Assembly: GCA_016708435.1 (NCBI GenBank) | Contig: JADJFV010000035.1 | Location: 64,001 to 128,000 of the forward strand | Source: Leptospiraceae bacterium | GTDB lineage: Bacteria; Spirochaetota; Leptospiria; Leptospirales; Leptospiraceae | Direction of reading: 5' to 3' | DNA: 64,000 bases | Shown: one piece after another, positions 1-64,000 of the stretch | How positions within the stretch are numbered: the stretch's first letter is position 1 | Layout: the number at the start of each line of letters is the position of its first letter | Program-made: the position numbers and the translations under genes | Notes under the pieces: model-generated | Told to the model about the DNA's origin: nothing | Databases searched by the model: none | Seen by the model: only the letters and a program-made list of their open reading frames with translations

Positions 1-45
1 GATGTAAACTTAATCGTTCCATTTAGTTGTAAATCAAGACTTTGT

Positions 46-1160
46 TTGTCTTGCTATCGCAAGAAACTTTTTGGTTGGTCGGTTAATCTTTCTCATATAC
101 TAAACGTAGACTTGCGGCATATTCATGTTACCTTTACAATTCCTGGAACTGTATCTAATATTCTTCTTCAAAGAAGAGGCGAAGTCGAAGATATGATTTC
201 CGTAGCAGCAGAAGTTTACAAGAAAGAATTAATCAAATTCGCAAAACTGAAATTTAAGAAGGAAGAATTTACGATTAGCGACAAAGATTGGTTACCCCTG
301 TCACCTCGAACGGCTTCATCGTGAGAGGTCTATCTTGCTTAATACAACCGTTCTTTTGTCAGATAGATTTCTCACGCTCGAAGTTCCACCCGCTGTCGCC
401 GCTACCGCCAAGCGAGGTTCGAAATGACAGTTTAAATTTTAATCCTCATGTTCATCTCGTGGGGACTACGGCAATTATCCACAAAGAAACGAAAGAAGTT
501 TTGCATCTCTCGTTTTTAAGATACAAGAAATTTGCGTTCTCATGGATGAAAGCTTTTTGTAAACATTACGAAAAAGAAAAAGTCCTTACGAAAGCGGAAT
601 GTCTTGTTATCCAAAACAAATACAAAAATGGTTTTCATGTATATTTTCAGCCGATTGCAGGCGATGAGAAAGAACCATTATTTAGAACAGCGGAGTATAT
701 TGCATCAGGATTTTTTCACAATTCGCAAATTCAAAAAGTAGATGATGGTTCGGCAAGCTTGCCGAGGCAACCAACCGGATTAGCAACTGTTACCTTTCGA
801 TACAAGAGTTGGGTAGAGAAAGATACAAGAGAGAAAAGTTTTCAAGAACAAACAATTGATGTTTATGAATTCATGGCGCGGATGTTATTTTTTCTACCTG
901 AACCAAACCGAAAAATGATTCGTTATTATGGAATCTATGCAAACCGAATAAAAGAAAAGCTTGAGTTCATCGAACAACGAACTTGGGCTAAGGCTATTGA
1001 GAATAGTTTTGACGCAAAACCGCAAAACTGCCCAGACTGTTTTAAAAAGATGCAGCTAACCGTTGTTTATTCATATTCAGCTAGAAAAACGATTGAAGGA
1101 TTAAAAAAGACGCATACTTATTTGAACGGTTACTTTCGACCAAAGGCGCGAGCACCATGA
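46..1160 (+). pseudogene. IS91-family rolling-circle (HUH/Y2) transposase. The N-terminus runs off the window start. The gene is split into two frames by a 133-bp palindromic element inserted at 298-430.
   Basis: A Cys cluster at nt 1-60 (SCKSRLCLSCYRKK) looks like the Zn finger. Motif I is HVTFTIPG, the HUH motif is NPHVHLVGT, and the double-Tyr motif is RYYGIYANR. ORFs 46-324 and 288-1160 are in different frames. The first 48 codons of the second ORF are encoded by the inserted element. Confidence 0.6.
298..430 (+). repeat. Palindromic MITE-like element, copy 1. Its termini are CTGTCACCTCGAAC ... GTTCGAAATGACAG.
   Basis: It has 14-bp terminal inverted repeats plus an inner inverted pair, GTGAGAGGTCTATCT / AGATAGATTTCTCAC. 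Related copies lie at 23725-23858, 32661-32829 and 58407-58507. Confidence 0.75.
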
Positions 1161-1274
1161 TTAATGAGGAACTTTGAATACTAAATTTTGAATGAGATTG
1201 ACATTTTTTACAGCCAAGTTTTTCTTGGATACCAGAGGTATATCTTCACAATAGTCGGGCTTTTAAATTGAGGC

Positions 1275-1412
1275 AAAATTTTACCCCGTTTAGTTCATAA
1301 CACCTTATTATGAATGAAACACAATCCACTTTTGCTTTAAGCTTTTAACTTTGTAGGATAGAAGGAGATAGAATCATGGGAGAAGTTGGATGCAGATTAC
1401 TAGAAAGAGATA
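1275..1412 (+). repeat. Dispersed direct repeat of about 135 bp, copy A (AATTTTACCCCGTTTAGTTCA...GGATGCAGATTACTAGAAAGA)
   Basis: Near-identical copies occur at 3259-3392 and 4036-4158, and a partial copy at 6127-6160. All sit at gene-unit junctions. Confidence 0.8.
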
Positions 1413-1439
1413 ATAGTTTTTCCTGATATCTCTGAGTCA

Positions 1440-1649
1440 ATGTTGAGAGAAAGAGCAGAAATTGTAAGAAAGTCTATTGAAACTTTATCACTAACACATC
1501 AAGGAGAATCACTAGGAAAAATAACATTATCCGCAGGAGTTGCGATGTTTCCGATACATGGAGTAGACAATAATTCTATTATAGCCGCGGCAGATACAGC
1601 TTTATATAAAGCCAAACAAAATGGAAGAAATAGAGTCGAATTTGTATAG
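1440..1649 (+). pseudogene. C-terminal fragment of a GGDEF diguanylate cyclase (remnant)
   Basis: The 69 aa end in YKAKQNGRNRVEFV, the typical GGDEF C-terminus. Upstream domain parts are absent. The fragment starts immediately after repeat copy A. Confidence 0.6.
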
Positions 1650-1731
1650 AATATCTTTATGTTAGGTACACTCAAAGTGAAAGAGATTACAGTAAGAAAA
1701 AATATAACAAACAAAAAAGAGGAGTTTAAAT

Positions 1732-3220
1732 TTGCAGTTTATTGTAGATAATTTTGAATTAGTTACCTTTACTCTTTCTATCCTGGTAATTATTAGTATA
1801 TTTGCCAGTAAGTTTTCAATTCGCTTTGGTCTCCCTTCCTTACTTATTTTTTTAGTAATTGGAATGCTAGCTGGTTCTGATGGAATTGGAAGAATTTTTT
1901 TTGAAGATCATAAAATTTCTCAGATCATAGGAATTATCGCACTAGTGTATATATTATTTGCTGGAGGTCTCGAAACTAATTTACAAGAAACTACTCCTAT
2001 AATTAAAGATGGGCTAATACTTGCCAACCTTGGAGTTTTGTTAACTGCACTTCTAATGGCTTTTCTGGCGTATTATTATTTACATTTTAGTTTTTTAGAA
2101 GCATTTCTTTTAGGTTCGATTGTTTCTTCTACCGATGCGGCTTCTGTATTTGGTTTGCTTCGGACAACAGGGATAGGACTCAAGGGAAAATTAAAACCAC
2201 TTTTAGAATTTGAATCTGGAAGTAATGATACAGCCGCAGTAATTCTCACAACTACTTCCATTCAATTACTTTTGAATCCACAAATTAATTATTGGGGAGT
2301 TGCTCTTTCTGTAGTTTTACAAATTTCTATTGGAAGTCTCATGGGTTATTTCAGTGGGAGGCTAATCGCTATTTTACTCAATAGAATTGGACTAGAGCAT
2401 GAAGGATTGTATACAGTTCTTACGATCGCGTATATATACGCAGTTTATTCAGTCACAAATTTTTTACAGGGAAATGGGTTTCTTGCAGTGTATGTTTGCG
2501 GAATCATATTAGGAAATTCTAAATTTATCCACAAAAGAACTATCATCATGTTTGTAGATGGTCTTTCCTGGCTTATGCAGATTTTAATGTTTTTAACTCT
2601 TGGATTATTAGTTTATCCTTCTAGGCTTATTCCGATTATTATTCATGGAATGGTCTTTGCCTTTTTTTTTCTAACTTTTTGTTGCGAGACCCATTGCAGT
2701 ATTTCTTTGTTCAATAGGTTCCAAGTATACATTCAAAGATAAATTATTTCTTTCTTGGGTAGGACTTAGAGGGGCAACTCCCATTATCCTCGCTACGTTT
2801 CCTTTTACTAGTGGAATAGCACAATCTGAAACTATTTTTAACATTATTTTTTTTATTGTTCTTACTTCATTGCTTCTCCAAGGAAGTACGATTGTTAAGT
2901 CGGCTAACTTACTAGGACTTGCTTTAAAACAAAAAAAGGGCTCTCTCTATCCTTTTGAATTTGAAAACAGAGAAAATAGTCCAACTAAACTAGTAGAATT
3001 TATCGTACCCTATAATTCTGATGTAGCCAATAAACCTCTTGTAGGACTCAAAATTCCAGAAGGTTGTTTGATTACTCTTATTTGCCGAGGCGAGGAGTAT
3101 ATAATTCCCAATGGTAAAGCAATTTTACAAGGAGGAGATGTAATCTTAGTCCTTATGACAAATGATTCCGAGACCGAATTTGGAAAAATTTTATCTTCTC
3201 ACAATCCGATTCTAGATTAA
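1732..3220 (+). pseudogene. K+/H+ antiporter NhaP2/CvrA-type (CPA1 exchanger domain plus C-terminal TrkA-C), frameshifted
   Basis: Frame 1 (1732-2742) has about 10 TM helices and then reads ...FFFLTFCC. A shifted frame gives ARPIAVFLCSIGSKYTFKDKLFLSWVGLRG... and a TrkA-C-like C-terminus (ORF 2870-3220). Deleting one T from the T5 run at 2676-2680 restores a continuous protein (LTFVARPIAV). A T9 run lies at 2662-2670. Confidence 0.6.
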
Positions 3221-3258
3221 GATATTACTATTTCTCTGATTGAATCTGGTAACTTTGT

Positions 3259-3392
3259 AAATTTTACCCCGTTTAGTTCATTACACCTTATTATGAAAGA
3301 AACGAAAGTCCGATTTTGCTTTATGCTTTAGTTTTGTGGGATAGAAGGAAATAGAATTATCGAGAAGTTGGATGCAGATTACTAGAAAGAAA
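3259..3392 (+). repeat. 135-bp dispersed direct repeat, copy B
   Basis: It aligns with 1275-1412 over its full length. Confidence 0.8.
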
Positions 3393-3583
3393 GACTCATA
3401 TAGCCTACACCCAATTAGCCGCTTGGTTAATGGTTAATGAAATTTTATATAGCAAAGATTAATCAATGAGATGCAAATATCGCAAATTTTTCACTGTGCG
3501 CAAGTGCGTAATAACAGGAAAAAAATAATTGAGAGCAAATAGAATTTCTTGACATTGCCTGAATTCTAAACCAGAATAATTTT

Positions 3584-4006
3584 ATGAAGAAGAAATATAA
3601 ACTCAGTGCGATAAATACGAAAGAGGAAGCTATCGAAGAAGCCTATCGTTATTTGGAAAATGCAAAAGAGACACTGTCTAAAATTCCTATCGAAGACGGG
3701 ATTTATATGGATTCTAAATTTGTGCGCGAAGCATCGGGTATTGCGTATTTGGCGCCACTTCTTGCGATTGATGGCTATCTAATCGGGAAAGGAATTCCTA
3801 AAAATAAACTTCCAAAATCCACCGAGCATTACTGGGATGTCATTCCTAAAATTCCTTACAATGCAAAGCTTAGAAATAAATTTACTTCCGTCTATGAGAA
3901 CCTGCATCTCTTTGGTTATTACCGTGGTGGTGTAAATGTTGAAATGATTAAAGATGGAATGAAACACGCAAAAGAAATCGTTGATATGTTTAAAGATGCC
4001 GCTTGA
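3584..4006 (+). CDS. Hypothetical protein of 140 aa. It is a single-gene unit flanked by repeat copies B and C.
   Basis: This is a clean ORF. An AG-rich stretch lies upstream. No family was recognised with confidence. Confidence 0.5.
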   Translation: MKKKYKLSAINTKEEAIEEAYRYLENAKETLSKIPIEDGIYMDSKFVREASGIAYLAPLLAIDGYLIGKGIPKNKLPKSTEHYWDVIPKIPYNAKLRNKFTSVYENLHLFGYYRGGVNVEMIKDGMKHAKEIVDMFKDAA

Positions 4007-4035
4007 GTAATCTCTTTGGGTTAAACTAGACCTAT

Positions 4036-4158
4036 AAAATTTTACCCCGTTTCGTTCAAAGCAACTCTTTATGAATAAGGAGCAATCCGATTTTGCGTTA
4101 AGCTTTTAATTTGTGGGATAGAATTATAGGAGAAGTTGGATGCAAATTGCTAGAACAA
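4036..4158 (+). repeat. 135-bp dispersed direct repeat, copy C
   Basis: It aligns with copies A and B. The middle is divergent but both ends are conserved. Confidence 0.75.
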
Positions 4159-4185
4159 GAAGTTTACAGACCATTAGCCGCTTTA

Positions 4186-4368
4186 CTATTTGTAATTTTC
4201 AATGAAAATAATTGATTCTGCTGCGATAATTGGTTTCGACCAAAAATAGCCTTGTCCATAATCGCAATTTAATTCTTTAAGTTTTATTCTAATATGTTCT
4301 TCTTCTATTCCTTCTGCAACTGTTCGAATTCCCATACTAGATGCCATTTGAATGATTGCATTTACCAA
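4186..4368 (-). pseudogene. C-terminal fragment of an EAL phosphodiesterase domain (remnant)
   Basis: The 60 aa read ...GIRTVAEGIEEE...YGQGYFWSKPI. The rest of the domain is absent. It abuts repeat copy C. Confidence 0.55.
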
Positions 4369-4419
4369 TGATTTCGTCTAGGCGCTGTCCCTCAAGAGTG
4401 AAGAATATAGAAATACAAA

Positions 4420-6042
4420 TTAGGATTGAGTAAGATTTTGTGAATTTTTCTTCAATACATCTATCTGATCATGGAGAGCGGTAACTGAAAGAGAAAGATT
4501 TTCCGTAGAATGATTGATAGTCTCCATGGCTTTGTGAATTTCTTTGTTTCCATTTTTCTGCTCGGAAGCAATTTGACCTATTTGCTCCGAAAGAGTATAC
4601 AAATGATCGAAAGTTTCTTTCAGTTTAAGATTTACTTTTTTCTCAATGTCCACTTGCTCTTCCAATTCTCTGACATCTTTTTCAATTCGTCCAAGATCTG
4701 AATTTTGTTTTTCAACTTTGCTCCTGACTTCAACAGATAATAAATTGCCTTTTTCCATTTGAGCGGAAGATTCTTTTACGATTAAGTCAATTTCTCTGGC
4801 ATTTGTGGATGATTTTTCTGCCAATTTCCCTACTTCCTGAGCGACCACGGCAAATCCTTTTCCATTTTCACCGGCTCTTGCTGCTTCAATGGAAGCGTTG
4901 AGAGAAAGAAGACTGGTCTGGCGAGCAATTTCAGACATCATCTGGTTGATTTTAGTTACTCTCATAAATGATTCTTTTAATTCTACTAGTAATGAATTGA
5001 GTCTATCAGTAGAAATTTTTACTTCCATGCTGTATTTAGAACTGGTTTTAACATCTTTCGCAATCTGATCTGTTTTGCTTTTGACTGTGTTACTGATTTC
5101 ACTCAATTCATCAAAGTCCTGATCTACAATTTTAACTCTTTTGATTTGCTCCTCTACTAATTGAGCAGAGCTTTCAGAAGAGGCGGAGAGTTCTTCTATA
5201 GATGCTGAAATTTCTTCTACCGAGGCAGCTTGATTTTGGGATTGATTGCTCAATGTTCCAGACATTGTTTGAAGATTTGATATTGTATGGACAAGCTGAT
5301 TTGCAGATTCGGACATTCGTTTGGATTGTATTTGAATCATCTGCTGAGCCGAGACGGATAAGTCTAATTCATTTTTCAACTCTCTTTGCATTGAATTCAT
5401 AAGCGAGACTATAATGCTCAAGCAAAAAAGAATTGCCATTAAGAATAGAACTTTTTGGATTTCATTGGATATAACGATACTATTTGCCCATAGCATACCG
5501 GGATAAGAAGCCATTGTTGTCTTCGAGCCAAGAGATATGCTAAAAAAAAGGGAACCAACATATAGGATAATAACACCAAATCCGATGAACAGAAGGGATT
5601 TAGGTTTGAACAGGAATGAGGAATATATAATTATAAAAATAAATACAACATAATAGCTACTAGCATTAATTGCAATGCTCGCATCTCTCGAACTATAATT
5701 GTATATATCTATATAATAAACAAGACCAAGTAACAACAAATCTATAATCAGAATATTGTTCATCCACGAATCCGATATTTCTTTGCCTTGCTTTCGATAT
5801 ACGGAAGGAATAAATCCATTTAGAAAATAAATCAGAGTTCCCGCTAGATTGAAGAAAAAACTGACAGTTCCCCACTCGATCAAAGAGGAAATAAGCAAAA
5901 TGATACTCAAACCGTATTTTGTTTTTATCAGTAAAGAAACTCCTCGGTTAAGTTTTTGAGTATCTAAATTAGTCGATTGGTTAGCTTGCATGCAGATTTT
6001 CCTCCACCCGGTTTGCCAAATACAGCGATGCGATTCAAACAA
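4420..6042 (-). CDS. Methyl-accepting chemotaxis protein
   Basis: It has N-terminal TM segments and a C-terminal MA signalling domain ([37 protein letters not shown]). The start may be an internal Met near 5991. Confidence 0.8.
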
Positions 6043-6126
6043 TTACCCTCTTTAAAAAATTTAAATTCTAATACTTCAAGATAAATTAATAAGAACTATT
6101 GTGAGTCATTCATTTTTACAAATGAA

Positions 6127-6160
6127 AATTTTTACTCCGTTTAGTTTAAAACATCTCTCT
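6127..6160 (+). repeat. Partial copy D of the 135-bp repeat (5' ~35 bp only)
   Basis: AAATTTTTACTCCGTTTAGTTTAAAACA matches the 5' end of copies A-C. Confidence 0.5.
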
Positions 6161-6402
6161 TTAGCAACGAAAAAGCCTGTTGGCATCTCTGTCAATTATG
6201 AAGGCAGGGAAGAGCCAGGGGAGCAGTTATTCACGAATCCATTTAGGAGTCCCGCGGTCAGTAACGTCTGCCATTTCTCATTTCCATCATTAGGATGTTG
6301 CCAACCAACTATTTTGCAATTGCAAAGGGCGGCAATGAGTAAAATACCTTTCAAAAACCAAGTCATCGCTATCTTCTTCGAAATTCTCATCTAAATTATA
6401 CA

Positions 6403-6436
6403 TCTACACCACAAAAAAACTGCGAGGTGTTATATC
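6403..6436 (+). repeat. Junction repeat R1 (ACACCACAAAAAAACTGCGAGGTGT), copy 1
   Basis: The same 25-mer recurs at 7240-7262 and 8272-8296. Confidence 0.6.
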
Positions 6437-6578
6437 CCCAATGGCACCGACTGTGATGGTATCAGAGGAAATAGATACAGATGTTCCAAAATTATCATTT
6501 GCCTTTGCTTTGGCTCGTGTAAAAACAAAAAAAGTATTTCCTCTTGACAAAGAGCCAATTTCAAACAAAGTAAGGAGC

Positions 6579-7178
6579 ATGGACAACTTAGCGCGTAAAC
6601 TTTTCACCGAAGAAGAATACTTAGAAATAGAAAGACAGGCAACCGATAAAAGTGAATATTACAAGGGAGAAATCTTCGCTATGGCAGGAGCGAAGCGAAA
6701 GCACAATCTCTTAGTCACAAATCTATGCAGGGAGATCAGTTCCATCCTCAAGAACAATCCCTGCGAAGTCTATCCTTCTAATATGAGAGTAAAAAACAAG
6801 ACAGATAGATTTTATACCTATCCCGATGTAACCATCGTTTGTGGAAAGCCGGAATTCTTGGATGACGACGAAGATGTCCTTACAAATCCAACTGTTATTA
6901 TAGAAGTTTTATCTACTTCTACCGAGAAATACGACAGGGGAGGAAAATTTGCTCTCTATCGAAATATACCTTCCGTTCAAGAATACATTTTGGTAGGCTC
7001 CGAAGAAAAGAAAATAGAGTCCTTCTTTCGCAAAGGAGATGAATGGATTTTTCGGGAATCTAAAAACGAATCTTCATATCACTTCCGCTTACAATCTTTG
7101 GATATAGAACTTTCCTTAGATGACATTTATGAAAAAGTAGAACTACCTCCCAAAAGATTGCGAGAGAATTTTTTATAG
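6579..7178 (+). CDS. Uma2-family (DUF820) putative restriction-endonuclease-like protein
   Basis: Motifs are [25 protein letters not shown] and [38 protein letters not shown]. The ORF track starts at 6441. An internal Met at 6579 gives the typical ~200 aa length. Confidence 0.65.
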
Positions 7179-7179
7179 T

Positions 7180-7262
7180 CAGGAACGCACATTGAAGAAG
7201 CTATCCTTTGCTCTCCGCCAATTTCGCGCATAATTCAAATACCCCACAAAAAAACTACGAAG
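7180..7262 (+). repeat. Junction repeat: a shared 55-bp segment (CAGGAACGCACATTGAAGAAGCTATCC...ATTTCGCGCATAA) plus an R1-like 25-mer
   Basis: The 55-bp segment recurs at 9129-9183, where it encodes the C-terminus of the PIN protein. Confidence 0.7.
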
Positions 7263-7332
7263 CTTTTTAAGCTGTCTCTACCCTCTTTTTTCTCTTTACA
7301 ATTTAGAATAAGTGGAATGAGATAGAGAAACG

Positions 7333-8223
7333 ATGATTGCGAACTTAGACAACGAAGTATTTTTCAAGAAAGCATTTACGGATACGTTTGTATTGAAGCA
7401 TTTTGTAAAAGATGTTTTGGAAATGGACTTGGACTTTGACAAAGTAGAAACCGAAAAATCTTTCGATCCAAGGATTGGGAATATTGATTTTAAATATGAT
7501 ATTTTTGCAGAGTCTACGGACAAGCGGGTAATCATCGAAATCCAGAAAGTGGATTACGATTACAACTTCGATCGGTTTCTGCATTATTTTTTAATGGCAA
7601 TCGCTGAGCTTCAACGCAGTTCCAAAGACTATGGCATTGAAAAAACTGTATACGCAGTTATATTTATCACAGCTCCCTACAAGATAAATCAAAAGACTGG
7701 AATCCCCATCAAAGATGAACTTTTGATTTCTAACTTGAATCCGAAGAACATCAAGGGCGATGAATTAAATATCTATGGTCATAGTCTGTTATTTTTAAAT
7801 CCGAATTACAAAAATGCTGAAATCCCAGCGCGTATCCGAGATTGGTTGGATTTAGTTTACGAGTCCATGCACAATCCCGAAAAACCGAGCATCAACCAAA
7901 ACAACGACGGAATCAAACGAGCTTCTGAAATTCTAGACTTTGAACATATATCTCCTTCTGAATGGGAACAAAGCAAAATCCGTGAAGGCAGAAAGAAAGT
8001 GCAGCTAATAGCAAAAGAAGAAGGCGTTGAAGAAGGGAAAATTATCGGTAGAGAAGAAGGAATTAACATTGGTGTTGAGAAAGAAAGAGAGCGTTCTGAA
8101 AAAGAAAAAGAGGATGCAATCAGAAAAGCAATTTCTAAACAAAAGCTTTCCTTAGAAGAAATAGCAGAGGTCTTTGGCGTATCAGTGGAATTTGTGCAGC
8201 ATTTGCCCAAGGGCGTGGATTAA
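7333..8223 (+). CDS. Rpn/YhgA-like PD-(D/E)XK nuclease family protein (putative transposase/invertase-type, TIGR01784-like)
   Basis: The N-terminus has FFKKAF...DIFAESTDKRVIIEIQK (D..E.K nuclease core). The C-terminal region is Glu/Lys-rich and coiled. Confidence 0.55.
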   Translation: MIANLDNEVFFKKAFTDTFVLKHFVKDVLEMDLDFDKVETEKSFDPRIGNIDFKYDIFAESTDKRVIIEIQKVDYDYNFDRFLHYFLMAIAELQRSSKDYGIEKTVYAVIFITAPYKINQKTGIPIKDELLISNLNPKNIKGDELNIYGHSLLFLNPNYKNAEIPARIRDWLDLVYESMHNPEKPSINQNNDGIKRASEILDFEHISPSEWEQSKIREGRKKVQLIAKEEGVEEGKIIGREEGINIGVEKERERSEKEKEDAIRKAISKQKLSLEEIAEVFGVSVEFVQHLPKGVD

Positions 8224-8310
8224 CCCACGCCCTTGGGCAAATACGAATAATTGGGCACGCCTAACACCAATACACCACAAAAAAACTGCGAGGTGTGATA
8301 CTCGCAGTTT
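8202..8310 (+). repeat. Junction: a perfect 17-bp inverted repeat spanning the Rpn stop codon, followed by the R2 repeat (CCACGCCCTTGGG...GGGCACGCCTAACA) and then R1 with its own hairpin
   Basis: TTTGCCCAAGGGCGTGG (8202-8218) pairs with CCACGCCCTTGGGCAAA (8225-8241). R2 recurs at 9192-9235. AAACTGCGAG/CTCGCAGTTT forms a hairpin at 8283-8310. Confidence 0.7.
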
Positions 8311-8481
8311 AGAAAGTGATTGGTTATAGTGTGAAAGTTTATTGAATCTTTCGGATTTTGAGGTTGCAGTTATCAGAGAAATAGAGGCGCTGATGCCTTG
8401 CAAGTAAAGCGAACAAAGTGACAGTTGAAATTTTTAGAGACAAAAATCAGTTGATCTTTTCTAGATAGTCAATATTATACT

Positions 8482-8691
8482 TTGATAGGAGAATGTATGA
8501 CAGAAATTACAGTCAAAGTTCCGAATAACTTATTGAGCATTGCACAGAAACTTGTTGCAGACGGCTGGTTCTTGGATGAAAATGAAATTTTTCTATTGGC
8601 ATTTAGAAATTATTTAAGGACTCATTCAGATGAAATTATCACATCTTTCATTAAGGAGGATATTGAATGGGGTCTGAATGGTAAAGAATGA
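8482..8691 (+). CDS. Small antitoxin-like protein (UPF0175-like partner of the downstream PIN gene)
   Basis: The 69-aa ORF overlaps the downstream PIN-like gene start by 14 bp. This is typical antitoxin-toxin architecture. Confidence 0.45.
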   Translation: MIGECMTEITVKVPNNLLSIAQKLVADGWFLDENEIFLLAFRNYLRTHSDEIITSFIKEDIEWGLNGKE

Positions 8692-9181
8692 ATGGATTGT
8701 CGTTTGTGATGCAGGTCCAATTATTCATTTAGATGAATTAAACTGTTTAGATATACTGGATTTCCAAAAGATCTTGGTTCCTATAACTGTTTGGGAAGAA
8801 ATATTACAATACAGGCGCATTCCTTTGGAAAAAATCAAAGGGCTTGAAATCATCGAAAGAACTGATTTTACTACAGAGTTTTTAGAAATATGTAAATTAT
8901 ATGACCTGCATAAAGGAGAGGCTGCCGCTATTTTCTTATCGCTAGAATTGAAGAACTCTATATTGTTTACGGATGATGGGGCTGCGCGGTTATATGCCAA
9001 AAGTAAAAATATTGCTGTTCACGGAACAATCGGGATTCTGCTTCGAGCAGTCAGAAAAAATATCCGAAGCCCAGACAATATTATAGAAATTCTAAAAAAT
9101 ATAAAAACAAATTCTACACTTCATATTTCAGGAACGCTCATTGAAGAAGCTATCCTTGCTATCCGACAAATTCGCGCATAA
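8678..9181 (+). CDS. PIN-like nucleic-acid-binding protein (COG2405/DUF3368 type), putative toxin
   Basis: The N-terminus VVCDAGPIIHLDELNCLDIL matches DUF3368 PIN-like proteins. The protein is 167 aa. Confidence 0.55.
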   Translation: MVKNEWIVVCDAGPIIHLDELNCLDILDFQKILVPITVWEEILQYRRIPLEKIKGLEIIERTDFTTEFLEICKLYDLHKGEAAAIFLSLELKNSILFTDDGAARLYAKSKNIAVHGTIGILLRAVRKNIRSPDNIIEILKNIKTNSTLHISGTLIEEAILAIRQIRA

Positions 9182-9240
9182 CACCATTACCCCACGCCCT
9201 TGGGAAAATCAGAATAAGTGGGCACGCCTAACATCAATAC
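9129..9240 (+). repeat. Junction: a copy of the 55-bp segment that overlaps the PIN CDS 3' end, plus an R2 copy
   Basis: Compare with 7180-7233 and 8225-8278. Confidence 0.7.
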
Positions 9241-9483
9241 ATACAGATTGACTTTTAATAGATAATTCCTTTAGCGAATGAAATCTAGGACAGGAGATTC
9301 CCCCCTATAAAACTCTACAAGCACACAAACAGCCCTCCCCCATTTTGGGATAATCTACAAAACCTATCAATATAGGACAAATATGAATTTGTTGTTTACG
9401 AATTTTAGTAGGATGAATTTCTTCTGAAGCACTGGAATGTGTTCACGGGAATAAGAGTTTTTGTCGTAGGTGAGATTATAAAA

Positions 9484-9523
9484 TCTTTATCCATAAAAAC
9501 GACCTATTTTTATGGATAAAGAT
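9484..9523 (-). terminator. Perfect 16-bp stem-loop (TCTTTATCCATAAAAA / TTTTTATGGATAAAGA), a likely bidirectional terminator downstream of the LamG gene
   Basis: The inverted repeat is visible directly. The stem is AT-rich and sits 20 bp past the stop of the minus-strand gene. Confidence 0.4.
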
Positions 9524-9543
9524 TGTAAGGTGTATAGAATTTC

Positions 9544-10682
9544 TTAGTTTGAATTGGCTCCAGAAGAAATCCAATTGGCATCAGTCATGTTTTGAAGTGT
9601 GCCATTGAAACTACCTTTTTCATCAATTAGGGTTGTTCCACTAGTTGAATCAAATTTATAATAAGCAATTAAATTTGATTCTCCGGTTGGATTGCTTAAA
9701 GGAGTGTTTCTATTATTTTGGATTTCTGCTTGTGTTCTTGCCACTTTCCAGATGCGTAGATCATCCATTTTTCCTTTATAGAAAAAACCGGAAGAGGTTG
9801 GTGGATTACTACCAGGTTGTGCACCTAAAGTAACAGGACCTAAAGTGGCACTAGTTGTAGTGTCTACAGTACCAGTAATCGCACCTGCAATAAGAGTTCC
9901 ATTTTTATATACTTTGAGTCTATCTGCAGCGGCTAGCGTACCATCAAAAACTACAGCTATATGCGTCCACGTGGAAAGTGTAATACTAGCTGCTCCAGTA
10001 CCCCTGTAACCAGGCTGTGTATTATTTTGAAAAACGTTCAGCCCCGTACCCGAAAGTTCAATGTCGATTTTTGGAATGTCGCTAGTTACTTTGGTACCCA
10101 AAATAGTTACTCCAGACTCAATCAATACCCACATTTCAATTGTATAAGCAGATGCACCTCTAAGATCTGGAATCGTTCCAATAGTAACATGTTGTTTTAA
10201 AGCAACAGCACCAAACTCAAGGGCATTTCCAAACCCAAGTGTTACACATGCAATAGATATGTTAGTCACATTCGCAGTTGCCGTCCCTGTTCCACTTGAA
10301 ACCGTGCAGGTTAATCCAGTTGGTTGCGTTTTCACTGTCACAGCATAAGCCGCTGTTTTCGTTGCAAACGTGAACGTTGTCGCACCACTGGCTACAGTCA
10401 AATCGTCTCCTGCATTGTTCTGAAGCACAAGCCCAGTTGCAGTAAGTCCTGTGATTGTTCCACCGATTGCATAAGTTGCTGCCGCTCCAGTTCCAGTTCT
10501 GTAGCTGTAGCCGTCGCCACTGTTCCACTTCCTCTAGAAGCGAGTGCCGCCGCTGCGAATAGAGGTGTTTTATCATCCTCTTTTTTATTACAATTTATAA
10601 ACGTCAAAGTAGTTGCTAGGGCAATTACTGTGAGGCATTCTATCCATAGACTAAGTTCTTTTTTATTGGTTTTATTTTCCAT
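9544..10682 (-). pseudogene. LamG/concanavalin-A-like lectin-domain lipoprotein, apparently frameshifted
   Basis: The N-terminal ORF (10398-10682) has a signal peptide and a lipobox (TFINC). The body ORF (9544-10428) is Gly/Thr-rich LamG-like (DDLRIWKVARTQAEI). The two frames differ. The in-frame stop of the body frame is at 10534-10536. A GCTACA x2 tandem lies at the junction. Confidence 0.5.
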
Positions 10683-10808
10683 TTAGTTCTCCTAAATTTG
10701 TTTGAATCTTCTTAGTTTTCAGCCTACTCGCGACTCAGTCTCTAAAGGCAACCGGTTTGAACTTGGAAATTTGGTAGAAGAGCAGTTTTTTTGTTAAAAA
10801 TCTGTAGA

Positions 10809-10830
10809 AATTTAGGACTAGTCCTAAATT
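10809..10830. promoter_or_regulatory. 22-bp perfect palindrome AATTTAGGACTAGTCCTAAATT, ~140 bp upstream of the AAA-ATPase_like gene
   Basis: It is a perfect inverted repeat. A second copy lies at 15483-15506 in the divergent promoter region of the response regulator. Confidence 0.5.
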
Positions 10831-10968
10831 TTAGCATATTGCAATGTTTGATATTTTGGAAATAAATTTCATTTTTGTGAAAAAGGAAGATTTTGCCACC
10901 AATTAAGCCGATGAACACCGATTTTCTTTTAGCTTTACAAAAGGATAAAATCTTTCAAATCTGTAATT

Positions 10969-12735
10969 ATGCTCAAAATAGCTTACGGAGAAGCCAGCTT
11001 CGATAATTTAAAAAGTCAGGGTGCTACTTACATAGATAAAACTATGTTTATTCCCTTGATGGAAATCCATACAAAGTTCTTTTTCATCCGCCCTCGTAGG
11101 TTTGGAAAAAGTCTTTGGATAAGCGTATTACAAGCATACTACGATGTTGCAAAATCGGATAAATTCGATACTCTGTTTGATGGTTTGTATATTAAGGACA
11201 ATCCTACAGATTATAAAAATTCTTATCTCATTCTTAAATTTGATTTTTCTGGTATTAATACAGAGAATGAAGAGAGTTTGAAAAGCGATTTTACTTTTCG
11301 AATCAGAAGACAGGTGATTAGCTTTTTTAAATATTATAAAAGTTTTTTTAATGATGTATTTTTGGGAAGTATAGAAGAAAATTTTAAGAATCTTTCCTCG
11401 AGCCAATTGATAGCAAGAATAAAGGATGAAGTAAAATTAATAGATAAAAAACTCTATGTTCTAATTGACGAATACGATCACTTTGCCAACAAACTCGCCT
11501 CTGAGGGAAGAGAATCTTTTATTAAAAATATAATGTCCAGTGCAGGTTTTGTCAGAGAGTTTTATGAGCAGTTGAAAATTGCAAGCGGCGAAGGTGTGAT
11601 AGAGCGATTTTTTATCACAGGTGTTTCGCCAATCATGTTGGATGAGTTATCGAGTGGATTTAATATTACAAGCGATATGACAACCGATATTGATTTTAAC
11701 GAAATGCTGGGATTTACTAGTGATGAGGTCAAGGGCTTACTCAATAAAGTTGGTGATGAAAGATATTTAGATAAATCCAAAGACGAAGTTTTTCAAGATA
11801 TGGTTCATTATTATAATGGATATCGTTTTTGTGATGAAGCAGAAAAAACTCTATTTAATTCGGATATGGTTTTGTATTTTTTAGAATATTTTAATCGGAG
11901 AGGTTATCCAAAAGAATTACTCGATGAAAATGTGAAAACCGATTACAATAAACTTCGCGGACTCATCATCGGCACTAGCGGCAAAGAAAAATTACAATCT
12001 ATCATCGAAGAAATAAATTTGAACAGTTCTCTGAGTCTAACACTCGTTAAACGCTTCAACTTCTCCCAAAGGTTCAGCGATAACGAACTTAAATCATTAC
12101 TTTTTTATCTTGGGCTTCTTACTTTTTCCAATAAACCAAATCAATTTGCAATTCCCAATTACGTAATTCGCACACTCTATTGGGAATATTTACGGAAATT
12201 TCTGGAAGAAAGTCTCACAATTGAGTTTGATATGCGATTGTTGAATAATGCAATTTACGGTATGGCTGAGACCGGAGACCCTTCTGGATTAAAAGAACTC
12301 GCTGTAGATTTCTTTCAGAAGAAACTATCTAGTTATGACTACACCAATTTTTCAGAGAAGCATGTTAAATTTCTTTTTGTCTGCTATTTTACTTTGAGTA
12401 AGTTATATAACATTATCTCCGAGCGAGAAATCTCCGAAAGGAAGCGAATTGATTTATTATTCGAAGCTCATCCGGCTTATTATGAGTATGTGCAGTTTAA
12501 CTTTATCCTCGAGTTCAAATACATTCGTAAAGAAGATAGTGAGTCAGTCGCCTTAAAAAAGAAAGAAGATGCAATCAAACAAGCTGCTGAATACTACGAA
12601 ATCTACAAACGAGATTTTAAACAATTTGGTCGCGGACTTCGCTCTGTGGCAATGCTTGTTAGTCACACTAGAGACGTGGAAGTAATTGAAGTCGGTGGAT
12701 TTGGGGAGAATTTTTACAAAGAATCATTTTTCTAA
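10969..12735 (+). CDS. AAA-ATPase_like (PF09820) N-terminal domain fused to a PD-(D/E)XK nuclease domain (PDDEXK_9/DUF1703)
   Basis: The hallmark is ATYIDKTMFIPLM...FFFIRPRRFGKSLWIS. The C-terminal RIDLLFEA...FILEFKY has the D-E-K triad. Confidence 0.75.
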   Translation: MLKIAYGEASFDNLKSQGATYIDKTMFIPLMEIHTKFFFIRPRRFGKSLWISVLQAYYDVAKSDKFDTLFDGLYIKDNPTDYKNSYLILKFDFSGINTENEESLKSDFTFRIRRQVISFFKYYKSFFNDVFLGSIEENFKNLSSSQLIARIKDEVKLIDKKLYVLIDEYDHFANKLASEGRESFIKNIMSSAGFVREFYEQLKIASGEGVIERFFITGVSPIMLDELSSGFNITSDMTTDIDFNEMLGFTSDEVKGLLNKVGDERYLDKSKDEVFQDMVHYYNGYRFCDEAEKTLFNSDMVLYFLEYFNRRGYPKELLDENVKTDYNKLRGLIIGTSGKEKLQSIIEEINLNSSLSLTLVKRFNFSQRFSDNELKSLLFYLGLLTFSNKPNQFAIPNYVIRTLYWEYLRKFLEESLTIEFDMRLLNNAIYGMAETGDPSGLKELAVDFFQKKLSSYDYTNFSEKHVKFLFVCYFTLSKLYNIISEREISERKRIDLLFEAHPAYYEYVQFNFILEFKYIRKEDSESVALKKKEDAIKQAAEYYEIYKRDFKQFGRGLRSVAMLVSHTRDVEVIEVGGFGENFYKESFF

Positions 12736-12758
12736 TAAATGGAATCCCAAGTATTAAA

Positions 12759-14816
12759 ATGAAACAAATCAAAAATAAAGAATATCGTAAAAAAAAGAAT
12801 GTTATGGAAATCACGATTAGCCGCATTCTACAAACGGCAACGCTACTATTCTTTATTCTAGCCAGTATTGTATTTCAAGCCTGCACTAGCGAAAAAAAGA
12901 TTTTTCCAAAAGCAGAGAAAGGTATTCTTGATTTGCGATCTGCATCCATTGATTCCGAAATAAGTTTAGATGGAGAATGGGAATTTTATCTCTTTACGTT
13001 TATTGATCCAACAAATCCAAACTTAAACCCAGAAAAACAATTCATCCAAGTCCCTGGAATTTGGAATCAGGCAATGAAACAGGGAAAGGGTTATGCAAGT
13101 TATAGACTCCAAGTCTTGTTACCCGATACAAATTCTATTCCTCTCGCTTTTAAGGTTATGGAGAACGGGACTGCCTATAAAATGTTTGTCAACGGAATAG
13201 AAGTAGCGGCTAACGGGCAAATAGGAAAGACAAAGGAAGAAAATATCGCAGAGCATTTGCCACTTGTTGTCCCACTAAAAAACTATTCCCCAAAAATAGA
13301 AATTGTATTTCATGTGTCAAATTTTCATTATACGGATGGAGGACTTTGGTATTCAATTCAGTTGGGAGAGGATTCCAAAATCAGAAAAGCAAAAGAAAAC
13401 AAAATGCTTCTCACATTGTTTTTATGTGGAAGCATTTCAATCATGGCAATTTATCATATTGCCGTTTATCTTTTTAGAAGAAAGGATAAGTCTGCTTTAG
13501 CTTTTAGTCTTTTTTGTATCGCGATAGATTTTAGGCTTCTTGGATTCAATGAAAAGTTTTTGAATCAAATTTTTGTGGGAGATTATTTTCTAATTCTAAA
13601 TCGGATTGAATACCTGGCTTATTATTTGGCGATTCCGTTCTTTGCTAGCTTTCAGCAAATTATTTTTCCAAATGAATTTAGAAAAATATTCTTACATTTT
13701 TTTTTGATTATCTCTTCTTTATTTTCTTTAGTGGTTCTTTTGTTTGATAGTTTTATTTATACACATACAGCCTTTTACTATCATATCTATGTTCTTTTTT
13801 TTATGGGCTATTCAACGTTTGTAATGATAAAAGCAGTAACCAATAATAGAGATGGATCTAAAATTTTTACCTTTGGAATGTTTCTTCTTTTTGCTGTAAC
13901 AATAAATGATATTCTTCATTCTAAGACAATTATTCAAACAGAATTTATGGCTCCCTATGGAATGTTTGGATTTATTTTTATTCAATCCATAATGCTTTCG
14001 ATGAGATTCTCAAAGGGATTTAACATGGCAGAAAAATTAAGTCACGAACTTATACTACTCAATGCAAGTCTTGAAGATAAAATTTTAGAGCGAACAAAAG
14101 AATTAACCAAAAAAAAAGAAATAGCAGAAGAAGCAAGTCTCATCAAAGATAAATTTGTTTCGATTGTATCGCATGACTTGCGATCTCCGCTCTTAGGTGT
14201 ATCGAATATACTTGAAATCATTGACAAAAAAGAAATCGTTACAACCGAAGAAGAAAGAAAACAATTTTTAGAAATGTCTCGCGAGAGTATTAAATTTTCT
14301 TTGAAAATGATAAATGAATTATTAAACTTAAGTCGTATTGAAACCGGCAAAATCAAAGTTAAAAAACAGAATATTTCCGTGCAAGAAATGACTAAATTAT
14401 TTCTAAAAGAATTGGAACCGCAAGCTAAATTAAAAAATATTACAATCAAAACCGAAATTCCATCTCTCCTTTCTATCTATATTGATTTGGAGTTATTTCC
14501 TCAAGTCTTAAAAAATTTGATTACCAATGCAATTAAGTTTACTGAGCCGGAAGGAAATATTTTGATCCGAGGAATCGCGAGCGAAAAAGAATCAATCATT
14601 GAAATTCATGATAACGGCGTTGGGATGAGCGCCGATGAACTCAATCAAATCTTTGAGCCCGGTGCCAAAAAGACAAGGCTTGGAACTTCTGGTGAAATTG
14701 GAAGTGGAATGGGATTATTTATTTGTAAATACATTGTAGATGCACACGGTGGAAAAATCCAATTCATAAGCGAAGAAGGGGTTGGAACAATTTGTAAAAT
14801 TATTTTACCGATATAG
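12759..14816 (+). CDS. Sensor histidine kinase with a 7TMR-DISM extracellular domain, 7TM region, HisKA and HATPase_c
   Basis: It has a signal/TM segment, an extracellular ~180 aa domain (WEFYLF...HYTDGGLW), then 7 TM helices. H-box is SIVSHDLRSPL. G-boxes are HDNGVGM and GSGMGL. Confidence 0.8.
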   Translation: MKQIKNKEYRKKKNVMEITISRILQTATLLFFILASIVFQACTSEKKIFPKAEKGILDLRSASIDSEISLDGEWEFYLFTFIDPTNPNLNPEKQFIQVPGIWNQAMKQGKGYASYRLQVLLPDTNSIPLAFKVMENGTAYKMFVNGIEVAANGQIGKTKEENIAEHLPLVVPLKNYSPKIEIVFHVSNFHYTDGGLWYSIQLGEDSKIRKAKENKMLLTLFLCGSISIMAIYHIAVYLFRRKDKSALAFSLFCIAIDFRLLGFNEKFLNQIFVGDYFLILNRIEYLAYYLAIPFFASFQQIIFPNEFRKIFLHFFLIISSLFSLVVLLFDSFIYTHTAFYYHIYVLFFMGYSTFVMIKAVTNNRDGSKIFTFGMFLLFAVTINDILHSKTIIQTEFMAPYGMFGFIFIQSIMLSMRFSKGFNMAEKLSHELILLNASLEDKILERTKELTKKKEIAEEASLIKDKFVSIVSHDLRSPLLGVSNILEIIDKKEIVTTEEERKQFLEMSRESIKFSLKMINELLNLSRIETGKIKVKKQNISVQEMTKLFLKELEPQAKLKNITIKTEIPSLLSIYIDLELFPQVLKNLITNAIKFTEPEGNILIRGIASEKESIIEIHDNGVGMSADELNQIFEPGAKKTRLGTSGEIGSGMGLFICKYIVDAHGGKIQFISEEGVGTICKIILPI

Positions 14817-15420
14817 AGATTTCTTCTTTTAATTTGTGTAGCAGCTCCGTGTTGTTATTCGCATTGTATTTTTTACGAAGCTTGTAGATATAGTATTCAA
14901 CTGTCTTTTCTGACTTACAAATCTTTTTTGCAATTTCGGAATATTCTAATCCTATTGCTAAGAATCCTAAAATTTCAAACTCAAGTGGTTTTAATTTTTG
15001 TTCTCTTTTCTTTTGAGTTAGATAAATTTTCAATTCATCAGAACAATAAAAAACTCCTTTCATGGCCTGCATAATAATTGTAGGCAAATAGGTAATAGGC
15101 TCTGATTTTAAAACATAGGAATCGGCTCCAAGTCTTCCTGCTTGAAAAAAACTTTGAATTCCATTGTGCATTGTAAAAATTATTATTTTTAAATTGGGAT
15201 AGTTCTCTTTTAGAATTCTGAGTAGTTCAAAATTTTGTGCTCCTGGCATGTCCAAATCCAGAATAGCTAGGTCTATCTCGTTGTTTTGCAAAAACTCTAG
15301 GACAGAATTTCCATCCTGAAAAATACCGCAGACTTCTAGCCTGATATCCGATTTTAAAACAGCTTTCACTCCTGCCGTTACAACGGAATGATCGTCTGCT
15401 ATAATGACCCTAATTTTCAT
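14800..15420 (-). CDS. Two-component response regulator, NarL/LuxR family (REC + HTH_LuxR)
   Basis: The REC domain has IIADDH and LAILDLDMPG. The C-terminal LuxR HTH is EFEILGFLAIGLEYSEIAKKICKSEKTVEYYIYKLRKK. The 3' end overlaps the HK gene convergently. Confidence 0.85.
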   Translation of the reverse strand: MKIRVIIADDHSVVTAGVKAVLKSDIRLEVCGIFQDGNSVLEFLQNNEIDLAILDLDMPGAQNFELLRILKENYPNLKIIIFTMHNGIQSFFQAGRLGADSYVLKSEPITYLPTIIMQAMKGVFYCSDELKIYLTQKKREQKLKPLEFEILGFLAIGLEYSEIAKKICKSEKTVEYYIYKLRKKYNANNNTELLHKLKEEISISVK

Positions 15421-15482
15421 GTAAATCTAAAATAAGAAACACGACTAATTTAGAAAGTCCGAAAATTTTCAAGGGAATAGAA

Positions 15483-15506
15483 AAACTAGGACTAGTCCTA
15501 AACTTT
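15483..15506. promoter_or_regulatory. Second copy of the TAGGACTAGTCCTA palindrome, in the divergent intergenic region between the RR gene and the lipoprotein gene
   Basis: AAACTAGGACTAGTCCTAAACTTT. The core 14 bp are identical to 10813-10826. Confidence 0.5.
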
Positions 15507-15717
15507 TAAACAAATTGTGCGAAAAAATTTAATTCTTGTTAAGGATAGGTAAGGCATTTATAGTTATGAGCTTTTCGGCTTTCGGATTGAAATTAGCAAA
15601 ACTGAAATAAAAGCTAGGAATAGCGTAGATAGAAAAAGAATTACTTGAAATTATTGGGATAGCTTTTATTATTTCCGGCATTCATGAAAAGGTAGCTTGA
15701 GCGCGAGGAGCAAAAAA

Positions 15718-18129
15718 ATGAAACGGGAAACCTTAGATAAAAAAATACCGACCTTATTTATCGTAATCTTTTTTACATTTTGCAATCTAGGGAACCATAA
15801 TACAAAAGAAGAAAATGAATCCTTGTTCACAAATTTGGGATTACTGTTTAGCAGAGCCAATCGACTTACTGTATCAGGCTCTGCAGTAAAAGGAATTGTT
15901 AAAAATGGAAAAGTGTCAATTAGCACCGTAGAAAAAGATGGAAGTTGTAATTCCTCTCAGAGTCTTGCCACTGGAACTACAGACATAACTGGACTCTATT
16001 CTATTTATTATAACAAAGTAGGGGGAATGATTTGTATTACTATTTCCGGCGATCAAAATACTACCATGTATGATGAGAAATCTGGAAAAGACTTACCGGT
16101 TCCATCTACTTCTGATTTTAAACTGGTTTCTATTCTTCCTGAAAGTAAATTTTCTAGTAATTCAAAAAAGAACGCTCTCATCTCTCCCTTTTCAAAATTA
16201 TTATCCAAAAGAATGGAAACCTTAATTAAGCAGGCAGGAGAAGGGGCAGATGTATCGGCACTTTACAAAAAGGCAAGCAAAGAAGTAGTCATCCGATTCG
16301 GTTTAAGTTCTGGTCTTTCAAGTGCTTCGCAAAAAAACAAACGACTTCTAGAAATCAGACCCAGTATTTTAGATTCAGATTATCCAGAATTGGATGATCT
16401 TGTAATAGAACTAGACAACCCGAATAGCCCTATCTCTGCTAAATATCTTTCTGTGCTGGCAGGTTTTTCACAACTGGCAAATTCTTACAAAAAAGAAACG
16501 GAAGTTAAAGTAACAGATGTAGATTCAGTAATAAACGCATTTGCTTCTGATTTTGAGGATGGAGTTTTTGACGGAAAAAATGGTTCGGGCAGTACAGTTA
16601 CATTGGGGGCTGGTCAAAGGCAACTAACGTTTTCTTCCAATCCTCTTACTACTATTTTGCTACCCGCGATTTCCACTTATCTGCAAGAAGGAGGAAATTT
16701 GAGCGTAGGTGTGCCAGGAACAGCAACATCTACAATCACGATAACTCAATTCACAAATCAAACTCAGTTTAATGACAATAGCCCAATCATATCTACTACA
16801 ACAACTACTACACCTACCACCACGCCAACCCCTACGCCTGTGGTAACTCCGATAACTCTCAGCATAACAGCATTTAGTTTTACGGATACTGTAAACGGTT
16901 TAAGCAAAACCTATAACGGCATAATAACTGGAAGCAATATTACAATCGATATACCCTATGGAAAGCTTACGTCCGCGATTCCTTCTATTACTACAAATGC
17001 TACTACCATCATGGCTCCTTCTGCTGTAACAAGCGGAGTAACTTTGTTAGACTTTACAAACCCTGTCACACTTACTCTAAGTGCTGCCAATGCGGCTAAT
17101 GTAGTGTATACCGTTACAGCGTATCCGATAACGCCTGTAGCAGATACAGGTCAGACGATTTGTTTTAACAATGCAACCCCTCAAGGATCTTGCGCTACTA
17201 CAACGGCCACCTTCCCAAATCAGGATGGAGAACTTTTAAATTTTCCAAATGCAAAAGGAACACAAGCTATTTCGACTAACCCCGGTTACCCAAATGATCA
17301 AATCAATCAAGATACTTTAAAAGGTATCGTTTGGAAAACATGCCACGAAGGTCAAACAGGACCAACTTGTGCTGGAGGAACAGCTTCTACCAATAATCAT
17401 GCATCAGCTACTACGCTATGTGGTAATTTGAATTCAGCAAATTCTGGAGCAGGCTATGCTGGATTAAAAAATTGGAGATTGCCGAATGTTTATGAATTGA
17501 ACCAATTATTGGAACTTAACGGTAGCACGACGAATAACAACTATTGGAATGCAACTTTTTTCCCAAATGCACCAGCAGGAGGTTTAAGCAGATGGACTTC
17601 TTCATTAATATTGCCAGCGGCTACTAGTGCTATGACCCAAACTACTGAATACATTCAAAACCAGGCTACTTCCACTCCCAATTATGTTCAATGCGTGAGT
17701 GGACCCGCTTCTCCCGCTTTTGATATGGTTGATAATGGAGATGGAACAATTTTTGATAAAAGAACTAAATTGATTTGGCAAAGATGTGCTTTTGGACAAA
17801 CTAATGATGCTACCTGTTCAGGTGCTCTCGCAACTAAAACCTGGACTAATTCATTGTTAGATTGTAAGAATTTAACTTTAGCAGGAAAGTCTTGGAGACT
17901 TCCCAATGCGAATGAATTTTTGACTCTAGTGGATTTGTCTATTACCACTGTTCCAAAAGTGAATCCTACTCTTTTTCCTAATTTTGGTGTTGCAAATTAT
18001 GAGACTAGTTCAACCAATCAAAATAATCTTGCCTATTCCCATATTTTTGATACCAATGCTACTGGCTTTTATGGATGGTCAGGGAAAGGAAGTGTTTACA
18101 ATTCCCGTTGCGTGGCTGGTCCTGAATAA
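15718..18129 (+). CDS. Large lipoprotein with an N-terminal conserved module, a Thr/Pro linker, and C-terminal 2x DUF1566 (Lcl C-terminal-like) repeats
   Basis: The lipobox is FTFCN. The linker is TTTTTPTTTPTPTP. Two DUF1566-like repeats are NWRLPNVYELNQLLEL and SWRLPNANEFLTLVDL. The first ~350 aa are ~70% identical to ORF 35091-37646. Confidence 0.7.
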   Translation: MKRETLDKKIPTLFIVIFFTFCNLGNHNTKEENESLFTNLGLLFSRANRLTVSGSAVKGIVKNGKVSISTVEKDGSCNSSQSLATGTTDITGLYSIYYNKVGGMICITISGDQNTTMYDEKSGKDLPVPSTSDFKLVSILPESKFSSNSKKNALISPFSKLLSKRMETLIKQAGEGADVSALYKKASKEVVIRFGLSSGLSSASQKNKRLLEIRPSILDSDYPELDDLVIELDNPNSPISAKYLSVLAGFSQLANSYKKETEVKVTDVDSVINAFASDFEDGVFDGKNGSGSTVTLGAGQRQLTFSSNPLTTILLPAISTYLQEGGNLSVGVPGTATSTITITQFTNQTQFNDNSPIISTTTTTTPTTTPTPTPVVTPITLSITAFSFTDTVNGLSKTYNGIITGSNITIDIPYGKLTSAIPSITTNATTIMAPSAVTSGVTLLDFTNPVTLTLSAANAANVVYTVTAYPITPVADTGQTICFNNATPQGSCATTTATFPNQDGELLNFPNAKGTQAISTNPGYPNDQINQDTLKGIVWKTCHEGQTGPTCAGGTASTNNHASATTLCGNLNSANSGAGYAGLKNWRLPNVYELNQLLELNGSTTNNNYWNATFFPNAPAGGLSRWTSSLILPAATSAMTQTTEYIQNQATSTPNYVQCVSGPASPAFDMVDNGDGTIFDKRTKLIWQRCAFGQTNDATCSGALATKTWTNSLLDCKNLTLAGKSWRLPNANEFLTLVDLSITTVPKVNPTLFPNFGVANYETSSTNQNNLAYSHIFDTNATGFYGWSGKGSVYNSRCVAGPE

Positions 18130-18144
18130 TGACTATAAGACAAA

Positions 18145-18915
18145 TTAATACAACAGATGCTTCACAGTAGTTCCTTTGTTGATGAGTTGTTTAAGGGAAT
18201 CAATGCCAATCTTTATCTGTAAGTCCACATAATCCTTAGTAACCTCATTGTCGCTTTGTTCGGTTTTAATTCCGTCGGGTTCCATTGGTTGATCGGATAC
18301 GAGTAGTAGTGCGCCGGCTGGTATTTCGTTGTAGAAGGCAGTTGAGAAGATGGTTGCTGTTTCCATATCAATTGCCATGGCGCGAATTTTTTTAAGGTAG
18401 TTTTTAAATTCAGAATCCCATTCCCATACTCTTCTATTTGTTGTGTAGACCGTTCCTGTCCAATAGTCCTGGTTGTAGTCTCGAATTGTTGTAGATATCG
18501 CTTTTTGTAAGGCGAATGCGGGAAGGGAAGGGACTTCGGGGGGATAATAGTCATTTGACGTTCCTTCTCCTCTTATTGCCGCAATAGGAAGAATGAAATC
18601 ACCTAGATCGTTTTTCTTCTTTAAACCTCCGCATTTTCCTAAGAATAAACAGGCTTGTGGTTTGATGGCACTGAGACAATCCATGATCGTTGCGGCATTG
18701 GGACTACCCATTCCGAAGTTAATAATCGTTATCCCCTCAGAAGTAGCACTTCGCATCGGTCTATTCAAGCCATCTACTTTTACATTATGCCAGTCTGCAA
18801 ATTTCTGAACATAATTATCAAAGTTCGTCAGTAGTATATAACTTCCAAAGGCATCGAGTGTAACACCCGTATACCGCGGAAGCCAGCTTTCAACGATTTC
18901 TTTCTTTGTCTTCAT
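18145..18915 (-). CDS. amn: AMP nucleosidase (PNP_UDP_1 family catalytic domain)
   Basis: INFGMGSPNAATIMDCLSAIKPQACLFLGKCGGL...GDFILPIAA matches the Amn catalytic core pattern. The start is taken at MKTKK. The upstream extension in the ORF track reads into a low-complexity repeat. Confidence 0.75.
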   Translation of the reverse strand: MKTKKEIVESWLPRYTGVTLDAFGSYILLTNFDNYVQKFADWHNVKVDGLNRPMRSATSEGITIINFGMGSPNAATIMDCLSAIKPQACLFLGKCGGLKKKNDLGDFILPIAAIRGEGTSNDYYPPEVPSLPAFALQKAISTTIRDYNQDYWTGTVYTTNRRVWEWDSEFKNYLKKIRAMAIDMETATIFSTAFYNEIPAGALLLVSDQPMEPDGIKTEQSDNEVTKDYVDLQIKIGIDSLKQLINKGTTVKHLLY

Positions 18916-18927
18916 AGTAAGTTCCTT

Positions 18928-19262
18928 TTGCCACAGAGGGGCAGAGGGGCGGGGGGCCAAAAATAATTATTTTTTTTTATTATTAATAAAAGGAGGGTGG
19001 ATGATATTAAAAAACCCCCCCTCTCTTTCTTTTTTTTTTTAATAAAACCAAAAAAAAAAAAACAAAAAAAAAAAACCCCCTGCCACAGGGGCCCAGGGGC
19101 AAAGGGGCCCAGAGTAAAATTTTTTTTTCCCATTTTTTAATAAAGGCGGGGTGGAAATTAAAAAAAAAACCTTTTCTTCCCTTTTTATTTAATTAATAAA
19201 CTAAAAAAAAAAACAAAAAAAAAAAAATCAAAATATCCTCTCGGTGCGCCTCTGTGGCGGTC
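18928..19262. repeat. Expanded copy of the CACAGAG terminal-inverted-repeat element, with a homopolymer-rich low-complexity interior
   Basis: The left end is TTGCCACAGAGGGGCAGAGG. The right end is CTCTCGGTGCGCCTCTGTGGCGG. The interior is made of A, T, C and G homopolymer runs with an internal ~120-bp tandem duplication. Confidence 0.55.
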
Positions 19263-19267
19263 CCTGT

Positions 19268-19986
19268 TTACTGCGAAGTTTTAACGTAAGGTGCGATGAG
19301 TGATTGGACATGTCCAGCTAATGTCTTGCTATCCATTGTTTTGATTGTATCTACTGTGACAGGAGGAAGGATTGTAATTGTGACATCGGCTGGTTTCATG
19401 ATTCCGTTATTCTTTTCCAGTATATCTGCTGTTCCATCGATTGCGATTGGAACGATAGGCACCATAGCATCCATTGCCAGTCTCACACTTCCTGGTTTAA
19501 AGCTTTGAACCGGTCCACCTTTACTTCTTGTGCCTTCGGGGAAGATAACAAGAGAATGCCCCTGCTTGAGAACTTCTACTCCAGTCCCAATTGCCTCTGC
19601 TGATTTTGCACGATTTGATCTATCCATAAAAACACAATTCATCACTCGCATCCAAGCGCCTACAATTGGAATTTTTAATACTTCTACTTTTGAAATAAAC
19701 CCAAATGGTTTAGGAACAAATCCAATGAGCACAGGAATATCAAAACTTCCCTGGTGATTGGCTACTATTACGACTGCTCCTTTCGGAAGGTTCTCAGCGC
19801 CAACTACTGTTATCCGCCCACCTACAATATTAACTAAACCTTTAGCCCATTTGCGGGGAGTTTTATTTTTCTCCCAATCTGTTTCTTCTACTGTCGCTAA
19901 ATTTACTCTGCTTGCAATCCATCTCTCTATGAAACTCGCAAACCCTCGTATAAAAAAATACAAATAAAATCCAATTGTTCTAAACA
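19268..19986 (-). CDS. plsC: 1-acyl-sn-glycerol-3-phosphate acyltransferase
   Basis: The HX4D motif is VANHQGSFD. FPEGTRS is also present. The start is taken at MFRTIGFYLYFF. The upstream extension (PQCLCGK) is a translation of the repeat. Confidence 0.75.
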
Positions 19987-20006
19987 TGAAAACTCCTTTA
20001 GGAATT

Positions 20007-20141
20007 TTGCCACAGAGACACTGAGGCACAGAGATATTTATTTTCATCTCTGCTTTGGGAACGATATTTATTATAACTCATTTGTAAACATAATTTCCGA
20101 ACATTTACTTTCTTCTCTGCGACTCTGTGTCTCCGTGGCAA
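20007..20141. repeat. CACAGAG TIR element copy A (TTGCCACAGAGACACTGAGGCACAGAG ... CTCTGCGACTCTGTGTCTCCGTGGCAA)
   Basis: It has 27-bp terminal inverted repeats flanking an ~80-bp AT-rich core. Confidence 0.7.
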
Positions 20142-20147
20142 TCTTAC

Positions 20148-20543
20148 TCAACTCATCTCTTGCTCTAATATCTTTCTGAATTCACTAGGAATAGAAAGCT
20201 TTGTATCAAGCCGATAGTCGTAATAGACTTGCACAGTCTTTGCTTTTGCATAGATAATTTTTGTTTTTGGGTTAATAATATTTGCCGCAAAGTCCCAGGA
20301 AGTAGTTCCAACTCTTGAAACCCATGTGTGCACATCTGCTTCTTCCCCCGGCCGTAGTGAATTTAAAATATCTAGCTCTACTCTGACTAGAACAAAAGGA
20401 ATATCCTGTAAAGTCTTGATAGAAATATATTTTTTGCAAAAGTCTAATCTTCCAAGTTCTAAGTAAGAACTGTATACAGAGTTATTGACTCTCTGCATTG
20501 GATCCATATCACTAAATCGAATTTGTATTGGTGTAATTATCAT
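20148..20543 (-). CDS. Acyl-CoA thioesterase, hotdog fold (YbgC/4HBT-like)
   Basis: 131 aa. The N-terminal IRFSDMDPMQRVNNSVYSSY is typical of 4HBT thioesterases. Confidence 0.65.
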   Translation of the reverse strand: MIITPIQIRFSDMDPMQRVNNSVYSSYLELGRLDFCKKYISIKTLQDIPFVLVRVELDILNSLRPGEEADVHTWVSRVGTTSWDFAANIINPKTKIIYAKAKTVQVYYDYRLDTKLSIPSEFRKILEQEMS

Positions 20544-21577
20544 ACGAAGTAAATTCTGTTCCGTCCATTTTCTTTGGCTTTGTATAAGAGTTCATCGGAG
20601 CGTTTGAGCATAGTATCAGGTGAGTCTTGATCGGATAATGACGTGAAGCCTCCAGAAGTAGTTACTTGCCAGGGAACTCCACTGAAACTATGCGCCTCAA
20701 TTACTAAATCATTTGCCCGAACGGTTGATTGTATAATCTTTGCAATTTCTTTAAGCACATCATCTCCAGTCAAATGCCCTAGAGTGTCATTTATTTTTTT
20801 GAAATAATCTACATCCATGATTCCCTGACAGAATGGTTGTGATTTTTTTCTTGCGAGTAAAATATGGTGCACGAGTAAATCCATCATATAACGACGATTA
20901 AACACACCTGTCAATGGGTCTTTGACTGAGATGCTTTCTAAGATTGTGTTTTTTCTTCTGAGTTCTTCTTCTAAGTGAAATGTCTTTCGCCTTGCGTATT
21001 CGATTGTCAGAGTAGTCATAAATCCAACAAAGGAATACAAAAATATTTTTGTAATTGTAAGTCCATTTATTTTATCCATATGAAGTGTTGCCAAACACAG
21101 AGTAAACCCAATAACAATAAATAAATAAATGATTGCATAAAAAAGAATGCGAGTTCTAAGGATAAGAGGAATCGACATAGCTACAAAGGCAAACAACGAT
21201 AAGTCCTCTCCATGAAATAGATTTAGAATATTGATTGATAAAGCGCCAATGATAAAAATCGTAAAATACAATAAATAGATAAAGTGAACTTTCTTATGTT
21301 TTACATTTAGAAAATAAAATAGAATGGAAAATAATACAGTGGTTACAAGCAAACAACCATATACCGCTACATAGATTGAATAAGAAAAAGATTGTCTATC
21401 CACACTCGGATAAAAAATATGCTGCAATAAGAAGCTTAAGGATGCAATAAATACAACACCGGCAAATCGAGGAAAACGATTCCAATTTTTCATCGCATTG
21501 AACACGATGTATTTATCTCTCTGGATTCCTCCCAACTGAGACATTCTTCGCCTGTATGTATTTAGTAAGTATTTCAT
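20540..21577 (-). CDS. Membrane-anchored GGDEF-domain protein with a degenerate active site
   Basis: It has 6-7 N-terminal TM helices. The GGDEF fold markers are present (GVFNRRYM, GHLTGDDVLKEIA, ELLYKAKENGRNRIYFV). The GG(D/E)EF position reads HSFSG. Confidence 0.7.
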   Translation of the reverse strand: MKYLLNTYRRRMSQLGGIQRDKYIVFNAMKNWNRFPRFAGVVFIASLSFLLQHIFYPSVDRQSFSYSIYVAVYGCLLVTTVLFSILFYFLNVKHKKVHFIYLLYFTIFIIGALSINILNLFHGEDLSLFAFVAMSIPLILRTRILFYAIIYLFIVIGFTLCLATLHMDKINGLTITKIFLYSFVGFMTTLTIEYARRKTFHLEEELRRKNTILESISVKDPLTGVFNRRYMMDLLVHHILLARKKSQPFCQGIMDVDYFKKINDTLGHLTGDDVLKEIAKIIQSTVRANDLVIEAHSFSGVPWQVTTSGGFTSLSDQDSPDTMLKRSDELLYKAKENGRNRIYFV

Positions 21578-21612
21578 AATAAGACTTTTGCGCTGGCATT
21601 ATGCGATAAGAC

Positions 21613-22494
21613 TTAAAGTATAACTGCGTTTTTTGCAGTCATTAATTTTTTTTGAATTACGATTCCTGGATTGCCGAGTGCTTTTTTAAATTGCTTCTCT
21701 GAAAAGTTCGCAACGATTTCATAGCATTGCTTATAGAAGGCTTCCTGGTCGTCTAGATATCCTTTCCATACCTCGCGAGTGAATTCATGAGTGAGAAATT
21801 GTTTTCGCTTACGAGAGGAGCTTTGTCCTTCTGGACTTAAGAAACTCAACTGGTCGGAAATTTCCATTGGTGTAAATTTTAATTGAAGCAAAGCTTCTTC
21901 CATGAGTGCCATCTCTACATAGGAAATATAATCCGACAACTGATCCCAGAATTCGAATCCTGCACTTCCATAATTACTCAGGCAGTGAAAACTTGTGCAT
22001 ACGGAGCTACGTGATTTCCAGATTCCACAATTATTTCTTTTGCGATCGTAATAAGGACAAAGCCAATCTTCTCTATTTCCAAACTCATTGTCTTTTCGTT
22101 TTGCAAATTTAATCTGGTGGGGCATGGGTGCGACAATTCCAATCGGTAATGCGTATTCTCTATTCTTAATCTTTGCTTTTATTCGCTCTAATACTTCTTT
22201 CGGTGTAGTAGGGGTTAATAGGATTTGTCCGATGAGATAGTTTGTTTGAAAAGGATGAAAGGTGCAACATTTTAAATGAGCTTGGTATTTTCTATGGTCT
22301 GGACTTTTTCCGTTACTGAGTGCACAGTTATCGCAAGTGGCTTTTGTTTCTTTTATCGCAAAATCAAGAATAGCCTCTGGAAATAGTTTATGATAGATAG
22401 AAGGAAGTATATTTCTAATCACTAGCCATTGCCTCAGCTGCAATCCAAGAAGTTGTCCATGCATTTTGGAAATTAAATCCGCCTGTGATCCCAT
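21613..22494 (-). CDS. Cys-rich protein, possibly YkgJ/UPF0153 family (CxxCxxCC Zn/Fe-chelating domain)
   Basis: The segment is ATCDNCALSNG...KCCTFHPF, with further Cys clusters (CPYY...CGIWK...CTSFHC). The start is uncertain and overlaps the upstream gene. Confidence 0.4.
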   Translation of the reverse strand: MGSQADLISKMHGQLLGLQLRQWLVIRNILPSIYHKLFPEAILDFAIKETKATCDNCALSNGKSPDHRKYQAHLKCCTFHPFQTNYLIGQILLTPTTPKEVLERIKAKIKNREYALPIGIVAPMPHQIKFAKRKDNEFGNREDWLCPYYDRKRNNCGIWKSRSSVCTSFHCLSNYGSAGFEFWDQLSDYISYVEMALMEEALLQLKFTPMEISDQLSFLSPEGQSSSRKRKQFLTHEFTREVWKGYLDDQEAFYKQCYEIVANFSEKQFKKALGNPGIVIQKKLMTAKNAVIL

Positions 22495-23644
22495 CTATAT
22501 CAATCACTTCACCGGCAAAATACATACCGGAAATAATTCTGCTTTCCATTGTTCTAAAATCGATTTCTTTTCTATTGACTCCACCGCAAGTAACGAACTC
22601 TTCTTTGAAAATGGATTTACCGTCTACTTCGTATATACTGCTACATATTTCTTCTCTCAGTCGATTTAATTCTGCATTGGAAATTTCAGACCATCTTTTC
22701 TCAAGAGAGATATTTGCATTTCTTAAAAAAGATTCCCAGAGCCTAGATGCCAATCCAAATTGGGAATTCGCTGAAATCTTTTTAGCGGGGGATTCCTGTT
22801 TAATGGCTGTTATCCGTGAAATGAATTCTTCTCCTGTCACTTGCCCTAACCAATTTACTTTTACTTTTGCTTTGTAATCACAGTCTGCAAAGCTTTTCGC
22901 TTCCCAGGCAGAGAGTCGTAAGACAGCAGGACCACTGAGTCCCCAGTGGGTAATTAGGATTGGTCCCTGTTGTGGTTTTCCTTTTGGTAGTAGGCGAATT
23001 TCTCCATTGGGAACAGAGAGCCCCGGTAGATCTTTGATTCTTGAATCAGGAATATGCAAAGTGAATAAGGAAGGGACTGGTTTTTCGATTGTATGACCGA
23101 GGGAATCGAGCCATCCCCATACTTTTCTGTTTGAGCCTGTGGCTACTAGCAATTTGTCGAAGGTTTGGTTTTGTTCCTTTGAATCGACGAGGCAAAATTT
23201 CTTTTCTTTCTTTGTGTTATCAACGTAGATTGCAGTGATTGGATTCTCTAGACGAATTTCTACTCCTGCCTCGATTGCCTCTCTTGTGAGACAGTCAATG
23301 ATTGTAGAAGAAGTATTGGTAACAGGAAACATTCTTCCGTCTGCTTCTGCTTTTAATTTAACACCATGAGTTTCAAACCATTGGACTGTATCTCTTGGTT
23401 GAAATCGTTCAAAGGCTGCTCTTAGTTCTTTAGAGCCTCGCGGATACTTCTCGGAAAGTGCAACAGGGTCGTATAAGTTGTGGGTAACATTGCATCTACC
23501 ACCACCGGAAATTTTTACCTTTGCAAGTGGCTCATTTCCTTTCTCTAATAAAACAATATTGGCCTTTCCCTTCATTTGCTTAGCTATTTGGATTGCACCA
23601 AAATATCCAGCAGCCCCACCCCCTAGGATTCCAATTTGTTTCAT
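22415..23644 (-). CDS. HI0933-like NAD(P)/FAD-dependent oxidoreductase (BaiN/RdsA family flavoprotein)
   Basis: The N-terminal Rossmann motif is IGILGGGAAGYFGA. GGGRCNVTH is also present. 409 aa. Confidence 0.8.
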   Translation of the reverse strand: MKQIGILGGGAAGYFGAIQIAKQMKGKANIVLLEKGNEPLAKVKISGGGRCNVTHNLYDPVALSEKYPRGSKELRAAFERFQPRDTVQWFETHGVKLKAEADGRMFPVTNTSSTIIDCLTREAIEAGVEIRLENPITAIYVDNTKKEKKFCLVDSKEQNQTFDKLLVATGSNRKVWGWLDSLGHTIEKPVPSLFTLHIPDSRIKDLPGLSVPNGEIRLLPKGKPQQGPILITHWGLSGPAVLRLSAWEAKSFADCDYKAKVKVNWLGQVTGEEFISRITAIKQESPAKKISANSQFGLASRLWESFLRNANISLEKRWSEISNAELNRLREEICSSIYEVDGKSIFKEEFVTCGGVNRKEIDFRTMESRIISGMYFAGEVIDIDGITGGFNFQNAWTTSWIAAEAMASD

Positions 23645-23698
23645 CTATTCCATGAACGGTCTTGTTATTCCTATGTCAAGTTAAGAGAGGTATTATTG

Positions 23699-23891
23699 CA
23701 ATGCTGTCAACTTAAGAATTGTTTCTGTCATTTCGAACATCGCTTGGCGGTAGGATTTGCGGCTAAGCAAATGGGTGGATGTGAGAAATCTATATGGCAA
23801 TACAACGATAGTATTAAGCTAGATAGACCTCTCACGATGAAGCAGTTCGAGGTGACAGGAGAAAAGCACTTTCCTTAAGTTGACAGCATTG
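23699..23891. repeat. Palindromic MITE-like element copy 2 (23725-23858, reverse orientation), nested within an outer 18-bp inverted repeat, CAATGCTGTCAACTTAAG / CTTAAGTTGACAGCATTG
   Basis: The termini are CTGTCATTTCGAAC ... GTTCGAGGTGACAG. The outer inverted repeat is perfect. Confidence 0.7.
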
Positions 23892-24022
23892 TCCATCTGT
23901 GGCAATCCGTTATCATTTTGGTTAGATGAGCGAGAGTTAGAATCAAATACTGAGAAATATCATGTTTTTTTTAAATTATATTTTCTGGTAAAAAAGGGGG
24001 GTTTTATATTTAAGCTAATAGT

Positions 24023-25114
24023 ATGATAGTAATGACGAAAAATTCAATTGATAAAATGACGAGTCTTCGTAATTTTTGGCAAGAAAATCGTTTCCAACTA
24101 GGGATACCCCTGATCGATATTCAGCATCTGTGGTTACTCTATATTATAACAACTTTAGAAGCATCTCTTTCTAATGCTGAGAGTTTAAGCGAGACCCTAA
24201 AAGATTCAATTGTAGGAATCATTGATTATATAACAGAGCATTTTAGCTTAGAAGAAGAAATCCTAAAAGAGTTTAAGTATCCCGGATTTGAAGAGCATGT
24301 AAAGCATCATAGACAGTTCGTGGATACGCTCCAAGATAAGCATGACTTAGCGAATACGAATGAGTTAGCCGCTCTAGGTCTTTTGAACATGTTACAGAAA
24401 TGGTTGTTTCAGCATATTTTGAAAGACGATAGGATGTATGTAGATTTTTTCAAAAGAAATTCAATTGATGTAAAACCGTTCTGTCAAGAAATTCTAATTA
24501 AGAAAAAATACAATATCACCAAGAAGCAAGGAGATGTGTATAAAGAAATTTGTAACTTTAGACAAACGGAAATTGAAGAAGTCATCAGTGAGAATATGGT
24601 GGAAGACATTCTGCATATTTGGAAATCTCACAATCTATCTCTTAATCTCCCTCTAATCGACTTACAACATATTTGGCTTCTTAAGATGGTAATCCAATTA
24701 GATAAAGCTGTTAAGACTATGGGGACGACCAAAAAAGGCGAGGTGTTTAACCAAGTTATCGAAGAAGCAGTTGAATATACCGTTAAGCATTTTACTCTCG
24801 AAGAGCGAATCATGAAAGAGTTTCGCTATCCAGAAATTCTAAATCATTTTCATCAACATGAATCTTTTGTTGGTTTCATCAAGCAAAGAAGAAAAGAAAA
24901 TGAATCAGGCGATAGCATGGCAGCATTTCACCTAACGCAAGATCTAAAGACATGGCTTCTATCGCATATCGCACACGAAGATAAGAAACTAGCATTATTT
25001 CTAAAAGATAAAATGAAAGAAGTAAATGAATTTACCCGACATCTTCAACACAAAGGGGAGGTTGCAATTGACCCCGGACAAAGGAACTTCTACAAAAAAA
25101 TCACAAGAGAATAA
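24023..25114 (+). CDS. Hemerythrin-like metal-binding protein with two tandem bacteriohemerythrin domains
   Basis: Two H-HxxxE-type repeats are present: HFSLEEEILKEFKYPGFEEHVKHHRQF and HFTLEERIMKEFRYPEILNHFHQHESF. Confidence 0.65.
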   Translation: MIVMTKNSIDKMTSLRNFWQENRFQLGIPLIDIQHLWLLYIITTLEASLSNAESLSETLKDSIVGIIDYITEHFSLEEEILKEFKYPGFEEHVKHHRQFVDTLQDKHDLANTNELAALGLLNMLQKWLFQHILKDDRMYVDFFKRNSIDVKPFCQEILIKKKYNITKKQGDVYKEICNFRQTEIEEVISENMVEDILHIWKSHNLSLNLPLIDLQHIWLLKMVIQLDKAVKTMGTTKKGEVFNQVIEEAVEYTVKHFTLEERIMKEFRYPEILNHFHQHESFVGFIKQRRKENESGDSMAAFHLTQDLKTWLLSHIAHEDKKLALFLKDKMKEVNEFTRHLQHKGEVAIDPGQRNFYKKITRE

Positions 25115-25134
25115 TGGCTGCTTCGTAGACTTGT

Positions 25135-25342
25135 TTGCCACAGAGTCACGGAGGCACAGAGGGGTTTTAGGAGAGCCTAATTCATATTATCCTAATTATT
25201 TTCGTGATTCGGGTTTGTGTCTATGATACTTAGATGAAAATCATTTAATTCAAAGCTTTCATAAGCTCTCTTTAAATTGATGCATACGAATTTAAAAATA
25301 ACCAAACAAAAAACTCCGTGTCTCTGTGCCTCTGTGGCAAAT
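25135..25342. repeat. CACAGAG TIR element copy B
   Basis: The left end is TTGCCACAGAGTCACGGAGGCACAGAG. The right end is CTCCGTGTCTCTGTGCCTCTGTGGCAA. Confidence 0.7.
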
Positions 25343-25348
25343 AATCTT

Positions 25349-26098
25349 TTATAGTATATTCCACTCAGTGCAGTATTTTCTGAATAGGTCAAAGCCGGAG
25401 AGGTCAATAGGCGTTATCCGGTAATGCAATTCTTTTTTTAAATAAGAATTTAACATATCAACAGTAAATCTTTTTTCGCTAGAAATAATTTCTTCTAGAT
25501 GCTCTATTCCATAATCTAGCGAATCCAAAAAGAACGAATCAGAAAAACTCGCTCCTTTAGGAAATGCCCAGAAAGCAAATACAAAAGAAAGATTTGTTTC
25601 TTTGTGCCACCACTCTGCTAAATCAAAAACTTCATAGGTAGAAGAATCCCAGGTAGCAAGGAGTGCATTGTCTCCAAAGAGCAAATGGGAATTATGCGCG
25701 TTTTGTATATTTTCTAGAATTAGACTTGGATCTGTGGGGATTACTTCGATTAGTCTTCCAGTCTCTTTTTTGAGTAGGGTCTGTAATAGTGCTACACTAC
25801 TACGAGAACCTGCATCTGTATAAATTCTATCCGGCGGAAAGGACTCCTTTTTATTTTTGAAAAACAAAATAGATCGAACCTTCTCTTTCGCGCATACTCC
25901 GCAGGCAGTTGAATAGGATAATACTGATTCGTTTCGAATGCACTCTACAGAAGAAATAAGTGCCGTGTCAAGCTCGCCCTTTAGTAACATATCTTTTAGC
26001 ACAGAAGGATTTTCAAATACAAGCTCATGCGATCCCGTCTTCTCAAATCCGTAAGTAAGCGGTCTCGCGTTTAGATGCTTTACAATTCCTATTTTCAT
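25349..26098 (-). CDS. MqnA/MqnD-family protein (futalosine-pathway menaquinone biosynthesis; chorismate dehydratase-like)
   Basis: The N-terminal MKIGIVKHLNARPLTYG resembles the MqnA signature. The periplasmic-binding-protein-like fold length is 249 aa. Confidence 0.55.
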   Translation of the reverse strand: MKIGIVKHLNARPLTYGFEKTGSHELVFENPSVLKDMLLKGELDTALISSVECIRNESVLSYSTACGVCAKEKVRSILFFKNKKESFPPDRIYTDAGSRSSVALLQTLLKKETGRLIEVIPTDPSLILENIQNAHNSHLLFGDNALLATWDSSTYEVFDLAEWWHKETNLSFVFAFWAFPKGASFSDSFFLDSLDYGIEHLEEIISSEKRFTVDMLNSYLKKELHYRITPIDLSGFDLFRKYCTEWNIL

Positions 26099-26272
26099 CT
26101 TATCGCAATGATTATGGGGCGAGGGTTTTGGGGAATTAAAATTTTTTGGGAGGAGTTATGGGCTTTCTGGTTCTATTAGACAATGGAGTTCGATTATTCT
26201 GTGATTTCTTATCTTCTGAATAGGTTAATGCAATTTGGAGAACTGGCAATTGTATCATACCACCCTTTATCC

Positions 26273-26318
26273 AGCCTTCGGTCTGCCTTCGATCAGCGTT
26301 CGATTAGCCTTCGATCAG
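26273..26318. repeat. Short tandem repeat, ~11 bp x4 (CCTTCGATCAG-like)
   Basis: The four units are AGCCTTCGGTCTG, CCTTCGATCAG, CGTTCGATTAG and CCTTCGATCAG. Confidence 0.6.
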
Positions 26319-26484
26319 ACAATGATAAAAAACGAAAGCAAACCGCACGGTTTAGGAGTGTAAGTCAATCTTTTGAATACGGTAATCCTATCCTATTACA
26401 ACGAATCCATAACCTTTTGATGCAGGAAGTATAGGGGTTGTGTAAAGGCATGATTTTCTCACACTTCATGATCAGTATAAATGC

Positions 26485-26616
26485 GCCGCACACAGAAAAG
26501 AGTCAATAGCCCTATCGAGATCAATCCTCTTTGTGAACTCTGTGCACTCTGTGAGAAATATGAATAGGAATAAAGTTGGCACAGACTCATAAACAACCTC
26601 AGTGCCTCGGTGGCAA
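26485..26616. repeat. Degenerate CACAGAG element copy C
   Basis: The right end is CCTCAGTGCCTCGGTGGCAA. The interior has CTCTGTGCACTCTGTGAG. The left end is decayed. Confidence 0.45.
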
Positions 26617-26864
26617 ATTTCCTTAAAGGTACTTAAAACCCGTATAGCCTAATGGCTGTAAACCTCAGAATTTGGAGTACAAGCGGCTAATTGCTGTATG
26701 TACTAATCAAGCGTTATGCGTAATTGATGTTTAGTACAAGTAATGAAAATAAGGTTAAAATAAGATTTTTTTAGTTATAAAATAAAAAAATCCTTTAGCA
26801 TTTCCCAAAACGTACCGTTTACTTTAATGAAATCAATCCGACATAAATAAAAGCAGGCACAAAC

Positions 26865-27149
26865 TTGGAAAAAAAGCAACCTAACACACAACCTCTCAAT
26901 GTGGTTCCATCGCAAAAGACGAATGATCCGCAAGCAGTAAATCCTTCTCCTAATTTTAAAAAAATCCTTTCTAGGTATGTAAACTATCGCGGGATCGACA
27001 TCGTTCTTTATTTAAAAGATGGGACTGTTATTGAACTAGATAAGAATCGTAAGCTAGATGGGGATGTCGTGATTAAAAATGGCAAAGAAGGAATCGTTGC
27101 GAGAATTGAACTTTCTGATATCAGAAAGGCAGATTTCTTTGCTGCTTAA
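26865..27149 (+). CDS. Hypothetical protein of 94 aa, upstream of rpsU
   Basis: Only the ORF is seen. No family was recognised. Confidence 0.4.
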   Translation: MEKKQPNTQPLNVVPSQKTNDPQAVNPSPNFKKILSRYVNYRGIDIVLYLKDGTVIELDKNRKLDGDVVIKNGKEGIVARIELSDIRKADFFAA

Positions 27150-27275
27150 AAAAGCAATTCTAGACTCAAGAATCAAAAATATTTCTTGCCCTCTTATTAA
27201 TTTTTAAAATCGTAGTTATATTAGTATTTCCCTGCCTTCTCGGTTTAGGGAAATAAACGTTTAAAAGGAGATTAG

Positions 27276-27485
27276 ATGGTAGGAATCATTATTAAAGAGG
27301 GAGAATCCATAGAGGGAGCACTCAGAAGATTCAAAAGAGATTGTGCAAATGCAGGTATTTTAAGCGAAATCAAGAAAAGAGAACACTTCGAAAAGCCTAG
27401 CGTTATTAAGAAAAAAGCCATAGACACAGCTAGAAGAAAGCGTGACAAAAAGAAACGCATTTTCGCTAAAAAAGAAAAGATTTAA
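27276..27485 (+). CDS. rpsU: 30S ribosomal protein S21
   Basis: ALRRFKRDCANAGILSEIKKREHFEKPS matches the S21 consensus (ALRRFKRSCEKAG...RRREFYEKP). Confidence 0.9.
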   Translation: MVGIIIKEGESIEGALRRFKRDCANAGILSEIKKREHFEKPSVIKKKAIDTARRKRDKKKRIFAKKEKI

Positions 27486-27572
27486 TTAATCCCCAATAGG
27501 ACTGTGTAAGAAAATTTATTTTTACACACCCCCTAAGGTATCCCTTTATATTTCGAATCCATCGGTATAGCT

Positions 27573-28031
27573 ATGTCTTTACAAACTCAAATAAATGAAG
27601 ATTTGAAGTCTGCCCTCAAGTCTAAGGAAGAGCCAAAACTCTCTACCCTTCGCTTGTTAAAATCAGATATTCAATACGAATTGACTAAGACCGGTGTGTC
27701 TACATTAAACGACGATCAGGTCATTGCTTTGATTAGAGCGAACTCCAAGAAGCGTCGAGAGAGCGCAAGTGAATACAGAAAGGCAAATAGGGAAGACTTA
27801 GCAGTCAAGGAAGAAACGGAAGATGCAATTCTTGCTTCTTATCTCCCTGCTAATATGCCAGAAGCCGAACTGAGAGAAGTGATTCTTCGCGTCATAAAGG
27901 AATTAGCCCCTAAGAGTCCTGCTGAAGCTGGCAAAGTAATTGGCAAAGTCATGCAAGAAGTAAAAGGAAAAAACGCAGACGGCTCTCTTGTATCTAGCTT
28001 GGTTAAATCCTTGATGTCAGAGGCATCTTAA
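27573..28031 (+). CDS. GatB/YqeY domain-containing protein
   Basis: It has an NEDLKSALKSKEEPKLSTLRLLKSDIQ YqeY-type N-terminus. It sits in the rpsU-dnaG-rpoD context. Confidence 0.8.
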   Translation: MSLQTQINEDLKSALKSKEEPKLSTLRLLKSDIQYELTKTGVSTLNDDQVIALIRANSKKRRESASEYRKANREDLAVKEETEDAILASYLPANMPEAELREVILRVIKELAPKSPAEAGKVIGKVMQEVKGKNADGSLVSSLVKSLMSEAS

Positions 28032-28039
28032 CAGTCTCT

Positions 28040-29860
28040 GTGCAAATTAGCACCGATTTCGTTCCACGTGTAAAAAGAGAAGTCGGGCTAGAAGCTTATA
28101 TTTCTCGCTTTGTAAAACTCAAAAAGAATGGAAGGCGGCTACTTGGTCTTTGCCCCTTCCACAATGAAAAATCCCCTTCGTTTACCGTATCCCCCGACCT
28201 GGGAGTCTATCACTGCTTTGGTTGTGGAAAATCAGGTGATTTATTTCGATTCGTCATGGATTTTGAGCGAGTTGACTTTAATCGGGCAAAAGAAATTCTA
28301 TCTGAATATTCTGGGATTCCGATTAAGGATGGACATGGGGGTAATAATGAGTTTGCTGAAAAGAATGCTCTTTATGCTCTCAACCAAAAATTTCTAGATT
28401 ACTTCGTTAAGAATCTCAACTCCGAGGAAGGAAAGACGGCAAGGCAGTATCTAAAGACACGTGAGATATTAGAGCCGGAAATTTTACATTTTAAACTTGG
28501 CTTTAGTCTTCCCGGTTTTGACAATTGGAAGAAAATGTCTCTCTCCGAGGAAGAAGTTCGAAATGCAGTTAAACTAGGTCTACTAAAAGCAAGCGCTACG
28601 AACCGAAGTCATCTCTACGATTTCTATCGAGAAAGAATCATGTTTCCAATCTTTGAGCCAGGCGGTAAAGTCGCGGGCTTTGGTGGTAGAACGATTCAGA
28701 CAAGCGAAGAAGCAAAATACATCAACAGTCCTGCTTCTCTTATATATGACAAAGGGAAGATGTTCTATAATCTTTTTAATGCGCAAAATTCCATTCGTAA
28801 AACCAAGACTGCTTTTCTTGTGGAAGGCTATTTAGATGTAATTGGACTTTTCTCGAAAGAGTTTGATAATGTAATTGCTCCCCTTGGAACTTCTTTGACC
28901 GAGAAGCAGGTTCGCACTCTTAAAAATTATGCAGATAAAGTAACCATTCTATTTGATGGGGATGGAGCCGGGCGCAAAGCTGCCTTCCGAGCAACAGAAA
29001 TTTGCATCAAGGAAAATCTATCTGCGGATATTCTACTTCTGGAAAATGGCATCGATCCATTCGACCTTTCTAGGCAAAAGACCAGAGTGGAAATCCTTGC
29101 ACTTTTTAGTAAACCAATTCCTTCCTCTGACTTTGTAATCCAGGAGACCATGCAGAATACGACTCCTGCCTCTAAGCCGGAGCAAAAGAAGAAAGCAATT
29201 GAAAATCTATTTCAATTTATCAAGACTCTAGAAAAAGAAACAGATAAGCAATCTTATTTAGCCGAAGGTGCCAAGTATTTAGGTCTAAGCTTTGCGGCGA
29301 TTTTAAATGACTTCAAAAAAGAAGCAGTACCTAATTTTGAGCCTAAGAAAGACGATAATAGAAATAAGCCTGTAGCCAAACCAAATTCTACATCGCCTGC
29401 AATTAAATACGAAAGAAAACTGATTTCCATGCTAATTTTAAACGACTCCCTTTTACATCATATTAACGAGGTTTTAGACCAAGAATTCTTTGATTCTGAA
29501 AGTTCTATCCTACGTGACTTGATTTACAATCGTTTCTTGGGAAATGAAGAGATTAGCTATGAATCCATTTTAGATTCCGGTATTGATGATTCTACTATTA
29601 GCGCGATTACTCCGTTTATTATGGAGGAAGTCGAATTAAAAGAATTACCAGAAGAAGAAAAGGAACTCATTTTTAGAGAAGCATTTTTGCAACAGAGAAA
29701 GTTTGTTATTGATTCACAGATTAGTAAACTTTCCCTAAGTCAAAATTATTTAGAGAATTCGCAAACAGATTTAGAAAAGCTAATGGTTCTTAGAAAAGAA
29801 AAACAAACAATTCTAGAAACAATTGGATCGCTCAGTTTAGCCAAGAAAGAGGTAAATTAA
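28040..29860 (+). CDS. dnaG: DNA primase
   Basis: The CHC2 zinc finger is CPFHNEKSPSFTVSPDLGVYHCFGCGKSGD. The Toprim region has FLVEGYLDV and ILFDGDGAGRKAA. Confidence 0.9.
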   Translation: MQISTDFVPRVKREVGLEAYISRFVKLKKNGRRLLGLCPFHNEKSPSFTVSPDLGVYHCFGCGKSGDLFRFVMDFERVDFNRAKEILSEYSGIPIKDGHGGNNEFAEKNALYALNQKFLDYFVKNLNSEEGKTARQYLKTREILEPEILHFKLGFSLPGFDNWKKMSLSEEEVRNAVKLGLLKASATNRSHLYDFYRERIMFPIFEPGGKVAGFGGRTIQTSEEAKYINSPASLIYDKGKMFYNLFNAQNSIRKTKTAFLVEGYLDVIGLFSKEFDNVIAPLGTSLTEKQVRTLKNYADKVTILFDGDGAGRKAAFRATEICIKENLSADILLLENGIDPFDLSRQKTRVEILALFSKPIPSSDFVIQETMQNTTPASKPEQKKKAIENLFQFIKTLEKETDKQSYLAEGAKYLGLSFAAILNDFKKEAVPNFEPKKDDNRNKPVAKPNSTSPAIKYERKLISMLILNDSLLHHINEVLDQEFFDSESSILRDLIYNRFLGNEEISYESILDSGIDDSTISAITPFIMEEVELKELPEEEKELIFREAFLQQRKFVIDSQISKLSLSQNYLENSQTDLEKLMVLRKEKQTILETIGSLSLAKKEVN

Positions 29861-29863
29861 AAA

Positions 29864-31615
29864 ATGGAAAACTTACAAAGTCTCCCAGAAGTACAAAGAA
29901 TTATCGCGATTGGTAAAGCCAATAGCGAAGTATCCTACGATGAAATCAATGAGATACTTCCTGATAAAATTTTAAACTCCGAAAAAATCGACGATGTATT
30001 TACGCTCTTACATGAATTGGGGATAGAAGTAGTTGAGGAATACAGTAAGAAGTCGGTTGAGGCTCCTGTAATTCCACCCAAAGAGGAAAAGCCTACCAAA
30101 AAGAAAAAAGAAACCTCTTCTATTTCTGCTACTTCAGAAGATCCGATTCGTCTTTATCTAAAAGAAATTGGAAAAGTAAGTTTGATTTCGGGGGAAACAG
30201 AAGTTTTCCTCGCTAAGAGAATTGAGAAGGGCGAAAAGATCATTGAAGAAACAATTCTTTCTTCTAGCATTCTTCGGGCTAACTTCGCTAAGCTCATGCC
30301 TAAGATCAAAAGCAAAAAGATAAAAGTCTACGAATTAGTAAAGGTAGACAAGCTGTATGCGCTAAACCAAAACGAAGCAGACAAACTCGAAAAAGTTTTC
30401 TTCTCCAATATGGACATCATTCAAAATGAAGAAAAAGTTTATAACGAGTCCGTAAACCGAATTAAAAAATATTCTGAGAACAGTAAGAAATACAAAGAGC
30501 TTAGAGAAAAAATTGAAATCACTTCTTCTAAGATTGATAATGCCACTCGTATGATTGGTGTATCGCAAAGAGAAATTCAAAAGATTTCTCAGAAGATAAA
30601 ATCAATGGTATTTCGTATCAAAGAAATCGACAGACATTTTCTTAAAATCAAAGCTCGCTATGGTCATGATGTTAAGGAGATAAAGACGTTTAACCGCTTC
30701 ATCGAGAAAAACGAGAACATCGAAGAAATTGAAAAGATGATGGGTATCGACATCGACGAAGTAAGAGAAGTCATCAAAGACATTCGCAATAACGAACGTA
30801 AGCTCCGTCGTATGGAACAAGAAGCCGGTTCCTCCACTATAGAGATTAAAGAGTGGGGCGAAAAAATCATGAAAGGGGAAAGAGAAATTTCCCAGGCTAA
30901 GAAAGAATTAGTAAAAGCTAATTTACGTCTAGTAGTTTCTATTGCGAAACGTTATGCGAACCGTGGTATGCATTTCTTTGATTTAATTCAAGAAGGAAAT
31001 ATCGGTCTTATCAAAGCAGTCGATAAATTCGAATACAAAAAAGGTTATAAATTTTCTACCTATGCAACTTGGTGGATTCGTCAAGCGATTACCCGCGCGA
31101 TATCTGATCAAGCTAGAACGATACGTGTTCCTGTTCATATGATTGAGCAGGTAAACAAAGTTATCCGCGAGGCTCGTCTATTTGTGCAAGAATTTGGTCG
31201 TGACCCGACTAATGAAGAAATTGCAGAAAGACTGGGCTGGCCTGTTCAAAAAGTTAAGTCCGTTAAAAACGTAGGACGCGAACCTATCTCTTTAGAAATT
31301 CCTGTTGGCTCAGAAGAAGATTCTGAACTAGGAGATTTTATTGAAGATAAAGAAGTAGAGTCACCGCTTAATTCTGCTGCTGGAAGTATTTTAGCAGAGC
31401 AGATTCGTCAGGTCTTGCATACTCTTCCTGCTCGTGAGCAAAAGGTTATCCGTATGCGATTTGGGTTAGATGATGGTTATGCGCAAACTCTCGAAGAAGT
31501 AGGATATCAGTTTAAGGTGACAAGGGAGCGTATTCGTCAGATTGAAGCTAAAGCCTTAAGAAGACTTCGTCACCCGACTAGATCTAAGAAGTTGAAGGAT
31601 TATATTCTAGATTAA
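29864..31615 (+). CDS. rpoD: RNA polymerase sigma-70 factor RpoD
   Basis: Region 1.2 is [13 protein letters not shown]. Region 2 is [33 protein letters not shown]. Region 4 is [30 protein letters not shown]. Confidence 0.95.
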
Positions 31616-31821
31616 AAAATAAGGGCTGAGTAAAAAAATGCAGGAGTCTATCTATTCGCGTTAAGCAATCAGATATTTTTTACCAGCCCCAAAATCAGAC
31701 ACACAATTTATCTAGTTAAATTATCGTCTGAGTTCAAAATTTACACTGAAACTTTTTTTATTAAAATTTGATAATATAGGATAAGAATATGTTAAATCTC
31801 TCTAGAAATTCTATAATAAGG

Positions 31822-31962
31822 TTGCCACAGAGTCACAGAGGCACAGAGAAAGGAGAGGATAGAGGATTTAATTTAACGAATAGGTTTTTAAAAAGTTTTT
31901 CTAACATTTCGAAAATTCTTAATGTATTTTCCCCCTCCGTGCCTCAGTGTCTCTGTGGCAAA
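31822..31962. repeat. CACAGAG TIR element copy D
   Basis: The left end is TTGCCACAGAGTCACAGAGGCACAGAG. The right end is CTCCGTGCCTCAGTGTCTCTGTGGCAA. Confidence 0.7.
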
Positions 31963-31965
31963 TCT

Positions 31966-32631
31966 ATGCTACGCTTTATCGGGCGGGTTTTTGTTTTACT
32001 ATTCATTCTATCACTGAGTGCGTGCTTTGAGTATGAAGAGACGATTAATTTTAAGAAAGGGTTTGCTGGATTTGTTGAGATTACATATACCGTGCCACTC
32101 AATAATAAATCAGACAATACTGTGATTAAGTTTCTTCCTATTTATGAAGATGACATTAACAAAAGAATCAACAAAGGCTTGTTTTCTAAAAATCTAAAGA
32201 TCAAAGATTACACTCTCAAATACTTAGAGAAGAATGAAAAAGAAATCAATCCTATGTTTCAAAAAAAAGCACGCGTGAATTATAAAATTGAATTTAACGA
32301 CTTAGCAGTGTTAGACGGAGTTCTACTCGGCTCTCTATTTGTCAAAAAACGATCTAACAATAGTATCAGCGTAAAGCGAGAATTCAAATCAGTTCTTAAA
32401 CCAATTGACCAAACATCCACTACAGGCGAAAAAAAGATTTTATCTGAATCTACTCGTTTACTCGGAGAAGGATTCATTGCCTTTAGAGTCAACTTTCCGT
32501 TAACCTCAGAATGTCGCTCTAGTAAGGGAGATGTGAGTCTAGGCTCAGTCTATTACAAAATCCCTCTTGTGGATACTGTCGATAAGCCGGGACCAAAGTC
32601 CTGGGATTATACGATTACGATGTTGTATTAA
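31966..32631 (+). CDS. Hypothetical lipoprotein
   Basis: The signal peptide is MLRFIGRVFVLLFILSLSAC. The start of the upstream ORF-track extension lies inside repeat D. Confidence 0.55.
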   Translation: MLRFIGRVFVLLFILSLSACFEYEETINFKKGFAGFVEITYTVPLNNKSDNTVIKFLPIYEDDINKRINKGLFSKNLKIKDYTLKYLEKNEKEINPMFQKKARVNYKIEFNDLAVLDGVLLGSLFVKKRSNNSISVKREFKSVLKPIDQTSTTGEKKILSESTRLLGEGFIAFRVNFPLTSECRSSKGDVSLGSVYYKIPLVDTVDKPGPKSWDYTITMLY

Positions 32632-32660
32632 GATGAATTCAATTCAGGGATTTTTGATTA

Positions 32661-32829
32661 CTGTCACCTCGAATAGCTTCACCATGAGAGGTCTATCTTG
32701 CTTACCCTCGCTGCGAAGTTATAAACGCCTTTGTATACTATCCTATCGTTTCATTGCCAGATAGATTTCTCACATCCAGCCATTTGCTTAGTAGCAAATA
32801 CAACCGCTAAGCGATGTTCGAAATGACTG
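32661..32829 (+). repeat. Palindromic MITE-like element copy 3
   Basis: The termini are CTGTCACCTCGAAT ... GTTCGAAATGACTG. The inner inverted pair is GAGAGGTCTATCT / AGATAGATTTCTCAC. Confidence 0.75.
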
Positions 32830-32909
32830 TGTAATTCCTTACCTTAAGGACAAAGAGCAATCATCTTCTTACCTCGATGACCCTGAAGGCAGAACATTTG
32901 TTTTTACCT

Positions 32910-33113
32910 TCACAAGAACTTTAACATGCTCACCATAAGTCCCGTGTTGACAAGCATGAGACCTGCGACCCAACGAACGGTGGATGATCGAAAAAAAATG
33001 CTCGCCAACTCTTTTGCCTTTGCTTCATCGAATTTAGCACTTTTCAGCCGCTCGTATATTTTTAAAGAATCCATTGTATGTTCCATACCATAGTTAGGTA
33101 AAAAGAAAAGCAT
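32910..33113 (-). CDS. Small hypothetical membrane protein (67 aa)
   Basis: Only the ORF is seen. It has a C-terminal hydrophobic segment. Low support. Confidence 0.3.
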   Translation of the reverse strand: MLFFLPNYGMEHTMDSLKIYERLKSAKFDEAKAKELASIFFRSSTVRWVAGLMLVNTGLMVSMLKFL

Positions 33114-33334
33114 TTTGTGGTTCTTTTATGACAAATATCAGTTTATTTTTATTTACTGTGTTTAAAAAGAAAGTTGCAATTAAAAATAAATATTGTCTTT
33201 CTTGGATTTAGTTTATTAGAGAATAGTAAAAAAACGACCGCTGTATAGCAAAGGCAAAACCTAGATTAAAAACAACATAATCGAGGACTGTTCATTTGTA
33301 TCCACGGTGGTAATCATTTAAAATAAGAGGTAAT

Positions 33335-34828
33335 ATGAATCCATTTATTCAATCAAAAGTTATGACAGCAGAAGATGTGGCAAATAGAATGCCATTACAA
33401 GGAACAATTGCAACGAGTGGTTTTACTCCTGCCGGTTACCCGAAAGTAATCCCTAAAGCCTATGCTGCAAGAATAGAAAAAGAGAAACTCGCCGGAAAGA
33501 ATCCTTGGTTTAATCTATACACTGGTGCTTCAACCGGAGATGAGCTTGACGGAGTTCTTGCACGCACTGGATGTATGAAGAAACGTTTACCGTTTCAATC
33601 CTCTGCTGATGTTCGTAATCGAATCAATGCAGGAGAAATTGATTTCGTAGATATGCACTTAAGTCATGTGGCACATTATATCCGCGATGGAATTTTAGAT
33701 CCAATTGATGTTGCAATCGTTGAAGCAGTAGATGTTTCCTCTGACGGTAGAATATGGTTAACCACATCTTCCGGGATGAGTAGAACTTACTTGCATCATG
33801 CAAATGAAATTTATATCGAATTAAATTCTCGTCCTCCATTGGAATTGAAAGGCTTCCATGACTTAACCGCTCCAGAGCAACCTCCTCATGGAAGGTCAGT
33901 TCCTATTAGCCGCGTTGATGATCGAATTGGTAGACCTTATGTTGTAGTCGATCCTGACCGCATAAAGGGAATTGTTCTCACTGATTTGGATGATTCTACT
34001 GGCGAATTTAAAGCTCCCGATCAAAACAGTGTATTAATTGCACAGCATATACTAGAATTTATTTTATTTGAGATTAAGAAAGATAGAATTCCAAAAGAAT
34101 ATCTTCCGTTTCAATCAGGTGTTGGAAATGTGGCTAATGCTGTATTATCCTGTATTGCAAAGGATAAAAGATTTCATGAAATTGAAATGTGGACAGAAGT
34201 ATTACAGGACTCCATCTTTGATGTTCTAGAAGTTGGTAAACTTCGTTGTGCTTCTACATCGGCACTTACCTTTTCGAAAGCAGGTCATGAAAAGTTCTTA
34301 CATGATATTAATGAGTTACGGTATAAGTTCATTATCCGCCCACAAGAAATTTCCAATCATCCAGCCCTTGTGAGAAGTCTTGGTATCATTGCGATGAATA
34401 CAGCGCTTGAAGCAGATATTTATGGAAACGTAAACTCTACTCACGTAGCGGGAACAGGAATGATGAATGGTATTGGGGGTAGTGGGGATTTTGCGCGAAA
34501 TGCTTACGTGTCTATCTTCATGGCACCGTCAGTTGCTAAAGGTGGAGCTATTTCTGCATTTGTTCCAATGGTTTCGCATGTGGATCATACAGAACATGAC
34601 ACACAGATCATCGTATCCGAGCAAGGACTTGCGGATATTCGTGGTTTGGCGCCAAGGAAGAGAGCTGAGGTTATCATCGAAAAATGTGTTCATCCTTCTT
34701 ACCGAGATGCAATGCGTGAATACACAAAGGAATCCTATGCTACTGCTAAAACAAAGCACACTCCTCACAATCTAAAGAAAGCTTTTGATTGGCATATCAA
34801 ACTTCTTGAAACGGGAAGTATGAAGTAA
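33335..34828 (+). CDS. Acetyl-CoA hydrolase/transferase family protein (succinyl-CoA:acetate/propionate CoA-transferase type)
   Basis: 497 aa, with family-wide similarity. GIGGSGDFARNAYVSIFMAPS is in the C-terminal domain. Confidence 0.8.
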   Translation: MNPFIQSKVMTAEDVANRMPLQGTIATSGFTPAGYPKVIPKAYAARIEKEKLAGKNPWFNLYTGASTGDELDGVLARTGCMKKRLPFQSSADVRNRINAGEIDFVDMHLSHVAHYIRDGILDPIDVAIVEAVDVSSDGRIWLTTSSGMSRTYLHHANEIYIELNSRPPLELKGFHDLTAPEQPPHGRSVPISRVDDRIGRPYVVVDPDRIKGIVLTDLDDSTGEFKAPDQNSVLIAQHILEFILFEIKKDRIPKEYLPFQSGVGNVANAVLSCIAKDKRFHEIEMWTEVLQDSIFDVLEVGKLRCASTSALTFSKAGHEKFLHDINELRYKFIIRPQEISNHPALVRSLGIIAMNTALEADIYGNVNSTHVAGTGMMNGIGGSGDFARNAYVSIFMAPSVAKGGAISAFVPMVSHVDHTEHDTQIIVSEQGLADIRGLAPRKRAEVIIEKCVHPSYRDAMREYTKESYATAKTKHTPHNLKKAFDWHIKLLETGSMK

Positions 34829-35090
34829 CCGATTTCTTTCCATTTTAACTAGGTGCTCTGAGTGAGTGCCTGGTTAAATGCCGGACAATTCGCAGTATTC
34901 GCCTATAGGTATATCTCCATGGAGAGTTACGCCGGACAAGAATTTGAATACTTTTCCAATTTTAGAATCTTAAGGAGGTCGATAGCCTGAATTTAAACTA
35001 CTAAAAAAAGAATTTGCTTGAAATTATTAGGATAACATTTACAATTCTCCGCATTAATGAAAATGAGTTTAGAGAGCAGGGAATAAAAAA

Positions 35091-37646
35091 ATGAAATGGA
35101 AATCCTTAGATAAAAACTTACTACTACTATTAATCATATCTTTGCTACCACTTTGTAAACAAGGAACCGCGAATACTAAAGAAGACAAAGAATCCTTATT
35201 CACAAATTTTGGCTTACTCTTTAATAGATCCAATCGACTTACTGTTTCAGGCTCTGCAGTCAAAGGAATTATTAAAAACGGAAAAGTGTCAATCAACACT
35301 TTAGGAAAGGATGGGACATGTAATTCTTCTCGGAATATTGTAACTGGAACTACAGATATAACCGGATTCTACTCAATTACTTATGACAAAACAGGTGGAA
35401 TGATTTGTGTTACCGTATCGGGGGAACAAAATACAACAATGTATGATGAGAAAACAGCAAAAGATTTATCTATTCCCTCTACTTCTAATTTTAAGTTAGT
35501 ATCCATTCTGCCTGAAAGTAAATTTTCTAGTAACACAAAAAAAAATACTCTCCTATCTCCCTTTTCAAAATTATTATCCAAAAGAATGGAATCCTTAATT
35601 AAACAGTCAGGAGAAGGAGGAGATGTATCCGCACTTTACAGAAAGGCAAGTAAAGAAGTAGTCATTCGATTTGGTTTAAGTTCTGGTCTTTCAACTGCTT
35701 CTCAAAAAAGCAAATCGACTTTAGAAATAAATCCAAGCATCTCTGATTCAGACTATCCAGAATTGGATGATTTGGCAATTGAGCTAGACAACCCAAATAG
35801 CCCTATCTCTGCCAAAGCTTTTTCTGTGCTAGCTGGTTTTTCCCAACTTGCAAATTCTTACAAAAAAGGAACAGATGTTGATATATCCGATATAGATGCA
35901 ATGATAGAAGCCTTTGCTTCTGATTTTGAAGATGGAGTTTTTGACGGGAAAAATAGTTCGGGAAACACAATTACAGTGGGGTCTGGCCAAAGGCAACTAA
36001 CGTTCTCTTCCACTCCGCTCACTACCATTTTACTACCTGCCATTTCCACTTATCTACAAGAGGGAGGAAAATTAAATGTAGGTGTACCAGGAACGCCAAC
36101 GTCTACCATCACGGTAACTCAATTTACAAATCAAACCCAATTTAATGATAATACTCCAATCCTATCTACGACAACTACTCCAACCAATACAACTCCTGTA
36201 ACGACCACACCGACGCAAAATACCATTCCACCAAAAGTCCTTTCGCTAACGCCTACAAATAATTCTACAAATGTTTTAATTGGAACTCCTATTACCATTG
36301 TCTTTGATAAGCCAATGGACATTACAACACTTACGATGATTTCTATGGATGGCACTTGCGCGGGCAATATCCAATTATCCACAAATAATTTTACAACTTG
36401 CATGGGTGGAACGGTTTCTCTCTCTGCTGATCAACTAACAGTGAGTATAACTCCTAAAACTTCCCCCTGTGTTGAATCTACTTATACTTTGCAGTTTAAA
36501 GTATCAACTGGTGTTAAGGATACTACGGGTAATCCGCTTACCTCTGAGTTTTTAAATACAACTACATTTCAAACGCAACAGGCATTTGTTAGAGTAGGCA
36601 TATCCGGCGGTTCAAATATTGTAAATGCATTGGCCGTATCTTGTAATACTTTGTTTGTAGGTGGAAATTTTACAACGGTTGGTAGTTCTACGCGAAATAA
36701 TATTGCTGCTATTAATTTAGCAACAGGTCTTGAGACTCCAATTAATATGGGGACGAATAACACTGTTAATGCATTGCTCGTAAACGCAGGAATTGTTTAT
36801 TTGGGTGGAATATTTACAAATGCAGGTGGTCAAGGTCGAAACAATGTTGCGGCTATCGATCCACTTACGGGAACGGCTACTCCCTGGAATCCGAATGGGA
36901 GTGGTCAAGTAATGTCTTTAGTTTATAACGGAGCAACGGTTTATGCAGGAGGAGCATTTACTACGATAGGGGGACAGGCTCGAAATCGAATTGCTGAATT
37001 AGACCTTGCTAACGGTAATGCAACTGCTTGGAATCCTAATGCTAGCCTTGGAACAATCAATGCGATAGCGTATGATGCAACTAACGTTTACCTTGGTGGA
37101 AATTTTACATCGGCAAATATTGGCGGGCAAACCTATACTCATCTCGCTGCTGTATCTCGAACTACCGGAGCAGGAGTTGCAGGCTGGTGTCCAACAACGA
37201 CTACTTTTCCTGTAAGCGCATTGGTATTAACTGGTGGAGTTCTATTTGCAGGGGGAACTTTTGGTGGAAATCTTTGCTCACTCACTATCTATAATTTTGG
37301 TGGACTTAATCCAGCAAATGCGGCTAGTAGTGGTTATCCGTCAGGAGGAGGGACAGGGGCAGGTGCTGGGGTCAATGCACTTGCAGTGAGTGGGAATAAT
37401 TTATATGTAGGTGGAGCCTTCAATGGGGCTGGTGCCTTTTTTAATCAGGTTAGAAATTATTTGGGATCGACTACTACTGCTGGGGTTCTTAATTCTTGGG
37501 ATCCGAATGCGAACAATACTGTGAACGCAATCACAACCGTAGGCTCAGCCGTAATTATAGGAGGGACTTTTACTACGATTAATGGAGGCACGGCTGTGAA
37601 TAGACTTACAATCGTTGATGCAAATACTGGACTCATTAGACCTTAG
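35091..37646 (+). CDS. Large lipoprotein paralog with the same N-terminal module and Thr/Pro linker as 15718-18129, but C-terminal Ig-like plus ~55-aa beta-propeller-type (delta-60-like) repeats
   Basis: The lipobox is LPLC. The repeats are LFVGGNFTTVGSSTRNNIAAINLATG, VYLGGIFTNAGGQGRNNVAAIDPLTG, VYAGGAFTTIGGQARNRIAELDLANG, and so on. Confidence 0.7.
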   Translation: MKWKSLDKNLLLLLIISLLPLCKQGTANTKEDKESLFTNFGLLFNRSNRLTVSGSAVKGIIKNGKVSINTLGKDGTCNSSRNIVTGTTDITGFYSITYDKTGGMICVTVSGEQNTTMYDEKTAKDLSIPSTSNFKLVSILPESKFSSNTKKNTLLSPFSKLLSKRMESLIKQSGEGGDVSALYRKASKEVVIRFGLSSGLSTASQKSKSTLEINPSISDSDYPELDDLAIELDNPNSPISAKAFSVLAGFSQLANSYKKGTDVDISDIDAMIEAFASDFEDGVFDGKNSSGNTITVGSGQRQLTFSSTPLTTILLPAISTYLQEGGKLNVGVPGTPTSTITVTQFTNQTQFNDNTPILSTTTTPTNTTPVTTTPTQNTIPPKVLSLTPTNNSTNVLIGTPITIVFDKPMDITTLTMISMDGTCAGNIQLSTNNFTTCMGGTVSLSADQLTVSITPKTSPCVESTYTLQFKVSTGVKDTTGNPLTSEFLNTTTFQTQQAFVRVGISGGSNIVNALAVSCNTLFVGGNFTTVGSSTRNNIAAINLATGLETPINMGTNNTVNALLVNAGIVYLGGIFTNAGGQGRNNVAAIDPLTGTATPWNPNGSGQVMSLVYNGATVYAGGAFTTIGGQARNRIAELDLANGNATAWNPNASLGTINAIAYDATNVYLGGNFTSANIGGQTYTHLAAVSRTTGAGVAGWCPTTTTFPVSALVLTGGVLFAGGTFGGNLCSLTIYNFGGLNPANAASSGYPSGGGTGAGAGVNALAVSGNNLYVGGAFNGAGAFFNQVRNYLGSTTTAGVLNSWDPNANNTVNAITTVGSAVIIGGTFTTINGGTAVNRLTIVDANTGLIRP

Positions 37647-37752
37647 ACAAAATCTAGAAATGCTCTAGAGATTGCTAAAAAACTTTTCTTTTTTAGTTTG
37701 AAATTTCTCTATTAGTCAGCAAAGTGTAATCTAATTATCTAAGGAGTCTATC

Positions 37753-38376
37753 TTGAATCAAAAAAGTTTTTCTAAATTTCTAATACTATTACTCGTGAGT
37801 CTTCTCATGAACTGCGGCTACAATCGCATACAGGAACTCGATGAAGAGGTTAATGCAAATATGGCGGAGATATTAAATCAATACAAACGTCGCGCTGATT
37901 TAATCCCAGGACTTGTAAAAATTGTAGAAGGCTATGCAAGTCATGAAAAAGAAGTGTTAGTTGAAATCACAAAGGCACGTAGTAGTGTAGGTGGCTTACA
38001 AGCGACACCAGAACTAGTAAACAATCCAGAAGCATTTAAGAATTTTCAAAACGCACAGAACTCTCTTGGCTCTGCTTTACAACGTCTTCTTGTGGTAACA
38101 GAGCGTTATCCTGATCTCAAAGCTAACGAAGGCTTTCGAGATTTACAAGCGCAATTAGAAGGAACAGAAAACAGAATCGCAGTAGCCAGAGGACGTTATA
38201 TAAAAGCTGTTCAGGAATACAATGTCACCATTCGTCAATTTCCAACAGTGTTAACTGCTAAAATGTTTGGGTATGGAACTAAGACTTCTTTTACAACTGA
38301 GAATGAAGCGGATATTAAGAATTTGCCGTCTGATATTTCTAAACCACCTGAAATGGATTTCGGGAAGAAGAAATAA
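37753..38376 (+). CDS. LemA family protein
   Basis: It has an N-terminal TM/lipobox segment. The hallmark is NQYKRRADLIPGLVKIVEGYASHEKEVL...LLVVTERYPDLKAN. Confidence 0.85.
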   Translation: MNQKSFSKFLILLLVSLLMNCGYNRIQELDEEVNANMAEILNQYKRRADLIPGLVKIVEGYASHEKEVLVEITKARSSVGGLQATPELVNNPEAFKNFQNAQNSLGSALQRLLVVTERYPDLKANEGFRDLQAQLEGTENRIAVARGRYIKAVQEYNVTIRQFPTVLTAKMFGYGTKTSFTTENEADIKNLPSDISKPPEMDFGKKK

Positions 38377-38378
38377 GA

Positions 38379-38588
38379 TTTGCCACCGAGGTACGGATTC
38401 GATAAACTCACCGCAGGCGCCGACACAGAGGGAATTTTAATTCTATTCATGTACATCGTGTGAAAGAGAGTCATAGAAAATATGATTCAAATGAAGTATT
38501 GTAACAGAATCACAACTAACCTTAATTACGAAAACAAATAGAGTTTTTTAAAAAGAACTCTATTTCTCTCTCTTTGTCTCTGTGGCAA
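38379..38588. repeat. CACAGAG TIR element copy E (left end degenerate)
   Basis: The left end is TTTGCCACCGAGGTACGG...GCCGACACAGAGGG. The right end is CTCTCTTTGTCTCTGTGGCAA. Confidence 0.55.
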
Positions 38589-38689
38589 TTAGCTATGTTG
38601 TGTAGTTACAATTGTGTAAAAAATTATTCTTGCTAGTATTCAGTCTCTTTGCATCCTGTTTGTCATCCTTTTTAATTTAGTGAGTCAAA

Positions 38690-40816
38690 ATGAAATTAAC
38701 GTTACGATTATTTCTATTCCTTGTAATTTTACTTGGTTTATTTTGCGAGAAGAAACAAGATAAAGCCGCTTTTAATGAACGAGAATCCAAAGGAAAAATG
38801 GATTTAACGAATTGGGATTTTGGGAAGCAAGGCTACAAGAAATTAGATGGTGAGTGGAGGTTTTATTGGAAGGAACTCAGACCACCAGAAGATGCTATGC
38901 TTGAAGTAACTTCTGATCATTATTCGACAATTAAAGTCCCAGGCTCTTGGAATGATTTTATGGTAGACGGTAAAAAAGTGGGCGGCTCGGGCTTTGCTAC
39001 CTATGCGCTTTATCTACATTTGCCTCCATCGTTAAAAGGAAAAATACTTACACTCAAAATTCCGCATATGGGAACGGCTTATAGACTTTTTGTGGATAAC
39101 GAGCTATTAGCCGAAAATGGAGTAGTTGGAAAATCCTACGAAGATATGAAACCTCAATATCTAAGTTTGACTCGTAGTTTTATTGTTAGCAGTGAATCTG
39201 TGTTAATCACCATCCATGTTTCCAATTTTCATCATAGGAAAGGAGGAATTCGTTTTGACTCGCTTTATTTAGGAAAAGAAGAACAACTCCAGGCTTTACA
39301 GGCAAGCAATACAATTTATATTTTTTTCTTAATGGGAAGCTTGGTCATAATGGCGATTTACCATTTTGGTTTATTTTTCTTACGAAAAGAAGATATTGCC
39401 GCCCTTGTGTTTGGAATCTTTTGCTTTCTAGTTTCTATTCGTTTATTCTTTATTGGCGATGTGTGGATAACGTCTATTTATCCCACTTTAGATTGGTATT
39501 GGATGTATCGGTTTGAATATCTTTCTTTGTATTTTTCTGCGCCCACATTTACCTTATTCACTTTCTATGTATTTCGAAGTGAGTTCAATAAAAAGGTTTT
39601 GTATTTGACGCTTCCAATTTATATTTCGTTATCTGCTTTAGTTTTATTTTCAAAGCCCAGTGTTTTTTCTCTAAGTCTTAATTTCTTTCAAGGAATTGCA
39701 GTTTTAAATTCTCTGTATATTCTTTTTGTTATTATTCTTGCCATTATTCGGGCAAAGGAAGGTGCGATTGCTGCACTTATAGGTTTTGTTTTATTTGTAT
39801 TTACAATTATAAATGATTTGCTTTATAATAATGAAATCATTCTAACGGGTTACGGTAATTTGCTTCCACTTGGAGTATTTCTCTTTATATTTTCTCAATC
39901 TTTTATTCTATCTCAAATCTTTTCTAATGCGTTTAAATCAATTAAAACTCTTTCGAAGAACCTAAGCCAAACAAATGAGGCATATGGTCGTTTTGTGCCA
40001 GTTGAATTTTTGAAGTATCTTAATAAAAAAAGCATTGTGGATATTCAACTAGGCGATCAGATGCAAAAAGAAATGGCGATTCTATTTTCAGATATTCGTT
40101 CCTTTACAGATTTAAGTGAGAAACTTACTCCACGAGAAAATTTCAACTTTTTAAATTCTTATTTGAAGCGGATGAGTCCTATTATCCAGAAAAACAATGG
40201 CTTCATTGATAAATACATTGGAGATGCGATCATGGCTTTGTTTCCAGGAGAAGTAGAAGAGTCCATTCAAGCTGCGATTGAAATGCAAAAGGAAGTTCGT
40301 GTTTACAATCAACATAGACTAAAGGAAGGATATGATCCAATTAAAATTGGTTGTGGAATTCACACTGGAAATTTGATGCTTGGAATTATTGGAGCAGATG
40401 CTAGAATGGAAGGAACGGTGATTGCTGATTCGGTAAATGTTGCTTCTAGAATTGAAGGACTTACAAAAGTGTATGACGCATCTATTTTGATTAGCGATGT
40501 GATTCTTAAAAAGCTAAAAGACCCTTCCATTTTTCATTACAGATACATTGACAAAGTAAAAGTTAAAGGCAAAACAGAATATACCGTTATCTATGAAATC
40601 TATGATGGGCAGCCTAATTTTATGATTGAGTTGAAAACCCAAACTAAAGAATTCTTTGAAGAGGGAATTACATTATACTATGAAAAGAATTTTAAAGATG
40701 CCATTCCTGCTTTCTTACGGGTAATGGATATTAACCCAAATGATGTAGCTTGTGCCATTTATTTAAAGCGAGCAAAGTATTATCTGGAAAATGGAATTGT
40801 AGAATTCTTGGAGTGA
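38690..40816 (+). CDS. Class III adenylate/guanylate cyclase with a 7TMR-DISM extracellular domain and 7TM region
   Basis: The CYC domain has AILFSDIRSFTDLSE...FIDKYIGDAIMALFPG. The N-terminal sensor module is paralogous to the HK at 12759 (WRFYWKELRP...HHRKGGIRF). Confidence 0.8.
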   Translation: MKLTLRLFLFLVILLGLFCEKKQDKAAFNERESKGKMDLTNWDFGKQGYKKLDGEWRFYWKELRPPEDAMLEVTSDHYSTIKVPGSWNDFMVDGKKVGGSGFATYALYLHLPPSLKGKILTLKIPHMGTAYRLFVDNELLAENGVVGKSYEDMKPQYLSLTRSFIVSSESVLITIHVSNFHHRKGGIRFDSLYLGKEEQLQALQASNTIYIFFLMGSLVIMAIYHFGLFFLRKEDIAALVFGIFCFLVSIRLFFIGDVWITSIYPTLDWYWMYRFEYLSLYFSAPTFTLFTFYVFRSEFNKKVLYLTLPIYISLSALVLFSKPSVFSLSLNFFQGIAVLNSLYILFVIILAIIRAKEGAIAALIGFVLFVFTIINDLLYNNEIILTGYGNLLPLGVFLFIFSQSFILSQIFSNAFKSIKTLSKNLSQTNEAYGRFVPVEFLKYLNKKSIVDIQLGDQMQKEMAILFSDIRSFTDLSEKLTPRENFNFLNSYLKRMSPIIQKNNGFIDKYIGDAIMALFPGEVEESIQAAIEMQKEVRVYNQHRLKEGYDPIKIGCGIHTGNLMLGIIGADARMEGTVIADSVNVASRIEGLTKVYDASILISDVILKKLKDPSIFHYRYIDKVKVKGKTEYTVIYEIYDGQPNFMIELKTQTKEFFEEGITLYYEKNFKDAIPAFLRVMDINPNDVACAIYLKRAKYYLENGIVEFLE

Positions 40817-41082
40817 TTTTTTAAGATTACCACCGATGGACACCGATAAAAGAACGATAAAAAAAAGATATGGATTCAAATTAAATTTTCATTATTAAAG
40901 ACCAATTGTATTCTTTAAAGGTGTTTATTCGCGGTAAAACCATTTTATGTCGCAGTATATGTCTTGACATCAACAATTAATTTCACATACTTGGAATATA
41001 CTCCTTCAACTCTTAAGATCAAATTACCTGATCAGATAGCAAAGAATTCAATGTGAGGATAACTCACAGGGAAAAGCATTTC

Positions 41083-43365
41083 ATGCAAAAATCAAACGAT
41101 ATCCGCAAGGTAGCATTCCTTGGGGATTATCTCCCGCGTAAATGCGGTATAGCCACATTTACCAACGACCTTCGCACTGCCGTTTCACAAGAGTTTAAAT
41201 CCATGCAATGCTTAGTCGTTCCAGTGAACGATATAGAGAGTAATTATGATTATCCGACAGAAGTTCGTTTTGAAATTGCAGAGCAAGATATACCTTCCTA
41301 TCTTCGTGCAGCCGATTTCTTAAATATAACAAATGTAGATGTATTATGCGTGCAACATGAGTTTGGGATATACGGTGGTTTGGCGGGAAGTCATGTGCTT
41401 GCACTTCTACATGAACTACGAATGCCGATAGTTACAACACTTCATACAATACTTAGAGAACCTAATGTAGAGCAAAGACGCGTTATGCGCGAATTGATTC
41501 GGTTATCCACTCGACTAGTAGTCATGACAGAAAAAGGGAAAGAATTTCTCTTAGATATTTATCAAGTGCCTGAAAAGAAAATAGACTTAATACCACACGG
41601 AATTCCTGACATGCCTTTCGCAGATCCGAACTATTTCAAGGATGAATTCGGCGTTGCTGGCAAACAGGTATTACTCACATTCGGACTTTTATCTCCCAAT
41701 AAAGGAATTGAGTTTGCATTAAGGGCACTTCCTCGAATTGTAAAAGATTTTCCGAACATTGTATTCATTGTAGTGGGACAGACGCACCCCAATTTACTTC
41801 GTAATGAAGGAGAACTATACCGGTTAAGTCTTGAGAGGCTTGCAAAAGATTTGGGAGTGCAAAAGCATGTAGTCTTCTTCAATCGGTTTGTAGAACAAGG
41901 CGAACTCATGCGATTTATTGGTGCTGCAGATATATATTTAACTCCGTATCTTACTGAAACGCAAATCACATCCGGGACTCTGGCTTATGCATTCGGAGCG
42001 GGTAATGCTGTTATATCTACACCTTACTGGCATGCAAAGGAATTATTAGCCAACAACCGAGGAAAACTTATTCCATTTCAAGATGCTGGATCAATTGCAG
42101 ATGCAGTGATTGATTTGTTGCATGATGAATCATTTCGTCATTCTCTTCGTAAGAATGCATTTCAAATAGGAAGAGAAATGACTTGGAGTAATGTGGCAAT
42201 AAACTATGTAAAATCTTTTTATCAGGCAGGTCAAGATCATAGTTTTGTTGGACGAAAGTCTTCTCCGATTAAAACGCTAGATGAACAACCGGACCAATTA
42301 CCTGCTTTGAAATTTGATCATCTATTGCGACTTACTGATTCAACTGGAATTTTTCAACATGCTAGTTTTACCGTTCCAAATTTTACAGAAGGATATTGCA
42401 CGGATGATAATGCAAGGGCGTTGCTACTTACATTAATGCTTAGAAAATCAGGCAATAGTATTTATCGGATAAATGAATTAGCCGCTACTTATTCTGCTTT
42501 TTTAAATTATGCCTTTAATCGACAGAATCATCGGTTCCGAAATTTTATGAGCTTTGATAGACGTTGGTTAGAAGAGGTAGGCTCGGAGGACTGTCATGGT
42601 CATGCTCTTTGGGCATTAGGTTATTGTGTTGGCAGTGCGGATAATGGAAGTTTATCTATGCTTGCTGCTGAACTATTTGAGAAGGCACTTCCTGTTGCTG
42701 CTGATTTTTCTTCACCACGTGCTTGGGCATTGACATTAATTGGAGTTGATCATTATTTACAGAGGCTAAGCGGAGATAGACGTGCAAGCCATATCCAAGA
42801 ATCTTTAGTTGCTAAATTATTGCAGCGTTATGCAGATGCATCAAGTGAAGATTGGCAATGGTTTGAAAATGGACTTTCTTACGCCAATGCAAAGCTTTCT
42901 CATGCATTAATCTTGAGCGGCAAACGAACGAATAACCACACAGCACTCGCTATTGGTCTTAAAACATTGCGCTGGCTTGTAAAATTACAAACATCAGAAG
43001 CGGGATCCTTTAGACCTGTAGGATCGAATGGATTTTTTCAGAAGGGAGGGGAAAGAGCAATCTTTGATCAGCAACCAATTGAAGCACAAGCTATGGTATC
43101 CGCTTGTATTGAGGCTTACTATGCGACAGGCGACATGTCTTGGGCGGTGGAAGCACGGAGAGCATTCGAATGGTTCTTAGGAAGAAACGATTTAGGATTG
43201 GCAATGTATGATTCAAACAGTGGTGGTTGCAGAGATGGACTTCATATAGATCGCGTAAGTCAAAATGAAGGATGTGAGTCTACTCTGGCATTTCTCTTGG
43301 CACTTTCAGAAATGCAAACATTGCAAAGCACTCTCATTAGTTTTAAAGATCCGGCAGGAGAATAA
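41083..43365 (+). CDS. GT4-family glycosyltransferase fused to a C-terminal (alpha/alpha)6-barrel glycoside-hydrolase-like domain
   Basis: The N-terminal ~390 aa are GT-B fold GT4 (VVGQTHPN...; E-x7-E region). The C-terminal ~370 aa have YCTDDNARALL and WALGYCVG, typical of six-hairpin glycosidases. Confidence 0.6.
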   Translation: MQKSNDIRKVAFLGDYLPRKCGIATFTNDLRTAVSQEFKSMQCLVVPVNDIESNYDYPTEVRFEIAEQDIPSYLRAADFLNITNVDVLCVQHEFGIYGGLAGSHVLALLHELRMPIVTTLHTILREPNVEQRRVMRELIRLSTRLVVMTEKGKEFLLDIYQVPEKKIDLIPHGIPDMPFADPNYFKDEFGVAGKQVLLTFGLLSPNKGIEFALRALPRIVKDFPNIVFIVVGQTHPNLLRNEGELYRLSLERLAKDLGVQKHVVFFNRFVEQGELMRFIGAADIYLTPYLTETQITSGTLAYAFGAGNAVISTPYWHAKELLANNRGKLIPFQDAGSIADAVIDLLHDESFRHSLRKNAFQIGREMTWSNVAINYVKSFYQAGQDHSFVGRKSSPIKTLDEQPDQLPALKFDHLLRLTDSTGIFQHASFTVPNFTEGYCTDDNARALLLTLMLRKSGNSIYRINELAATYSAFLNYAFNRQNHRFRNFMSFDRRWLEEVGSEDCHGHALWALGYCVGSADNGSLSMLAAELFEKALPVAADFSSPRAWALTLIGVDHYLQRLSGDRRASHIQESLVAKLLQRYADASSEDWQWFENGLSYANAKLSHALILSGKRTNNHTALAIGLKTLRWLVKLQTSEAGSFRPVGSNGFFQKGGERAIFDQQPIEAQAMVSACIEAYYATGDMSWAVEARRAFEWFLGRNDLGLAMYDSNSGGCRDGLHIDRVSQNEGCESTLAFLLALSEMQTLQSTLISFKDPAGE

Positions 43366-43367
43366 AT

Positions 43368-44870
43368 ATGGAAAAAGAAAAACAATCAAAAGAAATCGAT
43401 ATTTCGGCAAAGAAAATAAAGGCAGTTCATGCAAAGAGAATTGGACCTACTCTTACACCGGATCGTTCCAGAGTGCTCATGCGTCCTTTTTTTCCCGTGA
43501 AAAAAGAAATCGCGAGACGAATAGTGTCTCAAGTAATGACTCTATCTGATTTTGAAGTAGCGGATTTACTGAAGCAGGTATTGGGTGAATTTGAAAATAG
43601 GCATGAGAATGTAGAGCTAATCTTTAAAAACCGCTACTTACAAGTTCATAAATTCATCGGTGATCTAGAAGATACTTCTATTGAGCGGCAAACACTAATT
43701 GGCTCTTACTTCTCACATGAATATTCTCCTGAGTCTGCTGCTTTGTTCAATCCTTCCATCGTGCTTCATCCCGATCAGACGGAACTTCCTTCTGGCTCTA
43801 TCCGCTTTATATTAAGTCTTCGGGCTACAGGAGAAGGACATATTTCTTCCATTACGTTTCGAACAGGGAATGTGAACGCAAAACATAGAGTTACCCTCAC
43901 ACCATCTGTTCCATTTGTAGTAGAGCCAAAACCAATTAATAACTTAGTTTATGAGAAGGGGCTATTTACTCGTAAACTCCAAGAAGCAGGACTGCATAAT
44001 TCATTTTGTAAACAAGTATTAGAGCAATTGCAGAATGAGTTTGTTCTACATGATTTAAGAAGAGTTCTCGAAGCGGAGAGGGGCAAGATGGGATCCTTTG
44101 ATGTAATTACTGATCGTGCAGCTCATGGTATATTGCTATTAGCCGAATCAAACTTTGAAGTAGAATTTAATGTAAATAGTCAGACTTCCCAGAGAGTATT
44201 ATTTCCATCTGTTCCCAGTCAAAGCAATGGAATTGAAGATGCGAGATTTGTTCGTTTCGAAGAAGATGATCACAGTTTTACATACTATGCAACCTATACA
44301 GCGTATGACGGCAAAATAACATTACCCCAAATGCTAGAGACTAAAGACTTTGTGCATTTTAAATTTCTAACACTTAACGGTCCTGCCGTGCAAAATAAGG
44401 GAATGGCTTTATTTCCTAAAAAGATAAGTGGAGCTTACGCAATGTTATCCCGCCAGGATGATGAAAATATATTACTGATGTATTCAGACAATATTCACTT
44501 CTGGCAAACACCTACTTTACTTTTAAAGCCAAAAGAGCCCTGGGAATTTGTAAAAATTGGAACTTGTGGTTCTCCCATTGAAACGGATGCTGGTTGGTTA
44601 GTATTAAGTCATGGAGTAGGACCTATGCGTAGATATTGTCTTGGTGCATTTCTCTTGGACTTAAAAGATCCTTCGCGGGTAATTGGTCGTTTGCGTGAGC
44701 CACTCCTTGTGCCGAATGAAGCAGAGAGAGAAGGCTATGTTCCAAACGTTGTATATACTTGCGGAGCACTATTGCATGAACATGAACTGATAATTCCCTA
44801 CGCGATGAGTGATTATGGAACTAGCTTTGCCTCAGTAGGTCTCGATGAGTTATTAGAGTCGATGGAATAG
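43368..44870 (+). CDS. GH130-family glycoside phosphorylase-like protein (DUF377/PF04041)
   Basis: FNPSIVLH, GIEDARFVRF...YYATYTAYDG, and YCLGAFLLDLKDPSRVIGRLREPLLVPNEAEREGYVPNVVYTCGAL all match GH130 patterns. Confidence 0.65.
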   Translation: MEKEKQSKEIDISAKKIKAVHAKRIGPTLTPDRSRVLMRPFFPVKKEIARRIVSQVMTLSDFEVADLLKQVLGEFENRHENVELIFKNRYLQVHKFIGDLEDTSIERQTLIGSYFSHEYSPESAALFNPSIVLHPDQTELPSGSIRFILSLRATGEGHISSITFRTGNVNAKHRVTLTPSVPFVVEPKPINNLVYEKGLFTRKLQEAGLHNSFCKQVLEQLQNEFVLHDLRRVLEAERGKMGSFDVITDRAAHGILLLAESNFEVEFNVNSQTSQRVLFPSVPSQSNGIEDARFVRFEEDDHSFTYYATYTAYDGKITLPQMLETKDFVHFKFLTLNGPAVQNKGMALFPKKISGAYAMLSRQDDENILLMYSDNIHFWQTPTLLLKPKEPWEFVKIGTCGSPIETDAGWLVLSHGVGPMRRYCLGAFLLDLKDPSRVIGRLREPLLVPNEAEREGYVPNVVYTCGALLHEHELIIPYAMSDYGTSFASVGLDELLESME

Positions 44871-45098
44871 TCAGGATTGATTTAATAGATCAATATAATG
44901 TTTTATTTGTGTTTGTGTCCAGCGGAGTTGATCAATTAAGTGGAGGATAATAGGGATTGACTCATCGTTCGCTCCGAATTCTTGTTTTAAATCTTGTATC
45001 AGTAATATTCTATCGAGGTCTTCTTTGTCTAAAGTTTTTTTCAGTATCAATTGGGATAATCCAATCCCTTTCGATACAATCATGAATAAAGAATTCAT
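44871..45098 (-). CDS. cbpM: CbpM-like chaperone modulator (MerR-like)
   Basis: A 75-aa ORF lies immediately downstream of the cbpA-like DnaJ gene. IPIILHLIDQLRWTQTQIKHY resembles the CbpM C-terminus. Confidence 0.45.
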   Translation of the reverse strand: MNSLFMIVSKGIGLSQLILKKTLDKEDLDRILLIQDLKQEFGANDESIPIILHLIDQLRWTQTQIKHYIDLLNQS

Positions 45099-45130
45099 TT
45101 ATTCCATACAATTCAATAATTTCGGTGATT

Positions 45131-46039
45131 TCATATACCATGATCTTCGCTCCGCGCTCTAGGATTATAGGGATTTTTTTTAGTCCACGTTTTTATAAAT
45201 TCTTTGAATTCAGAATCCATATGTTCCGGAAGGGTTATCTTAATAATTACAATTTGGTCTCCACGCGTTTTGCCTTTTATCGGCATTCCTTTTTCCTTTA
45301 TGCGAAGTTTTGTTCCAGTGTTAACGTTAGGCGGAATTGTCATCATAATTGTTCCATCTATCGTTGGAATTTTGATTGTCGCTCCATTGACTGCTTCGTC
45401 TAGACTAATTGGAATTTCAACTTCTAAATTGCTTTCATTTATTTTAAAAATAGAAGAAGGTCTTATATTTATTTCAATGTAGGCATCACCGGGTTGACCT
45501 TTTCCTATTCCCTGACCACCCTGATTTTTAATTCGTAATTTTTCTTTATTTTCAATGCCCGCTGGGATTTTTATTTTTAATCTCTTTCCAGCACCAAGAG
45601 TAACTTCTTTTTCTATACCATGTATCGCATCTTTTAGGTCAATCTCAAGGCTAAATAGATGATCTTTTCCTGGTAAATCTGCATTACCCGCACCTCTACC
45701 AGAAAAGAAAGTCTTGAAGAGGTCATCTGCATCTCCATCAAAATGATAGGCATACCGTCCACCATCTTCTTGATAATCATTGGAATAGGTTCTAGCTTTC
45801 TTCGATGATTCTGTAAATTGTTCATCGTGAATGCCTTTCTCAAATTTTTCACGGGCTTCTTTATTTTCAATTTGCTTGAAAGCTACGCTGATTTCTTTGA
45901 ATTTTGGCTCCATGTCCTTGTTATTTGGATTTAAGTCAGGATGGAATTTTTTGGCTAGTGCTCTATAGGCTTTTTTGATTTCTTCATCTGTTGCGTTTTT
46001 CTTTACACCAAGGATTTCGTATGGATCTTTCATAATCAA
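45131..46039 (-). CDS. cbpA: DnaJ-family curved-DNA-binding protein CbpA-type (J-domain, no Zn finger)
   Basis: The J-domain is [34 protein letters not shown] DnaJ_C beta-domain follows and no CxxCxGxG repeats are present. 302 aa. Confidence 0.75.
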
Positions 46040-46142
46040 TTGCCATTTATGAATGTAAAGAATTTTGGATAGAGTGATTTAATAGTCATTAAATACATAC
46101 GACTAGTAAATCAAAAAAGGTTTTCTTTGCCTATTACTTTTT

Positions 46143-49028
46143 TTAAAAACTCGCTTGAAAGTCAACCATCACTCTTCTACCTTCTCGGATATAATCGAAG
46201 GGATAATCTGCTCTACGCGCTAACGTTTGGTGTGAATTGAATAAGTTGGTTACGTAAAGACCTAGCTGCATACTTTCTGCGAATTTGTAGGATACTCGAA
46301 AGTTGACGCTAATCCATGCTGGGACATTCTTCGGACGGTATTGGGGAAAAGAGTAAGGATTGCTATTTGTATTACTTGTGTTGTATCCTGTGAGCGGATC
46401 TATTGGACCTTGGTCATTGGTTCGTCTGTATACTGCACCCTGTCTCTGGAGGCTAATAGAGCCTATCCACTTTTCCCATGTTGAGGATATACCAGCATTA
46501 GCCGTATATCCAGGTGAGTTTTTAATTTCGTTTGGATGTTTTGAAATTGTAGCATCTAAATTATTATCCAAAAACCGATAGAATCTAGAATAATTAACGA
46601 AGGTTGAAAAATATTTAAATGAAGTTAGAAGCTCTGTTTCAATTCCTCTTGTCCCAAGTGTATAAGCATTCACGATTGAATTACTCGTTCCGCTGTAATC
46701 AATTGCGTTTTCAAACCTTGTATTAAATCCATTGATGCGCAAATTGAAATTGGAATTAATCGTCCAATCCATTGCAATCTCACTAGTCTTAATTACCTCT
46801 GGGCTAATTTTTCTAGGATTATTCGAACCTCCCACATAAGTATTGACACCGAATAATTCCCCAGCCGATGGCTCTCTGAATGCTCTTCCTATCATCGCTT
46901 TAAATGTAAGTCTATCCGAAAAAAAATAAACAATCCCACCGCGTGGACTTGTTCTGCGGTAAGTCTTATGCTCGTTAGGCACAAACGGTGCACTTAAGTA
47001 TTGGCTGGGAATATTATAAGTGGTTGATTCTTGTGTGTTGGGGTCAGTTACTGTTATCCCCGGAATGCCAATCCAATTTTTATATGGCTCATCTATCCCT
47101 CGAAATTTAATAGATGTTTCATCATAACGGATACCGGCTGTAAACTCCACTTTATTGTTAAAGAGTTTACCACTCGTTAGCTGCGCAAAAGGAGCTATTT
47201 TTAGAATAGGACGATTTTGTATCCACTCCATGGAAGGGTTTAGAGGAAGAAATGCTCCGCTTGGGTTTGTGTTCTGGTCTCCTAGGATATTCATATTTAT
47301 ATTGCTATTATGGCTAATGTCTCCGTTATAAGAAAGTCGATTTCCTTCTACTCCTGCAACAAATGTTCCTCCGTTGGAAAGTAAATAGGTCAATTGTGCG
47401 CGCAAGAATAGATTCTCTATTTTTGATTTTAGATTTTCGGTTACACCGGACGGATAATCAGGACTATTCGGTAGTGCCCTGTAGTTATAATCCCAGTATC
47501 CGTTATTGTAGCGCATAACGTATTCTTGGCTTAATTTATCTGAAATATTCTTGGAATACTTTGCAGTGAATACATCTCTATATTCAGTTTGTCTGTCTTT
47601 TATATCAGGGACATTCTGCAACCAACCATCGAATGCTTGGTAATTCCATTTCTGTCTATGGTATTGAAAAGATAATCCTTTTAAATCACCTTCCCCTTCC
47701 AACTTTGTGAACAGGTAATAACTATTACGCTCATCTCGGTGTTGAAATTTTTGCAAAAACCCAAATGCATCTTTTCTTCCTGAGCCGTCATAGTTTGTAT
47801 AATTATTTCCATCTGTTTCATAGGAATTATAACTAACCACATGAGAAAACATTTTTCCTTTATTGCCAGTAATTAAATCATAAATTCGAGTTCCATAGTC
47901 TCCCATTCTGGCTCTAAGTTTTAAAGCTCCGTTTAAATCAGAGCCGGAAAATGTATTCAGAGATATAACGCCGTTAGTCGCATTGGAACCATAAAGTGCA
48001 GATCCAGGTCCCCGAATAACTTCTAGAGATTTAATCATATTTAGAGGAGTAATTTCCCAGGTAAGAGCTGTCCCATAAAATAAATCGTTATGTTGAACTC
48101 CATCAACAAGCATAAGCAAATGATTGTTATTCCAACCTTCATACATACCCCTTGATGAAACAGTTCTACGATCGTTTACTTGAGAAGGGGCAAAGCCCGG
48201 TAGCTGGAAGAGAATATCATTAATAGAAACCCTTCCATAATCTCTGATCTCTTTATCAGAAATTACAGATACAATATTGGGTGCTTCATTTGTTTTCTTT
48301 GCAATCTTAGTAGCGGATACTGTTACTTGTCCCTGTAATAAATCGAATACTTCTGTGGCTGCTTGCTCTGCGGCTTTTTCATTTGTCTGCAAGTATGGTT
48401 TTAGTTTTTCGGATAAGCGAGAAGAGGATGCGTATTGTTCTAAATTGCTGGGATTTTTTTTCTTATTTGGATTGGACCTGAGGATAAGAGATGTTTTGTT
48501 TGCTAATTTCTCTACGATAGACTGATCGCTTTCTTTTAATTCCTCTTTATCTAATTGTAATCCTTCTGATTGATAAATTTCATCGGTGATACTGTAAGCA
48601 TCTATCATTTGTCCGCTCTCGGGGTCATATACTTGGATGTATAAATTTAAGTTTGAGTCAGAGTTTTTTTTATTGTAAAATCCTTCGAGGAGAAAACGCG
48701 CATTAGCCTGCTTTGCCTCCGTTAGTCTTTCTGATGTAGTAGATTTAGTTGAATCAACTGGATTCAAACCTGACCCTTGAATTTTTTTGTTTAGTGTAGA
48801 TTGAATTTCTTTCTCTATATTTGAGTTTCGATCTGATTCATGAGGTTGAAAATTTCCAATATACACTGTCTTTGATGGAGTAACCTGCTGGGCATGAAGA
48901 ACTATCGAGTTAAAAAAAATAAGCCCGAGCAAATACAGAGCTAATCTTAATTTACCAATAGAATAGTGAACTGATGAGGAATATACAGTTTTCAAGGTTT
49001 TCTCCCATTGCAGGTTTGCGAATTGCAA
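46143..49028 (-). CDS. TonB-dependent outer-membrane receptor
   Basis: It has a signal peptide, a plug domain, a ~700-aa beta-barrel and a terminal aromatic residue (..FQASF). Confidence 0.75.
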   Translation of the reverse strand: MQFANLQWEKTLKTVYSSSVHYSIGKLRLALYLLGLIFFNSIVLHAQQVTPSKTVYIGNFQPHESDRNSNIEKEIQSTLNKKIQGSGLNPVDSTKSTTSERLTEAKQANARFLLEGFYNKKNSDSNLNLYIQVYDPESGQMIDAYSITDEIYQSEGLQLDKEELKESDQSIVEKLANKTSLILRSNPNKKKNPSNLEQYASSSRLSEKLKPYLQTNEKAAEQAATEVFDLLQGQVTVSATKIAKKTNEAPNIVSVISDKEIRDYGRVSINDILFQLPGFAPSQVNDRRTVSSRGMYEGWNNNHLLMLVDGVQHNDLFYGTALTWEITPLNMIKSLEVIRGPGSALYGSNATNGVISLNTFSGSDLNGALKLRARMGDYGTRIYDLITGNKGKMFSHVVSYNSYETDGNNYTNYDGSGRKDAFGFLQKFQHRDERNSYYLFTKLEGEGDLKGLSFQYHRQKWNYQAFDGWLQNVPDIKDRQTEYRDVFTAKYSKNISDKLSQEYVMRYNNGYWDYNYRALPNSPDYPSGVTENLKSKIENLFLRAQLTYLLSNGGTFVAGVEGNRLSYNGDISHNSNINMNILGDQNTNPSGAFLPLNPSMEWIQNRPILKIAPFAQLTSGKLFNNKVEFTAGIRYDETSIKFRGIDEPYKNWIGIPGITVTDPNTQESTTYNIPSQYLSAPFVPNEHKTYRRTSPRGGIVYFFSDRLTFKAMIGRAFREPSAGELFGVNTYVGGSNNPRKISPEVIKTSEIAMDWTINSNFNLRINGFNTRFENAIDYSGTSNSIVNAYTLGTRGIETELLTSFKYFSTFVNYSRFYRFLDNNLDATISKHPNEIKNSPGYTANAGISSTWEKWIGSISLQRQGAVYRRTNDQGPIDPLTGYNTSNTNSNPYSFPQYRPKNVPAWISVNFRVSYKFAESMQLGLYVTNLFNSHQTLARRADYPFDYIREGRRVMVDFQASF

Positions 49029-49145
49029 CTCTACTTCTAAAAGAATTCTTGTAAAGGAAAAACTATTTTTTTATTATGAATATTGAGGTTATTCTGAATA
49101 CAACTACATTCCAATATCTTTACATTCAAAATTTCTAATTTAAAA

Positions 49146-50309
49146 TTACTTCGCTTTCCCATACTTAGCTAAAAACTTTTCTATGAGAGGGAAAATTTCT
49201 CTCTTCGCATTCTTTCCCATGACGAGGCAAGCATGACCGTAATTTCCACTGAAGCCTTCGCTCTCAGAAATGGTGTGGAATTCTTTGTATTTAGAATTTA
49301 CTTTGTTATATACTGACTTGAGACTGCTTGGAGTGGCTACGTTATCGTATCCGCCGGCGATGAATAGAATCGGACAGGTAATTTCAGTTTGCAATTCTGT
49401 GTAATTGTATTTTTCGTCAAGAGAAACTATATCGCCACCCTTTGCAACCCAATTGAGCATTTGTGTCATGAGTCCATCTGGAATATTTTCAATACCAACT
49501 AGCATTTTCTTAACTGTGTTCTTAGGAGTGACTTGGGGATTATAAAAAAATTCTTTAAGTGGAGAATTAAATAAACTAACGAACGGCAAAATGAACTTAG
49601 CCAGTAGTTTTATATCTACTCTCTTAGAAAAAGAAATATACTTCAGAGCAATCTTTCCAAGCACTGGACTAGAGTGTGCAAGGTTACCCGGACCTCCTAG
49701 AGAGACGAAACTTTTAATCTTGTCTTTTTGTTTTTTCTGAGAAATTCCAAGATAAGAATATAAAATCATAGCACCCATTGAATGCGCTACCCAATTGATT
49801 TTTGGTTTACCGGAAATATTACATACTTCATTTATAATTGCTGGAACATCTTTCTCTACTATATCATCGAAAGAAAAGTTTTCATTTTCTGATTCTGTAT
49901 AGGATTCACCACAGCCTCTAAGAGATACGGCATACACATCGTAGCCGATAGTCTTTAAATGATAGGCAAGGGAATGGTCTGTGTCTAAATCCATGAAGTA
50001 TTTATTGGTTATAATTCCATGAACGAGGATAATAGGCATTGCACCCATTAGAGGCTTATGCGGTTTATGCCTGTGAATAGCAAGATTCCAACTGTTATTT
50101 GTGATAGCAAAGAAAACTTCATCCGCAATATCAGACACTGGATATTTTTTTAAAAAATATCTTTTATACAAAGGGTAGGTTAAAAATGATACAAGCAGAA
50201 TGATTGATAGAATCAGCAGAAAGAAGCCACCTAGAATGCTGATGCAAATTAATAAAAGGATTGTGCTCGGAAAGGAAAATTTCTTTGTTTTAGTTTTTTT
50301 TTGACTCAC
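49146..50309 (-). CDS. Membrane-anchored alpha/beta-hydrolase (lipase/esterase-like)
   Basis: It has an N-terminal TM segment. The GXSXG nucleophile elbow is AHSMGAM. HG and GG oxyanion motifs are present. Confidence 0.6.
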   Translation of the reverse strand: MSQKKTKTKKFSFPSTILLLICISILGGFFLLILSIILLVSFLTYPLYKRYFLKKYPVSDIADEVFFAITNNSWNLAIHRHKPHKPLMGAMPIILVHGIITNKYFMDLDTDHSLAYHLKTIGYDVYAVSLRGCGESYTESENENFSFDDIVEKDVPAIINEVCNISGKPKINWVAHSMGAMILYSYLGISQKKQKDKIKSFVSLGGPGNLAHSSPVLGKIALKYISFSKRVDIKLLAKFILPFVSLFNSPLKEFFYNPQVTPKNTVKKMLVGIENIPDGLMTQMLNWVAKGGDIVSLDEKYNYTELQTEITCPILFIAGGYDNVATPSSLKSVYNKVNSKYKEFHTISESEGFSGNYGHACLVMGKNAKREIFPLIEKFLAKYGKAK

Positions 50310-50359
50310 ATATTTTAAAAAAATTTATTTCACTCCATTGTCAAGTAAAGGAATATTGT

Positions 50360-50803
50360 ATGAACGATTTAAATTATCAACCCTATCGCTCGCCAAATGG
50401 CTGGTATATGCTTGCTTTTCCCGAACACTGGGAGGTCGAGGTGATTGAAGAGATTCCTGCATTTTATGATCCAGATGGTGCAGGCGCATTGCAAGTATCT
50501 GCCTTTGAAAATAAACTAGGCACCTATGATTTGGCAGAAGAGTTAGCAAGATTCTTGGCTTTTCATAAAATCGAATACGATGAAAACTGCATCGCTAGTT
50601 TTACCAATAACCTGGGCAGCAAAATCAAAGCCTGCGAATTTATCTCAGAAGAAAGATTCTGGTTGGTCTATATGATTTCCTTTCGCTCTAAATTAATCGT
50701 CTGCACTTACAATAGCGATGAGAAGCCCGACAAAGAGTTATCCATCATGCTCACAAATATCATTAGCTCAATCCGATTCTTACAAGCGGAAAATCTGAAT
50801 TAG
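50360..50803 (+). CDS. Hypothetical protein (147 aa)
   Basis: Only the ORF is seen. Confidence 0.4.
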   Translation: MNDLNYQPYRSPNGWYMLAFPEHWEVEVIEEIPAFYDPDGAGALQVSAFENKLGTYDLAEELARFLAFHKIEYDENCIASFTNNLGSKIKACEFISEERFWLVYMISFRSKLIVCTYNSDEKPDKELSIMLTNIISSIRFLQAENLN

Positions 50804-50941
50804 CCATTGCAAGGCATAGAATTACACACTAAAAAGAACTGATAAGGATTTTTATTCGCGGTATCATATTCATAACTTGTCTGCAAAAATACGCAGTTTA
50901 GCGTATTGCCATTTTTTATTCAGAGTGATAGAGTTATCCCT

Positions 50942-51586
50942 ATGAAAATACCAATGAAAGAAAAAAAGTTAGTGTATGGTGTCCTAATAGGGGATGAGAG
51001 TTTTCAGGCTGCCATCATAGGTCTTTTAAAAATAAGACCGGAAGTTGGCAGTATCATTGAATTCTCTTCACCGGAAGTTGCTTTAAAATTAGATTCTCTT
51101 TCTCAAGTTGATTTTTTAATCATTGATTGCCGTTTAGATGGAATTGCATTTTTAGGACAGTCTCGAGTAAGAAGTTTGCAAATTCCTAAATTGATTCTAG
51201 CGGATTATAATATTGAGTCAAAAGTATTTGATGCTCTGAAATATGGAGCAACAGGTTATATGTTAAAGGAAGAAATTTATTCGTTTAATAAAATTTTGGA
51301 AATTCTAATCGGTAATGGAGTCTATATTTCTCCAACAGCACTATTACAAGTTATCAATTATTTTAGGAAAATGGAAATGTCTGCGTTAAATCCCGAACAT
51401 CTTACGGAACGAGAAAGGATAGTTCTCAAAGAATTTTCGGAAGGACATGCTCCCAAGCAAATTGCAGAGAATTTAACTATTAGCATCGCCACGGTTCGTT
51501 CTCATATTCAAAATATTTATCGTAAACTAGAAGTAAGCAATCAAATCCAACTTATCCAAAGAGTAAAAGAAAAAGGTTTGGTTTAA
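50942..51586 (+). CDS. LuxR-family response-regulator-like protein (REC-like + HTH_LuxR), orphan
   Basis: The C-terminal HTH is LTERERIVLKEFSEGHAPKQIAENLTISIATVRSHIQNIYRKL. The receiver-like domain has IIDCRLDG. Confidence 0.65.
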   Translation: MKIPMKEKKLVYGVLIGDESFQAAIIGLLKIRPEVGSIIEFSSPEVALKLDSLSQVDFLIIDCRLDGIAFLGQSRVRSLQIPKLILADYNIESKVFDALKYGATGYMLKEEIYSFNKILEILIGNGVYISPTALLQVINYFRKMEMSALNPEHLTERERIVLKEFSEGHAPKQIAENLTISIATVRSHIQNIYRKLEVSNQIQLIQRVKEKGLV

Positions 51587-51653
51587 AATTTGATGAAGTC
51601 GAGCATATTCGAGATATATGATAATTTACCTTTCAAATCAAATACAAAAAAAA

Positions 51654-53403
51654 TCAGCTTGTGTATAAGCTTTCACTCACATACAGGCTATTACCCTCAA
51701 TTTTCTTTGACTGCTTTTTTGCTTTTGCTGCCAAATCTGCAATGTCTACGTAAGACTTGCATTTAGCTGTAGAGTTAGGATCAACTACACCTATGGATAA
51801 ACTTATTAGAGGATAAAATTTTTTCTCACCGTATCTACTTTCTGCGTGAATACCGCCTGCTTTTAGATCATCCTCTTTATAATGTTTGGAAATAATATTT
51901 TTAAACTTTCCCAAAATCACTTCACATCGATAATACCAATTTTCACAGGTAAAAATTACAATAAAATCATCTCCACCTATATGGCCAACTTGACCATTCT
52001 CTATCGGAACACATTCAATGAGAATATTTCCTAATGCTTTTATTATTTCATCTCCAGCGGAATATCCATATATATCGTTAAACGGTTTGAAGTTATCTAA
52101 ATCAAAATAGGCAACACTGAACGGTATTCTTTTTTCTAGAGATCGATTAATGCACTCGTTTATTGGGACACTACCCGGTAAAAGAGTAAGAGGGTTAGCA
52201 TGTCTGGCATATTTAATTTGCAAGTGCGTAATTTCTTCCAATACATCCATAATAGTTCCGATTCCCGCATACTTATTATTATGCGTGATGATAAATGCAG
52301 TATCATTTCTCATTGTGGAAGTTAATTGTTTACTGACTGCCTGAATTGAAATATTTGCATCAATGCTTAATGGAGTTTTATCTATAAAATGCCTAATGGG
52401 TTTTTTCCCATGCAATTCTAATCCATAACGAGTGGAAAATAATTTAGAAATAAATAATTCACGAAATATAATTCCCGTTCCTGTATGATTGTCAACTAAG
52501 GGTAAGATAGTAAGTGAACTGTTCTGCTGAAACAATAGCATAACTTCTGAAATGGGCATTTCGGAAGAGACTGGTTGAATAAAATTACAAATACTAGATA
52601 TTGGTTTTGTAGAATTAAATGGATCATAGTCATTATTTGGATTTTCTGAAACAAACAATTGGCTATCAATATGTTTTAAAGGAAAAAGTGCAGGTCTTCC
52701 AAAGTAATTTCCTTGTGCGTGCGTTATTCCAAGTTTTTCGATTGTCCTAAATTCTTCTTCTGTTTCAACACCTGTTGCGATTACATTGCAATGAAGGGAG
52801 CTTGCAATATTTTGAATGGACGATATAAATTTAAATTTAATTGGATCTTCAGCAATGCCTTCCACAAAATGATTATTTATTTTTATATATTCAGGCAGTA
52901 TCTCTGACCAGAATTTTAATCCAGAGTAGCTTGTGTCTAAATCATTCAATGCTATTTCAAATCCCATATCTCTGTATTTTTAATGCAGTTTTAAGCATTA
53001 AATCACTATTATCCGTTGGTTGATATTCTTTTAATTCAATTACAATGCTACTCGGTGCAATTCCAAATTCTTCAAGAAAATTAAGTAGCATGCTCTGTTC
53101 AAAATCTGCCTCTATAAATGTTGATACATTGACACTAATAAAAAGTTTTTCTCTTATACCTAAACTAGCATAACGATGTATAATTGATTCTTGTGTAATT
53201 AATTCAAGTTTTTTAAGTAGATTAAAATGATTTGCAATGCTGAATAATTTTGCATTGCTGTGTAACGGACTGTCCGAAGGTCCGCGAATGATTGCTTCAT
53301 AACCAATTATATTTTTATATGTCAAAGATACAATCGGTTGAATATATAGGTTCACTTTCTTATTAGTGAGAATATGGATTAATTCTTGTTTTATATTTTG
53401 CAT
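51654..53403 (-). pseudogene. EAL-CBS-GGDEF protein with unusual domain order, degenerate motifs and a frameshift inside the EAL domain
   Basis: ORF 52957-53403 is the EAL N-half (YQPIVSL...GYEAIIRGP). ORF 51654-52967 continues the EAL domain in another frame (GFEIALNDLDTSYSGL), then a CBS pair, then GGDEF with GGDDF. One extra G/C in the CCC run at 52963-52965 causes the frame change. Confidence 0.6.
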
Positions 53404-53710
53404 TTTTTTCTTACGACTATTAAACGAACGAATGGTGCTCTATTAATTAGATCCATAATATTTTTTTTGAAATGAATCAACAAGACTGGAATAAAAGGCA
53501 TCAAAAATACTTTCGCTTGAATATCTTTCAAAAAATTATCATTTCAGTTACAAAATTGCATTTTAACAAAGGGATAAATATTTTATCATGTAATTGAAAC
53601 GTAATGTTATAATTGAAAAAATGAATCAATTTAATTTGACTAATCTTTATGCAATAAATACTTTGGCGGTAACTTCGTATTAGGCGAAGAATTATATTTA
53701 GAGGCGTGTC

Positions 53711-53947
53711 ATGTCAAAAGAAAAAAAAGAGTTAGAGTGCAAAATGGTTGGTTCAGTAAGTGAAGTGAATACTCAATTAAAACTTCTTTTAGATGCATTT
53801 TCAGAAGGCAATATCGTGATTGCTGACGGCGAGGATGTAGTTCGATTGTCGCCTGCTGGTTCTGTATCTCTCGAAATAGATACAAATGTAAAGAGCGAAA
53901 AAGAAAAATATATATTGAGATATCTTGGAAAAAACCTAAGCCTGTAG
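53711..53947 (+). CDS. Small hypothetical protein (78 aa)
   Basis: Only the ORF is seen. It lies in an AT-rich intergenic island. Confidence 0.35.
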   Translation: MSKEKKELECKMVGSVSEVNTQLKLLLDAFSEGNIVIADGEDVVRLSPAGSVSLEIDTNVKSEKEKYILRYLGKNLSL

Positions 53948-54089
53948 AATCTATTCCACCTTCTTTTACTATTTCATCAAAAGCATTGGAAACAGAATAA
54001 CTACTCTGTAGTAGCGGATAAGTAGATGTAAATAATATGAGTCATGGTGATATAGGAATTAATGGGGGTTATCTGCGTCTTATACTTTT

Positions 54090-54353
54090 TTAAATAGGTT
54101 TTGAGCCATTCCATTTCTCATGGATTGGGCTTATAATATCGCCAATGAAAAGGACGGTATCTTTTGCGCACCCGAAAGAAGACATTTTAGAATTATTTTT
54201 TATTGGAACCAACTTAGCCATGGGAATTCCACGTTTAGTAATTGTTAATTCAGGATAAAGATTTCCAACATCCTCAAGGATTTTTAAACATTGTGCTTTA
54301 AATTTTCCAGCTGCAATTTCCATTATTCCCTCCACTAAATTGACTATAGTCAT
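54090..54353 (-). CDS. Phd/YefM-type antitoxin domain protein (orphan)
   Basis: The core is MTIVNLVEGIMEIAAGKFKAQCLKILEDVGNLYPELTITKRGIPMAKLVP. The C-terminal FGCAKDTVLFIGDIISPIHEKW resembles the VapB/Phd C-terminal motif. The ORF track extends upstream to 54485. Confidence 0.5.
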   Translation of the reverse strand: MTIVNLVEGIMEIAAGKFKAQCLKILEDVGNLYPELTITKRGIPMAKLVPIKNNSKMSSFGCAKDTVLFIGDIISPIHEKWNGSKPI

Positions 54354-54494
54354 TTCACTATGGTTATTTGAAGTAGTCAAGTGATAATCAACAATTTCAA
54401 TATCAAGCGCATTGCAATCTATAACTCGTTGGTGCTTTAAAATTTGTAAAACCGCAGCAATATCGTAATTTGCCCATAGATTCAATTATTATTT

Positions 54495-55460
54495 TTATTT
54501 CGATAGAATCCATTTTTTATCTACAAAATTTATTTTTGCAGAATCTGGTAAAAAATTCCTTTCATCTGAAAAATCATTAAAATATAAAATGTTAACAGAA
54601 TTATTGTTCATCCAAACCGGGGAAAGAATTCCTTCTTTAATACTAAATTCTTCCTCTAATTCATTATTATTTTGATGATTAACAAAATAAATTTTTAAGC
54701 CATTCCCGCAATAATAAGCTGGCGTTCCGTCGGGACAATAATCAGCATCAATTAGTTTCGTATAATCGTCTGATATTACAGGATAATTCCAAAACTCATA
54801 GTCTTTTCCTGATTTAGAATTGATTAGCATTATTCTACTACCTTCGTAGTATTGTATGACAAGGGAATAATAATTAATTTCAGGGATATGTTCTAAAAAT
54901 CGGTAGAATCTACTTACTTCTGTGTTTCCATCTTTCAAAATTAACTTTTCTCCATTCTCTAGTGAAAGAATCAATTCATTTACATTTCGCTGAACGAGTT
55001 TACTGAATTCAATTTTCTTTAATTGAATTGGTTCAATTTTATTATAACATTCAAATGAATTAGAAATTCCTTCACAAATAGCTTTCCATTTTTGGTTTGG
55101 CGCATAACTATGAAAATTTCCCGGAGATTCTTTCACGATGTAGCCAGAAAAAACCCAACCACGTCCAAATTTAGATTCTATTAACACCCAGTGGTCTTTA
55201 ATGCTATTTACAATATCTTCTCTGGAATCTGTTTCTATATGCTTTAGCTTAGTGCGAAAAGGTAATAAATAAATGGATTTACTTTTTATATCTGGCTTTT
55301 CTCGTAGATGAATTCCTGATTTCGATGAAGTCCAAAAATAAATTTCTTCTTCTTTTTTTATATCTTCTTTTTGAACATTTATTTCCTTTGGGAGTTCAAT
55401 ATTTTTTTCTTTGCAAAATCCAAAAAGGAGAATTAGTAATAAGAGTTTAGAGAACATCAT
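54495..55460 (-). CDS. Secreted hypothetical protein with a bacterial SH3-like segment
   Basis: It has a signal peptide (MMFSKLLLLILLFGFC). FWTSSKSGIHLREKPDIKSKSIYLLPFRTKL is SH3b-like. Confidence 0.5.
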   Translation of the reverse strand: MMFSKLLLLILLFGFCKEKNIELPKEINVQKEDIKKEEEIYFWTSSKSGIHLREKPDIKSKSIYLLPFRTKLKHIETDSREDIVNSIKDHWVLIESKFGRGWVFSGYIVKESPGNFHSYAPNQKWKAICEGISNSFECYNKIEPIQLKKIEFSKLVQRNVNELILSLENGEKLILKDGNTEVSRFYRFLEHIPEINYYSLVIQYYEGSRIMLINSKSGKDYEFWNYPVISDDYTKLIDADYCPDGTPAYYCGNGLKIYFVNHQNNNELEEEFSIKEGILSPVWMNNNSVNILYFNDFSDERNFLPDSAKINFVDKKWILSK

Positions 55461-55562
55461 AATTAGAATATTTTTTTCTGTTTAACAACTTTCATTTGAT
55501 TTTTTCCACTGTAACAACAAATCACCGTTATCCACTACAGCTCCAACGGAGCGCAATACCTC

Positions 55563-55603
55563 TCCGGCATGGGTGCAAGCCCATGCCGACTATTTCTATT
55601 TGT
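55563..55603 (+). terminator. GC-rich hairpin (GGCATGGG-TGCAAG-CCCATGCC) followed by a T-rich tract
   Basis: The stem and the downstream TATTTCTATTTGTTTC are seen directly. There is no obvious plus-strand gene upstream, so the function is uncertain. Confidence 0.3.
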
Positions 55604-55611
55604 TTCAAATC

Positions 55612-56319
55612 CTAAAGCGGAGGTTTATCGGCTTCCGGGTTTTGCCGCAGATATTCTTCAACTGTCTGTTGTTTTTTGGCGAGTCTAGACAAGTGGTCGT
55701 TAATGATGTTGGCAAAGTTAAGTTTTCCGTTTACGATTTCGAATCTTTCTGATTCCATTGTGCCTAGATCAATTTCATCTTTGATTTCATTTGCTTTTTT
55801 AGCAAGGTCTTCTGCTTTTTTCCAATAGGGAATTGCTTCTTTGTAAAACCCTTCCGCTACTTTGAAAGATTTTTTTAGATCATAGGCGTAGTCTAGATTT
55901 TGAAAGTATACATGTCGTTTGTCATAGAGAGAGGCTATTCGCATATAGGCGCGCATGATTTGTAAGTTCATGTGCATACTCACGAGTAGCCTGTATTTAT
56001 GATATTCCTTTTCGTTCTTCACTTTGCATAGAGCATTGTTTGGTTGACGAAACCGGCTTTCTAAACCAATTTTTAAAAAGTAAATATCTTTTCTTAAATC
56101 ATCTTCACCGTAGTGGAGTTTGAGACCATAGAGTTCGTAGTAATCTTCTAAAAATCTTGGATTCCATTTGTGTAGTTTGTAAGGAACCCATTCGGAGAAT
56201 TTTGTTTTTACTCCGTTCATTTCGTAATCGTAGTTGTAGTTTAGATCTACTTCAGCGGCTAAGCTAGAGTAGGCTAGAAGGAGTAAGGCTATATAAATTT
56301 TTTTAGGAATTAATTTCAT
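55612..56319 (-). CDS. Secreted hypothetical protein (235 aa)
   Basis: It has a signal peptide. No family was recognised. Confidence 0.5.
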   Translation of the reverse strand: MKLIPKKIYIALLLLAYSSLAAEVDLNYNYDYEMNGVKTKFSEWVPYKLHKWNPRFLEDYYELYGLKLHYGEDDLRKDIYFLKIGLESRFRQPNNALCKVKNEKEYHKYRLLVSMHMNLQIMRAYMRIASLYDKRHVYFQNLDYAYDLKKSFKVAEGFYKEAIPYWKKAEDLAKKANEIKDEIDLGTMESERFEIVNGKLNFANIINDHLSRLAKKQQTVEEYLRQNPEADKPPL

Positions 56320-56387
56320 GGATGTATTTTCCGAGAATCGAGAATTAGCGAAACACTATTTAGATTGTCGGAAAAGAAAACTTCATT

Positions 56388-56414
56388 CCATAGATGGTTT
56401 TCTTCTATCTATGG
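56388..56414 (-). terminator. Hairpin CCATAGAT...ATCTATGG with flanking T-rich tracts on both strands. It is a likely terminator for rluD.
   Basis: The inverted repeat is seen directly. T runs lie on both sides. Confidence 0.35.
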
Positions 56415-56454
56415 CAGGCTTTTTACTTTGTATAAGATGACCTTTGCTCATCTC

Positions 56455-56549
56455 CGGTCTAGCTACGCTTATTTCTTCGGTAATTGTCCGGACTAAATTG
56501 CCCTTACTACCCGACCTAGACCGAAGCTACAAGCGTAGCTGAACCGGTG
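56455..56549 (-). ncRNA. Candidate structured RNA element in the rluD 3' region or the 5' region of the downstream gene
   Basis: The arms are nested and complementary: CCGGTCTAGCTACGCTT (56455-56471) pairs with AAGCGTAGCTGAACCGG (56533-56549), and the inner pair is CTTCGGT / ACCGAAG. Confidence 0.25.
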
Positions 56550-56571
56550 ATGAGTTATAGGATACTTATAT

Positions 56572-57507
56572 TCACCTAAACTCCGCTTCTGCTTCGAAGC
56601 GAGTGAATCGTTCTGGAAAAGGAAGAGTAAATTCGATTGTCTTACGCTTGAATGGATGTTTGAACTTGATGGACTGCGAAAAAAGTAAAAGTCCATACTG
56701 GGAGAATTCATTTCCTGTTCTCGAATACAGCATATCGCCCACAACCGGACAGCCCATATTTTGAAAGTGAACACGAATTTGGTGAGTGCGTCCTGTTTCG
56801 ATTTTGATTTCGGCTAGGGAAAAGTTTCGGCTCTTGCGAGAAGAAATGGATTTCATAATCTTGTAGGTCGTAATTGCTTTACGTCCATCTTTACGCACGC
56901 ACATTTTGAGTCGCTCTGTAGGATGACGTCCAAGGGGTAATTCTATTCTACCTTCCGGAAGTTGCGGAGTTTGCACAAGCCACGCATAATAGGTCTTTTC
57001 CACTTCTCGTTTTTGAAACATGCTAGAAAGCTTTATATGAGCTTTGTCTGTCTTTGCAATAATCATTAAACCCGAAGTGGGCTTATCTAATCTATGCACG
57101 ATTCCGGGACGAATTTCCCCACCTATTTGGGAAAGGTTTTTGAAATAGTAGAGAAGTCCATTTACGAGACTAGGAGAATCGTCACCGGGTCCGCCATGCG
57201 AGGCTATGCCTGCTGGTTTATTGATGATTACAAATTCCTCTTCTTCATAGATTATCTCGATTGGCATTTCGACCGGTTCTAGATTAAGCTTTGGCTTTGG
57301 GGGAATTGTGATTTCAAATACTTCCCCTGATTTTACCCTAAAATTGGGTTTTAGCTTGTATTTTGGGTTCGAGACACAAAGAATATGTCCGTTTTTAATC
57401 CATTTTTGGATAGATGTTCGAGAAATATCGTCTCCTGTGGATTGCGCGAGGAATTGGTCTAGGCGGAAGTCGTTTTGGTCTTCCTGAACGTTAATTGTTA
57501 TTATCAT
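56572..57507 (-). CDS. rluD: RluA-family 23S rRNA pseudouridine synthase (RluD-like, with an S4 domain)
   Basis: The catalytic motif is HRLDKPTSGLMIIAKTD. The N-terminal S4-like segment is FRLDQFLAQ. Confidence 0.75.
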   Translation of the reverse strand: MIITINVQEDQNDFRLDQFLAQSTGDDISRTSIQKWIKNGHILCVSNPKYKLKPNFRVKSGEVFEITIPPKPKLNLEPVEMPIEIIYEEEEFVIINKPAGIASHGGPGDDSPSLVNGLLYYFKNLSQIGGEIRPGIVHRLDKPTSGLMIIAKTDKAHIKLSSMFQKREVEKTYYAWLVQTPQLPEGRIELPLGRHPTERLKMCVRKDGRKAITTYKIMKSISSRKSRNFSLAEIKIETGRTHQIRVHFQNMGCPVVGDMLYSRTGNEFSQYGLLLFSQSIKFKHPFKRKTIEFTLPFPERFTRFEAEAEFR

Positions 57508-57606
57508 GAAATTTCGTTTAAGGTATTAAAAATGGTTTTAAAATAAAATATATATTTCTACTGTGGTAATATTCAAAATTCATTATTAGAAAGGAAGCAT
57601 TTATTT

Positions 57607-58323
57607 ATGAATAGACAATTTATTAAAACTGCCCTCGTGATCGGGATTGTATCTACTTCGTTAGCATTTTGTAGTTCTAACGACAAGAAAGCCGCTCCAG
57701 ATCCAAAAGATACTAAACCTGTGGAAGATACAAAGCCTACTGATAGTTCTGCCGCAGAGCCAAAAGATGTTAAGCCTGTTGATGATGCAAAGGATGCAAA
57801 AGATTCCACCGTTGCTAAACGTGACCTAGCGAATCCTGGTGAAGAGTTATTTGCTCAATTGAATGAGTCTTTAAAATCTGCTCGTTATCCTGACGGTAAA
57901 GCTATTGAAGGATTTGCTTACAAAAAATGGGAAATTCCTAACAAGAAAGATTTTATTAAGTGGATAAAAGATTCTGGAGCCGTATTGAAGAAAGGTCTGG
58001 ATGATCTTCCTGCAATTTATACCTTAGAAATTGCTGGGCACACAGATACTGTTGGTCCTGAAACTCCGGAAGGGGCAAAAAAAGGAAATATGTTCTACTC
58101 TGAGCAAAGAGCAAAAGAAGTTAAACAAGCTCTTGTTAAGTTAGGATTCCCTGAAAAGAGAATCGCAACCAAAGCAATGGGTTCTTCTAATCCAATTCCT
58201 GGCATTCCAGGAGAAAGTGCTCAAAACAGACGTGTTACATTCCAATTCCTTGTAACAGAAGCTCCTGCAACTGATTCTACTGACAGCGCTCCAAAGACAG
58301 ACGTTAAAGACGAATCCAAATAA
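57607..58323 (+). CDS. OmpA-family lipoprotein (Loa22-like)
   Basis: The lipobox is LAFCSS. The C-terminal OmpA domain is LEIAGHTDTVGP...NRRVTF. Confidence 0.75.
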   Translation: MNRQFIKTALVIGIVSTSLAFCSSNDKKAAPDPKDTKPVEDTKPTDSSAAEPKDVKPVDDAKDAKDSTVAKRDLANPGEELFAQLNESLKSARYPDGKAIEGFAYKKWEIPNKKDFIKWIKDSGAVLKKGLDDLPAIYTLEIAGHTDTVGPETPEGAKKGNMFYSEQRAKEVKQALVKLGFPEKRIATKAMGSSNPIPGIPGESAQNRRVTFQFLVTEAPATDSTDSAPKTDVKDESK

Positions 58324-58406
58324 TTTAAAGTAATTGCATTTCGACTTACGCTCCCTTCGACTTCGCTCAGGGAGCGGTGATATTTGACTCTGATCAAGAA
58401 TTATCC

Positions 58407-58507
58407 CTGTCATTTCGAACTGCCTTACCGTGAGAAATCTATCTGCCTTAATGCAATAGTTCTAAGAGAGATAGACCTCTCACGAAGAAGCATGTTCGAG
58501 GTGACTG
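58407..58507 (-). repeat. Palindromic MITE-like element copy 4 (shortest, 101 bp)
   Basis: The termini are CTGTCATTTCGAAC ... GTTCGAGGTGACTG. The inner pair is GTGAGAAATCTATCT / AGATAGACCTCTCAC. Confidence 0.7.
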
Positions 58508-58523
58508 TAAGGTTTTTTTACCC

Positions 58524-58871
58524 ATGAAAGTTTATGAATACAAAGGTTGCTCTACTTGTAAAAACGCTCTTAAGTTTCTAGATGCAAAAAAAATTCCCTA
58601 CACCAAAATTCCAATTCGAGAAAACCCACCAACACTTACTGAGCTGAAGAAAGCTTTGAAGTTTCTGAATGGTGATACTAAAAAACTATTTAATACTTCC
58701 GGTCAAGACTACAAAGCTCTCAATCTAAAAGATAAATTACCTGCGATGAATGAAGAAGACAAATTGAAGCTATTGAATTCAAATGGAAACTTAGTCAAAA
58801 GACCGTTTGTTATTTCTCCGGACTTCGTTTTAGTTGGTTTTAAAGAAGAAGACTGGAAGAACGTATTTTAG
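58524..58871 (+). CDS. ArsC/Spx-family protein (YffB-like)
   Basis: The N-terminal MKVYEYKGCSTCKNALKFL has the CxxC-like redox motif. 115 aa. Confidence 0.7.
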   Translation: MKVYEYKGCSTCKNALKFLDAKKIPYTKIPIRENPPTLTELKKALKFLNGDTKKLFNTSGQDYKALNLKDKLPAMNEEDKLKLLNSNGNLVKRPFVISPDFVLVGFKEEDWKNVF

Positions 58872-59476
58872 ATTCGGTCGAAGCCTTTTCCTTCTCTGAG
58901 CACTTCCATTTCATCAGTAGTAAAATCGAGAATGGTAGACATTTCTACTTTTGCAATTCCCCCATCGATGATCGCTTCTACTTGATTTCCGAATAAATCT
59001 TCTAGATCATTAATATCAGTGAGATAAGCATCTCCTGAAAAAACGGAAGTGCAAGTCAATGTGCCATCATGCACTTTCAGTAATTCTTGTATAAAAATGC
59101 TTTCCGGGATTCGAATACCGATTGTTTTTACTTTTGTATTTGCAACTGTCCAGCGTGGTATATTTCGATTAGCCTTTAGAATAAATGTAAACGGTCCGGG
59201 TGTAATTCGTTTCATCAATTTGAATGCATCGTTTGGTAGAAATTCTACATACTCTGAAACAGTTGATATATCGGGGCAGAGAATCGAAAGAGGTTTGTGC
59301 TTATCTGAATGTTTTAGCTCGTGTAACTTTTCAATTCCTTTCTTTGATTTGGAGTCCGCGATGATTGCGTATACCGTATCCGTTGGAAAAATATAAACGG
59401 CACCATTTTTAAGATTTTCTGAAATGGCTTTTAGTGCACGAATTTCTGGATTTTTAGGATGAAGGTTAAGTATCAT
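58868..59476 (-). CDS. tsaC: L-threonylcarbamoyladenylate synthase (YrdC/Sua5 family)
   Basis: The motif is GAVYIFPTDTVYAIIAD. 202 aa. Confidence 0.75.
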   Translation of the reverse strand: MILNLHPKNPEIRALKAISENLKNGAVYIFPTDTVYAIIADSKSKKGIEKLHELKHSDKHKPLSILCPDISTVSEYVEFLPNDAFKLMKRITPGPFTFILKANRNIPRWTVANTKVKTIGIRIPESIFIQELLKVHDGTLTCTSVFSGDAYLTDINDLEDLFGNQVEAIIDGGIAKVEMSTILDFTTDEMEVLREGKGFDRI

Positions 59477-59501
59477 AGCGTTCGACGTATCGGAAAACAG
59501 T

Positions 59502-59756
59502 CTAATTTGATTTTTTAGATTCGGGTTCTAAGTTTAAGGGGTTACACACTGTATTGCGCCCTTTATAGCTCTCTAGCATTTTATTGTAATCTATGACTCC
59601 ATCGTCATTGAATAAATCTCTACGGATATAATGCTCTCCATTTTCGTAATAATTGCCAATACTATCACAATCATTGATGTCAATATTGGCATGGCTTTTT
59701 TCTCTTTCCACAATTGGCTTGGAAAAATACCAAGCCAAGTATGAGGTAAATGGCAA
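59502..59756 (-). CDS. Hypothetical protein (84 aa)
   Basis: Only the ORF is seen. Confidence 0.3.
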   Translation of the reverse strand: MPFTSYLAWYFSKPIVEREKSHANIDINDCDSIGNYYENGEHYIRRDLFNDDGVIDYNKMLESYKGRNTVCNPLNLEPESKKSN

Positions 59757-59767
59757 ATGCTTTCATT

Positions 59768-60781
59768 TTATTTTTTTGCTGGCTCTGTTGTCGGTGTTGG
59801 AGTAGTCTTTGCATCTTTTGATTCTTTTGCGTCTTTAGAATCCTTTGCATCTTTCTTAGGCTCAGGATTTGGTTTATCCAATTCCTTATTTGTATTTAAT
59901 TCGCCATATTTATTTGTGAGCCCCTTTTTAATTTGTTCTCTTTCTTTCTCTCTTTCTTTTTCTCTTGCAACAAATACAAGTCCGAGTGAATCATCGTATT
60001 CTTTTAAATATTCTTTTGGAATATAGTCATCATCTAATAAAAGATTCTTGCTAACTCGTTCTGGTAGTTTAAGATTTTTATTTTTATGTTTATTGATAGT
60101 GTAATAGATTTTGAACAGACTTTGAAGTGCATTTTTTTGTTCATATAATGCATCTATATGATTGGATTTCGCAGTCAAGACTTGTGAAGATGTAGAAAAT
60201 TCATTCGCTATCACAAGTTGCTTTTCTAATACCGGATAAATATTATCATCCGTATCAGAGTTTACTTTTAAATCCACTAGTTGAAAGGAAGCTTCCGCGT
60301 AGAGCTTATTGTAAGTATCCGCATACTTCTTTGAAAAAGCTTGTGCCTCTGTATTTAAATCAATATAGTTCTGTTCAAAAATTCTTCTAGAAGAGATATA
60401 ATTCTTTTCTTGGAATTTGATACTTGCGTCTACATAGTTTTTCATGATAACGCCGAATTTAGGCTCTGCATCAAAATTCAAAAAAGAGCTTTTCATTTTT
60501 TTTAAGTGCTTTAAATTATTTCTTTTATAATCCGCTGAAACAATTTGTGGATCTACAGTCACTGTGCCTGTTTCCATCTTGAGAGGTTTTCCTTCCTCTT
60601 TTTTTTCAGTAGGAGTCTTTGCTGCTTCCGGTGCACTCGGTGCATTCTTTACTTCTTTAACGCTTACTTGACCAAAAAGAGAAAGCGTAAAGCAAAATAG
60701 AAAAGGAATCAAACTGAGTTTACTACATGTCGTGGGGGAATTGGATTTAATAAATGTAAAGAAAGAAGTATGCGTTTTCAT
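59768..60781 (-). CDS. Secreted or lipoprotein hypothetical with a low-complexity KDAKDSKDAKESKDAK C-terminus
   Basis: It has a signal peptide. The Lys/Asp-rich repeat is at the C-terminus. Confidence 0.5.
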   Translation of the reverse strand: MKTHTSFFTFIKSNSPTTCSKLSLIPFLFCFTLSLFGQVSVKEVKNAPSAPEAAKTPTEKKEEGKPLKMETGTVTVDPQIVSADYKRNNLKHLKKMKSSFLNFDAEPKFGVIMKNYVDASIKFQEKNYISSRRIFEQNYIDLNTEAQAFSKKYADTYNKLYAEASFQLVDLKVNSDTDDNIYPVLEKQLVIANEFSTSSQVLTAKSNHIDALYEQKNALQSLFKIYYTINKHKNKNLKLPERVSKNLLLDDDYIPKEYLKEYDDSLGLVFVAREKEREKEREQIKKGLTNKYGELNTNKELDKPNPEPKKDAKDSKDAKESKDAKTTPTPTTEPAKK

Positions 60782-60828
60782 AGTATACTTATTATCGACA
60801 TTTTTACACTTTACGTAAGAGTGGGTGT

Positions 60829-61389
60829 ATGTTAATTTTAAAGTCTGCCTCTCCTAGAAGACAGCAAATCCTAAAAGACCTAAAACTAAAATTTCTAGCT
60901 GAGCCTTCTCATATAAACGAAGATGCAAGAATAAAAGAGTCTCCCCTTTCCTATCTACAAAGAGTAACAATTGCTAAATTGGAGCTAGAAAAAGCAAAAT
61001 CAGGGAAAGTTTATATTTCCTCCGATACAATTGTTGTCTTGGAAAATCAAATTCTTGGAAAGCCAGTAAATTTTACCGAGGGTATGGAAATTCTCGCGCG
61101 ACTGTCGGGAAAAGCTCATACTGTTTATTCAGGAATTGGAATTGCTAAGAAAGGCGAGGTTTTTTATGACTACGATGAAACAACAGTTGAGTTTAAGCCT
61201 TGGGGAAAAGAAGAAATTGCTGTTTATTTGAATGAATGCAAACCCTACGACAAAGCAGGATCATATGGAATTCAGGATGAAAAAAGCCCAGTTCTACGCT
61301 TTACTGGATCGTATTCGAATGTGCTGGGCTTTCCGTTAAGAAAGTTCTACCAACACTATTCAATTTGGAAGGAATTCTTAAGCCAATAA
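60829..61389 (+). CDS. maf: Maf-like nucleotide pyrophosphatase
   Basis: The N-terminus LILKSASPRRQQIL is present. 186 aa. Confidence 0.8.
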   Translation: MLILKSASPRRQQILKDLKLKFLAEPSHINEDARIKESPLSYLQRVTIAKLELEKAKSGKVYISSDTIVVLENQILGKPVNFTEGMEILARLSGKAHTVYSGIGIAKKGEVFYDYDETTVEFKPWGKEEIAVYLNECKPYDKAGSYGIQDEKSPVLRFTGSYSNVLGFPLRKFYQHYSIWKEFLSQ

Positions 61390-61605
61390 ATCTAAAATTG
61401 CCCCACGATCAACAGGGACTTTGCCCTTGTCTGACATAGCCTGACGACCATTTTTAAAATCTTTAAAGGCAGATTGGTTAAAATAGTTGTCGTTAGAGTA
61501 AACCTTGTTTACTTGTTCTATTGGAGCGTAAGTATAGATTGGTCGAATGTAAGCGAGTGGCTCAGAAACGAGTGATATTTTTTGTGCACCTTCACCAAAG
61601 TTCAT
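61378..61605 (-). CDS. Hypothetical protein (75 aa)
   Basis: Only the ORF is seen. Confidence 0.3.
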   Translation of the reverse strand: MNFGEGAQKISLVSEPLAYIRPIYTYAPIEQVNKVYSNDNYFNQSAFKDFKNGRQAMSDKGKVPVDRGAILDLLA

Positions 61606-61649
61606 AATGTTTTACCTCTTTTACTTATCGGATTTAGTGTACCAGAAAT

Positions 61650-62759
61650 ATGGCAGAAAAACAAGCAAAAAAAAAGGAAATCACAGAATTTAAGAATTTT
61701 CCAGAGTTTCTAGCTCAATACCAAGCTAAAAAGTCATTGCCACAGGTATTTATCTATGTTTCTACGGATTCTTTTGAATTTGATTTAGTCACAGAAACCT
61801 ATCGAAATGAGCTTACTACAAGCGGTGAGCCTTTAGAAGTCGTAGTTTATGTGGCAGAGAGTGGTGACTTTGAAAAGCTTTTCTCTGAGATGTTTAATTT
61901 CAGCATGTTTTCAAGCCAGAAGCTTCTTATCATTCGCTCCGGCGCTGATTTCTTTAAATCAATCCTGACTGCTGGAAAAAAGGAAATGTATGACTCCTTC
62001 AGACGAAATATTCCTAATCTCGCCGAAAAAGTCTATGTTCTATTGCACTATGATTCTAAGGATATTCCTGCAAAGCTAGCGAATCTTTTCGACAATCGAT
62101 TTGCCCTATTAAAAAATCGTAACTTTTACGCGGACGAGAGACGTCCTGCCCTAGAAGGAATTCTAAAAACCGAAAAGGTTCACTTAGAAGACGCTGCACG
62201 AGACGAGTTCATTCATCGAATTCAACCGAACACAGGCGCCTACATCAAAGCAATTCGTAAATTGAAGCTAATGCTTAATAAAAAGGAATTTACCCTTCCT
62301 GATATAGAAGAGGTGCTCTTCAATCGGGCAGAATTTAACCCATTTCAGTTGGTTGATTTGCTCTTTAGCAATAATAAGCATGAATTCTTTCGGGAGTTTT
62401 CCAAGTTTAAGCCTGGACCGGAAAGCACATTCGTCTATCTTTCTTTACTCACAGCCCTTCTAAACCGAGCAGATGAAGTAAGAAAGGCAAAGATTCTACT
62501 TAAACGGTTTAGAGATGAGAATGATGCTGAGTTTTTTAAATACTTAGGCATGGCTTCTTATTCGGATGGTAGAAAGAAGTTCACAAAAGGACGACTTCGT
62601 AGAGAAACTAGGCTATTTACAAAGCAAGCCCTTGACTTTCTCTATGCATTGGTCTTGGATCTCAATATAAAGGCAAAATCTAGCTCGATTAAGGATGAGG
62701 GTAATTTTTACATCATGAGAGAGTTCGATAAATTATTTGCAATACTATCATCGAGTTGA
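61650..62759 (+). CDS. holA: DNA polymerase III delta subunit-like
   Basis: 369 aa. The N-terminal layout VFIYVSTDSFEFDLV ... KLLIIRSGADFF resembles HolA. Confidence 0.5.
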   Translation: MAEKQAKKKEITEFKNFPEFLAQYQAKKSLPQVFIYVSTDSFEFDLVTETYRNELTTSGEPLEVVVYVAESGDFEKLFSEMFNFSMFSSQKLLIIRSGADFFKSILTAGKKEMYDSFRRNIPNLAEKVYVLLHYDSKDIPAKLANLFDNRFALLKNRNFYADERRPALEGILKTEKVHLEDAARDEFIHRIQPNTGAYIKAIRKLKLMLNKKEFTLPDIEEVLFNRAEFNPFQLVDLLFSNNKHEFFREFSKFKPGPESTFVYLSLLTALLNRADEVRKAKILLKRFRDENDAEFFKYLGMASYSDGRKKFTKGRLRRETRLFTKQALDFLYALVLDLNIKAKSSSIKDEGNFYIMREFDKLFAILSSS

Positions 62760-62850
62760 CATTTTATTCCCTCCTTCCATTATGTCTCTTACCTTATTAG
62801 AAATTCTTTTTGTTTTAGAAAAAGAATGCTTTTAAGCCGAAAATAGATGT

Positions 62851-63108
62851 ATGGAGAAGAAATTGATACAAGAGTTAGAACCTTTGTCCGTGAGTAGCTT
62901 TACCCCTTTTTCAACGCCAGCTTTTTCCAGTTCCGATCTTTTTGCTATGCACAAAGTTATTCTAAATTGTGCAGATAGTTTCACCGAATACCTAAATAAA
63001 TCAAAAGAACCAATTCGTTTTACTGATAATGTGGTTCCTTTAAAAAAGGAATTTATAAAATTTACTACATTGCCAGACAACTTTCAAAGTCTATTCGGGG
63101 AAATTTAA
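62851..63108 (+). CDS. Hypothetical protein (85 aa); the strand assignment is ambiguous
   Basis: A competing minus-strand ORF lies at 62832-63080. Confidence 0.25.
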   Translation: MEKKLIQELEPLSVSSFTPFSTPAFSSSDLFAMHKVILNCADSFTEYLNKSKEPIRFTDNVVPLKKEFIKFTTLPDNFQSLFGEI

Positions 63109-63133
63109 ACGGCAAATCTTCATTCACCGGTGC

Positions 63134-63559
63134 TTGGTAATGAAAAAGAAAATTTTGTATGTAGACTTAGATGGTGTCCTTGCGGATTATGAATCTGCAA
63201 AAGCAATCACAACAGAAAAAGAGAGAAAGCAAAAAGGTTTTTTTGAAAACCTCCCACCCATTGAAGGCGCAATTGAAGCTTTCAAAAAATTATCAAAGAA
63301 ATACGAAACCTATTTTTTATCCACAGCTCCTTGGACAAATATTCATGCACCTTCTGAAAAAAGAATCTGGGTTGAAAAGCATCTAGGAAGATATGCATTT
63401 AAAAAATTAATTCTAACGCATAACAAGGGTTTGCTTAAGGGCGATTTTTTAATTGACGATCGAACCAGGAATGGAGTCAAAGAGTTTGAAGGTGAGCATA
63501 TTCACTTTGGATCAGAAAAATTTAAAACTTGGAATGATGTCCTGGATTACTTATTGTGA
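63134..63559 (+). CDS. 5'(3')-deoxyribonucleotidase (HAD superfamily, NT5C-like)
   Basis: HAD motif I is [12 protein letters not shown]. 141 aa. Confidence 0.6.
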
Positions 63560-64000
63560 TTGAAAAACTAATCGAATTCTCGATAAAAAAAAAGTATATA
63601 GTTATTGCCTTAACACTCATTGTCTCCTTAATCGGACTTTTCAGTGCATCTAAACTCTCCGTCGATGCTGTGCCCGATGTGACTAATGTGCAAGTATCCG
63701 CTGTGACTACTTCACCCGGACTTTCTCCAATGGAAGTAGAGCAGTTTATTACAAACCCTATCGAGTTACAGTTAATGGGAATTCCGGGAGCAACGGAGAT
63801 AAGATCAATTTCGCGCACTGGCATTAGCAGTGTAACAGTGATCTTTGATGACAATGTAAATATTTGGTTTGCTAGGCAATTAGTAACTGAGAGACTCAAA
63901 GTAGCTGACAAAGAAATTCCACCCGAATACGGACAACCGGAATTATCCCCTGTCGCTACTGCATTAGGGGATATCTATGAGTTTGTGCTAACGTCGGATA
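63556..64000 (+). CDS. RND efflux transporter permease (CzcA/AcrB family), 5' partial; it continues past the window end
   Basis: A GTG start overlaps the preceding stop. The N-terminus is [65 protein letters not shown]. Confidence 0.7.

Follow-up and report, generated by a model that had tools for sequence, protein, structure and literature searches.

A RapA/PA3258-type EAL-CBS-GGDEF gene in a Leptospiraceae bacterium: a frameshift that is probably an assembly error, and an EAL domain predicted to be inactive

A Leptospiraceae member of the RapA/PA3258 family

The closest described systems are PA3258 of Pseudomonas aeruginosa, an EAL-CBS-GGDEF protein, and the homologous phosphodiesterase RapA of Pseudomonas fluorescens (PMC12900916). 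In strain Pf0-1 RapA is Pho-regulated; it depletes c-di-GMP and thereby sets free the adhesin LapA (PMC3032545). The in vivo phenotypes of PA3258 are consistent with those of a phosphodiesterase, with an apparent residual cyclase activity once the phosphodiesterase has been abolished (PMC12900916). We have found a gene with the same domain order, i.e., an EAL domain, a CBS pair and a GGDEF-like domain, on the minus strand at positions 51654..53403 of the window (the whole 64,000-nucleotide stretch of Leptospiraceae DNA that was analysed). It comes to 582 codons once a single A is removed. The preliminary description had presented this order as a reversal of the usual one, implying that it was rare. 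The reversal is real, but the order is the standard architecture of a family with thousands of members, already described for PA3258 and RapA. With the repaired protein as query we obtained 3951 matches at E ≤0.001, and with a Stutzerimonas member as query 7646 matches at E ≤1e-30. NCBIfam holds no dedicated model for the family, and the generic EAL and GGDEF models match it far below their equivalog cut-offs.

As it stands in the window, the gene is occupied by two minus-strand open reading frames in different frames that overlap by 11 nt, 53403..52957 (ORF A, 148 aa) and 52967..51654 (ORF B, 437 aa). The Pfam EAL profile is shared out between them: ORF A matches its positions 7-138 and ORF B its positions 145-236, the latter ORF additionally matching CBS and GGDEF. 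When one base is removed, the 582-aa product gives a single full-length EAL match (146.8 bits, profile 7-236), a CBS match of 23.7 bits (the Pfam cut-off is 24) and a GGDEF match of 49.9 bits that covers profile positions 23-93 only. Since the EAL match is split over two ORFs and rejoined upon repair, 53403..52957 and 52967..51654 are one EAL/CBS-pair/GGDEF gene and not two. ORF A covers the EAL domain's N-terminal half and then, out of frame, runs through five residues (IQRYG I*) to a TGA stop, while ORF B, starting at the internal Met146, comprises the C-terminal EAL half together with CBS pair and GGDEF-like domain.

The domain layout of the preliminary description (EAL N-terminal, CBS pair, GGDEF C-terminal) was confirmed by Pfam, with a marginal CBS match and a structural model in which the CBS region forms two units. 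The EAL domain (residues 11-237) lies at 52692..53373 and was delimited by Pfam and by the residue tables; the CBS pair (approximately residues 264-399) lies at 52206..52613, and the GGDEF-like domain (residues 400-576, from Pfam) at 51675..52205, all on the minus strand. The three motifs had also been read correctly and are located at 53290-53298 (EAI), 52917-52946 (NDLDTSYSGL) and 51963-51977 (GGDDF). The GC content of the gene is 32%, compared to 36% for the window. Among the window's remaining pairs of ORFs that overlap on the same strand, a Pfam scan revealed no further split domains, and Rfam gave no match over the whole window.

Members from Pseudomonas and Stutzerimonas are 36-39% identical to the Leptospiraceae protein and collinear with it over ca. 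99% of its length (residues 8-578). From this collinear identity to Pseudomonas-group members, together with the shared architecture and the published description, we infer orthology to RapA (Pfl01_1678) and PA3258. In data with one genome per species the family was found in Methylococcales, Pseudomonas, Stutzerimonas, Burkholderiales, Nitrosomonadales (betaproteobacterial) and Desulfobulbus. The nearest relatives outside the species are proteins of Methylococcales and Beggiatoa, at 60-65% identity, and a scan of one-genome-per-species contigs gave no record more than 63% identical to the Leptospiraceae protein. These nearest relatives, and the lack of any further spirochete among the 80 best-matching species representatives, suggest that the spirochete may have acquired the gene horizontally. 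What is new is thus the host lineage, and not the type of protein. RpoD, DnaG, OmpA, DUF3805, the SH3 protein and the hemerythrin encoded in the window are identical to proteins recorded for Leptospiraceae MAGs. The Pho context of RapA is absent in the window, where the neighbors are specific to the lineage, among them an amphi-Trp gene and a gene for a LuxR-type response regulator. In 80 other species neither the amphi-Trp gene nor those coding for a DUF3805 protein and a 131-aa protein were found beside family members, and the LuxR-type response regulator gave one weak match there. Since these neighbors are not shared with family members elsewhere, the gene context gives no clue to function.

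A degenerate EAL domain beside a conserved CBS-GGDDF half

Among 77 species representatives of the family the EAL catalytic set (E36, L38, R40, N90, E123, E126, D153, D154, G156, G158, K174, D176, E210, E213 and Q230) is near-invariant. The Leptospiraceae EAL domain carries the substitutions L38I (hence EAI), N90S, T125K, D153N, G156D, G158S, D176N, E210T and Y232N. The catalytic-base glutamate of EGVE, conserved in 76 of the 77 representatives, is lost (E210T, the motif reading ATGVE at 52764-52778), and loss of this base is a criterion for a phosphodiesterase-inactive EAL domain (PMC12900916). The glutamate of the EAL motif and the arginine of ExLxR (E36 and R40) are present, with isoleucine in place of Leu38. 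As to the metal and substrate ligands, which we take by motif to correspond to the residues of RocR and TBD1265, three are lost (N90S, D153N, D176N) and D154 and K174 are kept. The glycines of loop 6 are replaced (G156D, G158S).

The EAL domain is 56% identical to that of the Methylococcales-type members, compared to 75% among those members themselves, and 39% identical to that of Pseudomonas, to which the Methylococcales reach 48.5%. The faster evolution with respect to relatives is found in the EAL domain alone, the CBS and GGDEF parts showing no acceleration. Between the two main alleles of the species, dN/dS was 0.15 for the EAL domain and 0.12-0.14 for the GGDEF domain, and the CBS part had no nonsynonymous changes at all. 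The Leptospiraceae EAL domain is thus altered yet under purifying selection, and not decaying. The predicted fold is that of an EAL domain, the top 50 PDB matches in Foldseek all being EAL domains.

Phosphodiesterase activity on c-di-GMP has been verified for RapA, and PA3258 acts as a phosphodiesterase in vivo (PMC3032545, PMC12900916), whereas the EAL domain of the Leptospiraceae protein is predicted from its residues to hydrolyse c-di-GMP no longer. All EAL catalytic residues are in place in Pseudomonas-type members, in contrast to N90S, D153N, D176N, E210T and the loop-6 changes of the Leptospiraceae protein. The non-catalytic nature put forward in the preliminary description thus finds support, as a prediction for this lineage, in the lost EGVE base and metal ligands. 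The domain would rather be a c-di-GMP-binding or regulatory module, like the EAL domains of LapD and FimX. These appear among the matches of the predicted structure (Foldseek ranks 26-32 and 42-46) and are also degenerate, comparable to a Leptospiraceae domain that has lost catalytic residues yet is under purifying selection. However, LapD and FimX have the GGDEF-EAL order and other partner domains, and the Leptospiraceae EAL domain retains the Glu and Arg of ExLxR.

A similar situation was found in two proteins from Methylococcaceae MAGs (P0027 and P0118), with the same architecture, conserved CBS and GGDDF, and an EAL domain that is also degenerate (E36H, N90T, E126N or E126D, D154N, E210T and E213N, with D153N in P0027). 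Their EAL domains are ca. 51% identical to the Leptospiraceae one, less than to canonical members, and since they are closer to the latter, the two degenerations look independent. That at least two lineages (Leptospiraceae and this Methylococcaceae clade) have lost EAL catalytic residues while CBS-GGDDF is under selection suggests that the C-terminal half has a function of its own.

Within that half, the Pfam CBS model scores 23.6-23.7 bits on residues 338-391, 0.3-0.4 bits short of the 24-bit cut-off; of the 38 family members aligned, 34 are matched by it, with a best E of 6.4e-10. The adenosine-ligand sensing for which the preliminary description took the CBS domains as a hint is a conjecture. 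An AlphaFold (AF2) model with a mean pLDDT of 79 has two beta-alpha-beta-beta-alpha units over residues 264-399; Foldseek on the whole model returned EAL matches only and gave no independent confirmation of the CBS pair. The GGDDF motif, with Asp for Glu as the fourth residue of GG[D/E]EF, had been taken for a degenerate one. It is invariant in all 77 species representatives, as are HIGGDDF, NPLTLLPG, DxDNFKPFND, GD, K562 and K566, every one of them present in the Leptospiraceae protein. GGDDF and the surrounding motifs of the GGDEF domain are identical across the family, Pseudomonas-type members included, so that GGDDF is a family trait under strong constraint and not a local decay, shared by the whole of this large RapA/PA3258-type family. 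The contacts to metal, guanine and phosphate are kept and family-invariant (D434/D436, N442, D451, K562 and K566), and presumably correspond, as judged by motif, to D327, N335, D344, K442 and R446 of PleD. No RxxD I-site, whose place is five residues before the signature, was found upstream of GGDDF, where the sequence reads PIENGQVGHI; this inhibitory site is dispensable for diguanylate cyclase catalysis. Another non-canonical signature, comparable to GGDDF, is that of the GTP-sensing GEDEF domain of PdeA/CC3396.

Non-canonical GGDQF and GNDEF domains can retain diguanylate cyclase activity (PMC12900916). These are the signatures of ZMO1055 and ZMO0401, which resemble GGDDF in being non-canonical, GGDDF keeping the motif-equivalent metal- and guanine-binding residues; however, both are GGDEF-EAL proteins, whereas in Leptospiraceae the order is reversed and a CBS pair stands between the domains. 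The literature cited here contains no biochemical result for a GGDDF domain. In the Leptospiraceae protein, the conservation of CBS pair and GGDDF domain equals that in relatives whose EAL catalytic set is intact. The GGDDF domain may be the output of the protein, either as a weak or regulated diguanylate cyclase or as a GTP sensor, and the CBS pair would gate this output. All these statements on protein function are predictions from sequence.

Position of the frameshift

The preliminary description was right in that the EAL domain is split by one extra base, which it placed in the CCC run at 52963-52965, where removal of one G/C does reopen the long frame. We have mapped the site by aligning ten intact conspecific alleles, and compared sixteen conspecific alleles in all. 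Three intact alleles with the window's own haplotype (L001, L002 and L098) read TTAAAATAC, with four A, where the window reads TTAAAAATAC, with five. The remaining conspecific alleles read TTACAATAC at the site of the A run, the other haplotype, which is also the one carried by the JGI-derived loci retrieved. All five loci covering the plus-strand T5 at 52977-52981 differ from the window there. The GGG that corresponds to the plus-strand CCC is kept in all sixteen alleles. Two of the same-haplotype loci are very close to the window, L001 (from ENA) with 99.1% DNA identity over 8.9 kb and L002 (from Logan) with 99.8% over 3.3 kb, and with respect to both the window has a sole gap within the gene (TTAAAAATACAG in the window, TTAAAATACAG in L001 and L002).

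Since the same-haplotype alleles have A4 and the GGG is unchanged everywhere, the extra base is an A in the A run (A5 on the gene strand, T5 on the plus strand at 52977-52981), located after codon Lys142. The products agree with this position. The actual protein reads ...TALKYRDMGFEIALNDL..., and removing a base at CCC would give ...ALKIQRYGFEIAL..., i.e., KIQRYG, where the intact alleles of the window's haplotype have KYRDMG and the family consensus HYRxMG (HYRxMGFEIALDDL around the site). The CCC run is refuted as the site by the alignment of conspecific alleles and retains practically no probability.

Assembly error or natural mutation

We consider it likely that the extra A is an uncorrected homopolymer error in the assembly of a long-read MAG and that the organism makes the intact 582-aa protein. 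Intact versions are widespread. One of them (P0001, 582 aa, encoded on L001 and L002) is 99% identical, and this and other 582-aa members of its cluster, including MBK6605352.1, MBK9499110.1, MBL0263675.1 and MBP9190908.1, come from ENA, JGI, Logan and NCBI and are found on many contigs. The gene was intact in the conspecific loci L001, L002 and L095-L100, and also in L093, a locus showing only part of it. A split into two ORFs conserved among orthologs, a possibility raised in the preliminary description, was not what the comparison gave: most alleles are intact, and one other population has a split that arose independently, by a 7-bp duplication.

The comparison of the window with 32 conspecific loci covered ca. 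32.7 kb of it at least three times. Over this part the window shows three private small indels and no more, each of 1 bp, each in an A/T run and each disrupting a gene found intact in all other assemblies. They are located at 52977-52981 in the EAL-CBS-GGDEF gene, at 53898-53908 in the divergent amphi-Trp gene, cut to 78 aa from the 96 aa it has on more than 100 contigs, and at 59696-59701 in the gene of an 87-aa lipoprotein. The truncated 78-aa amphi-Trp product is MBK7058398.1, which occurs on one contig only, of 321,773 nt, with MBK7058396.1 and MBK7058400.1 as neighbors. In the 3.3 kb at 50.9-54.3 kb the window has two private frameshifts and no private SNPs. We rejected an excess of private indels over SNPs as an argument for the whole window, given that ca. 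150 private SNPs were found in other regions, and it holds only at 50.9-54.3 kb. As controls, the sister NCBI MAGs JADJBD01 and JADKCW01, presumed to be long-read assemblies from their similar accessions and long contigs, had five private small indels each in ca. 17 kb, while three assemblies presumed to be short-read had none in 14-20 kb. In JADKCW01 the same EAL-CBS-GGDEF gene is broken, at two different A6 runs, and in JADJBD01 a histidine kinase is split that is intact in the window. The accession series and the contig sizes suggest that the window's MAG belongs to the Nanopore-plus-Illumina activated-sludge set of BioProject PRJNA629478, whose MAGs are population bins and not strains (PMC9765116).

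An artefact, as judged from this comparison of assemblies, is therefore the most likely reading: the indel is private and lies in a homopolymer, there are two neighboring private frameshifts, the sister MAGs are alike and the presumed short-read assemblies are clean. Of the two options left by the preliminary description, a sequencing error is thus favored over a decaying pseudogene, also by the absence of secondary decay, since the repaired allele differs from that of L001 by six synonymous and no nonsynonymous changes. There are also points against an artefact: four A read as five make a short run for an error of this kind, and the ca. 15 kb at 26-41 kb of the window have no private indels, which means that the assembly is not uniformly poor. 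This indel-free stretch would also fit the somewhat unlikely alternative that a very recent mutation, real and confined to the strain, added the A, leaving either a fresh pseudogene or a 437-aa product with half an EAL barrel and CBS-GGDDF. Such a mutation might cost little, the EAL domain being already catalytically degenerate as far as its residues tell, and an independent and clearly genuine frameshift is found 20 nt away in other samples. However, the A5 allele was seen in no other assembly and shows no secondary decay, two further homopolymer frameshifts private to the window affect unrelated neighbors with no private SNPs over the same 3.3 kb, and the same class of indel recurs in sister MAGs of the accession series and in none of the presumed short-read assemblies. 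The exact products of ORF A and ORF B are also absent from a collection of 15 billion proteins in which intact forms are common, and an exact look-up of both in the contig collection gave no match. As NCBI does not list pseudogene products, these missing products cannot tell an artefact from a private allele, and their absence as protein records would fit a pseudogene annotation of the locus. Scans of metagenome contigs gave no matches to the A5 allele and none to the A4 allele either, and are hence uninformative.

The genuine frameshift is a tandem duplication of 7 bp (GATATGG), not a homopolymer, located 20 nt downstream of the A run. Six ENA assemblies (ERZ2215xxxx and ERZ2216xxxx) carry it, their contigs being named in SPAdes style, which suggests short reads, and it is present in at least three haplotypes, so that inactivation of the EAL-CBS-GGDEF gene does occur in nature. 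With the duplication, as with the extra A, reading moves into the +1 frame and ends at one and the same TGA, and the 437-aa ORF B is left. This coincidence could be read as a functional split, either by a programmed +1 slip at AAA-AUA, where the tRNA-Lys paired with AAA could slip forward by one base within A5, or as a designed two-piece protein from two translationally coupled ORFs, the stop of ORF A lying 8 nt past the start codon of ORF B. We find this highly improbable: the split is not conserved, the other alleles of the same haplotype all being A4 and all 77 family species representatives having a single ORF, and the two split alleles are alike by construction, since any +1 insertion here leads to the same TGA and the same first in-frame ATG.

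A more speculative reading, to which we give little credence, takes the breaks as real and recurrent, the dead EAL half being repeatedly cut off in natural Leptospiraceae populations as a domain fission in progress. If so, a free-standing CBS-GGDDF protein would be left by the A insertion as well as by the 7-bp duplication, both through the 437-aa ORF, and the invariant GGDDF domain would be the real, possibly non-canonical, enzymatic core of the entire RapA/PA3258 family. With an assembly error as the preferred reading, the case is rather a caution that a one-base homopolymer indel in a MAG mimics a pseudogene and can be recognised against conspecific assemblies. Beyond this, some mild interest attaches only to the EAL catalytic residues lost in this lineage and to the 7-bp duplication allele found in nature. 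One of the six assemblies with the duplication has, in addition, a 76-bp deletion.

Single-base frameshifts in neighbouring and distant genes

The divergent neighbour of the EAL-CBS-GGDEF gene (hereafter the EAL gene; 51654–53403, minus strand; 582 codons once one extra A is removed) is an amphi-Trp domain gene on the plus strand (53711–53947) that is frameshifted in the window, the A5GA5 tract at 53898–53908 being one A short when compared with conspecific contigs. The product is 78 aa long, versus 96 aa on more than 100 other contigs, and this 1-bp indel is private to the window's assembly. The intergenic region between both genes (53412–53660), within which the promoters of the two presumably lie, is hypervariable among strains: the conspecific locus L001 differs from the window by numerous substitutions and several indels, while the sequence of another, L002, is nearly identical to it.

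A putative lipoprotein gene of 87 aa (MKAFAIYLILGLVLSQANCGKKK...), located on the minus strand at about 59505–59766, is frameshifted in the window by a single extra T in a T6 run (59696–59701), a position at which the window differs from all eight conspecific loci compared. The reverse situation was found for a 7TMR-DISM histidine kinase of 685 aa, unbroken in the window (site 13795–13802) but split in the sister MAG JADJBD01 (L103) at a T8/T7 run into products of 354 and 330 aa. This split is of the same indel class as the window's, in a different MAG.

Broken and degenerate members of the family

Other disrupted alleles of the EAL gene were found among conspecifics. Six assemblies (L113–L118; ENA ERZ2215xxxx and ERZ2216xxxx), with SPAdes-style contig names and representing several haplotypes, have the gene frameshifted by a 7-bp tandem duplication of GATATGG at gene position about 432–438; one of them, L116, has in addition a 76-bp deletion within the GGDEF domain. 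In the JGI locus L094, two 1-bp deletions close to the 3′ end lead to a 575-aa product.

Beyond the species, the Methylococcaceae MAG proteins P0027 and P0118 have a degenerate EAL domain (E36H, N90T, E126N or E126D, D154N, E210T and E213N, with D153N on top of the common changes in P0027) and keep the CBS and GGDDF parts. They make up a second family lineage whose EAL domain has degenerated, apparently independently. As a side observation, 10 of the 38 aligned family members gave a weak Pfam match to Cas10/Cmr2 palm2 over the GGDEF-like domain (best E-value 4.4e-05), which probably reflects only the common palm fold.

Strain-variable segments and mobile elements

All conspecific alignments break at 26157–26257. 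Other strains carry here, between a VitK2-biosynthesis gene and rpsU, a 7–8 kb island that is missing from the window and looks like a variable defence island, with genes for a Y4kK/S8 peptidase, an AAA/nSTAND3 ATPase and a Type ISP or MmeI-like restriction-modification enzyme. Gene content also differs among strains, as compared with L093–L100, at 54090–55460, adjoining the amphi-Trp gene. An SH3 lipoprotein gene is common to the window, L001 and L098, accompanied in the window and L001 by a 131-aa ORF; other strains have at this place a PIN toxin with an 86-aa partner, and in their stead L093 contains an MCP-signal gene, an extra EAL protein, an IS110 transposase and a PAS-GGDEF gene. At the window start there is a putative transposase ORF of the Y2_Tnp family (288–1160).
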